A stretch of DNA of 64,000 bases from Rhizodiscina lignyota (taxonomy: Eukaryota). A program made the position numbers and the translations under genes. The notes beneath the pieces were generated by a model. It did not search any database and was not told where the DNA came from. It saw only the letters and a list, made by a program, of their open reading frames with translations. The DNA lies in the NCBI GenBank assembly GCA_010015805.1, contig ML978142.1:62001-126000 (forward strand), written 5' to 3'. Each line of letters starts with the position of its first letter. Position 1 is the stretch's first letter. This document shows positions 1-64,000 of this stretch, piece after piece.

Positions 1-473
1 CTACCAGCCCAAGTCGTACTCGCACAATTAATATCCTCCCAAGTGTCGTCATCCAGACGTTCCACTCATGTCCCAAAGCCAAACCAAAATCAATCCCCTC
101 ATGATACTTGGCGATTCTGCCAGCCAATTCGTATCCAGTCGTCCCTATCCACGTGATCAAATCCAAACCAACAACGTCCATCCCTCACGAAGCACTAGTA
201 CCCTCGTTACCCTCCTCGATCGTTTCATCGTCGTCCTTTTCGATCCCCTCTTCGATCCTCGACATCGACGCTGCCGGTTCCGACCTGGAGCGTCCCGGTC
301 TAAACACCTCCCTGATGCCGAGTCCGACGTTGCCCTCTCTCAAGCGATCCAGGAAGTTGGTGCCACTCGAACTCGGCCCTCTACTCAAAATATAGATCCA
401 GTAATTCTCCCACAGCAAAACATCAACACCAAAGCAAGAAATCCAAATCGGGAAGAGCAAGTATATGCAAAAC

Positions 474-3400
474 TCACCCAGCCGGCCCTCCATGGCTCCT
501 GACCAACCGTCCGCCAGCACTGACTCTCTTCATCAACCGCGCCTCCCGATCCCTCATACTTCCACCGCCTGCATTCAACGACGAAATCACCCCCGGTCCC
601 GAGAGCTGCTGGGCGTTCGGCAGCGACCCCGGAAGCGCAGCGAGCGCGTCGCCACTGCCGTCCGCGGCACCGTCCATCCTCTGGCCGCTTAGGGCGCCGA
701 TGCCTCTCCGTCCACTGCGTTGTTCTGCCTTCTGATCGAGGTAGAAGCGCGCGCTTGTGCTGAGGGGAATCGGTGCCGGTTGAGTGGGAAGGTCTGCGCC
801 ATTGAGGAGGAGGAGTTCTGCGACGGGGAAGGGCTTGCGCATTGCTGGCGTTGGGGGCTGTGGCATGGGCATTTGGCTTGTGCCGGATGGGCTCCTGGCG
901 TGGCCGGGTGAGCTTGAGCCCGTTGGCGTGGCAGAGCCGGAGGGCGATGCTGGATCTGCGGCGGCGAGAGCGAGGAAGACGGAGTGTGTGTTGCGGGAGC
1001 GGTCGGCCGCGTTGGGGTTTGCGCGGAGGGCGAGGGCGTAGAGAACGTTCTGGATGTCGCTCTTCTTCACGGATGCGAGGAGCGTTTCCTCGGGTGTCGA
1101 GTAGTGGCTCAGGGTGCTGGAGATGGGCTGGACAAACGCGCGCTCCGAGTACTTCGCGGTAATGAACTTCAGCCGCTGCTCCCGTGTTGCAGTCGGCGGT
1201 GGCTTGGTTGTTTGATCGAGTTTGGCCTCCCAGATCATGTTGCTGACGCGGTTACCGATCGTGAGCAGAATTTCGACCACGTCTGGAGTGAAGGCCGTTG
1301 GATCGAGCGTGATGCTACGGACCTTGGAGATGTGCGTGCCGAGAGATCGGTGGATGCCACTGCATTCAATGCAGATGATGATGCCAAGGTTGATAGATAC
1401 CCAATCCACTTTGTCGGTTGCTCCGCAGTCGGCACAGAATGCGTTGCCAGCGTCTGCTTCGCGGATCTGTTTGAGGAGCTTTATTCCAGCCTCTGAAGAT
1501 ACTTCCGGCCTAATGTGGGGTCGGTCGCCGACCGTTGCGTGTCGAGATACGATCTTTGACGCATTTCCGGGTTTGTGATGGCTAGATAATGACGTACTCT
1601 TCCCCGTAAGGACTGAAGCAATGTCTTTTCGGGTCTGACCAGGCAATGAATCGGTGGATATGCGCTCAATCGCGCCCTTGCCCTCGACGGCGCTCTGCAA
1701 TGCGTTGTTGATTGAAGCAATCCAAGTTCTCATGTCCTCTTCAGACGTAGCCTGATACACACGTGTGAATGACGGTGTGATGACCTCGAAGCAAAATCGC
1801 CTCTCAGCATTTCGAGCTTCGCGGACGGACGCAACCCGCAGGTCGATTGGATCCATGTGCAGCTCCAGTTTCTGCTTCCAATTTTGGTATTCGGTTAATT
1901 TCCCTTGGTCAAGAACAATCCAGAACCTGCGCATATCAATTAGGGAGAACAAAAGCGTTTTACTGAGAACAACTTACTTGTGCCATGCTTGCTTGTTCAA
2001 TCCCTTGGGATCAACGTGGCTTCCAGGCCGGCTCAAAGCCCACAGCAAGCCTTCTTTTCGAAGAGGCATGCCATCGCCAGCTGAAAGGAGAGAGTGGTCC
2101 TTCTCCTCTAGATCACGGATGCCTTTGAACTTATCGGCTGGACTACTGCCCAGAACACCACTTGCTTGGCCAGCGTTTGGAGAAACGCCAACGCGTCCCG
2201 CTGGTACAGGAACGGAAGCACTGGATCCATTCGCCCTTTCGCCAGAGTTGATCTTGAAGATGGGAACAGAAGCTGATGCTTTTGGCGTCGCCTCGACCTC
2301 TGGGGCATTCCTTACTTGCGCAGGAGTTGAAGGCTGTACCGCTGGTGCTGCCTGTCCCGTTGGCTCAACGTAGGGCTTGTTGCTCTGCTCAATGGCTCTC
2401 CGCTTCTCTTCTCTTTCCGTGCGCTGAAGCTGGAACTCCTTGTCTGCTTCCTTGACTTCGGAGGATAAAGCATCGAGTTGTGGAATCATGGCCTCAATCC
2501 TCTTTGCGGTGCTAAGATAACCCCGAGCTTGCGTATCGGCATATTTAGTCAAGTGTGAGAGAACTTCTTGGTCCTTGCGGCCTCCGTGCAGATCCTGCAT
2601 GAATGACGAATAGTCGAAGCGCTTGAGCTCAAAGTTGCGACGCTTTGTTTGGTACTTCGTGTCCGTCTCAGCGCGCTTCTTCTCCTTCATTGAGTCGTGC
2701 CGTTGGCCGAGATATCGTGATACGTATGCATAGTACTCGCGACTTTCATCGTCAAAGTCCTTCTTCTTAGATTCGGCCTGTTTGATGTCAAGGTTGTAAA
2801 GCTTAGAAATGGGCTCGATGATCATCTTCTGGATATTGGTGGTGTTCTGCCTCTCGTATGCAAGAATCTCTTTGGCGATTTTGTCGAAATAATGCTCGAT
2901 CGCAGGCTGCACCGCATTGGCGCTTGACGACGAGACCTCCTTCAGCGCTAGCATGAGCGACAGCACAGCGTCATTGGAACTCGACTGGGCCTCCTGGGCC
3001 GCTTCTGCTGCTCTGAGGACCTTCTTCCAGCGCAGACGCATGCTTCCAGTTCGCTGCTCCATCGACTTCATCGTAGCGCGGAATAGAGGCCCATCTTCGG
3101 TGAGCGTTACGTCCTCGCCTGGACGCTGGCAATTGATGTCAAGCTTTACGGTCGGTGCGTGAGCCGCAGTCGAGCCGGTGAGCGTAGGAACGAGACCAAG
3201 GCCATATTCCGGAACGAACTCGGCTGTTGGCGACTGTGGGGCGTTCGATGCAATCTCTGTTGCGTCCGAATCACTGATTCGAGATGATATGGAGTGACCA
3301 GATGGAAGCCGCAACCTCGGAGGTACATCGACATCAAGACGTGGAGATGCCTTTGGACTGATAAAGACCCTGTTCGTGTTCGCAACCCAGAACGAAAAGC

Positions 3401-4098
3401 TCGCGAGTGTGTCGAGCCTGTGGGCTCGCTGGTTGTACTCTACAAAGCTGCAGCAGTTACGCCATCCACCGCCTCGACCCTCCGCTGCTGTGGGAGGTTT
3501 CCATCTCCACGTCCACTGATATTGCGCTGAAGAGTTGCCAGCCGTAGTGTACTCGCCGACTAAGTGGACGTTCGGATTCCTGTGGAGGTTTGGGTCCGCG
3601 TGGAATTCTCGCGTTATGAGGTTGTCCAAGTCTTTTGCTGAACCCGCGAAGAGGAATGTGAGGCCCGCAATCGTGATATCTGCTGGCGGGGGGCCGGCTT
3701 CTTGCCGTAGGACGAATGTGAAGTTGAAGTTGAGCTCATCGTCGTTGTTGAGGCGAACGAGGAATGACGGCTGTGACATGGAATCGGGGTCCTACAAGAA
3801 TCATCAGTTGATGGATGTCTCCTTGGCAGCAATATGACTGACCTGAACGTAGTCTACAGGGAGATCATCCCCTAGATCTCTCCTCGCGTTATAACGCGTT
3901 GCGGGGAAGGCATTCGGTGTGATGTTGAGAAGGGTACGGTTGCGTGAATTTGTTACGGTCAAGCCTGTTACAGAAACTGCACAACGTTAGTATGATGGTC
4001 GATATGTAGATGTTATTATTGGCGGCCTTACATCGATTCTGATCTCTCAAGTACAACGGCGCGCCTTCGTCGCCGGGGCGACTGCTGACAGCGCCCAT
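474..4098 (-). CDS. ADP-ribosylation factor GAP with BAR, PH and ArfGAP domains (centaurin/Age1/Csx2-like)
   Basis: Exons 4098-4032, 3976-3843, 3791-1978, 1926-474 joined by GT-AG introns. ArfGAP zinc finger CADC...WVSINLGIIICIECSGIHRSLG, PH domain (KEGLLWALSRP...RRFCFEVITP), helical BAR-like region, MG N-terminus. A possible extra 3' exon is listed under findings. Confidence 0.93.
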
Positions 4099-5531
4099 GT
4101 TGATAAGAGGGTATGTGGTCAAGTGAAGGTGGCGAGGTTGTAGATCCAATGAAGCTGTATGTAAAGGTTACTGTTGTGCCGTTCAGCGCAAGAAAGTCGC
4201 GCTTTCGTTGCTGCTACAGCTTCCCCAGAGGGGCCCAGTTAAAGGTTGGTCGCCAGTCTCGTGAAGCTCCGCCACGCCGAGCGCGTCGTGACGTGCCGTT
4301 TGTCGATAGCTGAGGGGAAGTAGACAGATTTCAACAGTCGTACGATGCGCGAGTGTGATGTGGCCTGTATGGGTGCTGTGTCGATGAAGAATCTGTGCGT
4401 CGCGGGACGTGTGTTGGAGGTGAGTCTGTGCGGGACGCGATTGGTGGAGGGTCGAGGTGGTGGGCGGGAAGGGGTCTTAAGCTCAGTCAAGGTGCGATCT
4501 GGCGAGCAGCAGACGTCATCCGACACAGGTAGCGATGGTGCGGTTAAGCTGCATGCGACAATGGCTCGGATTCAGGTGAAGCGATGACGCCGAGTGCATC
4601 TGGCGCGCTCATGTGCTTCTCTCGTCTCAAATCCACGTGCCGGTGCCTGTGCCTTGCGCCGCGCGGAAGGCTCAACGGTCGTTCCATATCTGGCTACATT
4701 CTACCATTTGCCAAATCGCCGCAGATCTCTTAGGGATCGCATTGCTAAGCATTCTGCACACTGCCTCTCTCGTCAGATGTCGGAGAGCTTGTTCCAGCCA
4801 GCTCCCTCAGGCACCACACCAGGCGCCATCAATATCAGTTTCATATCGAGTGCGAGACGCGACCACTGAATGCGGGAGTGCCACACCATGGCATGAAATG
4901 AAATGAAACCGTGGCGCTGACCCTCTCAGCGAGCGAGTCTCGAGGGCGTCCCTCTTGGCGATCGGCGCTAGCACATCATCTTACGTCTTTTATGCCCGCA
5001 CCTCGATGACTGGGTAAGGGGAAGGAAATGGGAGTTATGGGATGGCTGGGTAAATGGAAAATGAAGGGCTGTTTTGCCGATTTATGCCTCGGGCGCGAAT
5101 GGGCTCGTCGATGATGATGATATCAAAAGCCCAAATAAGACTCTGTTCCTGAGCGTGAGCGTGACCCCACCGTGCCACCCGATCTTTCGGTAATTTGAGA
5201 TTTCTTAATAAGCCAGGCGGCGACTGTGGCTGCTGTGGCCGTGCATTCGTATCCTTTCACCGGACGTCAACCCAATGGACCTTCGGACATCTGTCCTAAA
5301 CCAACGAAGCCAGTACATGCAGACTCTGTGAAACGTACTGGTCAACATAATCAATTCCATTGCAGAAAAAAAAAGATACAGATTGCAATCTTAACCGACA
5401 ACTATCAAAGAACGATGCCCCAAGCACAAGTTCCATAATGAAGGTACATGCGGGCCGAGCAACCATCTACCATTCGAGTAATTCTTAAACCAGGCATCCA
5501 ACAACTATTCAGTCCGGACCACATATGGCCA

Positions 5532-6031
5532 CTAAAATTCCCAAGTAACTGAAATCGACACCTTTCCCCCTCTACGCGAGATCGTTCCTTCAGTTGCGTC
5601 TGCCTCTTTCTTGTCCAAGCTGTTGTGACCGCAGGGGTACGTAATGCAGACGATCGGACTTCTTTTCGAGTCTCTCTTCTCGATATCGGTGGTCGGGAAA
5701 ATGTCCTTCACCTGGCAGATGACATGGTTCCTGTCGTGATGGTCGTAATGGCAGATTCCGGGGTTGTTGGATACGGTATCGTGACCAATCGAGGAATCGT
5801 CGTAGGTACGGGTGCAGGTGATGGAGTGGTCACTATCGCGGTGACAGTATTCCGGCAGGGCAGCTTTCGCAGTATTAGTATGTCTGTCCAACATGCAAAT
5901 GACGATGGAAATGGAAACGTTGGGACTCAGATTGACGAACTGATAGGCCGAATCAATGGAGGACTCGGAACGGCAAGTACACCTGACGCGATGAGTGGAA
6001 GGACACTCAGAAAGCTGATGACTGAATGCAT
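5532..6031 (-). CDS. Small secreted Cys/His-rich protein (~140 aa), effector-like
   Basis: Exon 1 6031-5941 encodes signal peptide MHSVISFLSVLPLIASGVLA. Intron 5940-5864 (GTTCGT...ACTAAT...AAG) is phase-compatible with exon 2 5863-5532. Six Cys and KR/KK/RR dibasic sites. Confidence 0.7.
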
Positions 6032-7890
6032 CGTGATATTGATTGAATTGTAGATTGGCGTCGAAGAGGTTGCTTCGCTGAGTCGATGAGAGAGTCGATG
6101 CTGGTTGAATGAAAGTGAATGCCGTCAAGATAATCCCAATTTATACTTGACAATCGCTCCCAGTCGCTTTTGCCCAGGAACGCCTCGCGGCTTCTAGACT
6201 CAAACTAGTCATTCCCAAGACAGCTGAAAGGGCTTGCGAGCCTTGCAGCTGAGTGTGGTGATTGAGACTTTGGTAGCATCTCCGAGAGAATAAGTTGCAC
6301 AACGGCCAAGCTTGCTCGAAATGCACACCGGAACTTTTCAGGCTGTGGTGACGTTGCGACTTGTGTCAACGATATGGACTGATGTCGCTCAGATAGTTAG
6401 CTGGACAGAGTTCAGAAGAATGAGTTCAGAAGTATGATGCACTGCAATAGTATAGGCTACGCTTCGGGGAATAAGGACATTGCAAGAAGTTGCAAACTCC
6501 CAACCATCTCTGACTGAGTTGGCTGAAAAGAGACGACGTGAACCATATGAGATGCGACGTCTTGGCAACTGCCTAGCATATATTATGAATACAAACATTT
6601 ATGGAAGGTGAAATTGGAGTAGAACAACAGCTGCCCCTTGCGTGATTCAAAGCGGCTCGTGGGACCGCAGATACGGATATTTCAGCGCGGTGCAGAAAGA
6701 CAACGACGAACTTCCATTTCGGGAGTCTCAGCACCTTGGCCTCATACGATTGTACTTGGCTTGTGTACATGCCAAGGGTCGTACTGAACATTCCAGATCT
6801 CGTGGCAACCACAGTTCAATCGCGGAGATGTCCGAAATCTCTGTCCACCTCAGGAGCGGAGGAGTCCCTGATTTCTGAGGTTTCAGTGACTGCCCAGGCC
6901 TCCATTCGGCTCCGAGTACTTTGAGTCGCAACATCGTGAACTCTCCGGCGAGCCCGCCCATCGTTCCCCAGACGATAGCTTCTGCAGCGGGTAGTGCGCT
7001 GTATGCGACGGTAAGTTTGTGTAGCACGAGATGCTTGTGGCTTCCAACGGAGAGTTGGATTCATTTGGACAACTTGAAGGCTGATGACTTAAATGAGGCT
7101 CCCAGGCAGCATTTGTTCTGCAAGTTTAAATTCAGTGTAATGTAAGAAATTTAAGACTTGCCAAGATTGAATAATATAGTGATTAGTGAAACCAAGTACC
7201 AAGATACAATTCGATCGACTCACATAGAATGCCCCCGTGCAGGAATTGAAGAAACCGGATGGTCGATATGACTCCGCGAAATGAATTGCCCGAAGCATCG
7301 ATTTCACCTGCACCCACCACCAAGAAGACATTTCGGGCCGATACAATACGTTCTATGGTCGCTTACAATGCGGTGACGGAGGGAACTTCTCTCGCATATG
7401 CACTTGTTCGTTTGCCATCACTTCGAGTGCTACTCTTCGCATAGATGTCGTGCACCCAAACGGGTTTAGACGGTGGATCAAGTTTATATTGAGCTCTGCT
7501 GGAGTGATTGTGCCCTTGGGCCTTTGTCAATCGCATACATCTCGAAGTTGGTTCATAGCGGTGAGGCTTCTGATGGTGCGACGAGCTGGAACAAGATCCC
7601 AAGAGATGGAAGCCAAGAAGTTAAACGAGCGAGTTAGATGGAATGAAGGATTAGGGTAGATTTGGTGCCATTGGATACCCAGGGTTTCAGGGTGAGGCTA
7701 TGTTTAAAGTTGAGAACGCGAGGCTCGAACAGCAGGGAGAGATGGATACCCCTGCTCAAGAACAGATGAACAGGCGAGCCGTGCCCATACACTTCCCCAC
7801 ATGCCGAGGAATAGCCGGAAAACCTCGAACTTTTGACAGAAAAAGTCCTGTCGACTCGAAATATTATCACATCTCACCACCGTCGACACA

Positions 7891-8612
7891 ATGGCAGAAA
7901 TGGAGATTGTAGACAGCCCAGCTGCACCAGAACAGAATGACATGGAAGTAGATGCCGCAGAAACGTCGGGTGGAGTCTCTCTTCCTGCATCAACCTCACA
8001 GCGACAGTAAATCCCTCCTCGCTATCACGGCATGCTAAGCACGTGCTAACATCGAAGCGAAGACCCATCACTGTCGAGAAAGCAATACCATACACATTCG
8101 ACTTGGGACATCTACTCGCAAACGACGCCTCACCTTTACCACCAAACCCATCTGAGGAACTACTCACCTCCACCGCCCGCGATGCCGCACAATCTCTCAT
8201 CAACCAACTCCTCACAACCTGCGAGCTCAACTCGACATCCGACGGCATTGCCATAATGTTACCTACCACAAGCACCCCTTTACCAAGAGAGAAGTCTGTT
8301 CCCGCGGAGAAAGAGCCGACGAAATGGGAACGATTTGCTGCGAAGAAGGGCATCAAGGCGAAGCGGAATGACGAGAGGGCCAATAAGGTGTATGACGAGG
8401 AGAAGGGCGAGTGGGTAGCTAAGTGGGGCTACAAGGGCAAGAATAAGGATGGGGAGAACAATTGGCTGGTGGAAGTTGACGAGAAGAAAGAGAGAGCAAG
8501 TGGAGAAGCTGGTGATGTGCGGAAGGAGAATCGGCAGGAGAGAAAGGACAGGGTTAAGAGGAACGAGAGGCGCATGCGGGCCAATGAGAAAAGGGCTGGG
8601 AAGGCGGGTTGA
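7891..8612 (+). CDS. RRS1: Ribosome biogenesis regulatory protein Rrs1
   Basis: Motifs PYTFDLGHLL, ARDAAQSLINQLL, LPREK, TKWERFAAKKGI, WGYKGKN. Intron 8007-8062 (GTAAAT...GCTAAC...AAG). Confidence 0.95.
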
Positions 8613-9769
8613 TGAGGAATGAGGATGGTACTCAGTTCTATTCCAGAGTCACGAGCACTAGAGCGGTTCCTGTGAGGATCTGGCTGCGCGGAGTACGACG
8701 ATTGTGTATCTGGCGTTGCAGAAACCTCTCGATCCTGCGGCGTAACTTACATTTGTAGCGCTGTGCCGACACATAGTGTTTGCTATGGAAGCGCTCTGAA
8801 GGTGACGGATGAGCTGACTCGATAGAGGTCGAATAATCTCATTTTCGAAGACCGCGCGGCTTAGCAGTCTTACTTCAATCACATGGGCGCCGGTCTTTTC
8901 CAGTATAAACACCGCTGGTTTTCTGCTGGCTGAGCTTTCGTCTGCCCGTTCAAGACCATTGCACTGACTTGGTGATTTTCATGTCACCCATCCAAGGTTT
9001 ATACTGGATACGCCGCAAAGTGACTTGCTTATCAAGCTTGCATTCGCTTATTAACGGAATCTAATTAGCGCTGCTGCATGGATTTAGTAAATTTCACATA
9101 TTTATGCGTACAGTCGTACACCAATCGCTCGGAACGGTTCATTCGTACAAATCTTGTTCTCTGAGTTTGGCACTATACATGCCATACGGTCTGGTATTTG
9201 TTGAGCTTTCCTTCGATCATGGACGGGGTTTGGTCCCCAGTCTTGTGCTGATTTGGTAAGTTTCTTATATTGACGAACGCGCGCGGGAGTACTTTCCCGG
9301 ACACTGCGTTTGTGGGCCTGTTGATACTCGAAATAGTCTTCCCTCCTCTTTTGGCGTCTCTAATTCGTGCTATTGATGGAAATTGGAATAGACGTGCAGT
9401 GGAGGCGAAGAAAAGAATCCTTTTGTATACACCGTACATTTGGGGTGCTCGCAGAGAGCGATGTGCCTACGGGCATGTTCATCCACGCCGATCCAGGAAT
9501 GAGATTTTGGCGGCTCTGGGAGACGTGACGCTCGAACTCCCAGGTCGTCGATTAGGGATCGAAGCTTGTCGCCGAGTCTACCTGTCATAAGAAACAAGGT
9601 ATACAATTCGGCAGGTACCAGATTAAGAGCATGGTAGTTGATTGGTTCGCGATAACGCTGTTGTGTGTTGCTGTAGCGCTGAAACTACGACGACTTGGAA
9701 TCTCCTTTCGGTCACGTGAGTAGCGAGTATCTGGATACATCTCCCAGGTCAGGGGTGAGAAAATAGCTA

Positions 9770-10078
9770 CGGAGGATGCTAACAAAAATCCGCCTACCTT
9801 CCGTTTTGGGACGACTGTCTTAGCAAAATTTCGGTGCTTTGATATACCTAAACTTCGGTGGGTACCCCTACCTAGAAATATATTATTTAAAAATCGAGAT
9901 TTCAACCCTTTTATAACGTAATAATTTAAAGCTTTTTTATACGTTTACGAAGCCCACGTATATAAGCAAACACAGCTAACTAATTTTTAGCAAATTCTAT
10001 GGTGATATAATGCGTATTAGCTATATTAAGATAGTCGTCCTAAAACGGAAGGTAGGCAACTTTTGTTAGCGTCCTCCG
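9770..10078. mobile_element. MITE / non-autonomous Tc1-mariner-like element, 309 bp
   Basis: About 53-bp imperfect terminal inverted repeats (CGGAGGATGCTAACAAAAATCCGCCTACCTTCCGTTTTGGGACGACTGTCTTA / TAAGATAGTCGTCCTAAAACGGAAGGTAGGCAACTTTTGTTAGCGTCCTCCG), flanked by TA at 9768-9769 and 10079-10080. AT/TpA-rich interior with no transposase. Confidence 0.85.
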
Positions 10079-10656
10079 TAGCAGTTCCCGGATTTGCACG
10101 TAATCGTGCTATAGAATGTAGCAGAAGAGGAGGAAGCCACCTGGAGAATCAAATAAATACCGAAGGTGCATCTACGGCGAATAGGGGTGTTCCAAAACTA
10201 ACCTAAAAAGGCAAAGTGAGTCCATAAACTAACCCCCTATTTTCATGCATTTACGCGAGCAAGGCACGAAATAGAAAGAAAGCCAGCCTATAAAAGGTTT
10301 AGAGCAAACCCATCCAACGTTCAGACACCACAGCATTCACGGCAGCGTCGATACAAGAGGCGCAGCACTGGTAACTCGCACAGATTTTGATTCACCTATC
10401 CTATCGTACACTCTCAATGATCATTTCGCATGCAGCAGAACTGGGGAAATTTTTCAAACTACTTGCAAAAGGAAACGCCGCAGGTGGCTCTCGCCCTCCG
10501 GCACGTACGGGGGTATTTGACGTCCCAAAAACTAACCAAAAAGCAGACAAAGAGCAGATCATCATCCGAACCCCATTTTCATATGCAATCATTGCAAACC
10601 GTACCAGAAAAGGAAAAGCGCGAATGTGCGCGAGTGAGTGCCTGGCTTGAAAGAGC

Positions 10657-13371
10657 CTACGGCAGGGCCATCGGGGAAAGAGGCTTGAGCGGTGACAGCT
10701 CGGGCGCGAACTGCTCGCCAGGGTCCAGGCCGCGCGTGCGCTTCGGCGTCTCCATGTCATCGCCCAGGTAGACGGCGCGGATGGACTGCGGAATGGCAGC
10801 GTTATGCGTGTCTTCCGGCGGGGTGGCGCTGCCGGTGATGGAGGGGTTGTTGCTGTCGGCAGAGGAGAGGGTGCGGCCGTCATTCGAGATCGCGTCGTGG
10901 TGGTGGTGAGGGGCGGGGCCCGTTGGACGGTAGGTAGAGACACCGGCGGCGGCAGGAGGAGCGGAGTCAGTAGGCTCGGGCGTAGCGGCCCGAGGGTCCT
11001 TGCCGGAAGACAGCCACTCGTTCTCTTTGAGAAGGAACTCCTTCTCCGTCCAGCAGCCCTGCCAGCAGTTGCGCCAGTCTTTGATGAGGATGCGGAAGAT
11101 GAAGCGCTCGAGGTTGAGCGAGGGCTGGATGCACACGCAGAGGTTTTGGAAGTCCATCTTGGTGCGGTCGTAGCAGGACGTCAGGAGGCTGAGGTGGCAG
11201 GTGATGGCGAAGAGGAGGTAGTAGTTGAAGGGAGGGAGGCGTGAGAGGGCGTCTTGAAGAGCCTTGGGACAGCGCTCGGTGTTGATGTCTTGGCAGTCGT
11301 CTTGGATGCGCTTCTGCGTGGCGCGAGGGAAGATCTCGTCCGGGATGTTGCGAAGCCAGTCCTTGAGGAGCGAGGCGACGACGTTGACGTCGTACAGGTC
11401 TTCCTCCTTGAGAAGATCAATGTCTCCCTCTATGGGTAAGAGTTTAGCATGTCAATATGAAAGGTTAAACAAAGGAACATACCCTTCTCAAAGCGTTGCT
11501 GCCACATGACCATCTCCTTCTTGCTGCCGGAGAGGCGATAGAGACCCTCGACTTCGGTGCCTTTCAGATTGAGGTAGCTACATGGGATTAGTGGGCTTCA
11601 AAGCAGACGTGAACGAGGAACTTACTCGATGCAACGCCAGGGAAGGGCAGGGAGCCAGAACTCGGTCTTGTCGCGGGAGTCTTCGAGGCGCTTCGAGATA
11701 CGCGTCAAGCGCGTCTGCTGGATGATGGTGAGGCGCATGATCTTCGGGGTGTAGTTCTCTGGAGTCTCAGTAGTCGTTTCGTCGCCGTTCTCACGGTCAT
11801 GGCTGCTGCCGCTCCTGGTGAGCTTGCCGAACAAGCCCTTACTCGCCTTGCCGAGATCAGTAGCCTTGCTCTTCGAGTTGCGGATGTTCTGGAAGAAGTG
11901 GCCGCCAGAGTGAGCTTCCTTGGAAGTGGGATCCCGTCTCTCCTTCGAAGGCGTTCGAGGGTTGTCCTCAGCCTGACTCGGCTTCATGCGCGGAGGTGCG
12001 CGGTCGGTAGAGCGGTTTCGCTTTGATGCACGCATCATCTCGCGGAAGGACTTGTCGCGGGGCCCCATGTCGAGAGGAGCTGTTCGCAGGCTTGAATCTG
12101 ATGGCAGAGGGTGGTTGTTCAGGTCGTCTTCCGACACGAGACCCTGTGGCACGGGGCTCTCGTCTCGATGGATAGACTTCGATCTTGTGAGAATCTGACC
12201 GAACTTGTTCTTGTTCGGGCGTTCTCGACGCGAGCCTCGCCCGTCGAGGTTGGTGTATGGTTGATCGGTATTCAGTCGAGGTTCACTGGAGGATTTGGAG
12301 TTTTGTGGGGCGGCCAAGTGTGCCTGGCTGGCAGATTCCGCATGAGGGGAAGACGCTATACGTGCTAGATTAGCCCCCAAAATTTTCTTTGTTGTTGTAT
12401 AGAAGTGAATGTATAACGTGTTTGCGGGGGTGGGGCTAATGCAGGTCATTGCAAATCAACAACACGTGTTTGACTAGATCTGCTCGAGTTGGGCAGGAAC
12501 GGGAAATTACAGGACATGACAGGGTCCGTGTTAGAGTATTCACAAGAGTGGCGGGGCTAAATCAGGCAATTGTGTGCTGGCAAGGAGCACACTAAGGGAT
12601 TGTTCGACTCACGATCAGACGCGCTAGAGCTCTCCGCCGCCTGCACACCTAGCTCTGGCGTTGAACCCGGACTTCTGCCATGCTGATAGATGCCTGACAT
12701 TGAAGGCATAGGCTCGTTAGGTTGCGAGCTCTCTTGAGCTAGGCGTGTTTGAGACCTCGAGAACTTGGCGCTGCCGAATATGCCTCGTGACTTCTCCATT
12801 TTTGGCGAGCCAGGTACTTTCTGTTGGGGAAGTGCAGTGATTGGTGATTGAGGTGGGTCGTAGCTATTGCCAAAGCCTCCGCTTCTGAAGTCCTTCTCTT
12901 GCTTTGGACTATGGGGGCTTTGGTATGGGGGAGAGACGGGAGGGCTACGGAGCGCCCCGGAAGACTTTGTCTTCTCCTTCGATATAGCGGGGAGATTGAT
13001 GGAGAGATTCGAAGACTTTGGCATCTTGCGAATAGGTTTGATGGGAATGAATTGATCGGTTACGTGCTGATGAAGCAGAGATGTTAGCTCCCGACTCACA
13101 GAAGCGGTCAGGTGGATGTATTAATGTCCGCCAGGGAGTTTCCTTTCCACCGAAGCCGAAGAGAGCGGCAGAGCCAAAAGTGTATGGACAGGCTACGTAC
13201 CTTGACAGCTCGGTCGCTGAAGAACCCTGACTGGTAAAGATTTGGAAGGGAGGGCTTTGGGAGAGGATAGTACGGTCCGTAGGTAGCAGGAGCTAGAGGC
13301 AACCGCACATTTGAATGTCGTCGGGGCAGAGCCCTCTCCGAGCGTTGGTATCTCTGCGAATGATCCATCAT
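10657..13371 (-). CDS. Rho GTPase-activating protein (RhoGAP domain)
   Basis: Spliced product reads WLPALPWRCIDYLNLKGTEVEGLYRLSGS...DVNVVASLLKDWLRNIP...LPPFNYYLLFAITCHL...KMDFQNLC. Introns about 13200-13067, 12612-12356, 11625-11578, 11482-11430. Start uncertain (13371 or 13024). Confidence 0.9.
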
Positions 13372-14623
13372 CGTCAGTCTTCGTAGCAAATGCCGATGCG
13401 TTGAAAGTGAGGCGGAGGCCGGGAACAGTAGGCCAATGTGGTAAAGGACGCACCTACTTGTCACGCCCCAGAATCTGCCTGCAGCTTGAGTTCCCTTGTT
13501 ACGTTGTCCTGTCCCGATAGAACAAGGAACTTCACATCTATGCAGGAACCCGCAGTGTCCTCCGTCGAACAATGGCCCTTGTGCGACAACGCGATGCTGG
13601 CGGGGAAGTATAGAGGGGAGGTAGGTATGCGTGGATGAGGCCGTTGGGTCGAGCGAAGGAAATTGGACTATACTGTGAGGCTGTCAGCCGCCGTTACACT
13701 CAATGAAGTTTTGGAAGAATTGTGGATGTAGGTGGGACAAGACGTGCATCGGCGACAAGGACCGAATGGGCTCCAAGCATATCGCCCACACCGCAGAGTT
13801 ACACAGGAGCTGAATGCGCCAAAGAGAAGAGGGAAGGAAGACGTACGCCACTGGCAAGCCCAATATTCCTCAGCAAGGTATGTCGGAAGTTCGCGATGAT
13901 CTTTGAAGCTGTGGTTGTCAAGGCCTGGTGCGGCTCGTGAGTCGGAGGTGGGATGTCGAGCAGCGAGCGAGTGGCCGCACGGGAGACCACGCGCAAAGTC
14001 AGCGAGCGGAATTTTTCATGCGAAACAGAGGAATCTCCTGCCTGCGGAGGCTCGAAGATGGCGATTTGGCAGGTCGTGGAAGTCCACCGACTGGTTGAGA
14101 CGGCGGTAAATAGGGGTCCTGGCTGTTGCGCGGTTGCACGAACAAAGACGCAGCGGCGCGCGCGAGCGCACAGAGCCTTTCCAACGGAGCGGCGGTTGGG
14201 ATTCCAGGAGTGGCCGACGCCTGTGTCCAAGAGCGAGGCGGGCGGAGGTGCAGTGCGAGTAGAGATGTGTCGGATATGGTGAATGTGGTGTGCCAATTGC
14301 AGGGGAATGTATAGCAGATCAGATGGTGGCCGTACCTGAGCAGGCTTGGCGCGGCGAGTCGGTTGAAGGCTGCGCTAGAAGGCGTTAACGCTAGAACGCG
14401 CAACGCTCTTGCGACGCCTGCTTCAGCTTCACCAGCTCCCCTTCAAGCACCCGGCCCAGTCACCTGCCCGCGCTGTTTCATCGGCCCCGCCAAATAGGTG
14501 CTCGGGGATACGAGCTGCTATTTTCCGCCGGTAGCTGATAGCTGTCAGACCGTCAGAGCACGTCTACCTGCTCAAATCTACGTTGCTGACGCACGCCTCT
14601 TCTCACCCACCACACTCTGCAAG

Positions 14624-15844
14624 ATGTCGCTTGTAGCAGGGCCGGGCCGCGGAGGCCATCATCAGCCCGCTCTCCCCGACGAGCTCGAGCTGTGCGTGGA
14701 GAAGCATGTTGCGTATATCAAGAGCCTCGACACTGTATGTGTCTGCCACGTTGACGCGTGCAGTCGCTGACAGCTGTCGCAGCGGAAAGACGAGTATGAG
14801 TACTGGTTGACGGAACATCTCAGACTGAACGGCTTGTATTGGGGCCTCACAGCACTCCACCTTCTCGGACATCCAGACGCCCTTCCTCGCTCCGAAGTAA
14901 TCGACTTCGTCATGTCGTGCATGCATGACAATGGAGGATTTAGCGCAGCTCCAGGGCACGATCCACATATGCTGTACACTTGCAGTGCGGTGCAAATACT
15001 CGCCACGCTGGATGCCTTTGGTGATCTGGAAGCGCATGTAAATGGCGGAAAAGAGAAGGTGGCACGCTGTAAGCTCGTAGTCTGTAGGTCATGACAAGCC
15101 GAGTTCTCACAGAGTGCGTAGACATAGCAAATCTTCAGGATCGAGACACTGGCACGTTCAATGGAGACGGATGGGGAGAGAAGGACACGCGCTTTCTCTT
15201 CAATGCGCTGCTGGCTCTCTCCCTCCTTGGTATGATGCACCTTGTCGACGTTCAGAAGGGGGTAGAGTATGTTCAGTCGTGCGCAAACTTTGACGGTGGC
15301 TATGGAACAGGCCCAGGCGCAGAGTCTCATGCAGGGCAAATCTATACCTGTGTCGGAGTACTCTCCATTACGAAGAGACTGGATCTTGTTGATAAGGAGA
15401 AGCTGGGTGCCTGGCTGAGCGATCGCCAGCTCCCGAATGGCGGGTTAAATGGGCGGCCAGAGAAGAAAGAAGATGTTTGCTACAGCTGGTGGGTGGGCAG
15501 CAGCCTCGCCATGATTGACAGGCTGCACTGGATCGATCAGGAGAAGCTCTCCAAGTTCATCCTGCAGTGTCAGGTACTGGTCCCGTCGTAGTCGCCAACG
15601 ACTGCCCTCTAACACTGCTAGGACTCCGAACTTGGTGGCTTTGCCGATCGGCCAGGTGACATGGTCGACGTCTTCCACACCGTATTCGGCCTGGCCGGGT
15701 TGAGCCTGATGAAGCACCCGGGAGTCCGGGAAGTTGACCCAATCTAGTGAGTCCCTTAAAGGCAGCGAGGTTTCCGAGGAATTAATTGCCGACGACTGCA
15801 GTTGCATGCCTAAAGACATCATAAATAGGGTTGTTGGCGGTTGA
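14624..15844 (+). CDS. BET2: Rab geranylgeranyltransferase (GGTase II) beta subunit
   Basis: [63 protein letters not shown]. Introns 14735-14782, 15069-15121, 15574-15621, 15747-15801. Confidence 0.95.
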
Positions 15845-16464
15845 CGCCAAGACTCGCGATGTGCCACCATCTCGCCCAATGCGGACTACGGCGATTCAAC
15901 CAGACGAAAGCTTCTTTCCCACTCTTGCTATCTAATAGCCCGCAAGGCACACTCCATGCGCTGCGGGATACAAAGCGAGAGAAGAGCAATACGTATCAAT
16001 ATCAAATACCCAGCAGACGCCTTAAGTTCTGCTTAGGTACGTACGAGCGCGTGACATTCGATTCGATCAAGAAACCAAGATAGACTTTTGCCTCGGATTG
16101 CGCCGTCTTAGCTGCTGTGTGTTGAAGAAGGAGGCCTCTTCGTAGTTGCCATATCGAATTTCGTTTAAAAAGTGGGCTCGCGATGTGTTTGGTTCTTGCC
16201 GCTTCACTCTCCTCGACGACAACAACAAATCTACGTCGTCGACTGCGACGGCGATGGGAAGCTGCACTTAGCCATCGAGGCCTTCCGCAGACCCCGGAAG
16301 ATCTTCAATTCACAAACACTCGTCCTTCTTCCCTTACTTCACTCACTCTCGTCTCATCACACTGCCCTTCCTTCGCCCTTCAAGTCCCTCCTTACAACAC
16401 TTGACCGAGTCCTCAGTACGATCGTTGCTTTCTCCATTCTCTGCCACTCGTAACGGCCTTCAGG

Positions 16465-18079
16465 ATGGCCTCAATCCCACTGCACTGCATCGCCTGCCAA
16501 AAGAAGCCGAAATTCAGCGATGTATCCCATCTCCTCACTCACATCGCCAGCAAAGGCCATTTGTCTCAGTACTACCGGCTCAAGGTCAAGTCTGGTAGCG
16601 ACGAAACATCGCGAGTCCTGGTCGACCAGTTCGACCATTGGTACCGCCAATATGGCGTGGAGGAGCTCATGCACGAACGGATGAACATCAAGGACAAGAA
16701 GCGGCCTCGCCCTCGAACGTCGGGTAATTTTGGGTTTCGTCTGAACTCTCATCATCTTACTAAACTCAGTTGCAGCGTCGAGTAAGGTCGTCTCTCGAGC
16801 CAATGCCACTGCTCCTCGTCCCAATTCACGCACAAGCAATCGTCCCACCCTTGGTTACCTCGACCCACGTCTCAACACCGAACATAACATCAAAACCGAG
16901 GCGCGTCCCACACCTCCAATCGCATCAATGGGCTCACCGCACCCATATGCCCCTTTCGCAGGGCCAATGTCGGCTTACTATCCTGTCCCTCCGCACTTTT
17001 CCCTTCGCAGCCAGCAAATACCAAATCTTCAATATGGAAATCAGCACACTCCAATCCTTCACCATAATGATTGGGCTGGAGACGGAATGTCGGAGAGCAG
17101 CGGATTGACAAGCCTCCCTGCCACTGAGACGTCCACTGATATGACGGTCATCTCTCAAGACGGAACTGAGGGCTCAATTATCGACACTGTCGAGGATCAC
17201 GCGGTTGCTGAATGTGCGAAGCTGAAGGGAGTTCACTGGCCTGGTATGGATATTTTCGACTCCGCAACACCCGAGGCGAGGCGCAAGCGCAATCAGAAGA
17301 AAAACGCGTCCGTGCTGATGCAGCTCGAGACTAATTCCACCTTGGCAGAAGCAACAGAATTTGTGTGGTCACCACTCGGCAATCTGAAGAGGGTGCAAGT
17401 CATCACCGGCTTGCCAGAAGACGAGGACATGCTCAGCAGCCCATCAAAGTCTGCGAGGAAGAGAGCTCGCACGCGCTCCCCAACTAGAGAAGCGCTTGTT
17501 GAGATCAGCGGTAGGCAGTTCGGACGAGCCTACCCATCTCGTGGACAGACTAATGGATTTTTCGATGGATCAGAGGACGACAAGGTGGAGAATGAGCTCA
17601 CGTATAGACCGAAGCGGCAGCGCTTTCCAGTCTACCGGGGCGAGGAGGAGGCCCACTATCCGCATACACTGGCAAGTTTCAGCCACCCAGCGCCCATGAC
17701 ACTCCTTACTTCTCCCTTTGCAGACTCGCAACACTACGGCGCGGTCACCACAGCACCCATGTCCATTGGACATGCTATGGCACATCGTGCAAATGGCAAT
17801 CCGCTCTATCACCCCCCAAAGGAGAACTACCAAGGACAGGCACAGCACTCGTCTTACTCTGAGAACTACAGCATCCCTGGTTTGCAGTCTCATTATCATC
17901 ATCAGCTGTCGCAGTCGAACAACTTCCCTCCGACAATGTGGTCGTCGACCCAGGACAATATATCCTACTTCCAGCAGCCGATTGACGGCTTCGGCGAATT
18001 CAAGCTCAGCCCGCTCAAGCTTGACCGCCCAGTCTCCGATGACGATCGCACCATCACGGCGCCAAACTCTGAGATTTGA
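16465..18079 (+). CDS. Fungal hypothetical protein with N-terminal C2H2 (matrin-like) zinc finger
   Basis: CIACQKKPKFSDVSHLLTHIASKGH. Intron 16724-16775 joins it in frame to ORF 16928-18079, which has a LKGVHWPGMDIFDSATPEARRKRNQKK block. Confidence 0.8.
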
Positions 18080-18947
18080 ACAACGACCGACGGATGAACT
18101 ACACCATGGCCAGCAAAATTGCGATTCACGTTGGGGAATGAGGTTTCTTTTTTTCGTTTAGCGCGAAGCCATCCCCAACGACGATGACGTTCATTACAAG
18201 ACTTTGACTCCGACTCTGATGTCGACATGGCTCTTTGGCATCCGGAATGTTCTGAGACTAGTTCTCAGGTACCAATCGCTCTATAGATTTCTCTTCCTTT
18301 CAAACACCTTTTACTCGACAGGAATTCACAGCATAAGGGGCAAGTTGACGATATCTGGTACGGATATCCTGAAGTATAGCTTTTTGAATATGGCTGAACA
18401 TGGCTCTAAGCGGGCGGTATACTATCACGGCGGAAAAGCAGGAGTGTACGGAGTGAAATGACTTTGAACAGTAGCTTGGCTTTTGATGCTATCTGTGTAG
18501 CTCAAGCCAGCAGACTGCTCTGATAGTAATGACAAGGGAAAACCCAAGTTTCTTTTGCTGATTGCTCTCCTCTCATGCCTTGCCTTGCACGTATGCCCAG
18601 GCAGCGTAGGGTTGAAGTAGCATTTCCACACTTCATGCTCCGTACGTGAACTGGACGCTGACTCGCAGAATGCTGACGTCGACAGTGAAAGCAGCTAAGA
18701 CATCCTTGCAGCACATCTTGAGGCTCTTAACCGTCTTGCAGGAACCCGCATGCCGTGCCGCTCTGACTTAACGCCGATCTTAAGGCGCCAGGCCACAGAG
18801 AGGCTTACATCATTCACACGTGTGAAACTTCGGCAGCAAGTTTTGATGCCCTCGTGCCCACCTCCCACTTTGCAGTTTGAACAACTTCTTCTTCTTGTGC
18901 TCTACGTTTGCTCTTTGCCGGTCTCTGGCATTTGAATTGAGGTCACG

Positions 18948-19938
18948 ATGGACTATACCGCACGGAAGTTGGTGCAGAGGCACCCGCTGCAATGGATGGA
19001 AAGTCCATCCCGCACTGCATCTGCGGCACTGCATGTACGCTCCCGCAACCATACCTTCCGCATTGCCTCTCCATCTCCAGCGCTAATCAGGACACCTATT
19101 CCAGGCCGGAGGCCTCGCGAGCTTCGCATACTCCTACAAATAGTACGTTTACCCGTCGTACCAAGCCTGATCACGCGACGGCTAACCAGCACCCCGACAG
19201 CCTAATCGACCACCCGAATCCAATGTATGAAGACTAGTGATACTCCCTTCCAACTGATACCTGCAAGTCGGTACTAAAGAGGCCGGACAGAAACGACTCG
19301 TACGGATGGCACATGCAGTACCTCACCATCATCGGGCTGTCGCTCGCGACCGCGACGTTCACCGTCGGGCTGGCGAGCGACATCACGCTGAGCACGCGCC
19401 TCTTCCGCGTGAAGAACTTCCTCGCGGTGACGAGCGCGCCGATGGAAGTGCTCGTTAGCATTCTGTACTGGGGGCTGAGAGCTGTTCGTCCCCTTCTTCT
19501 CCTTCAGCCTCCTCTCTTCAATTCATCCCCACCACAATAGGATGACTGACATTCTTGAACTTTCCATAGATCGACCCGAAACTCGTCCTGCCCTCCTGGG
19601 CCCCACCACTCCCCGTCCTGTATGACGTCTCCTTTCACGGCGTCCCGGCCATCGTCCTGACCCTCGACATTCTGCTGCTCTCTCCGCCGTGGACAATCTC
19701 CGTCGCCCCCGCTTGCATCATCTCTCTCATCCTCGCTTTCGGATACTGGTTCTGGGTCGAGCTGTGCTACTCGCACAACGGGTTCTATCCCTATCCAATA
19801 TTCGAGCAGCTCAACCCGCCGAGCCGCGCCGCGCTGTTTGCCTTAAGTGCTGCGGTGTTTGCGGCAAGTACGTTTGCGCTGAAGGGGGTGCAGGGGTTGG
19901 TTAATGGGGGGGAGAGACCGGGCAAGGTGAAAGGTTAG
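18948..19938 (+). CDS. FAR-17a/AIG1-like integral membrane protein
   Basis: Five exons give ...SYGWHMQYLTIIGLSL...PMEVLVSILYWGLRAIDPKLV...FHGVPAIVLTLD...NGFYPYPIF; multiple hydrophobic helices. Confidence 0.87.
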
Positions 19939-20274
19939 TTTGGTAAAAGACCAGAGCCCCTCATAAATCAAAGGAGTGTGGAACGGAGTATTGACAAGCT
20001 TAATTGATAGCAGACAATGGTGCCAGGGGGCACTGATCGGATTGGGTACTGGTCCTTCTCGGGGGCAGCATGTGATTCCGTACATAGCGGAACTTTTATA
20101 GAATATGGAACATATGCGAATATCACTTTTCTATCCGTCTACCCAAGGCTGCTGTTTGAGCATCGCAGCGCAATAACAAAGGAGATCCTGTATCCTTACA
20201 ACACGTCATGGGCCAATTCAGACGATGACTCCCAAGTCATTCCAAACTTACTCGATAACCAGAATTCTCTATCA

Positions 20275-21910
20275 TCACCGCACAATCAAATCCTCTCTCG
20301 CCGGCCCCGTCCCAATCCAGCGCACCTTGACTCCCGTACTTCGCTCAATCCACTCCACATACTTCCTAGCATTCTCCGGCAAATCATCCCATCTCTTGCA
20401 TCCTGCCGTCTTCCCGCCAAGCTTCCCACCCCAGCCCGGCAGCGTCTCGTACGTGCATTCTAGCGTCTCGAGCATCTTCAATCCCGCAGGGAAACTCGGC
20501 ACTTCCTCCCCGCCGACCTTGTACGCCGTGCAGACTTGTATCTCGTCAAATGCGTCTAGGACGTCGAGTTTGGTGAGGTTGAACGCAGTGTAGTGGTTGA
20601 TGTGCGTTGAGTACTTGGCTAGCACCAGGTCGAACCAGCCGCAACGACGTGGACGGCCGGATGTTACGCCCACCTCGTGTCCGACGCTTTGTAGAGTTTT
20701 GCCGATTTCGTTATCGGCCTGTTCTGTTGGGAACGGACCGGAACCGACGCGCGTGGTGTACGCTTTCACTACGCCGACGATGTCTTTCAACTTGAAAGGC
20801 GAGATGGAGAGGCCGGTGAAGCAGCCGCCCAGGCCAGTGTTGGACGATGTTACCATGGGATAGGTACCCGCATCGATGTCGAGCAACAACGCGTTTGCGC
20901 CTTCGACGAGAATGGGCTGGTTGCTTTCTTGCGCGGATGCGATCAGGGGCACTTGGTCGACTACGAAGCTCGCCAACGTCTCGCGGTACGTGTCGAAGCG
21001 CGCAATTTCCTCGTTGACAGAGTAGCCCTTTAATTGCTCCTTTCCATAGCGTTGCTCAAATGTATGGTGGATCGTGCGCAGTTTGTGCTCGAGAATCTCC
21101 TTGTCGAAGATGTCGCCGATGCGGGCGCCGCTGCGCGCTGCTTTGGTGGAGTAACATGGGCCGATGCCGCGCTTCGTGGTGCCGATGTTGCCCTTGCCGA
21201 GCTCCTCTTCTTCCAGTCGGTCGGCGAGCTGGTGCAGGTCGAAGACGACGTGCGCGCGGTCGGAGATGAAGAGGCGGCCGTCGGTGTCGAGACCGCCGTC
21301 TTGCAGCTTCTTGAGCTCGCGGAAGAACGAGGGGATGTTGACCACGGTGCCGGAACCGATCTGGAGAGGTTGTGAGTTGGGATTGGAAACGATAGTCTAG
21401 GAACTACGGACCAGGTTGATACAGTTGGGGGACAGAAGCCCACTTGGGATGATATGACTGTAAAGCTGAAGTTAGTACTTACCTGCGGGCTGCATGTTAG
21501 ACTTACAAGTCGTATGTCGTGCCTTTGACGACGACCTGCAAGGTACTTAGCATTGTATCAAAAGTAATATCGGGCTCACATACAGTATGTCCGGCATTGT
21601 CACCGCCAGCTTAATTGGCCTGTTAGCAAAACTGAAAATTGTGCTCTTTGAATATACGAGTCGGCTTACCTGCTCTGCAGCAGAGGCGGAAGTTGGAGTC
21701 GCCGGCGAGCAAAGCGTCAATGAGCTTGCCTTTGCCTGTTTCACTGTCAGAAAATGACGGTCATATTCACAGATACATCCCTCAGCATGCAGCTACAGGA
21801 TACAGGGCATAGAAACAGCTTCGAAACCTCAGCCTTGCGGACGGGAATTTTCGGGAAAAGATGAGCGTACCTTCGTCGCCCCACTGTACGCCCAGCACGA
21901 TGGTCGCCAT
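20275..21910 (-). CDS. ADE12: Adenylosuccinate synthetase
   Basis: MATIVLGVQWGDEGKGKLID, GGDNAGHT, DFHIIPSG, IGTTKRGIGP, EGANALLLDID, GVTSGRPRRCGW, TKLDVLD. Five short 5' exons, including micro-exons of 26 and 29 nt. Confidence 0.97.
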
Positions 21911-22677
21911 GATCGTATCGATGGAGAGGAAGTGTTATAAGTCGACTTGGAGGAGCATTGAAAGTGTATAGAGGGTTGGCTTGCAGGCGCAAGAGACAAA
22001 GAAGTGATGACGCGCGTGAGTCAGCTCCAGTTCGGTTCCGCGGGGCGTAGAAATGCTCCAGGCGCGACAACTGTTGGGAGACGGCTGGCCGACGCCCAAT
22101 TGAAGACAGGAGATGCAGGCAACACTCGGACTGGTGCTTCAATGGCCCGTCACGCAGCACTACAAATTTGATGCCAAGCATCTCGAGCTTCTGGCAATGT
22201 CGCGATCATCGGCCGAAGCCGGCGCGCACCCACGCTTGCCCCTTCCAGACGGCGGGGTGAAGGTCGATCAATTCCGCCCTCGCCCACGCAGCGCCTCGTG
22301 CCGCGCGGCCAGCAGCGGAACGATGGGCAGCGAGGAGCGGTAGCGAGCACATGGGCATGGGCATGGGCGTGGACGCGGATGCAGGCCTGGCGGCGGTGTG
22401 GAGCATTCGCCTTATCGCATGTCCCCTCTCCTCCGCCTCGTCTGGCGCACCAGCGACAATCGCCGCAGCCGATGCGCCATCCCTCACTGGCTGGCCCAGC
22501 AGAAAGCCACAGGGCTGCCGGCCAAGCGATGTACATACCCAAGATACAGCGAATCGAAGCCCGCGTCCAGGCGTGTGCGCCGTGTCGCAGACACCGTGCC
22601 TACTGACACTGTATTCCTCTACTCCTCCCCACTTCGCCATCTGAAGCGGTCGTGAATGGCCCAGCATCGCCTCCGAT

Positions 22678-25460
22678 ATGCCGCGACCAAAGAAAGAAGG
22701 CGCACCCGAACCCAAGAAGCGGAGCCGCAACGGCTGTTGGTAAGAGACTCCAGCGTGAATTTCTACTTAGCGCCGAGGAGAGACTGATTGCTGCTTGCCA
22801 GGCCTTGCAAAGCGCGCAAGGTCAAATGGTACGCCTTCCATCCCATCCCCAACTCCTGACAAGCTCCGTCGATAACACTGTGATAGCGGCGAAGAGAAGC
22901 CCCGATGCCTGAACTGCGAGCGACAGGGCGAGACGTGCGACTACAGCATCCGTCTGAACTGGGGCGGACGCTCGAAGAAGGGCAACGACGACGCAAACGA
23001 GCCTCTTAGTCTCACAAGCAGCCCGCACTCGTCTTTCTTCCCTACTCCTGAAGCCCTTATCGGATCGCCCGCACCCTCTGCCACCTACTCCGAGCCGGGG
23101 ACGAGACCACGGGCACACACAAGGACACGCTCGAATCTGTCGCTGCCGCCAGAAGAACAGGCAATCGATCCCCACATCTTCCCCGGTGGTGCTGCACCGA
23201 CGAGCGCGCCAGCAAACAATGGAAACTTCCAGCAAGAGCAAGGAGGCTATTCGAGCAATGGAGGTCTCTCGATAGATACGCTCCGACAGCAACCACACCA
23301 ACAACATTTCCGAGACATCACGTCTGCGCCGATCGATCCTCGAATCGAGAGCTTGGGCATAAGAGCCTCTCCAAACTATCCTTCTCCTGTCACCTCTAAC
23401 CTGCAGAGTCCGAATTTCGTCGAGACTGTAGCTGGTGCCGGGTTCAGCTTTGACCGATCAGGAACCCCTTCGTCTGCTCTCCTACCGCCATTCAATGCCA
23501 TTGCAGGGTCGGAGTCGCCGATTGCTCCTTCGGCCCACACCGAGTTCTTCGATCCTGCCGAGCACCAAGCGAAACGGATGAGACTTAGCCCCACCAATGA
23601 CCACTCAGCTGTCCCACGGTTTGCTCGATTGCCGGTTGACGAGAGTTCAGCCTTTGGATATGACGCACATTCGCTACAACCGCAAACGAACGTTACTTTC
23701 AACTTTGCACCAACTCCACTGACGCCAGGGCATGGCATGGACGAGATTGGCATCACAGTTACTCAACCACCTTCAACTCAAAGTCAAGTGCCAGAAGAAC
23801 CGCGACGCTTGTCTGTCAACGATCTGCTCTCCGCGCCACCACCAGATGATATGCTCACGCCCCAAACGCCGGACTCTTGGCCAACCCACGATGTAGATAC
23901 CACAGCATACGGCTACGATCTTGGCAAACCGGATGAAGATGTCCCGAAGAACAATGACGCTGATGCAATCAGGGTGATCGGATCTCCCGAAGCGAAGAGG
24001 CTCCCATTCCCTTCTGGAGGCTTCTTCTTTGATGGACACAGCGATGAAGCGGAAGAGGAGTCGAAAGAGAGACCAATTGCTTTCAATAGAGGCGGATACT
24101 ACGCCAAGCCCGTTGGCATTCGCATTCCGAAAGCTTTGGAGCCTCTACCATCCAAGTTGATGGAGAATCCGATGAATCTTCTGTATTTTCATCACTTCCT
24201 CAATCACACAGCGCGCATCCTCGTCCCTCATGATTGCGAGCAGAACCCGTTCAGGAACATCTTACCCCAAAGTAAATCAAATCTCCCTCCATTCCGTCAA
24301 CCTTGCAATACTAACCCCAACCCAGTGGCTGTCCAAGATGACAACATCCTCAACCTCATGCTCGCCTACTCCGCCGCCCACCGCGCCCGCCTCCTCCAAC
24401 ACCCTGAGCCGCAGATCCGCATCGCAGAATACGTCCAGGACGTCTTCCCTAAGCTCCGTCATGCCCTCACCTCCACCGCCGAGCAGGTCTCTACAACCAA
24501 CCTCGCCTCCGCAATCATGCTAGCCTCCCTCGAAATCATGTCACCCAACACGTTCGCCTTGCAAATCAGCTGGCAGAACCATCTCACCATCGCGCGCGAG
24601 ATGATCTTCGCGCGCGGCGGCCCGCAGAGCGTGCACAAGAAAGACAAGGTGTCTTATTTTCTGTCGCGGTGGTTCGCGTACCTAGACGTGCTGGGGAGTT
24701 TAAGCGGGAGTAAGAACGATTGGCCGCTGAGCAGTAATTACTGGTCCACCGATGGTGGGGAGATCGAGGACGACTTCCAGATTGACTGCCTCATGGGCTT
24801 TACGAGCAGGTGTGTGAGCATCCTGGCGAGGATAGCGGAACTCGCGAAGAGCTGTGAGAAGGAGCGCATCGATGTAGATGGAAATGTTAATCACGAGTGG
24901 CGCCCGAGCGGCGACGTCGTCACGCAGGCGGAGGAGCTGAAACGACAACTGCAAGAGGGCCGTGGACACGTCTCCAAGGCGTGCACGCATCGTCGCGCGA
25001 ATATCTCCGAAAGCGAGATGGCGTGGGACTCCTTGGAAATCTACGCTACGAACGAGGCATTCCACTGGGCTGGCTTGATCCATCTTACGAGAAGAGTGTT
25101 GGGCAGACCGGCTTCCGATCCGGAGGTGCAGAATGCAGTGAGGGAAATCATCGGCGCGCTGTACAAGGTGCGCAGGGGCAGCACGGCGGAGAGTTGTCTG
25201 CTGTTTCCAATGTTCACGGCGGGATGTGATGCGCTTGATAACGGGCAGAGGGGGAAGATTATGGAGAGGTTGAGGAGTGTGGAGGCGTATGGGATGACGC
25301 ACGTGAGTCTCTCTTGCTTTCTTTGTGGTTGTGCAGATTAGTGGTAGCGAGGTTTGGCTGACGGCATTAGCAGGTCAAGAAGGCGAGGCGGTTGATGGAG
25401 AAGGTATGGGATACGGGCAAGCCGTGGGAGAGCATGGGGTCCGACGAGTTCTTTGGGTAA
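22678..25460 (+). CDS. Zn(II)2Cys6 transcription factor with fungal-specific TF domain
   Basis: Spliced cluster RSRNGCWPCKARKVKCGEEKPRCLNCERQGETCDY across two introns. C-terminal LLYFHHF...WFAYLDVLGSLS...CLLFPMFTAGC. In-frame intron 24272-24325; last exon ends EFFG*. Confidence 0.93.
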
Positions 25461-27153
25461 CGTGTGGAGGACTGCATCTCTTGCCCTTTACGATGCGCCA
25501 TTTACACACGACGGGAAGGAGTTTTTGCAATCTTCGGCATATCTGGCGCAAGATGATCTAGCGCATCGGATGAGGCGCCGGCGGGATTTCTGTTGGGATT
25601 GCACAGCGGGCATTGCTGTAATGACACGCACTTTTTACGATATGCTGACAGATACCCAAATGCTACAGTCTTTTCCTGAGGTCTACACTCACTCATCTCC
25701 ATCTTCCGAACTTGTCTTCCGATCGCAAGCAGTGTCTTTCTATGTTGACATTCGTCGCAGGTCCACGTCCAAGAAGTCTTCTCTTCGATTGTCATGCTCC
25801 ACGGAGCAGGCGTGTAATACACCATGGCCTGCAAAGAAGAAGGAATGTCGCATGCGAGTATTGAGACATAGACTAACAAGCCGACATCGCGCTGGTATAT
25901 TACTCTCACGTGAAACGCAGACTTGACGCAACAACACTATATGATCCATACCCCAAGGAGAAGGCGGGCCGCGGGGTGAGCCACACGCATTATGCAATAA
26001 TTTGATACCAAACAACCTGGCGAAACTTGAGGAGCTAAGCTGTCCAGAATGAACGATTTGAGGCGCTGATGATGAATATCTTAAGTCGCCAATGGTGATT
26101 GTCTACAGCTACCGATAGTAAACAGCTTAAATCACAAAATATTGCCTCGGCCTGAGGCCAAAAGATATTTCGCCGCTCCCCTGGGCTCGATGGTCGCTCC
26201 ATGCCATTCAAATTCGTCGAAAAGTTGAGGCATATAATTCACAAAACCTTTATAGCGGCTATGAATCAGACACACCTTCAGAATGACAGATATACTTTGT
26301 CGTCGGTGCTGAAAGTGATCTGCTCTGCATTTTGTGGCCGCGCTTGTGGGTGTTCATCTGTGTGGACTCTACGAAGTTCATCAATTAGAGGAGTTGGATG
26401 AAGAAACGCCTGGCTATAACCAAAGCGCTGTTCGCCAGCGGGTGGGGGGTCGGAGAGCGATGTGTCTAACTTGCGGCCGCGGGACCTCTTTAAGGATTTG
26501 TGGGAACATGATCACAGGGCTTCCGCAATAACGTGATGAATGTTTTGATGATTAGTGTCGGGAAAGGAAATAGGCTCTACACAGGGGTGGAATGCTCCCA
26601 TTGCCGGGCCTGAGGACGAGGACGCTATTTTCCTGACTTGGGCTCACACATCTCTTCCGACAGGGATGTCGCTATGCTTATGAGACTTCGAAAGAGAACA
26701 ACAGCGTAAAATTGAAGGTTGGAGCAGTTGGCTGAAGTGGCTTCTGATCATAGTCAAGGAACCTGCACTTGAGCAGGAGGAGACCGCGAGTACTGCGTCC
26801 GACTTGGCAGAGAGCGAAATTGAAGGTTTCAGTGAACAAAAATATGGGGCGTCAACCATTGACGAAATTGATGTTGAAGTGGTTCGTCCCTGAGAGAGAA
26901 ACAACTTCCACGCGCTGTGGAATGCTCCCATCGCGAAGTCGGTGAGAAGGGACGTGTATTTCTGGTTTGGATTGGAAATCATTCTCTAAAGTGCATGCCG
27001 CCACGCTCAAGTAAACTCAGAGGGGAACAACCCTGAAAATTTCAAGTCAGGCGCCGCACACTTGTGGAGACTCCAGCCATAATCGAGCCGATGGATCGCA
27101 TGCAGCATGGACACGAAGCGTTCCTCATAATTTCGCCGTTTCCAGCGCAACCC

Positions 27154-28081
27154 CTAATCCTCCGCGCAAAATGTAACAATTGAGCCCCTCCTGCCCTCAT
27201 CTAGCGCATCAAACGTGTGCATGTCCTCCTCTGAAATCTCCCAACCATATACATCTGCGTTTTCTTCAATGCGGCTCGGTGTCGCCGTTTTCGGTAGCGG
27301 CACCCAGCCCTTCTGAAGTGCGTATTTGATCAGAAGCTGCGCCTGCGTCTTGCCGGGATATTTCTTGACCAGTGCATTGAGTGTGGGGTCGTCTGCTCTT
27401 CTGTTACGGACGAGTGGACAGTATGCTTGGATGACGATGCCTTGCGAGTGGCAGTATTCGACTGTCTTTCGTTGCTGGCACCATGGATGAAGCTGTGGAG
27501 CCATTAGACGTGTCCAGTTGTAATTTAAGAAACGTATTGCTCCGGCGCAAATGTACCTCAATCTGATTCACCGCTGGGGGCCAATCCTGCGTGTACTCCT
27601 TCATCTCCTCAATGTGCGGCTTCCCATAATTACTGACCCCAATATTCCTCACATACCCCTCCTTCTTCGCCCTCTCAATCGCCTTCCACATCATCTCTCT
27701 CGCCCCCCTCCCACCATTTGGGTTATGCACGAGAAACAAGTCCACATACGGCTTCTCGTGCCCTCCATTCCCTTCGCCGCCAGCCTTCTTGACGCTTTCC
27801 ATCACCTTCTCATACGTGCTCTTCTCATCCTGTCCTGGGAACATAATCTTGGTAGTGACGAAGATTTCACTTCTCTTCAGCCCTGAATCATTTACCGCGC
27901 GTCCCACTTCCGCCTCGTTGGCGTACATCTGCGCCGAGTCGATGTGCCTGTATCCGGCTTTGAATGCTGCGAGACAGGCATTGTAACAGACGTCATCGAG
28001 CGCTTTGTAGACGCCGAATCCGAGCTGCGGGATGCGGTAGGGGGAGTCGCGGAGGGGGAGCGACTTGTCATCTGCGGCCAT
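27154..28081 (-). CDS. Aldo/keto reductase
   Basis: IPQLGFGVY, GYRHIDSAQMY, IFVTTK, IGVSNY, VNQIELHPW, PLPKT. Intron 27556-27493. Confidence 0.95.
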
Positions 28082-28472
28082 TTTGTCAATTGAGTGATTG
28101 GAAGGGGTTTGGAAAGCTCTTCGTGCTCAATCGGCGGGCAGAAGACCGGGGAGGAATTGGTGGATATAGAGTGAGACCCCTGGAGGGGCCCCACTGGCAA
28201 CTGAAGTCACATATCGGTGTCGTATTGAGCGGTTCGCGGGGCGGCGCTCATGATGTATAGCTAGAGGTGCTGTGGAACGTTCGATGGAGCTCCGAATTCG
28301 AGGTACACTACCGAAGTCCCGTCACGCTGATTCGGTGGATGCGGAATCTTTAAATGGCGTTATTCCAGGTTCCCGAAGATTAGCCGACTGGCCTGACTTT
28401 CGTGCGAGTAAAAGGTCAGATGCGCCACTCGTGAATACAATGTCAAGAAGTCGAGAGTAAATCTCCGCAAAG

Positions 28473-29693
28473 ATGGTCCTGGAAGCGATCCGCTATGATC
28501 GCGGAAACCTGCAAATTCTTGATCAATTGAAGCTCCCGCATGCAGAGGTATACGATGATATCAACACCAGCGGCGACGCCTGGGAGGCGATCAAGCATAT
28601 GCGGACGAGAGGTGCACCAGCAATTGCCATCGTCGCGGCGTTATCACTTGCAGTCGAACTATTGATCGCGGACATTCCGCCGACAGCTGGTGATACGGCG
28701 GCTTTTGTTTACGACAGGCTCGATTATCTGGTCACGAGCAGACCAACGGCGGTTAATCTGGCAGATGCGGTGCGGAAGCTGAAGGCAGTGGTGGATGCCG
28801 AGGTTGCAAAAGTGAAGGCGGATGGAAATGGAGACAGCATCAGGGAGGCGTACATTGCCGCTGCTGAGAAGATGTTGGTGGACGATGTGCGCGACAATGA
28901 GGCCATTGGGAAGCATGGCGCGGAGTGGATACAGAAGAATACGGAATTTGGGCAGAACGGACAAGTTAGTGTTATCACGCATTGTAATACAGGGTATGAC
29001 AGCCCGCTCCAATGAGTTTGGAACTTGATATTGACAGGCTACAGCTCTCTCGCCACAGCCGGCTATGGTACAGCGCTAGGTGTAATACGCGCGTTACACT
29101 CTGCTGGTACCCTCAAGCATGCGTTCTGCACAGAAACCAGGCCATACAACCAAGGCTCGAGATTGACGGCATTTGAACTTGTCCACGACAAGATCCCAGC
29201 AACGCTTGTGACCGACTCAATGGCTGCGGCACTGTTGAAACTCAAAGGCCCTTCGGAACGTATAGCGGCTATTGTCGTAGGTGCGGACCGAGTTGCGGCG
29301 AATGGCGATACCGCGAATAAGATCGGAACGTACTCATTGGCGATTCTTGCCAAGTTCCATGGCGTGAAGTTCCTCGTCGCTGCGCCGAGGACGACAATCG
29401 ATCTGCAGACGAAGTCCGGTGCGGACATTGTGATCGAGGAGCGGCCAGGCAATGAAGTGACGCTAGTCAAGGGTCCCAAGTGGGTTGCTGTCTTGGACGA
29501 GGTCGACCTTAGCTCGTCGGAGACGATCAAGATTGCAGCCAGCGGCATCGACGTCTGGAATCCGGCGTTCGATGTCACGCCTGCGGAGCTCATTGACGGG
29601 ATCATCACCGAGGTTGGTGTGGTTGAGAAGGATAAGAACGGCGAGTTCCAACTGCAGAATGTCTTCCAGGGTTTGACAAATGGCAATGGCTGA
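28473..29693 (+). CDS. MRI1: Methylthioribose-1-phosphate isomerase
   Basis: [65 protein letters not shown]. Intron 28994-29044. Confidence 0.97.
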
Positions 29694-29863
29694 GGTGCTG
29701 GTAATGTGGTGATGTTGAGGCTTCGAACGGATGGAATCACTCCGATATGGTACCTCATGAAGACAGCTGCCCAAGGTTGCTGAACTGGGTTGCCATTGTA
29801 TATTTTGAATACACATCCACCAGGCCCTTCACTGGGTTGCAACTGCATAGTAGTATTATCACC

Positions 29864-30170
29864 TCAGGGCTTCTTATCGCCATCTTCGGGAGCGTCGACT
29901 TGCGGTGCCGACATCGAGTTCGTGGCACCATTCCTCTGCGGCTCCTGCTTGTCAGCCTGGGCTAGCATTTCGTCAATCTTGCGCTCCAGTGCTGCCAATT
30001 GATTCTCTATCTGGGTCGCCGTTCTTTCGCCTTTCGCAAGGTCCTTGAATGCCTGCTGCCTTTGTTAGCCCAGGGACGCCGTCGTGCGCATTTCGCCTGC
30101 GCACCTGAGCGAGATCCGCCTCTGGATTCACACTCTTCTGGCTCTCGCCGTTTTGCTGTGCTGCCATCAT
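29864..30170 (-). CDS. Small coiled-coil hypothetical protein (84 aa)
   Basis: Exons 30170-30105 and 30052-29864 with a GTGCGC...CTAAC...CAG intron give ...[38 protein letters not shown]... Confidence 0.75.
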
Positions 30171-30402
30171 CGGAGCCCTGCGGTTTACGAGAATATTCGT
30201 AAGCTTGAAGGAGTGGAGGAAGCTTAGAGGTCGCCTGCGGTTTTACGTGCGGTGCTTGGCGTTACGCAAGCTCCCCGTGAACCAGCAGATCCTCGAGCTC
30301 CAACTTGGCACTCGCAATACACTCGACCATTTGCTTCCACTCTCTCATACGCCCTCTCAGGGCATTTTCGCACGTCTTGACTGTTTTGGCACGTGCTTCA
30401 AT

Positions 30403-33400
30403 ATGTATTCTCAGTCGCAGGCCTTCTTAGGCGGCGGTAATAGCGCTCGTCCTGGCCAACCTCCGTATGGGCAGCAGCAGTCTTTCCAGCAACAGCAGCC
30501 TAATGGCTTTGGACCACAGCCAACTGGCTATGGCCAGCAGCCTTTACAGTCTCAGTATACAGGCTTCCCAGGGCAGCAAGGCTTTCCTCAACAACAGACA
30601 GGCTTGCAACCCCAATTCACGGGATTTCCGGGGCAGAGCCAGCCTCAGTTTCAGCAACCGCAACAGCAGCCTCCTCAGCAGCAACCTCCGATGCCAACAG
30701 GCCAGCAAAGCGCGCCTCCAGCGCAGCCGCAACGGCCACAAGCTACCGGCCTAACCTCCTCGCAGATTGCAGATTCGTTCCGCTCGACGCCGGCGGCGCA
30801 ACCGCCTCCCCCTTCGAGCAGCGCTCCCACGGGCTCAAAGATTCCTAACATTCGACTGTCCTTCATCACCGCGACAGACCAGGCAAAGTTTGAGCAGTTG
30901 TTCAAATCTGCTGTTGGGAGCAATGGGGCATTGTCCGGAGATCAGGCCAGGGAGCTGCTGCTGCGCTCGAAGCTTCCGGGTGATGCGCTATCTCAAATTT
31001 GGTAAGGTGGTCGTGTGCACATGTCGAGTATAATTCTGACCGTATCAGGACATTGTCAGATACTACAAAGTCTGGACAGCTCCTTTTCCCCGAGTTCGCG
31101 CTTGCCATGTACCTCTGCAATCTCAAGATCGTCGGCAAAGACCTCCCTGCGAGCCTCCCGGAGCGCGTACAGAATGAGGTGTCAAGTATGGTGGATATAA
31201 TATCGTTTGGTGTGCCAGATGACAAGCCAGCGGCTGCTCCACGGACCAATGCGCCAAACTTCAGCGAATCCTCACGAAACGTAGCAAGTCCGCCTGCGGT
31301 GCAACAACCACAAGCGCAGCAGCCGAACAACGCGCAACTCCTCGCTCAATTAACAAGCCAACCGACTGGTCTCATGCCTCAAATCACTGGTTTCCCAGGA
31401 CCAGGAGGAGCGCAAGGGTTTCAGCAGCAGCAACAGGGATTGCAGCCTCAGGTTACGGGATTCTTGGGTCCGCAAGGAGGAGGATACACGGGGCCACGTC
31501 CGCCTATGCCTCCCATGCCGACCGGATTCGGTGGCCAGCCAGGAATCTCGCCTCAACAGACGGGTATGCCAATCGCGCCGTTAAATGCTCAGCCGACTGG
31601 TATACCTGGTCAATGGGGTTTGGTGAATACACCAGCTTCTGGGTTGCCCAATATTGAAGCGTTAAAGCAACAATTGCTTCCTCAACCTGGCCGAGAAGGT
31701 GGATTCTCTACTGTTGGGCTTAGTGGTAGCGCACAGGTGCCCTGGGCAGTAACGAAGGATGAGAAGAAGATCTATGACGATTTGTTCAAGGCTTGGGATG
31801 GCTTTAACAGAGGGTACATTGGCGGCGACCAGGCCATTGAGATTTTGGGCCAAAGTGGTCTGGACAAGACCGATCTTGAGCGAATCTGGACACTCTCTGA
31901 CCCGAACAACCGAGGCAGGCTCAATCTCGATGAGTTTGCTGTGGCCATGCATTTAATTTATCGCAAGCTAAATGGCTACCCCGTGCCAAACAGACTCCCA
32001 CCAGAACTGGTTCCGCCGTCTACTCGCAATTTCAACGACTCGATTGGCGCGGTCAAATCGTCTTTATCGCGAGATGCCGAGGAGCGCAAGTCCACCGGTG
32101 CTTTCCTGCAGCCGCAGAAGACGGGCGTGTCATATTTGAAAACTCACTCTTTCCGGTCCGGAAGTCCTCTTAGTAGCGCTGCACGCAAGGACGCAACTGT
32201 CTTCCGCAACAATGACGATGACGTCGGTTATAAATCCAGCGCACGGCATCGCGTCGGCGCGGGCGGTCGCACGCCCAGCCCGCAGCAGCCGTCGAGCCCT
32301 GCCAATGATGAGCTCAGTCTTGACCAGATAAGGAAAAAGATCCGGGAAAAGCAGATTCTACTCGATGCCATGGACTTCCAGGACGAGAAGGACATGGACG
32401 AGGACGAGGCACTGGATCGCAAGGACAGACGTGAAGCAGAGGACCTTTACAGGCGCATTCGTCGCATACAGGAAGATATTGACGGCCACCCCGACGCGAT
32501 TTACAAGTCCAGCGATAGCGACGCAGAGCGCCGCACGCTGAAGCGCCAGTTGCAGGGTCTGACAGATAAGCTGCCCGAGCTGGCGAGCAATGTGCGGAGG
32601 ACCGAGCGCGCTATTGCAGACGCGCAGATGGAGCTTTTCCGCTTGAAAGATGCGAAGGAGCATCCGGGCTCTGCGGCTACTATCGTTGGCACCGGACCAG
32701 GTGGTGCGGTTACGGAATCTGATCGCCTAAAGGCGCGCGCGAAGGCTATGATGCAGCAGCGCTCGGCTGCTTTGACTGGCAGACCGGCCCCTGCAGGAGG
32801 AGACGACCCTGGGGCTGCGGCGAAGAGGCTGGAAGAGGAGAGCTCGCGCGTGATAACGGAGCGGGAGAATCACGAGAGGATGGTGAGAGATGTTGAAGAG
32901 AGTGTGACGGAGTACAGCAAGTCTCTGGAGCTCAACCTCAAGGAAGGTGGTGAGAGCGCGGATAATGAGCATGAGAGGCGTAGGTGGGAGGATGCTTTGG
33001 GTGTTGAGGATGAGGTCCGGGACTTCATTTTTGACTTGCAACGAGAGAGCCGGGCGTCGAGAGTCAGGCGCGAAGACAACGTTCGAGGCTCGAACAGAGA
33101 TGGCTATTCCTCCAGAGCTGCTGAAGAGCCGAAGCCTAGCGCCCGCGTTGAGGAACCGGCTCGTAACGAATCCCCTGTGCAGAGATCCGCCAATGCAACG
33201 CCAACTGGTGGAGCATCTTACTCGTCTTTCAAGTCGGGCGAGGACCGTGCCACGTTCATCAAACAGCAGGCTGAGCAGCGCATGGCAGAACGTCTGGCGG
33301 CTCTGGGCCTCCGCGCTCCTGTTTCTAAACAAACCGGCGAGACAGCACAGCAGCGGATGGAGCGTGAGAAGAAGGAGCGCGAAGAGAAACTCCGCCAGGC

Positions 33401-34873
33401 CGAAGAGGAAGATAGACGTCGGGATGAGGAGAGACAGAAGAGGCTTATTGATGAAGGTCTCGCTCCCCCTGTGACGGGCAAGGCTCCAAGTGGAGGAAAG
33501 AAGCCACCGCCAGCTCCTCCAAGCAGAAAGAAGGCCGAAAGTGTTGGACAACATGAAGCTGCGCAAGCAGAGGCGGAGAAGAAGAGGGTTGAGCATGAGA
33601 TGGCAGAACGAGCTCTAAAGGAGCAACAGGAGGTCCAGCAAAGGGAGCGGAAGTCTATGGAGTAAGTTTATTTCTTTAGATTTATTATCATCGTAGGTAC
33701 TGACATGCTCGAAGGGATGAGGCGAGACGTGCCGAGGACGACCTCGTAAAGGAACAGGAAGAGGCACAGGCCCGCCTTCGTGCTCTGGAAGAGCAAGTCA
33801 AGCAGGGCAAGATGAAGAAACAAGAAGAGAAGCGTGCTAGACAAGCTGCTCAACGTGAAGCGAAAGACAAGGAAGAGCGCGTTGCTGCTCAGAGGAGGGA
33901 GTTGGAAGCGGCCAGGGAACGAGAACGTCAGCTGCAAATGCAACTCGAGAGTCTGGAAGATGAGGATTCCAGCGACGACGAAGGTCCGCAGGAGATCACT
34001 CCGCAAGAGACTACTCCAACGGCTAGCCAGGAGCTTCCTGCTCAACCTCCCTCGGCGCCACCGGTGCCTCAACCAGCCCATGAGCCGACTCCACCATCGT
34101 CAATCGCGACTCCTAGCACCAGCACCATAGCTAGCCCAGCAGCCCCGCCAACTGTCGATGCTGAGAACAAGAACCCCTTCCTGAAGAAGATGGCCGCAGC
34201 AACTGCAAGCGCCAACGCAACCGCAGATACCACCCCACCTCCCGCCCCGCCACCAGCGCCGCCAGCAGCTGAGTCCACCAACCCCTTCCACCGCCTCACT
34301 CAAAACGACACCGCCTCTGTACCCACCGCCCGCTCGCGTGCGCGCAACGCAGACGAGGACGACTGGTCTGTCGTTGACGACGACGCAAACTCCTCGTCCG
34401 ACGACGAGCCCGGCCCCACTGGCGGCTCCGCCAAACAGCTCGCCAGCATCCTTTTCGGCACCATGGGCCCGCCGCGCCCGCTCTCCGCCATGGATGAGAA
34501 GAAGAGCCCGACCGGCCGCGACAGCCCCTCCGTCGCTATCACGCCCGCCTCGCCTACAGCAAGTTCGGGCCCACCTCCTGCGACTGCGAGCCCATCGAAT
34601 GCGCCTCCTCCGCCGCCGTTGCCGAGTGGAAGTCCTTCAGCCCCGCCGCCGCCTCCCCCTTTGCCCGGTGCGGGCGCGCCTGGAGGCCCACCTCCACCAC
34701 CACCATTGCCCGGTGCAGGGGCTCCGCCTGCTCCGCCAATGCCGAATTTGCCGGGTGGGGGTACGGAGAAAAGAGGTGCGCTGCTGGGGCAGATTCGTTC
34801 GGGGACGGGGCTGAGGAAGGTGGAGACGAAGGATAGGAGTCAGAGCTCCGTCGCGGGGAAGGTGTTGGATTGA
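30403..34873 (+). CDS. PAN1: Actin cytoskeleton-regulatory complex protein Pan1
   Basis: QxTG repeats, two EH domains ([10 protein letters not shown]...[18 protein letters not shown]...[10 protein letters not shown]), coiled coil, NPF motifs, polyproline tract, WH2-like end ([17 protein letters not shown]). Introns 31002-31048 and 33662-33714. Confidence 0.96.
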
Positions 34874-35362
34874 TTGGGAAGTGTGGAGTATGAGGCTTTG
34901 TGGGTCTGGGTTGGGTTTTAGCGGGTTGCTATTGCGAAGAAGAATTAGAGAGGCGCTGATAGGAAGCCGGGTTTGGTAGGCTTGCGAGTCGGTATGTCTT
35001 CTTCTCCTTCCTCGAGTTGAAATTGCAGATACGGCTTGTGGTAGAGGTGGGTGAGATACAAATTGTACAAATATTCAATTGATATTAATTCACATCCACT
35101 TTACTGGACCATCAGAGACAGTAGATGATGATGGCACATTTTCCACCAAAGCTTCGGACGTGATCCTTCTGGCGGACAAATTTCGGTAGATCTGCTGCTG
35201 TCCTTAGAGTCTTCTCAGGCCACCCACCGGGACACTTGTGTGCCGGATACAGGGAACTCGAGAAAATATAGAAATGCGGCACTGAGGCTTCATATTCTAG
35301 CAGTTGCAACTCAGTCTACTCAGGTGTCCATCCTTCTTTGATTCCGTCCACCAGCAATAGTA

Positions 35363-36268
35363 ATGGAGCAAGGCCAGACTCCCGGCGAGAAGCCAGGCCA
35401 TCCGCCCGCTCAAGCGACCCTCCACGAGATACGGACTGCGGAAAACAGCGCTGCATATTTGCTGCCCAAGTTGCAGTCCATGAAAGAATCCAACCCCCAT
35501 TTGACGCTCTTAGACGTCGGCGCTGGCTCAGGCACCATCTCTGTGAGTTTCGCCAAGCTCATCCCCGACGGCCACGTTACCGGCGTCGACCTCAACCTTA
35601 ACGTCTTGCCACGAGCACGAGCTGTCGCTGAAATGGCTGGCGTAAAAAACATTGAGTTTCAGCAGGGCAGTATCTACAAGCTCCCTTTTGCCGACGAGAC
35701 ATTCGACGTCACCTTCTGTCATCAGGTGCTAATCCATATTGGCACCCCGTGGGATGCACTGCGCGAAATGCTCCGAGTAACAAAGCGAGGCGGTATTGTC
35801 GCGGCCCGCGAGGGCGACTACGAGACGGAGTGCATCTGGCCCGAGCTTCCTGAGCTGCGCAAGTTCCATAAGCTCATGGCAGGCCTTATGAGTGCCGGCG
35901 GTGGCACTCCAACTACAGGCCGACAGCTGCTTTCTTGGGCACTTAAGGCCGGTGCCGAGCGGAGCCAGATCACGCTCAGCTATAGTACATCGTCATACCA
36001 TACACCGAGCGGTAGGAAAGTCTGCTGTAAGTTTCGTTGTTCCACTCTGCTTCTCGTAGCTGCGATTATGGCTCTAATAGCTGTGTTTTCTCTAGCCCAG
36101 GGGCTGTGTGATCAGCTTAGAGGGGGTTCTTTGCGTGAGAAAGCCCTCAAGTTCAGCCTAGGTGCCGAGAATGATTTTGAAGAAATGGCCAAGGCTTGGG
36201 AGGAGTGGGCGAAGAGAGATGATGCGAGCTTGGCCATGCTGCATGGAGAAATTCTCGTCCAAAAGTAA
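35363..36268 (+). CDS. Class I SAM-dependent methyltransferase (UbiE/COQ5-like)
   Basis: LLDVGAGSGTIS, LPFADETFDV, ALREMLRVTKRGG. In-frame 69-nt intron 36027-36095. Confidence 0.9.
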   Translation: MEQGQTPGEKPGHPPAQATLHEIRTAENSAAYLLPKLQSMKESNPHLTLLDVGAGSGTISVSFAKLIPDGHVTGVDLNLNVLPRARAVAEMAGVKNIEFQQGSIYKLPFADETFDVTFCHQVLIHIGTPWDALREMLRVTKRGGIVAAREGDYETECIWPELPELRKFHKLMAGLMSAGGGTPTTGRQLLSWALKAGAERSQITLSYSTSSYHTPSGRKVCCKFRCSTLLLVAAIMALIAVFSLAQGLCDQLRGGSLREKALKFSLGAENDFEEMAKAWEEWAKRDDASLAMLHGEILVQK

Positions 36269-36769
36269 TTTCGAGACCCCAAGTGGCACTTTACCGCTGG
36301 TCCATGTACGGTTCAGACAACATCGCAAGCAAGTACGGCAAATGTCACAGCACAAAGATTCCAAACGCTCGCCGCTCTTTCAGAGTCCTCTTTTGTCCGG
36401 ATCAACAAGACCACTTTCCATGCTACGCTCCCGAGGCAGACGCTTGCCCCACTGAGCGTGCTCGGGTTGCAAGTAATTTCACATTCCCACCACTGGACGC
36501 TCCCCGAGTTGTCAGTGGGATTCCTCACGTCATGGCATTTATGAAGGGAATCCATCTTTTAATGTGTCGAGCTTAGCCCGGCTGAACATGGCCGTGTCGA
36601 ACTCAACAGCATTACGAACAAATAGAATGCACAAGCCGAAGCTAGGCTCGAGACAAGCGCTATTTGTCCGCCACACAGACCCAGATCGATGTATTCTCCG
36701 CAAGCGGAGTTCTCATTGAAACCACCAATCCGTCCTGGTTCTGGGGAACCACATCAGAGCACAGCGTGT

Positions 36770-37134
36770 TATATCAGGTCTCCAAGCGGACTGCAGGACC
36801 GCTGGGTCTTCTTCGACTCTACGTCTAGCGCGCAGCGTGACGGCAGCGTGACGTGTGCACGCTATCCAAGACTACGGACAGGACTTGATCTTTCCGGCAG
36901 GTGGGAAACGAAGGGAGTAAGAACCCGCTGTTTGTCAATGGGAGCCATACGTTTAATACGCGCGGCGAGTCATGCACATATACCGGTACTAGCAGTACGA
37001 TTGGGACGTTGACGTGGGGAAGTGAGACGGTGAATAGTGCGAGGGATGCGAATTTTGGGGAGACGCCGATTCAGTATGTGGATGAAGATGTAGGGGAGGA
37101 TATTTTTCAGCCGCAGATTGTTTGTGATTTCTAG
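36770..37134 (+). pseudogene. Possible degenerate C-terminal fragment of a secreted Cys-containing protein
   Basis: Protein-like pieces in two frames (WVFFDSTSSAQRDGSVTC; NPLFVNGSHTFNTRGESCTYTGTSSTIGTL...QPQIVCDF*) with no convincing start or signal peptide. Confidence 0.3.
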
Positions 37135-37548
37135 ACGACTCTGAACATTAGCATCACGAGAGGACGATATCGAATGTGCAATTTCGTTCTCTTGGAATGC
37201 AGCGATTTGGCCTGAGAAGCTGAAAGGAAGTGTAAAACATGGGGAGGACGAGATGTACATTCGAAGGAGATAGTTCTGCATTTCATAATTGACGAGCAAA
37301 TCTGTCAAAGCTACGGCATCCTTTCTTTTATCACGTTCAAAGTCGATATATCTGTAAGTCTTACATTCCCAGTTCTGGAAAACTCGTCCTGATTGTCTTA
37401 TCGCTAGTTATCGACAGCGATATGTGTTTAGGAGTGATTAGGAGAGAACATATCATGGACACGGAGAATTGACAACGGGGTTACGTGACAGAATGCACCT
37501 CTGGAGAATGTTTTCATTCCAAAATTAGTGATGAATAAAATATACCGC

Positions 37549-40500
37549 TCAAGCGTCCTCTTGGCCAAAAAACTCCTCGAATCTCGGGTCTCCACCCAAC
37601 CCACACTCCTCCAGCACATCAAAACACCGCACTAACAGCACCGGAAAACGACTCGTCCAATACCTCAAATATCCGCCACTCAAACTGCCCACCTTTGCCT
37701 TCACATCCTCCGGCATATCCGCATAGTGATTCTTCTTGTTCCTCAGCGCGCGCAACAAGTCTACCATCTTGTGGCCTTGGTACTTGCGCTGCTTGCCTAG
37801 GGTGTCGGTGAACTTGCGGTCTAGGATGGCGAGGAAGTCGCCGTTGGGGATTACTTCGAAGGCTTTGGATTCGAGAATTTGCAGATGTTCGGAAGGGGGG
37901 TCGCGCGGCTCGCGTTCGAAGTGGTCGGAGACTTCGCAAAGGAAGGTGAGGCGTTTGGAGGCCGACCAGAAGAACGGGTGGTTCTTGACTTGCAGGGCGG
38001 AAGGTCTGTGTTCAATGTTAGATCAGTAATGATGAAAATTTGTGAAGATCGCTCACCTATCCCTCGGATCATACTCCAACATCCAACTAATAAGATGCTT
38101 CGGCTCTTCGCTCTCAGGCCCCAGAGCATCCAGTTTGCTAAAGTCGCTCTTCCCGGATTTGATATTGACTTCGCGCATCACTGTCCACTGCTCGGTGTTC
38201 CCACAATCGAAAGGATGCGCGCCATTCGTCAGGACGAAGAAGAAGACACATCCAAGGCTGAAGATGTCGCAAGCGCGCTTCACCGGAGCAGTAGGGTCAG
38301 CACCGCCGGAAAGACTACTCGAGTTCTCTTGGGTTTCGCTATGTTGGGAGCTGCTGGTGTTGCCATTCTGCTGCTTGCCGACCAGCTCCGGCGCTTTCCA
38401 GCCTGTGGTGCCAACATTTCCGATGGTGCCAGCGAGTGTGCTCTGTTGATCTGGGAGGGTTTTGCAGAGGCCAAAGTCGGAGATGACGAGTCGCGGGCCG
38501 CCGGTTTCGTGCTTCTTGGGAATGGCGATGAGAATGTTTTGCGGTTTGATGTCTCTGTGGACGAGCCTGAGCTTGTGCAAGTGAGCCAATCCATTTGCTA
38601 TCTGGTGAAGTGTGGCCGGGGCGTTTGAATTGATTTGATTGACAATGTTCACTCGATCATCGCTCAAGCCGTCGATGTTTCCACCTTCTCTGTACAAATC
38701 GAAGAGGCTAGCCTGGCACTTCTCGACAGCAATGTAGATGAAGTTGTTGTCTCGTTGATGATCGTAGTATCGAATCACGTTGGGATGATCGTCGCTCTGT
38801 TCCAGCAGCGCCACTTCCTGTGTCGCAAGTTCGATGTATTGTGGAAGAACACGTTTGACGGCGACGTCGCGATTGCCCTTTCGGCCTTCAAACACAGTCG
38901 TACCACCGCTGCCATAGCCCAAGATACGGTCCGTAAAGATCTCGAGGTTACTGATCACGATGGTGCCAGAAACATCGCTGGCTCCGCCGCTTGCACTGAT
39001 TTCATCTGGTTGCATTGGATGGCTCTGGTCAATCTGCTTCCCAATCTGCTCCGTGAGGCCGCCCTCGTCGTTACTGCCATTGTCTGTCTTCTTCTTCCGT
39101 TTCTTTCCGCCTCTTTGCCCGCGATGTGCCTTCTTTTTCTTTGGAGTGTCGGCGCCGGTGCCATCTGTTTGTGCGGATTCAAGGCCCTCTATATCACCAT
39201 CAGCAGGCGTTGAAGGCTCAGTGATGGGTGAAGACTCGGATTCTTCTCCATTCGCACCCTGCTCTGGGACGTCGAATCTGACGGCTTTGCGTTCTGGCTC
39301 ATCGCTTGTTGTGATCGGAGGCGGAGCTTCGACTTGCTTGACATCTGGAGCCGCCTTGACAATCTCTGACTCGAGAGGGATAATGACGCTGCTTCCGTTG
39401 ATGATGGTCTTCAACAGCTTTCCTTTGGCAATGAAGCCTAAGCATGCCAACGCAGTTACAGCACCAATCATCCAGGTACTGAACCACAATGACCCCGACT
39501 TGCTAGGAGCAGCAACTGGTACTTTCTCATTAGTGTCATTGGGCGGGTCGACTACGATTGGCTCTTTGATTGGCACCGGGCCTTGAAGGGTCAACAGATT
39601 CCGCTGGCGATGATCGTCTTCGGCATCAGCGAGGGCATGTTTCCCAACCAATTCCCATCTACGCGGCGTATACGGGAAGCGGAATCCCTGCTCGTTCCAA
39701 TTGAGCATGTTTACATAGCACTGAGCGTCTTTCGCGGAGCTCGTGACGAATGGGTACTTCTGCTCTGACATGGCATACCAGCCACCTGATTCGGTGCAAT
39801 TGACAAAGATGTGAGGGTTCTGGCTGGTCTCTTCGAAGCGCAGTGACGGTTGAGGCAGTATGACAAGCGATGCTTCGTTCGGGTCGGCCTCGACATGGCG
39901 CGCGACATCAAAGACGCGGACGACTGGCGCTGAGAGTTTGTTCTGGTTTCGAGGCCGCAGGTCATCGAGGGAGTCGACATCTTTGGCATCAACTGACAAG
40001 AAATGACCATCATGCCGAGACAGGATATAGTTATTGTCGAGCGTGGATTGGTATTGCGCCCCGAGGTCTCGGTCTCGCCCGTTCGCCGCCCACTCGGAAT
40101 AGCGGATGGTGCATATCGGCTCCAGCGTCGATTGGTTGCGAATGACGACGGTGTAGTCGGTTCGGGCAATCATGAAATGACTTCTCGATTCGCATTCCTC
40201 ATTGACACTCTCAAAATCAGCCACTGGAGGACAACTATTCTCCGCTGCATACCCAAACATTGCAGCATCTGATGAAACTTCCTTGATCAGTCTTCCCGTG
40301 GCCGCGTTCAGAGTGAAGAGTGTGGCATCCTTCTTGGCAGTATAGATGACAAACGGCTCCTCTGAACTTGCGTATGTGGACATGTCCGTTAATGTCTTCA
40401 CGGTGGCCGCAATCTTCTGCAGGCCATTGTCTTTGTAGATGTAGAGGGCACCGTCTTCGGTCGGTTCGACGATCCAGAGCCACTCGTCCGCTTCAATGGT

Positions 40501-41055
40501 GGCATCGTGTCCCGAGTAATTCTGACGGTGGTATTGGGTGTTGACGATGGGTCGTGACGGCTCTCCGGCCGGAGGAAAGGTCCACTTCTGTTTCCTGCCC
40601 GTCTTCCTGTCAACTGCATGGATCCTTCCATCAATAGTCGCCAACAGGACCAGATCCTCGACCTCCCAGTCTCGCAAGGACCGCGCAACGGCTGCTTCGG
40701 AACTGCGGCGACCGGTGAGGCCGGAGCCGGCAGCAGTGCTTGCGGAGAGTGGTGCTCGCACAGCAGGGTCATGCTCTGCTGGAGCCAAGGTCGCAATGGC
40801 GCGCTGATTGTTTCCAGATGGTAGTGATATGGATGTGTGGAGGGGGTTGGCGTCGGTGTCGCGGAACTTGCCATGGGGCACTTCGAGACGTGACGACGGC
40901 TTGGAGGTGTGCTTTATGGTGCGAGGCCGCAACACCGAGTTCTCCGGCGGAGAGCTCTGGTATCGGCTGCCATCTTGCGGTTGCTGCTGCTGAGCTACCG
41001 CAAGCGCTCCAAGGACGAAGATGATCCAGCGGAGGCCCGATTGGCCTGCTGGCAT
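37549..41055 (-). CDS. IRE1: Ser/Thr kinase/endoribonuclease Ire1
   Basis: Signal peptide, luminal domain, TM helix, kinase (LGYGSGGTTVF, VAVKR, HRDIKPQN, ISDFGLCK, GWKAPE) and KEN RNase (DLLRALRNKKNHY). Intron 38056-38006. Confidence 0.97.
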
Positions 41056-43771
41056 GTCGGAGGCCTTATGTTGAAGTCGGTTGGTTCGTCATAGGCCCCA
41101 CACTGCGCTGGCGGAGGGGCATGAATGAATGATGGAGCACGCCGGGCGACAGAGGACGGTGGTGCTCGTAACGATGGAAGAGGGAGTGGAATGTTCTGGG
41201 AGGAGGCTTGTGTGCGGTGGTGTTATTCGCACCAAGACGGCGGAGCTGACGTGCGGGCCTGGCCTTCCTGCGGCGAAACACGAGGGAGCCAACCAGCGGC
41301 CGATCCCGAAACAGGCCAATGCTGTGCTGCGCTGACGGCCAGGGGCTGCAGAAGGGACGACTCTGGCGTTTGTCGTTGTTTCTCGCTGTTTGTTTGATAT
41401 CGCTAGCTAGCAGAAGAAAGGCAGCAGGGACAGAGACGAGCTTTATAGACCTCCTTCTCTACGCCGCAGATTCTGCCCGCGCACTCTGCCCCTTGCGTGC
41501 CACCCACGCCTCACGTAACCGGCGCAGTTTCAGACGATCCGTCCCGCACTCACAGATCTGCGCCCACGGCGTGCGACTTCGAGCCTCTCACGCTCCTTGT
41601 CGCCGTCGGAGAGGCACAGAGGGCTCCTTAGGCGCTTGAGAGGTCAATATTGGCCGCCAAAGGGAGCACGCGACCGCCGAAGACAAAAGGCTCCGACTTG
41701 AGCTCCGACATGTGAGCCTATCGCCACACCCCTCGGTGGGGGCAATTCAAGGTTGCGACTCATGTCTGTGAGCAGGTGTGAGACGAAAGTTCAGCTCCAC
41801 GCGTATGCCGCTGTATGCGGAGATGCCATGTGGGACGGCGTGTCAAGTGCGACTGCAAGGCTGTCCAGTGGCACCTCAGCTAATTCTCCCAAGTAGAATC
41901 AATCTGGACGAGCATCGGAGTGAAGTGTATGACTGACGGGACTATCTAGCGACGCTATTAAGGGTATCGCATGCCAGCTCGCTATTTGTCCTGCTTGCTG
42001 CCGTCCCAGGAATGTCTTTCTGAGATGGACAGGAAGCTCAGTAATCATCCTGTGGCTCAAGTAAAATCCCCAGGCGTGCAAACCCTCCCTGTCATTCATC
42101 TCTATGTTGTCAAATCACGATTCGATTGATCCGGAGCTAAGATATCTTTTATATCTCAATGGGGTTAATCCAGAACCCGATTTTCTTCCAATCATCAGTC
42201 AATCGGCATTGCTTCGACAGTGGATAGACGTTGCAGGTCATCGGGTCCTCTTGACTTCGTTGGAAACACATTTTGCTGCATTTCACACAAACCTGGAGCT
42301 CGATATTTGCACGTCCGCGAGCAATTTGATGATGACATCGCGGTCCTGTCGGTGGCGGAATGTCCGGCGAATGACTAGCTCATTCGAAACTTTTCATCAA
42401 CGCTGGATGCAGAAAGTTGATATTATAGTGGTACTCTTACAAAGCCATGTCAGCGCCGTCCGTAGAAAATAAGTTTTTTGATATCTGCATCTTGCGTTCG
42501 CATCGCTGAACTCTCGCTGGAGTTGGGTGTGTTGCTTGAACGAAGATCCAAATCGAACCTTCGAAAACGAGATCGTGATTTTCCACTTCGCGCAGTGAAC
42601 CATTGCTGTTCAGTGCTAATGTCGAGTCAGAGTCGTGGACTTGCTTGGTAATAGAGCTTACGCTCCATTATGCGTAAGGCCTGCTTCTGTTGCTTGCACT
42701 GACTAACTCCAAATATTTACATATCAATGCCGTGGAAGTGCAGAGGACGAAGGTCGTTGAGTTTGAACTACCGAGCTGTGAGAGCATCGAAAACACTTGC
42801 TCACCAAGAGCGGAGGTTCTGTTCAAATATAAGCGGAGGCTCTTTATATCGTACGACTTTGGTGCGACTGTAGTCTGGTGCGGCATTGTGGCGGTCGGCT
42901 GTGTTAGCAGACAGCTGGATTGCATTATTGGCGGTGCTGGCATGTGTCGACTGGAATAGACAGCCAAGTATGAGTAAGAGAATGGATCAAAGAATGAGTG
43001 TGGTTTTATTGAGCGTTTTACGAGTTACATGATTCTTTTTATGTTTGAGATGTTAACGAGAAATTTGAGAAATGAGTGTAGAATAGTTGGAACGATCCTT
43101 CCGAGTACCACCCACCCCTTCAACGATTACTTCACCCTCCCTCAATTCGATAAATAAAACAGAAGCTAGCATTCTCACTGCACTATATTGTGACAGTGTG
43201 GCTGGAGCATCAGCCCTGGCTGGCTAGACGGCCTGTCCAGCGGTTGCAGAATCATCGGCCTGAGTGGCAGAATCCTGATAGCATAAATTCGTCAGAAGGC
43301 GACTTGTGGTTGTCAAATGCGAAACATTATCGCGTTGTTGGCGCTCGTGTCGTTCAAGTACAGAGAGGTAACTTCTGGGAGCACCGGGGAAGTCCATCAT
43401 AACACTACGCAGGGATGATGGCTGATGTCCGACAATAGACTTAACAGGTGCTCCCAGAAGCTGCCTCTCTATCCAAGAGCGATCCACGACTCATCAGGGC
43501 ACCGAAGGCCCGCCTCGCCACTGCCCCGAGGTCCCGCTGCATCGCTGCATACTATTCGTAAATGCAAAACCCCGTCGGCAACGGAAAGGCATTGATTGTA
43601 CACTAACCCATCATCATGCTGGAGTACATGCCTTGGCTTTGCCGAGTGAGCTTGTAAATGCGAATAGTGGACAGCAGTGTAGCGGGGCCTTGGGTCAGTC
43701 GCAAGGAGGGCCCTTGGCGCGCTCATGAATATGGACCTAGACAAAGAACCAAGTGAGTCAAATCGTAGCAT

Positions 43772-44331
43772 TCATGGCAAGACAGAGGGAGGGGAATTGA
43801 ACATTACCACTTCAAGAAGTTCGTGAGTCAAGCCAAGATGCGCCATGACCTGCCCGAGGGCAGAGTCGCCGCCATCCTTATGAACGGCACCCATAATTGC
43901 CTCGAGTGTGGTGGCCATTGTTCTGCTCGAAACGGTTGTTGTTCCAGGATTGAGATTGATGCAACGGTCAAGTCTATGAACGAAACCAACCGCGGCAAGA
44001 TTGCTGTTTGACAGGACATCTAGCCGTATAGTATCCCACTGGCCTGTGAAACTGTTAGTAAATCATGGTAACGTCCATATACAAGACAAAGCGAGTAATC
44101 ACTCTTCTGCAGACCAATATCAAGCCATTTTCGACAGAGGTAGCTCGCGGCAACCGCATCACCGTACACGGCCAAGCGGTCGTTCCGGTGGATGGCTTGA
44201 AAAGCATCTCGAACAACAATCCCTCCCTGGAACGTATGAAGCGCCGTCGCACAAAGCAGCTTGTCGCTGAATTGGTACGCAATTGCAATTTCGCAAGCAG
44301 CGATTTTGGTCACGATTGTGCCTGCCGCCAT
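43772..44331 (-). CDS. Stand-alone single RNase III-domain protein (~166 aa, no dsRBD)
   Basis: Exon 1 44331-44103 (IAYQFSDKLLCATALH, NDRLAVYGDAV), intron 44102-44044 with TACTAAC branch point, exon 2 44043-43772 (VLSNSNLAAVG...MATTLEAIMGAVHKDGG). Both RNase III signature blocks are recognisable. Confidence 0.85.
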
Positions 44332-44665
44332 GTTTTCGAGAATCCGAGTTGGAGCTGAAAGCTGTTATGGATAGTGCGAATATTGGAGAGAACAGATATA
44401 ATAGAGATCAGTTGAAGAGGTGAAGAAGAAGTTGCTGCTCTAATGGCAGAGGGCAATATTTAAATAGAAGGCACCTGCGTTGAACGCAGGGTTGGGCAGG
44501 CGGCTGGAGGAATGTCACACCATCTGCATATTTCCCAGAAGTGTTCGCTCCGCCTTGTTACGTCGTGCAAAAATTTGGTCAAAAAACAGAGAGCTCAGCC
44601 GAAGAGCTGCAGATAGACGAACAATGGAGTAAGAAGGATGAATGAAGTGCTGAAAAGGCTCCCCC

Positions 44666-44673
44666 AAAAAAAA
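44666..44673 (-). terminator. RNA polymerase III oligo-T terminator
   Basis: T8 run on the minus strand, 8 nt after the tRNA discriminator base. Confidence 0.8.
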
Positions 44674-44681
44674 GGAAGGTG

Positions 44682-44824
44682 AGGTCCTGCCCGGATTCGA
44701 ACCGGGCTGATGTATATGTTAGCGCATGTAATATAATTTTTAGGGTTGGCATGGCTTACGTTGCCGGAAGATCCCAACTCGCATGAATCAGAATCCGGAG
44801 TGATGACCGCTACACTACAGAACC
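44682..44824 (-). tRNA. tRNA-Gln(CTG) with two intervening sequences (canonical 37/38 intron 44787-44770; spliceosomal-type intron 44759-44707)
   Basis: GGTTCTG/CAGGACC acceptor stem, D arm GTGTAGCGGTCATCAC, anticodon stem CCGGA/TCCGG with loop TTCTGAT, variable loop CAAC, T arm CCCGG-TTCGAAT-CCGGG. 72 nt after removing 18 and 53 nt. Confidence 0.92.
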
Positions 44825-45672
44825 AAAAACGTTGATTTCAAAAACGGATTAATAATATATAGTTTGATTGCATACCTCGCCGAAACGCTTTCCGTCCCAT
44901 CTCACCGCCCCAGCACCTCTACACCTTTCAGATCCACAGCACATATGAACAACTCCGAATGAACTCTCCAGAGCCTAACTGCCATCACAACAGCATCATT
45001 GCCGCTTTAATCGTTCTAGAATTGAGTTGCCAGGTGTCGTCTAGCTGCTTTTCCCTCCAGTTCGAGCCTAGGCCCAGGGTAAGACCTAAAGTTTTACCCA
45101 GTTTTGGACCATACATCTCAATTCTCATGTCGCATAATCGGGCAAGCAAACTATGATTCGGGACCCTTTTTGGTGAAACCACATGTCTTTCCAGGTAGCA
45201 CTAGTTAAATCTTGCCGCTCGTAACGAGCTCTCTACAACACCTACTTGAACGGAGTTGGAATTCGGAAGAGACCGAAACGAACAGTGTTCAGTATCTGTG
45301 AGAATGTCTTTGACTATCTTGATTATTTTACATTATGTGTTTTTGGGTATTCGTAATATAGGAAAAAGAGGAATGAAATGAGTTCTGCTGGGTTTTATTT
45401 CTAATTTATCACATTGTTTTCTTTTTATAAGTTTCGGCGCGGTGCTCAGAGTATATCGTCGAGAATGCAAACCCTCTTCCTTCCAATCCGCCGACCAACT
45501 TTCCATCTGTTACCGATATCACCGTACCACTGAGGACCGGCCATTGAGCTTCGCGGCCTCTTCATGACGAAGGCGGTACCTATCCAGGTGCATGAATTCC
45601 CGCGATGCGTATGCCGGAGAGCCACTTGTGAGATGGAAGGTGGCTTGAGTGGACCTAGAACCCGACCCTTCT

Positions 45673-45882
45673 TTACAAAGGAGTAGGCCTGACGGGTTTT
45701 TTGGACTTGATTGAAACTGGACCCGGACCGCCGATGGAGATCGGAGTGACCGGCTCATTCGGGGAGCCAGGATGCTTCGGGACTTTGCGAGCGTCGAGAA
45801 CTACGGCGTCCGGCGCGGCGACGGGCTCGGGGAGGGCATTGAGGAAAGGAAGGAAGAACAGAGCAAGAGTGAATGATCGCAT
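45673..45882 (-). CDS. Small secreted Pro/Lys-rich peptide precursor (69 aa)
   Basis: MRSFTLALFFLPFLNA signal peptide, pro-region LPEPVAAPDAVVLDAR, cationic proline-rich C-terminus. Confidence 0.65.
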   Translation of the reverse strand: MRSFTLALFFLPFLNALPEPVAAPDAVVLDARKVPKHPGSPNEPVTPISIGGPGPVSIKSKKPVRPTPL

Positions 45883-47193
45883 GGTGACTGAGGAATTAGA
45901 AAACTGAGGAAAACAGTTCTAAGGAAAATTGACAGTCCACTGCAGAGCAAGTATTTGTGAGAGGAACGATCATCGTTTTATACTCACATCTTCGTCTAGT
46001 AAATTGCAATATACGCTTGTCTGGATCATCGTACAATTCAGGATTAACCGAATCCAGATTTGCAAAATGATTTGTATCGCGTAGGCTATTGGCGTATTCA
46101 ACAGGAGTCGCCGTTATCAACGCGGCTGAGGTTCCCGTCAAAGTCTTTGCCCTCTTGAAAGAGGGGCATCACGGACTTTCGATAATGAGCATCATCACGA
46201 CATCGCTAGTTCTGGAAGAAGGTCAGCGCTGCCTGGCGGAACATCTGCCAATATTAAGACGGATGCGGACGGCTGCGGGCCTGTTGAGACAGTCCAGCGA
46301 AGTGATTTCGCGTCACTCGACATCCGGAAGCACTCCGAATGGACGCGACGCAGATGTACGATACTAGGTGAGTTAAGGATATGACAGACATAAGATATAA
46401 GTCAAGTTTTTCAGTAGTCTGGCCCTATGCCACATTTAGATACGAAGCTGGGGAAAGGAGGCACATCCCTCCAAAGCCGCGTGGTTGTGGGGAAGACGAC
46501 AGTGAAAATAGCTCGACAATTCCAGATTCAAAGAGATTGAGCCAATGGGAGTTTTGAACGTGGAAAGCAAGAATGCAAATAAGCATTGACTGACTAAGGT
46601 CAGTCCCGCGACATACTGGTTTGCAAGGATGGGTAAATAACGGATGAGGCAGGATGGGAACTCGAGTGAGATTTCTCAGGAGGTCGCGATGTCGCGATCT
46701 CACACACGTGCAGGACAGGAACCGGGTAACCGGAAGAGTTAATCGATAGAGAAAGGGTGTTCTGGATAAATACTCTGGTTTGGGCTATTCTCGTGTTAAT
46801 GCCGATTTATGTAGGATTGCTTGCGTTGAGCAACCGCTCGAGAGTTGAAGTGTCACAGTAGGGTAGTATTTCGGTAAGAGACAGCGTAGTCTCTGTACCA
46901 GGAATGTTTCAGAGCCGACGAAATGGACAAAGTGTGAGCATGGATGCTCATAAACTACAGGAAAATGGTTGAGAGGTCTAGGACGCATTGCTCTTTTGAC
47001 GGCTCTTTGTCGTCTGGTGGAGCCGTATTTCCAGAGATTGACCGTGACAGCCAACGACAACCCAGGTCGGAGATGATGTGGAGTTCCATTATTGAACAGC
47101 ACTATACCTAAGGAGGAGGATAGTTCGGAATATTGATCATTCGCTTGAACGGATATCTAATTGCCCCGTATTCAACATAATATCATAGGCTCA

Positions 47194-47847
47194 TCATGAT
47201 GTGCTCTCATGCCCTCCTGCATCGGAGACCTTCTCCCATTCACTATCCGTCATGCCACTCATCTCCATCTCACTTCCTCTCTTCCTCATGCCTGACTCAT
47301 CTCCAGAGCTGCCTTCGACATGTACACCAGACGCCTCGCTTGCAGCACTTGAAGCCGGCCGTGGTAGCAAGTGACCGCTGCTGCCCATCGAAGGTGACTC
47401 TGCGGTATCGGAGGATCGGTCGTGCACAAGTGCTGGATCGAGCAAAGACGCCTTTGACTCCACCTCTTCTCCTTCAGTTTCCGTGTCTACGCCGTCTTCA
47501 TCCTCTGCATCGTCATCCCTCTCACTGATGGCGCGATCTGGTTCCTCTCGTCTCGCTTCATTTATGTCTTTCCCGGTATCCGCAGGCCGTGGCGTTTCCC
47601 CTTCCCTCTCATTTCGCCTTTTTAATTCCTCTGCTGCTCTCAACTCTGCAACAAACCAGTTGATAGCCCACCAAAGCGCACCACAAAGAATGCCGAGTAC
47701 AACAAAGTGCACACTGTAGGTCGCAATCAGCAAGGCGAAGAGGACGGCTTGAAGGGCCGCAAAGGACGCGTTCGTCGCGAGAAGTAGCGGTGGGGTCGGG
47801 CCAGGCGTAAAGACGGAATCCCACAGGGATTTCATGAAATCCGCCAT
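47194..47847 (-). CDS. PKR1: ER V-ATPase assembly factor Pkr1
   Basis: LWDSVFTPGPTPPLLLATNASF...TYSVHFVVL...LWWAINWF: two TM helices followed by an acidic tail. Confidence 0.9.
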   Translation of the reverse strand: MADFMKSLWDSVFTPGPTPPLLLATNASFAALQAVLFALLIATYSVHFVVLGILCGALWWAINWFVAELRAAEELKRRNEREGETPRPADTGKDINEARREEPDRAISERDDDAEDEDGVDTETEGEEVESKASLLDPALVHDRSSDTAESPSMGSSGHLLPRPASSAASEASGVHVEGSSGDESGMRKRGSEMEMSGMTDSEWEKVSDAGGHESTS

Positions 47848-48510
47848 GGTCGACGGTTTGTTTGGTAGCCTTGTCCGAGGAGGACAGCGTTTGCGAAGTG
47901 ACTTGTGCGTGTATGTGTATGCGTTGTCTAGATACGAAACAGTAAAAGGTCCGGCGTATATGAATAAGAAGCTAGGACTAGATCCAGAGTCCTAGGCAGC
48001 TCGCAGTTCAGGCTGTGTCGCGTTCTCTCGTGCGCCTGTCGCGTGGGCGCTGTGCCACGAACGGAGGTCCCCTCGTGCTTCGGTGACTGGGCGAGGCAGC
48101 CCTAACAAACGCGCGAGAGAAGAGGCGCTGATAGACGGTGAAGATATTTCGAGAGACTGGGAGCAAATGACAAGGTCAAGGGCATTCCAACCCGTTTGTC
48201 GCGGGTTGGGATGGTTATGCCAGATCAGATGGACATGGAACGTACCTTGCCAGCACGTCTGCAGGCCGATAACGCCGATATCTTACACGTGACTTGGTTT
48301 TTCTTTCCCTGAGTTTTGTGTATAAGTTTCCTAATAAGGTATAGTTTGTGTATTCAGGCACTTCGCGTCAAGAAACTCCCCGACCTGCTCTACAATGACA
48401 GTATCTTTCCAGCTTTCCAGGCTTGTAGAATTCATCAACTCAAGCTCCCACTGCTGACTTTCGGGAAAACTGCTTTACACTTCAAAGGGAATACTCGGAG
48501 GCATCAACTC

Positions 48511-49779
48511 ATGGAGCACTCCAAGTCAGTGACGCAGCCATTGTACACATACTTCTCAACATTGTCCCGCCGTGCAAATCCGGAGGATACAATCAAACCA
48601 CCGGTTGTATCTTTGAATCAACGCGTACCGAGCGCGTTTCTCAACCTTGCTGGAGATATCCGCATGATGATCTACAAGGAGCTGTTCTAGTCGACGCGCA
48701 TTTCTTTCACGTACACCTTGAACAATAGAGGCGAGTTGGTAAAGCACGACCGGACTCTAGCTATACTTTACACGTGTCGCCGGGTCCACCACGAAGCCTG
48801 TAATCTGTGGCTCGGAAGAGTCTTGTTCCATTTCGACCATCCCATCATGATGCTTGACAAACTTCACCGACTCCGCAAGTCCACATTATCACAGGTTCGG
48901 CGCATTCGTACGCTTTCATACAAGCTCCATGTTCGCGATCCGCAAACTCACAACCTCGAAAACGGAACAGGTTGCCATTCGTTTGGGCTTGCGAGAATCC
49001 TACAATTACTGCCAGGCTTGCATCTTGACACGCTCACCGTGTTTGCAAGGGACCATGACGAAGAGATCTATGACCTGGAAGAGATGCTCCTCTTGGCAGG
49101 CGGATGGAGAGAGCTCAGGTTTATCCTCGCTGGTCCGGTGGCTCTCCACATGAGTATGGACCTTGTCGAGGACCGCCTTGAATGCTGGGACGGACACTAC
49201 ACGCTGCAAAACATGTGGGAAGAAATCTTCAGTTCAAGTGATGAATGTACTGCTCACCCTTCTGTGGATATTTACAAATGCAATAAGCCTCAACCGTACG
49301 GATGTATCCTCGGCCCTGCTCAGCGCCACAACTATGAGGTCTTGCTCCCCGATTTCGGATATTCCGCTCTCTTTGATTCTGAATCTGACGGGGAACATCT
49401 CGTCATAGCAGACGGGAGAGCGAAACAGTGGAATTGGATTAGAGACGAACGTCGACATTTGAGCAATGGACCTGTGGAAGAGCAGAAAAAGGAGGTGATG
49501 GTTGTTGCAACTCGTGGAACTGGCGATGATTACAAACAGACGGATGAACCTATGGCATATGATGACGAAGGCATGCGATCAATCTATTGCGGATTGTCTT
49601 GGTGGGAAATCAAGCATCTGTATGTTGATGACGAATTCTCAATCTCGCAAGCACATGTACACGATGCCCGACGACCAAGAATTCCACAATTGAGAAGAGC
49701 CACCTATGAGGATCCGGAAGAGTACGATTGGTCGGATGTTCTTCCTCTTGAAAAGAAGCCTTGCTTTGCTTGCGACTGA
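48511..49779 (+). pseudogene. F-box-like/2EXR-like fungal protein gene interrupted by a single in-frame TAG
   Basis: ORFs 48316-48690 and 48718-49779 share a frame: FLNLAGDIRMMIYKELF*STRISF...LAILYTCRRVHHEA. Confidence 0.65.
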
Positions 49780-50311
49780 ACGGGTCCAAGAAGACGTCTT
49801 GGTGGAAGAGCCAGCACCTGCCTCGGGAAGAATGACTAAAGGAGATGATGGATGTTACATCTCGCAGTGCTAATGTAACCATCGACCCCTTCAAGGACTC
49901 TCATGGCGATGATGGACAGGACATATGGGCAATTCACGACGGATTGCAGTGGTGGGAGATCAGGCGCGTCTTGTCCAACCAAAGTTTGAGAGGGAAGGTG
50001 GACGTGGAGCACAGTTGCTGTCTTTTGCAAATATAAAGCTGGGAGTATCGCTAATGGCTAGTGACTTGAGAGGATCTCATGTTAGTTAGCGACCATTGAA
50101 TGGTCAAGCATAGATTATCGAGTATGCTTACAAATTCCAAGCCCCCAGGTAACGATAGCGACTCCTGACCATCTCAAATATAAACTCGATCAGCACGTAA
50201 AGGGGTGGGCTATGCTTCGAATCTCCTACTGAACTCACAAACATGTTGCGCACGGCGCTAGTGTGAAGACTCTTTGGACTAATCGTTCTGCTGATGCATT
50301 TTAGGATTGTT

Positions 50312-53300
50312 TCAATAAGCACCCGCCCTTGGGCTCCATCGCGGTTGCGGTGACAGTGCGGGCTTGCGGTATCCACTCAATACAGGCATCTGTGGCTCCA
50401 AACCCAAGCTCCCCAGTCTTGCTCCCTCTTTATTCAATGCCCACAATGTTAGTGCGACGGTATTCATGCCGTCGTAGTTCAGAATACCCTCCGGCACCGG
50501 ATACGTTGTTTGTGGTCCCAGATTCGATACTGTCAATGCCTGTCAGCAATTCTCAATCTCGGAGAGGTTGTCCTGCGGTGATCCGTACCGTATTTGCCAA
50601 ACTGGTACCCATTTACGTAGAACTGGACTCTGTACACTCCCGAACCAGTTGCATTCACGTCTGGCTCCGGGAATATGAAGCTCATTGGCACATCATATCC
50701 ACGTGGGACATGCAGCTCAAAGCTCGTAGTATAGAAACCCACGCCTGCTTTGCCAATTCCGGCTTTCATCGGGCTTGCGCTCTTCCATTTTCCACTTGGA
50801 GGACTGGGCTGATGGTATCCTTGCCGCTCCGCATACATCGCGCCCTCGTTGCGTGGCCCTCGTACCAAGTCATGATATTGCTCGCCGCCGAGATTGCCTG
50901 TCATTTTCCACGTCACGCCGTTCTGCTCGTGGCCGGACAGCTGGTAGTTCAGAAGTCCGCGAGGTGCTTTGATTGCGTCCGTGCCGGGAGCTTCTTCGTC
51001 CTGTCCAGTGTGGTCGATCAGCACAGTTACAATATGCTTCTTTCCCTTTTGTAGCTTTGAAGGGAAATCGAAAGTCTGGTTCCAGGTCGAATTGGCGCCG
51101 CTGCCGATCCAAGACCCGAGGAATGTGCTGTCGAGCCATGCAGAGTGTGCAAAGCCAACGCCACCGGAAACGTTGAGGTAAAGATTGGATTCCGCTCCAT
51201 TGGCAGTGAAGTGACCGCGGTAGATAAGGGAGCCTGTGTGGTATCCGTAGTCACTTGCGTAAAGGGACGTAGGGGTCAATAGCGGAAGAATTGGATTTGT
51301 CGTTGTCTTGTGATTGCAAACAGTCCACTTCGAATCATCGTAATTGGGCTGAACCTCGGGTAGTGAGTCTAGATACTTCCACGACAATTTGGACAGGTCT
51401 GGAACAGACACTGATGGATGCTTGAACTGAATGGAACCGGTTAACCGGCCAGACTTTGCCTCACAATCAACGTCTTCTCCGTTGAACGAGAGGGACTGGA
51501 CGGCACCAGTCGGTTCGTAAACAAGTTCAAAATTCGTAGTTGTGTTCAGATCGCCCGTCACCCTGAGTTCTTGGCCACTAAGAGCTGCTGTACGTAACAG
51601 ATATCCTCCCTTGATGATTACAGATGACTTTGACGGTGACGAATAGTTGCCAATCGGCGCCTCGGCAGGAAGCTCCATTATCCAGTGATTGTAAGCATCG
51701 TTCCGCCAAAGCAGATGGACCTCCAAACTGTTGCCGAAGTCGACAACTTTACGATTCGGAGTCACCCTCCATTGAACCGTCCAGCCGGAAGACGTTTGTC
51801 GCAGCTTCACGCCAGAGCCCTCTGAGACCTTTGGCTTTCCAGCCTTGCTCTCGAATGCAAACTCATGAAGCTCGCCGGCGCCTCCGTACAACAAGAGAAT
51901 GCGCTTGCCGGAGTTCCACTTCTGCCAGGAATAGATTTCTCCAGTTGAATAGACCAGGTTGAGCCCGCCGACATCGTAGTCCGTGACATGAATTTTCGAG
52001 TCCCGGCCGAGCAACGTCAAGTCGCCGCCCAGCTGTGGTATCGCAACCTTGCCTCTGCTTGTCTTGACGATCAGCTTGTAATTCGTGTTGTTCAAGGAAG
52101 TGAAGTCGGCATGGCGAATAACATAAAAGTTGGTCTTGTAATTTGTTCCCCACAACGGAGTTGTCGCTATGGCACTTGTCGACACATACGATCCGTTCGA
52201 CACGTTTCCAGGGTTCGTCGTGAAATAAGCCGGAGAGACTTTAAAGAACTCTGCTTCCAACTTCTCTTCACTATACTTCTCTCGCCAGACATGACGATCC
52301 TCTGTAATCGCCGCTCCGTAATCGTATGAGGAGTCCCCTCCTTGATATCCCAGGTTTCCCCAATTGGTGCCTCCGAACGTCATGTAGATATTCAACAGTT
52401 TGACGCCGAAGCTATAGTTATTTTTGTACATGACGCGCACTGCTTCCATGTTGACGAGAGCGTTACACATGTCTTGGTCGACGCCTCCCCACCCAGTGCC
52501 AGTGCCCCCTTGAAACTCTGGAATCGCGAACGGCGTTGAAGGACTCTGTTCTTCGTGCAAAGTCTGCCAGCCAACAGGGAATCGAATCGTTGGCCAAACT
52601 TCCGGATGTGCGCAGTCGTATCGTAATGGATAGGCATCGATGCCATACAAGTCGACCGATCCAAGGCCCGTGCCGGGCGCAAAGCTCCCTTGAACGAGGT
52701 TGTCGTTGTCAATGAATGGCACAATGATTCCGGCATCTCGATATAGCTGCTCCACAACAGCCATATACTCTTTCTGAGGCTGCTCAGGAAAGTCGGTCTG
52801 GTTCACGCTTGGCCAATCGGCATACTCGTTCTCGGGCTGCAGCATCACGACCGGCCCTCCATTGGTGATCTGTGCTTTCGCGATAATCTTGCTGATAGTG
52901 GAGACGTACTTCCTGGTTGCGTCGATGAAGCCCGGAGCATCCGATCTAAGTGTGCTGTTGATTCTCAATGTCCAACCCGGAAATCCGCCGGCCGCAGTCT
53001 CCGCGTTGATGTAGGGCCCTGGGCGTGCGATCAAATAGATACCAGCTTCCGAGGCAGCCGCGAAGAAAGGTTCATAGTCCCAGATTCCATCGGTGACCAC
53101 ATGTCCCCGGTTTCCCTCGATAAGACCCCAATAGACGTAGAATGACACGCCATTGAAGCCCATAGCCTTGATTTTCTGGAAAACATCAAGCCACAGGCCA
53201 GGAACCGGGATTCTCCATGGGTGAAATTCGCCGGAATAGAAGAAGACACGTTCACCGCGGACGAACAGAGAATGTTCATCCCAAGTTACCTGCTCAAGTT

Positions 53301-53467
53301 AGCTGCACGATCCCGCCATGATGAGCTGTGCCTCTTACCAGGTCTTGTAACGGTTCTCGCTTCTGGGCTGTTTTTGTGAGCACAACATCGCGCCCATGTA
53401 CAGCAGCATCAACGAATATCTGGGATGCAAAGAGAGTTGCCAAAAGGCAAAGGACTGAAACGCGCAT
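50312..53467 (-). CDS. Secreted GH35 beta-galactosidase
   Basis: Signal peptide, [14 protein letters not shown]...[46 protein letters not shown]. Introns 53338-53290 and 50588-50530. Confidence 0.96.
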
Positions 53468-54552
53468 CTTGACTGACGAAAATAAATGGTACAAGCGCCC
53501 TACCGATACTTCACCTAGGCGGCATGAGGCTCATCTTATCCTCTCTCTATACTATCCATGATTCCCGGCAGGTGGAGAAGTGTTTAAAAATAAGCTTTAC
53601 TCAATCCAGATTGGTATGTTGATCTCCAGGAACCAAGAATCCTGCTTGCTACTGGCTAATTGATATCAAATTTTTCCACCAACAACAAAAGCATGAGGAG
53701 ATCTGATTGCGGGGAAATAGACTTCATCTCACGATGTACAAAACATGACGCGAATTTGCAGTAAATAGATCGGCTCGTTGCTTTTAGGCAAATGAACCTT
53801 CATGGAGTGACAACTGCAGGGGAGAACCGCGCGGTACCCGATGACATTTAGCCAAAATGATTCCGCTTGTGTACGTAGTACTGTCCGTCGAAGTGGTTGA
53901 AGTGTCGCAAGCCAGAGATTACCTTTATCGCTCAAAGAGGATATCAGAGGCGAGATAGGACGGACGCCAATCTTGCTTCGGGGTTCTGGAGGAGGGTGGA
54001 GATGAACAGTGGATGAAAAGCGGAGCAGAGCTCTGTGTCGTTGCAGGGAGTTTTCGTAAGTATCGTAAGCTGCGGCTCATCTGCGGTTAATTCTCGTAAT
54101 AACTGCGGTAGCTTTCCTGTATAAGAGTAGAGTGACAGCCGCAGTCCGACGAACCCTTGTGCTCATTCTTCTCCTTTCTACACCTGGTGCCAGTTGTAGC
54201 TCGCCAGCATGGCCTGCAATACTGCATGCGGTTAAGGCTCTCACTTTCCTGGCTCCTGTCGCTGACCACTTGGGGCAAATTTCAGCAGACGGTCTGGGCG
54301 CAGTCTTACTCCCGATTGCCATTCAGCTCCATCACTGAATTCCATTTCCAGCTTCGTGTACTCAGTAAGGGGTATGTCTCTCGCCAAAATGTCTCCGCAT
54401 GATAAAAGTCTCCGAGCTTCATTAGAAGAAAGCTGTGGATGTCGCCATCTGTATGGGTTTGTAAATTCTTTCAGACTGACTTCCCCACGTGCGAGTCATT
54501 TCTGGATTAAGTTTCTTTATTTTGACCACTGTTTTTTTCTACGCGTCAAGTG

Positions 54553-56310
54553 ATGGCGTTCATCGGGTCGAGCCTCGGCAACATCGTTGCTCTGGCCTGC
54601 ACCTCGTACTTTGCGTATTGGTGCTTCATCTACATATACAGAATTACATTGCACCCCCTTGCAAAATTCCCCGGGCCAAAGCTAGCTGCGGTATCGTTCT
54701 GGTATGAATTCTATTATGACCTTTGGAAGCCGCAACAATATCTGTGGAAAATCAAAGAACTCCATGAACAATATGGTCGGTAATGCGCAGGTGCTTGCAT
54801 CAGCTTTTGGCCATTGACGTTTTGTAGGACCAATCGTTCGGATCAACCCAATACACATTCATATCATTGACTCGGACTACTGGGATGAAATCTATTCCGG
54901 GACCGTGAAGCGAGATAAATGTGGGTGGTTCATGAATGCGCGACCGGGGACGAAGAGCGTCATGAATGGCAGCACGTTCCTCACGATGGAGCACGAAGCT
55001 CACAAGCGACGCCGGGCGGCAATCAGCCCGTTCTTCAGCAAACGTTCCATTCGCAATATCGATCAGTTAGTCAGGGAGAAGGTCGAACAGGTGACGACTC
55101 GATACCATGATGACTTCAAGAATGGGAAAGTCATTAATCTCTCTGAAGCCAATACGGCTCTGACACTGGATGTGATCTCTTCGTATTGCTGGGGCGAAGG
55201 GATGCGTACTCTCGACCAACCAGAATACGGCAAGTTCTACCGTGACATGATGATGGCAGGAGTCGTGATGAACCCGTTGTCACGTCAATTTCCAAACACA
55301 TTCAATTTACTCAACAGTTTACCGCTCTGGATGGCAGAGGCTCTGAATCCCATTATGGCGCCACAGCTGCGACTGAACGAGAGGCTCTTGGAGATAATTC
55401 GTCCCGTACTGGCGGGCGACGACGACGGCAAAGACCTCAAGCATAGGACTGTCTTTCACGACATCAAGGACAGCACTCTGCCCTCGTGGGACAAAACGCC
55501 GGAGCGCCTCCTGGGTGAATGCGTCGTCTTTCTCGGTGCCGGGACCGAGACTACTGCCCGAACACTGTCGGTCACGGCGTACTACATCATCGCAACCCCA
55601 GGAGTCCAAGAAAGGCTGTATGAGGAATTGAAACAAGCAATGCCCAAGAAGCATACGTTCCAAGATGGCTTCGACGCTCTTGAGAGTTTGCAATATCTGG
55701 TAACGCAGCTTGCCAAAATACTGTCGGAGCAAGGCTGACTTTTTCGCAGTCAGCTTGTATTAATGAGGGCCTCCGGCTAGCTCACGGGGTCTCCACTAGA
55801 GAGCCGCGTATTGCTAGAGATGTGGACCTTAAATACAAGGGGTGGATCATTCCACGCGGGGTGAGCGCCGCCACACCGATGGAGCCCAAGAGCGATAAAT
55901 GGCTGATTTGCTTTGCAGACTCCGGTGATGCAGTCACTTTACATTGCCCATCTTGATCCCGAAATATTCCCGGAGCCCTTCCAGTTTAAACCGGAGAGGT
56001 GGCTGAACAGTGATGCAGAGCTCAAGCGGCACTTCATGCCGTTCGGTAAAGGTCCACGATCTTGCGTTGGCATCAAGTAGGTTTACCCTCGGCTTTGTAT
56101 CCGCACAACTGAGTAATGACAACATACAACAGCCTCGCGATTGCAGAGCTTGCCTCGATGACTGCTTACCTTTTCCGCCGGTTCCAGGTGGAACTCTATG
56201 AGACGATCGAGGAGAGGGATGTCTTGACAACGCGAGATTGCTTCATTGGCATGACCGATGCTAGCTCACCTGGAATTAGGGTTAAAATTGTTCGTGAAAG
56301 GGAAGATTGA
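54553..56310 (+). CDS. Cytochrome P450 monooxygenase (trichodiene oxygenase/CYP58-like clan)
   Basis: N-terminal TM, HPLAKFPGPKLAA, I-helix AGTETT, ExxR (EGLR), PERW, heme motif FGKGPRSCVG. Four introns. Confidence 0.95.
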
Positions 56311-56982
56311 TTGATTGGACCTAGGTAGCGCTCACTTATGACGATGCGGCGCCATCCAGAGCTGGCACGATTATCAAAATAAACGGCGTTGAGGTGTTGG
56401 AGCCAAATTCGCGTGGTCTTTTTGTGTCCAGATGATCATACTTAACAAATCCTTAGCGCCGAGGCTCACTTGCGTTAGTGGCGCCCGACGCTGAGGACTG
56501 GCGTTGGAAGGTTAGTGCCAACACGAAGCGGGAGTCGTTAGGGCATCCAGAGCGTCTAAACATGTAATAGCAACAGTATACGAGCAGACTTATATCTTTG
56601 GGGAAGATGAGGCGTTTCGCCTTTGACTCCTTTTGGGGACCGTTTGCGCGCTGCATGAATCGCAAACTGGAGGGCATTGCCGTCATTCCGCCTCAACCCT
56701 GGTGCTGATCCAAGATGCCTAAAATGCTTTGTCATGGCACACGTTTAAACAGAAATAAGCCCAATGAGGTTGGAGGATAATAATAAAATTCAAATGCTAT
56801 CCGCAGAGCGATTGGGTATCTTTGGAAACGAACGTCTGCCGCGCGCCTGCAAAAATGCGAAAATATTTCGCTCAAGTGAACAAAAACGCCGTCGCTATGC
56901 ATACGCTGCTAAATGCAAACTGACTCGCTTTTTCGTCAAGTGATTTTCCCGCCAAGGCCCCCATAATGCAGTCATCCACAGT

Positions 56983-57759
56983 TTAAGGAATAACCCCCGT
57001 TGGCCGTCTCCATGCCTGGATGAGAGGGATCAGGAAGGAAGCGAGAAGGACAATCTCTGACACGAGGGCAACGATTCCAACGCCGAATGCTGCATTCTGT
57101 GGAAGAGGTTAGCGGTGCTGCAAGAACCCGGAGCTTGTGAGGCGAACCTGTTGATCACAGACGGTGCTGTACTTGACGACCTTGTCAAAGAGAGAGTTGC
57201 TGTTGGCACACGCATACTTCATGAGACTGTCGGTGCTCGTCTCTGAGACAGCCTTGTAGATGACAACGCCGGCGAGCCAGGAGAGGATGTAAATGCCATC
57301 GAGCATGATATAGACGGGCTCTTTGACAATGGGGCTGCCGTCGAAGTCTTTGATAAAGGTAACTGGGATCAGGACGAGAGTGACGAGCGTGCTGCAAGCA
57401 GCGACGATGAGGATGATGTCGGACGGGATGAGTACAATGCCCGTGGGCCATGCACTTGTATCTCCCGTCGGCTCAGCGTCGAGAAATTGCGTGTTGGTAC
57501 CGAAGCTGTAGCTGCGAGTGTTGTTGTACGTGACGAGAGAGTTCGCTACGAGGCCAATGACTGCCGCACTGCACCCAAGGACGAGGATGCGGAGAGCAAC
57601 GCGGCCATATCGTAGGTACGCTGGATCTCGAGCAATTTGTTCTTTGGGAGCGTCTTCGAAGAGGAACGGAACTGTAGAAGGTGGTCTTGAAGGAATATCG
57701 ACTCGGCCCGTGTCGGTTTGCGTGGACTTCTCCACATGCGGTAGTAAATAATCGGCCAT
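56983..57759 (-). CDS. Four-helix membrane protein (MARVEL-like)
   Basis: Three hydrophobic helices in ORF 57109-57759 plus a fourth (AFGVGIVALVSEIVLLASFLIPLI) after a GTTCGC...GCTAAC...CAG intron at about 57148-57097. Confidence 0.75.
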
Positions 57760-58592
57760 AATAATGAACTTGAAGGATCAGGATCTTCGAGACAGATGGC
57801 AGTCGTGATAGTATTATAGTGAAAGTGTGGCTGAGAATAGATGCTGTGGGGATGAGATAATACAGCCCCCCCAAGCACACAAGAAAAGTCTTGGGAATAC
57901 GAGAATAGAAACGGAAGCGGAAACCTAAGACCCAGATAAGGAAAGCTGTTGCTTCTCCGCTACCCCAGATAACGTGCAGCTCGACTGCAGCAGCTAAAGA
58001 AGGAACACCCTGAGCGAGCGATGATAAACAGTTTCAACGCGGCAACATTGCGAGCACGGTTCAATGATATACTGCTACTAGCGACGGTTCCTTCGACACC
58101 AAGAGTCGGTTTCAAGACGACTCTGCAGGCAGACTCCGCTGCGGCTGCGACGTAGCAAGAAAGACTTGAGCGAAGTACGTGCGTGTTTCTCGCAAGCCGA
58201 TGTCGAGGCAAGAAGTTTCCAAAATGTCGCGATGGTTGCAAATGGAGTGGGCGATGATGGAGAGAGCGGATAGGCCGGCGGTTAGGTGAGCGGCTAAAAT
58301 TAGCAAGGCAGTCAGCGCTAGAGACGAGAGTGGAATGGCGCGCCGCATGATGATTTAAGCTTAATTTGGATCTCGAAGCCTCCAAGGTTCAGGTATCTTG
58401 CCCTCTGGCGGGGACGTCACTTGATACAAGATGCTAAGCTGACAACTTCAAAATATCTAAAACACTGACTTGCCCCCGAATACTTGTCGCAGATGTTTCC
58501 GCAGACCCACGATAACTGCCTGTGCACCTCCAGAGCCCTCGTCGGGCGAATTGTCCCGCTCGACTGTACGCTTCCGAGAAAGTCCAGAAAGA

Positions 58593-59597
58593 TTATCTCG
58601 AAGCGTCTCTTTCCGAGGCTTGAAAATCGAACGGCGTGTCTTCATTCGAGTCATATGTGCTGGTAGCGGGCCCTGCATCCTCATCGCGATAACTATCCTC
58701 TGAGGACGGAGACGTCAATGGTGGAGATTCCGCTAAATCGGGATTTAGTGCTGCTCCCCAATATATTGGCGTAGCTGTATCGCCATTCATCTGGTCATCC
58801 AATTCTCCTGCATGCACGCGTTCCAAAGCCTCCTCGTCAGTAATGTCGGGCGGCGAGTCTGGGACGATAGCAGTTGTGGCCGTTGTAGGTGTATTGTGCA
58901 CACGCTGATCTGGAAAGAGATGATTTGACAAAGAGCAGTAAACACCATTCAAGCTGGAAGGAAAGCCCAAAGTTTTGACTCCGTCGAAGCGTGACCTGTC
59001 GTCTTTGGGCGTTTCAGGATTTCGTAATCTGCGCTTCATATCCGGAGTGTCAAGCATGAGCTTATTCCGGAGACTGTCAATGCGGCGGCTTATGTAGCGC
59101 CAGCGATCTGTTTCTTGATATCGGTGCCTGTAGTTCCAGCGGAACATGTAGGCATTCCATTGCAGCTCCCGCGCCGTGTCCAAATTTGGCTCCTCAGAGT
59201 TCTTTGCCAGCTCGTGCCGAGTCTCTATTTCAGCTCTGAGATCTGCACAGAAGGCTTGAAGCGGCGGGCAACCTAAGCTCTCTGTTTGAGTGGCTGCAGA
59301 CTGCATCAGCTTTATGGATTTTTTAGTCTTATACGGTAGAATAAGTAAGGCTTCGGCAATCCGGCAGGTCACGTCAAGTGTAGCGATGCTATCGCGAAGT
59401 GCAGAAACGGTTCTGGAGCATCTCTCGAGTGTTTCCCACGCTTCCTTACTGATCGGATCGTCCAACGACGAGGAAGTCGATGCAGTCTCATAATCTTCGG
59501 GCTTTAAAGATCAGCGGTGACAGACTCTATAAGATTGCTGGACGGTCCTTACCGTGGTCTCGATCTGAAGCCCTTTCGGATTTCTATTTTGGGACAT
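58593..59597 (-). CDS. Hypothetical protein (~317 aa)
   Basis: Exon 59597-59553, intron 59552-59502 (GTAAGG...GCTGAT...AAG), in frame with long ORF 59501-58593. No family recognised. Confidence 0.6.
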
Positions 59598-60298
59598 TCT
59601 GAGCTGTGAGCAAGCAGCGCCTGCACAAATTATCCTTCAATATCGGCGACGTATACTGTTCGTACAGTGCTTGAGCAAAACAGTTGGGAAACACGGAATC
59701 TCGTGAACCCGTAGTGAAAGATGTATACATTCTTTGTTCTCGATGGCCGATCGACGCATTTGGAGGGGCCATATTTCTCTGCGTGGGCTTTGTTGTCGAA
59801 ATTTAGACTATGAAATGAACATCTTCTCTCATTCAATGTAAAACAAGCTGGAAGGGATAGACACAGCCATGCCAATCATCCAAGGGAGTTGGATTTACCA
59901 AGCCTCGAGTGCAATGGAAATTTCGTATAGACAAAAAGAAAAGCCACATTAGATTCGCGTGCTCGTTTGCGGTGACGAGATCGGATGACTAAGCGGGGGC
60001 ATTCCGAAAAGCAACTTTGATAACAGCAGACTGGCCAAGTTCCTCACCCTTTCTACCTACTTTCGTCAGGTGCAATTGAGGACGAGCTTAATGGATTAGC
60101 TCAACTGTTCAAGCAGAGTGCCTAATGTTCCAAAGGCAATCATGATCATTGTTTGCTCCTTCTTGTCCCTGTCCGCAGCTACCCGAGTGGCATCGTGCCT
60201 CTCTCCTTCTTAGAGCTTTCTCGTTTCAATCTACTTTCATCATTTCCTCTATGAGATTATTCCTGCTTTGATCGGCGGCTTGCATTGAATATTGAAAG

Positions 60299-61132
60299 AT
60301 GGAAGGACATTTCAACGGTACGATGCAATTCGATATCGCCGAAGCCTTGGGAGATCAAAAGCACCGACGCGAGGCACTCGTTATTCTGAATCAGCCAATC
60401 CCAAATCGTCGAAAGCTCTACAGCATATGGGATCGTTTCGTCTACCGTCTCTGCGCGGACGGCGGTGCCAATCAGCTGTTTGAAGCACGCATGCCTATTC
60501 CGGATAAACTGGTGCGTCGCATATGCTTGATAGAAGTTACTTTCCACTAATATGTATTAAAGCTTCCAGACATCATCCATGGCGACCTGGACTCGTTGGA
60601 TCTTGGTGTCCGGACCTACTACGAGAACAAGGGTGTGAAGGTATCCAAGGATCCAGACCAGTATTCGACAGATTTTGGAAAGGCCATGCGCTTGCTCCTG
60701 GACCAACGTGTCGCCGGCCAACTCACAGACGTCCTCATTCTCGGATCGATCTCTGGACGCGTCGATCAAGGCCTGGGACTACTGCACGAAATGTATCGTG
60801 AATTCACCCGACATCCCGAGATCCGGCTTTGGCTTTATTCGGAGCGCAACCTGTCGTTCGTCTTGCCAAGCACTACAAACTACATAAATCTGAGCAACTC
60901 CTGGGGATTGATCACTGGAACTATTGGCATACTGCCAATCTTTGGACCCGCTACTATCACCACGATTGGCCTTGAGTGGGACGTTGAGAACTGGGAGACC
61001 AGCATGGGGGGTCAAGTCAGCACGAGTAACCACATCATCGCCCCAACCCTGGTCAGCGTCAAGACCAGCACTCCTGTACTCTTCACCATGGAACTGAAGG
61101 TTTCTAAAGAAGATGCGAATGGTACTGCTTAA
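60299..61132 (+). CDS. THI80: Thiamine pyrophosphokinase
   Basis: ALVILNQPI, CADGGANQL, IHGDLDS, DQYSTDFGKA, GRVDQ, GLEWDV, STSN. Intron 60512-60562. Confidence 0.95.
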
Positions 61133-61304
61133 TTTTCGCTAACGGAGAGGGCAGTATCAAAGAGCTTGACTCAAATCAACCGCCTATGTAGTGCGGGCAT
61201 GGGTGTACAACACAGGGAAGTTGACTAGCAGGTGTACAACGGGGGGCTTGGCTGGCATGATAGATTGTCTAGAGTTTTAGCTTCAATGCTTTAATCGCGA
61301 TGCT

Positions 61305-62895
61305 CTATTTTATCTCACTCCATCCATGGCTATCTTTTCCACCCTCTGCCAGTACACTGGATGCCACGACCTGCTCTTTACCCGACCGAGATGTTTGCGC
61401 GACGGCTTTCCCGCACGCAGCGTGGAATATCTGAACGAAGCGCCACACATCCTCGAAACTATTGTACAGAGGCGCCGGTGCCACTCTTATGACGCTTGGC
61501 CTCCTCTCGTCCACAACCGCGCACTCCTCTTCTAGGTATTCGAGTACGGGTTCTAGTAGTCCGTCTTCCAGATGTACACTAAGCTGCGCGCCCCTCTCGC
61601 CCGCATTCTTCGGCGTGATAATCTCAAAGGGCTTGCTCCTCCCATCCCAAGACAAGCTATTCAGCAAGTCTTCCAGATAACCCGTCAACTTCAAGCTCCT
61701 CTCCCTCAAAGCCTCTATACTCGTCATCTCAAACACACTCAAACTCGCAATCACAGCTGTGGCATCAATCGCGCTCGGATTGCTCAGCTGCCACCCCGCC
61801 GCACCCTCAATCGGCACGAATCGGTTCTCCATCCTGAACCTAGAGCTCTTGTCGCTGCCCCACCATCCGGCTAATCTGGGTACAAAGTCTGCCGCTGTGG
61901 GATCTGTCTTTGAGCCATGTCGGGAGTGCACAAATAGCCCCGCTATCGCGCCCGGTCCGGCGTTCATGTACTTGTAGTGGCACCATGCTGCAAAATCGAC
62001 GTTCCAGTCGTGCAGTTTTAGAGGGACATTGCCAGTAGCGTGCGCGAGGTCCCAGCCTACTGTTATGCCGCGAGCTTGTGCATAGGAGGTTATGGTGGGG
62101 ATGTCGAAGAACTGGCCCGAGTAAAATTGTACACCCGGGAGGAGGAGGAGGGCGGTGGAGGAGGCATGGGCGTCGATGAGGGAAAGAATCTGAGAGGTTG
62201 GAAGGTAGTGGTTGCGCGATTCGGTCGGATCGAGGAATATCATCGCGTCATCTATCGAGAGGTTGTGGTGCAAGATTTGTGACTCAACTGCATACTGCGG
62301 ACGTCAGAAAAACGCGGAGTAGGAGAGAGAGAGGACACATGCATGATCACTCGGGAAAGCCTTTCTCTCAAGGATAATCTTGTATCTCTCCTTCGTCGGC
62401 CGGTAAAAGCTCGCCATTAACAGATGCAAATTCGCGGTCAAGCTCGCCATCACCGCGACTTCGCTGGACTGCGCCCCGACGATCTTGCTCAGCGGTACCT
62501 TCGGATCATCTCCAATGTCTAGCCAAGGCGATGTCAATTGGTCCTCGAGCTCTGTAAAGTGTCCAAAAACGCCCTTCGAACCCCATACCCTCAGATATCT
62601 TTGTACGTATTCGGATACTCGTTTCGGCTGGAGGCCCAACGAGTTGCCGCAAAGGTAGGTGCAGGGCTCCGCTTCGTCGTTCTTCGTGGCAGCTGGAAGC
62701 GCTCAGTTGTGGAAATTGAGAGTTATGGCGCTAGTGCTAACCGTCTTTTGTAGCTGTGCGCCGTTTGATGTCTGCCTTGCTTGGGATGATGAACTCTTCG
62801 CGGAGGTGGCGGAGAGGGTCCGCGGAATCAAGAGACTGCGCATATTGGAGGGATGATCTTGTGCCGGTTTCGTTCGGAGGAGGTTGGCTAGACAT
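61305..62895 (-). CDS. BNA5: Kynureninase
   Basis: [69 protein letters not shown]. Introns about 62741-62693 and 62342-62295 (GC-AG). Confidence 0.96.
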
Positions 62896-63426
62896 AGTCT
62901 AGTATGAGCTCGATGCTGCGATGTCAAACTAATCGTAAGTCGGTCTCTGAGTGACAGAAGGGAGGAGATGACTCTAATTTCGGCAATGATGCAACGCCAA
63001 GCCGAATGTACGGACCGAGCCGCCGCTAATGCAACTTTAATCAACTTAGCGCCAGATTAATCAGATGGATCAGATTGAGTGCTCTGAGGCCAAAGTGCAA
63101 CCGTCACCGCCTTCTAACGATGGGACACGAAGACTAGACCATGCATCTGAGGGAAAGATGTTTGGAGATATCCCAGCTTTATCGGAGCTTTAGTAGCGCA
63201 ACAATTCAAAGCCTTCCTCTGGGAACTAAAACAGCAGTGCAAGCGCGACGTCTCACATACCTTGAAGCGCAGGAGCTAATTGATCTTCGGCGTTCTAGGC
63301 TGTCGAGCGGCCAACTATCTTGTCAGCCTTGAGCCAAGCGACAGACACTGTCAGGAGGACAATGAAAGATTTGCCATTGGTAGAGGTGGCATCGTGCAAT
63401 GAATTGTGCTTTTGGTCGAGGGGGGA

Positions 63427-64000
63427 TTATTTATTACTGACGTCTCTCATAAGCTTCAGAACATTAGAGACTAGGTACAAACTGCCAGCCACAATCATTG
63501 GCCCGCCGTTCGCCGCTTTCGATGCTGCGCTGATAGCATCCAATGGGTTTTGCACCGCCTTGACGGCCTCGACATGTCGGTCAACACTCTGGACCGCCTG
63601 CATAATATCTGCTGCTGGCATTGGTTTTACCCAAGGCATTCCATCCACAGGTCCAAATTCTGTAACAAAGACTCTGTCCCCCCTCCGCAAGATATTCTTG
63701 AGGATGTCGCTCACATCCTTGCCTTGCGTAAACGCCAGCACCCAAGTGACCGGATCGCCGTCAAGGAACTTTTCTCTTATGCCAATGAAGACTTTGCCAT
63801 CCTTGTCGGCATTCTTCCCTCGTCCTGTCAAGCGATAGGTATTGAAGACGTATACAGCCAAACCCTCAGCCGAGTCGGCATTATGTGCTCCATCGAGAAG
63901 AATCTCTTGGCGCTGTCCGTCCAATAGTGGCGATATGTCCAGATGCTGTAGTCGGCCTGGTAATCTCGCGTCCATGACAGCCGGAACAAGGTCCCTAGCC
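63427..64000 (-). CDS. FolC-family dihydrofolate synthetase/folylpolyglutamate synthase, C-terminal part (truncated by window edge)
   Basis: PGRLQ, LLDGAHN, FGPVDGMPWV, AGSLYLV motifs. Confidence 0.88.
   Translation of the reverse strand, partial: ARDLVPAVMDARLPGRLQHLDISPLLDGQRQEILLDGAHNADSAEGLAVYVFNTYRLTGRGKNADKDGKVFIGIREKFLDGDPVTWVLAFTQGKDVSDILKNILRRGDRVFVTEFGPVDGMPWVKPMPAADIMQAVQSVDRHVEAVKAVQNPLDAISAASKAANGGPMIVAGSLYLVSNVLKLMRDVSNK

Follow-up and report, generated by a model that had tools for sequence, protein, structure and literature searches.

A tRNA-Gln(CUG) gene of Rhizodiscina lignyota with a spliceosomal-type GT-AG insert beside its canonical tRNA intron

Introduction

Can a tRNA gene be host to a spliceosomal intron, next to an intron of the kind that the tRNA splicing endonuclease removes? 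The question is raised by positions 44682-44824 on the minus strand of a 64,000-nt stretch of Rhizodiscina lignyota DNA (the whole of which was analysed, hereafter the window), where we find a tRNA-Gln(CUG) gene of 143 nt with two inserts, in letters that on re-reading proved identical to those of the initial annotation. Splicing is usually coupled to Pol II, and tRNA genes are multi-copy and redundant. The U3, U1, U2, and U5 genes are Pol II genes in most fungi, and spliceosomal introns reportedly occur in the rRNA genes of ascomycetes (Bhattacharya et al. 2000, as cited in PMC5855946 and PMC6652019).

Textbooks and recent reviews keep the kinds of intron apart, placing the spliceosomal ones in Pol II transcripts and in a few snRNA, U3, and rRNA genes, and leaving the tRNA introns to a protein endonuclease (available parts of PMC12530127 and PMC5855946). 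The former, a paper of 2025, speaks in its available part of spliceosomal introns that belong to mRNAs and to other Pol II transcripts, and presents the three intron types as unrelated. On record are spliceosomal introns in the U6 (Pol III), U1, U2, and U5 snRNA genes and in rRNA genes (PMC5855946, in the part available, where the determinants of intron insertion into non-coding RNAs are called unclear), and in U3 (PMC5832005, likewise in part, whose abstract calls U3 a polymerase III transcript). The mRNA-type introns of U6 are found in fission yeast and other fungi (Tani and Ohshima 1989, 1991; Canzler et al. 2016, as cited in the available parts of PMC5855946 and PMC5832005). Our literature search, which left most subscription journals and supplements outside its reach, so that absence from print is unproven, returned no report of spliceosomal introns in tRNA genes; this agrees with the initial annotation, which was aware of none, and the phrases that did match were of the form "non-spliceosomal splicing of tRNA". 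In the available part of a review on tRNA introns (PMC4090602), no word begins with "spliceosom".

Anatomy of the Gene

The Rfam tRNA model (RF00005) matches exactly positions 44682-44824 on the minus strand, with 35 bits against a gathering score of 29, insert included, and this is the sole gathering-level Rfam match within the 64 kb of the window. In the alignment, the anticodon loop is extended by an insertion of 20 nt and the variable region by a single long one. When positions 44707-44759 are removed in silico, ARAGORN returns a tRNA-Gln(ctg) of 73 bases by its own count, with an 18-nt intron at 37/38, and the excised product folds into a clean cloverleaf whose anticodon stem has five Watson-Crick pairs and whose variable loop reads CAAC. 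The parts of the gene and its surroundings are as follows.

44849..44861, minus strand: TATA-like run, -37 to -25 from the mature 5' end, read from the sequence
44788..44824, minus strand: exon 1, 37 nt, tRNA positions 1-37 (acceptor 5' half, D arm, anticodon stem 5' half, loop with anticodon CTG), from the Rfam alignment and ARAGORN after excision
44807..44817, minus strand: A box, tRNA positions 8-18, read from the sequence
44770..44787, minus strand: canonical tRNA intron, 18 nt, after position 37, placed at 37/38 by ARAGORN
44760..44769, minus strand: exon 2, 10 nt, position 38, anticodon stem 3' half, variable loop CAAC, from script and ARAGORN
44707..44759, minus strand: spliceosomal-type (GT-AG) intron, 53 nt, in the variable loop, from sequence, excision, and signal scan
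44682..44706, minus strand: exon 3, 25 nt, T arm, acceptor 3' half, and discriminator T, from the Rfam alignment and ARAGORN
44693..44703, minus strand: B box GGTTCGAATCC, an exact match to GGTTCRANTCC
44666..44673, minus strand: T8 run, Pol III terminator-like, 9 nt after the gene, read from the sequence

We regard this anatomy, i.e., a tRNA-Gln(CUG) gene with an 18-nt tRNA intron and a 53-nt insert of predicted spliceosomal type, as solid. The A and B boxes were assigned by the box consensus, and the B box is the sole exact match to GGTTCRANTCC in the window. The initial annotation had described all stems, both boxes, and the T8 terminator as intact, and each of these is borne out, by Rfam, by ARAGORN after excision, by the exact B box, and by the T8 run. 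The cloverleaf with its score, the A and B boxes, and the downstream T run together place the locus among eukaryotic nuclear tRNA-Gln(CUG) genes. By eye, the first 25 nt of the gene are those of six tRNA-Gln loci from the metagenome scan described below, and AT-rich TATA-like runs also precede most of the uninterrupted fungal tRNA-Gln loci of that scan, as well as its locus L010.

The letters themselves recur in the Logan contigs, an independent assembly of the sole public run with the locus, in which positions 44620-44890 show no difference at a word depth of 148; this run may be the window's own source, and no RNA run with the locus was listed among public runs. When the same positions were compared with that run at 80% likeness, 1 of its 15,746 records matched, namely, the locus itself, which says nothing on paralogues, and short tRNA matches can escape such a comparison. 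Within the window, no further tRNA was found: its B-box-like matches number 5, where shuffles average 8.4, and the B box of the gene itself is the one exact match. A match to RT-2 RNA on the plus strand, with 15.9 bits against 40, was treated as chance.

The uncut gene is poorly served by tRNA finders, as had been predicted. ARAGORN in default mode reports no tRNA in the 64 kb window and, in intron mode, returns either an Asn(att) tRNA with a 58-nt intron or a Gln(ctg) tRNA with a 60-nt intron; for the second locus, L010, both ARAGORN and Rfam (E up to 0.01) report nothing. Such genes are thus missed or misread. The two forced fits could be taken at their word, in which case the locus would have one long intron at 37/38, or the insert would be retained as a very long variable arm. 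We consider this extremely improbable. The fits contradict each other, and both call for a broken anticodon stem and for an extended variable loop that lacks structure; in the Gln fit, only 3 of the 5 stem pairs are good, and the loose variable loop has 16 nt. Taken by itself, the insert has a weak fold (-6.1 kcal/mol), and retention is impossible in L010, whose inserts split the acceptor stem and the D loop. Both fits were rejected for the broken anticodon stem and for their mutual contradiction.

The Two Inserts Are of Different Kinds by Sequence

The 18-nt intron has the sequence features of a substrate of the tRNA splicing endonuclease (TSEN). It had been described as lying at the canonical 37/38 site and as able to pair with the anticodon, and both points hold: ARAGORN places it there, and the minimum-energy fold contains an 11-bp helix between the anticodon region and the intron. 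The windows around its two junctions pair at -15.4 kcal/mol, against a mean of -10.2 in shuffles, of which 20 in 300 were as good. Position and pairing with the anticodon region are both those of a TSEN-type intron.

Could the 53-nt insert be a second intron of the same type, cut by the tRNA splicing endonuclease at a bulge-helix-bulge (BHB), as are the ectopic introns of archaea, Cyanidioschyzon, and nucleomorphs? Such introns do exist, and a variable-loop tRNA intron of Thermofilum pendens appears, by its title, in the reference list of PMC3978253, of which part was available. The two junctions of the 53-nt insert do not pair, and therefore no BHB-type tRNA intron is supported: lying in the variable loop, the insert has junction windows that pair at -6.7 kcal/mol, against a shuffle mean of -7.0, with 150 of the 300 shuffles as good, and the minimum-energy fold has no helix joining the sequences beside the two junctions. 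A full set of spliceosomal signals would moreover have to be a coincidence, at about 2e-5. We consider a second tRNA-type intron most improbable.

The signals in question are these.

44754..44759, minus strand: 5' splice site GTAAGC, fits GTRNGY at the insert's first base
44718..44723, minus strand: branch site GCTAAC, with branch A 12 nt before the 3' end; contains CTAAC, fits CTRAY 6-35 nt before the 3' end
44707..44709, minus strand: 3' splice site CAG, fits YAG at the insert's last base

When the insert was shuffled 300,000 times, donor, branch, and acceptor never occurred jointly; among the 127,895 segments of 53 nt in the window, both strands included, 3 have all of them (about 2 in 100,000). 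The GC content of the insert is 0.36, compared with 0.53 for the window. For length, we drew up a heuristic comparison set of candidate mRNA introns in the window, i.e., GT..AG segments with donor and branch that separate two open frames, each of 50 codons or more, which become one when the segment is removed; the short ones (n = 7) measure 48, 51, 51, 51, 58, 63, and 69 nt, with donors such as GTGAGC, GTAAGT, GTATGT, and GTAGGC and branch distances of 12-20 nt. The 53 nt of the insert fall within this range of 48-69 nt, and its type of donor and its branch distance also agree with the set. The GTAAGC donor, the CAG acceptor, and the likeness in length to the candidate mRNA introns of the window were correctly noted at the outset. 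The GCTAAC branch site is there as well, but the distance of 13 nt first given for it counts the A itself, and the branch A lies 12 nt before the 3' end. It is also correct that the junctions cannot slide, because exon 2 ends in C where the insert ends in G, and the insert starts with G where exon 3 starts with C. By every sequence criterion tested, the 53-nt insert is a spliceosomal-type intron in the sense orientation.

Two minor likenesses between the inserts may be mentioned: GTTGG in the 18-nt intron (44770-44787) and CCAAC in the 53-nt insert (44707-44759) could pair, and CATGCG occurs in both. These are probably due to chance.

A Second Gene with Inserts in Another Fungus

Metagenome contigs were scanned with the 21-nt T-arm and acceptor end, which yielded 20 loci. 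ARAGORN identifies 11 of these as tRNA-Gln; L002 and L005 can be added as Gln(TTG), judging from the Rfam score and by eye; L003, L018, and L020 are other tRNAs; and L006, L014, and L015 contain no tRNA. All 13 uninterrupted tRNA-Gln loci have an intron of 9-22 nt at the canonical site, a count that includes identical loci (L001 and L004; L017 and L019) and nearly identical ones (L002 and L005). The remaining locus, 1 of 14 of Gln type, carries spliceosomal-type inserts.

JAABUQ010000324.1, contig range 70775-71595, about 400-592, minus strand: tRNA-Gln(CUG) gene (L010), read by eye

This gene, from another fungus, holds two GT..AG inserts at positions other than that of the window gene: one of 48 nt after position 6 (GTGAGT..CCTAAC..CAG) and one of 57 nt in the D loop (GTGAGT..CCTGAT..TAG), with the branch-like motifs CCTAAC and CCTGAT 10 or 11 nt before the insert end. 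It also has a 17-nt canonical intron at 37/38. When both inserts are excised, ARAGORN returns a tRNA-Gln(ctg), and when one alone is excised it makes no such call. Three inserts are thus found in two loci, at three positions (variable loop, after position 6, D loop), all in sense orientation and all with canonical splice signals, in genes whose transcription by Pol III is deduced from their promoter boxes. With the same kind of predicted insert twice more in an unrelated locus, the phenomenon is recurrent.

The window's own insert position (GGCAACGT..AGCCCGG..), scanned for in the metagenome contigs, gave no match; a scan of prokaryote genomes gave 2 matches, both bacterial and irrelevant, and one of viruses gave none. 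When the three inserts were compared with each other, with the 64 kb window, and with the 20 metagenome loci, only chance matches of at most 11 nt appeared. Apart from this, ARAGORN places a tRNA-Leu(TAA)-like gene in L003 (Ga0315298_1015804), at about 302-425 in match orientation; its CCA end is encoded, 37 nt are inserted beside the anticodon, and it is not fungal-looking.

Working Genes or Disabled Copies?

Whether such genes work is a separate matter from what their inserts are. That removal of the insert restores the tRNA exactly, as was first claimed, is true by ARAGORN after excision, but it is weaker as an argument than it seems, since it holds for any clean insertion; the informative point is, on the sequence, the exact coincidence of the insert borders with GT and AG. 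For this reason, and because tRNA genes are redundant, the main rival explanation is a disabled copy. A real spliceosomal-type intron would have been transposed into the gene, the Pol III transcripts would stay unspliced or be degraded, and other, uninterrupted tRNA-Gln(CUG) genes would supply the cell, leaving a young pseudogene as a by-product of intron mobility. We hold this to be a serious possibility, though on the unlikely side. A recent insertion would look the same, and the integrity of the exons would then speak of a young insertion only; inserts are rare, being present in only 1 of the 14 Gln-type metagenome loci.

The exons bear on this directly. The predicted 72-nt product of the window gene is 66/72 identical to the uninterrupted L001, L004, L012, and L016, and its variable loop CAAC resembles the TAAC read in 12 of the 13 uninterrupted tRNA-Gln loci. 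Compared with L011, also uninterrupted, it differs at 10 positions, which are confined to position 26, the anticodon stem, and position 44; the four anticodon-stem pairs that changed, read by eye, stay Watson-Crick. That all changed stem pairs are compensated argues against a disabled copy, as do the intact promoter elements and terminator. In L010, the exons joined in silico are identical to those of L011 at 72 of 72 positions, in spite of two separate inserts; two separate insertions without any exon change point to constraint on the exons.

Transcription gives arguments on both sides. The initial annotation had observed that no T run in the insert would stop Pol III and had counted this against a dead pseudogene. 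The observation stands, as the longest T run in the 53-nt insert is 2 and none of the three inserts, including the two of L010, has a longer one or any Pol III stop signal. The argument is weak, however: runs of T4 or longer occur in 4 of the 7 short intron candidates of the window, so that their absence from three inserts has a probability of about (3/7)^3 = 0.08, with a comparison set that is itself heuristic. On the other side, T5 runs lie directly upstream of the window gene, at 44825-44829 (-5 to -1, abutting the mature 5' end) and at 44840-44844 (-20 to -16), both on the minus strand, and might hamper Pol III if initiation occurs further upstream; by eye, none of the 13 uninterrupted tRNA-Gln loci has such runs just upstream. 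L010 also counts against a working gene in one respect, because its first intron cuts the 5' exon down to 6 nt plus leader, with the A box shifted 48 nt downstream. This arrangement is awkward, as judged from the sequence, for the standard placement of the Pol III start site and for the spliceosome, and a first exon of 6 nt seems hard to splice. Finally, we infer that forward splicing should be able to remove an intron from the RNA context into which reverse splicing has brought it, which speaks against disabled copies.

A different host transcript could reconcile a tRNA gene with ordinary splicing. The tRNA would then lie within a same-strand Pol II transcript, for instance, if the RNase III-like gene that starts about 320 nt downstream had an extended 5' leader, and the 53 nt would be spliced as an ordinary intron, the tRNA being released or not. 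Recruitment of the spliceosome is normally tied to Pol II, and two ORFs do lie downstream on the same strand (43775-44364, minus), although their RNase III-like match is weak (PF14622, E 1.5e-4, under the Pfam cut-off). We nevertheless find it improbable, since a TATA-like run and a T8 terminator belong to the tRNA gene itself, L010 presents the phenomenon in other surroundings, and the place of the insert inside the tRNA body is left unexplained.

A Possible Route of Maturation and Origin

The reading that we prefer, with a probability of roughly 0.5, is that of a working fungal nuclear tRNA-Gln(CUG) gene whose variable loop has acquired a genuine U2-type GT-AG intron, beside the usual 18-nt intron. 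Pol III would transcribe all 143 nt of the gene, nothing in the insert being such as to stop the polymerase. The spliceosome would remove the 53 nt, with U1 on GUAAGC, branch recognition on GCUAAC, and CAG as acceptor, while the tRNA body would keep the two splice sites near each other. TSEN and tRNA ligase would remove the 18-nt intron, probably after the spliceosome has acted, because TSEN measures from the folded mature domain. The proposed need for two splicing machineries stands at about even odds.

The intron would probably have originated by reverse splicing, with the pre-tRNA as its target or else the sense strand that is displaced when an R-loop forms at a heavily transcribed gene; such an origin would explain the exact borders and the sense orientation. 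Reverse splicing and the R-loop DNA route are discussed in PMC11146597, in the part available. More broadly, it seems a little short of an even chance that, in some fungi, the Pol III transcripts of working tRNA genes need the spliceosome, here together with TSEN and tRNA ligase, and that introns colonize the variable loop, the acceptor stem, and the D loop of such genes, probably by reverse splicing at genes prone to R-loops.

Comparison with Known Systems

The tRNA gene as a host class for spliceosomal-type introns appears to be new, and so does their pairing with a TSEN intron, the first of its kind. The closest parallels share some of the traits. The rRNA introns of ascomycetes are reportedly of spliceosomal type too and said to lie at many positions of a gene not transcribed by Pol II; in contrast, their host is a Pol I rRNA, whereas here it is a Pol III tRNA. 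The introns of U6 have in common with those described here a short structured Pol III RNA gene, ordinary GT..branch..AG signals, positions that vary among lineages, and reverse splicing as the favored origin (available parts of PMC5855946 and PMC5832005). However, U6 lies within the spliceosome's active site, which explains how introns entered it, whereas a tRNA is not, and U6 has no second, protein-spliced intron. tRNA genes are absent from the intron hosts listed in the available parts of these U6 and snRNA reviews. The introns of fungal U3 snoRNA and U1, U2, and U5 snRNA likewise lie in small structured non-coding RNA genes (PMC5832005, PMC5855946, same parts), but none of these RNAs needs a second splicing system.

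On the side of the tRNA introns, the ectopic ones of archaea, Cyanidioschyzon merolae, and nucleomorphs resemble the present case in that a gene may have more than one intron, at non-canonical positions that include the variable loop, and escape standard finders (PMC3978253 and PMC4090602, in the parts available). As described there, they are defined by a BHB and cut by the tRNA endonuclease, whereas the 53-nt insert has no BHB fold and has spliceosomal signals. Introner-like elements and intron transposition (PMC11146597, PMC11282704) offer a parallel for the gain itself: short non-coding elements create introns with exact borders, and reverse splicing into RNA or R-loop DNA is proposed, but the known hosts are protein-coding genes. 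No second copy of any of the three inserts was found within the 64 kb window or the 20 metagenome loci, and no target-site duplication was seen at the inserts by eye.

A tRNA gene with both kinds of intron would allow one to ask, on a natural substrate, if the spliceosome acts on a Pol III transcript with a tRNA fold, and in what way. It would also represent a clean, datable case in which a gene of 72 nt, exactly known in its ancestral state, gained an intron, and bear on the reverse-splicing and R-loop models of intron origin. If the reading holds, fungal tRNA annotation misses a class of genes, and since such genes are invisible to tRNA finders, the tRNA gene sets of fungi are under-counted. 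Should the copies be dead, they would still record intron transposition into tRNA genes, in sense orientation and with exact borders.

Neighboring Genes

The surroundings of the locus contain ordinary fungal genes. Positions 47197-47991 (minus strand) encode a Pkr1 ER protein, and positions 50536-53298 (minus strand) encode a four-domain GH35 beta-galactosidase (Pfam, including domains 2 and 3). A weak Pkinase_fungal match (Pfam) is also present in the window. These Pfam matches place the window among fungi and, taken with its short introns, suggest a filamentous ascomycete. On the same strand, the ORFs at 43775-44364 could form a small RNase III-domain gene with a leader overlapping the tRNA. 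Positions 38056-41088 (minus strand) hold an open frame of 1011 aa with a protein kinase domain and, next to it, a 51-nt intron candidate at 38006-38056. In the atlas, the clusters nearest to this frame are IRE1-type kinase/endoribonucleases, which carry out a third type of splicing (HAC1/XBP1); the presence of an IRE1-like frame 3.6 kb from the tRNA is probably a coincidence.
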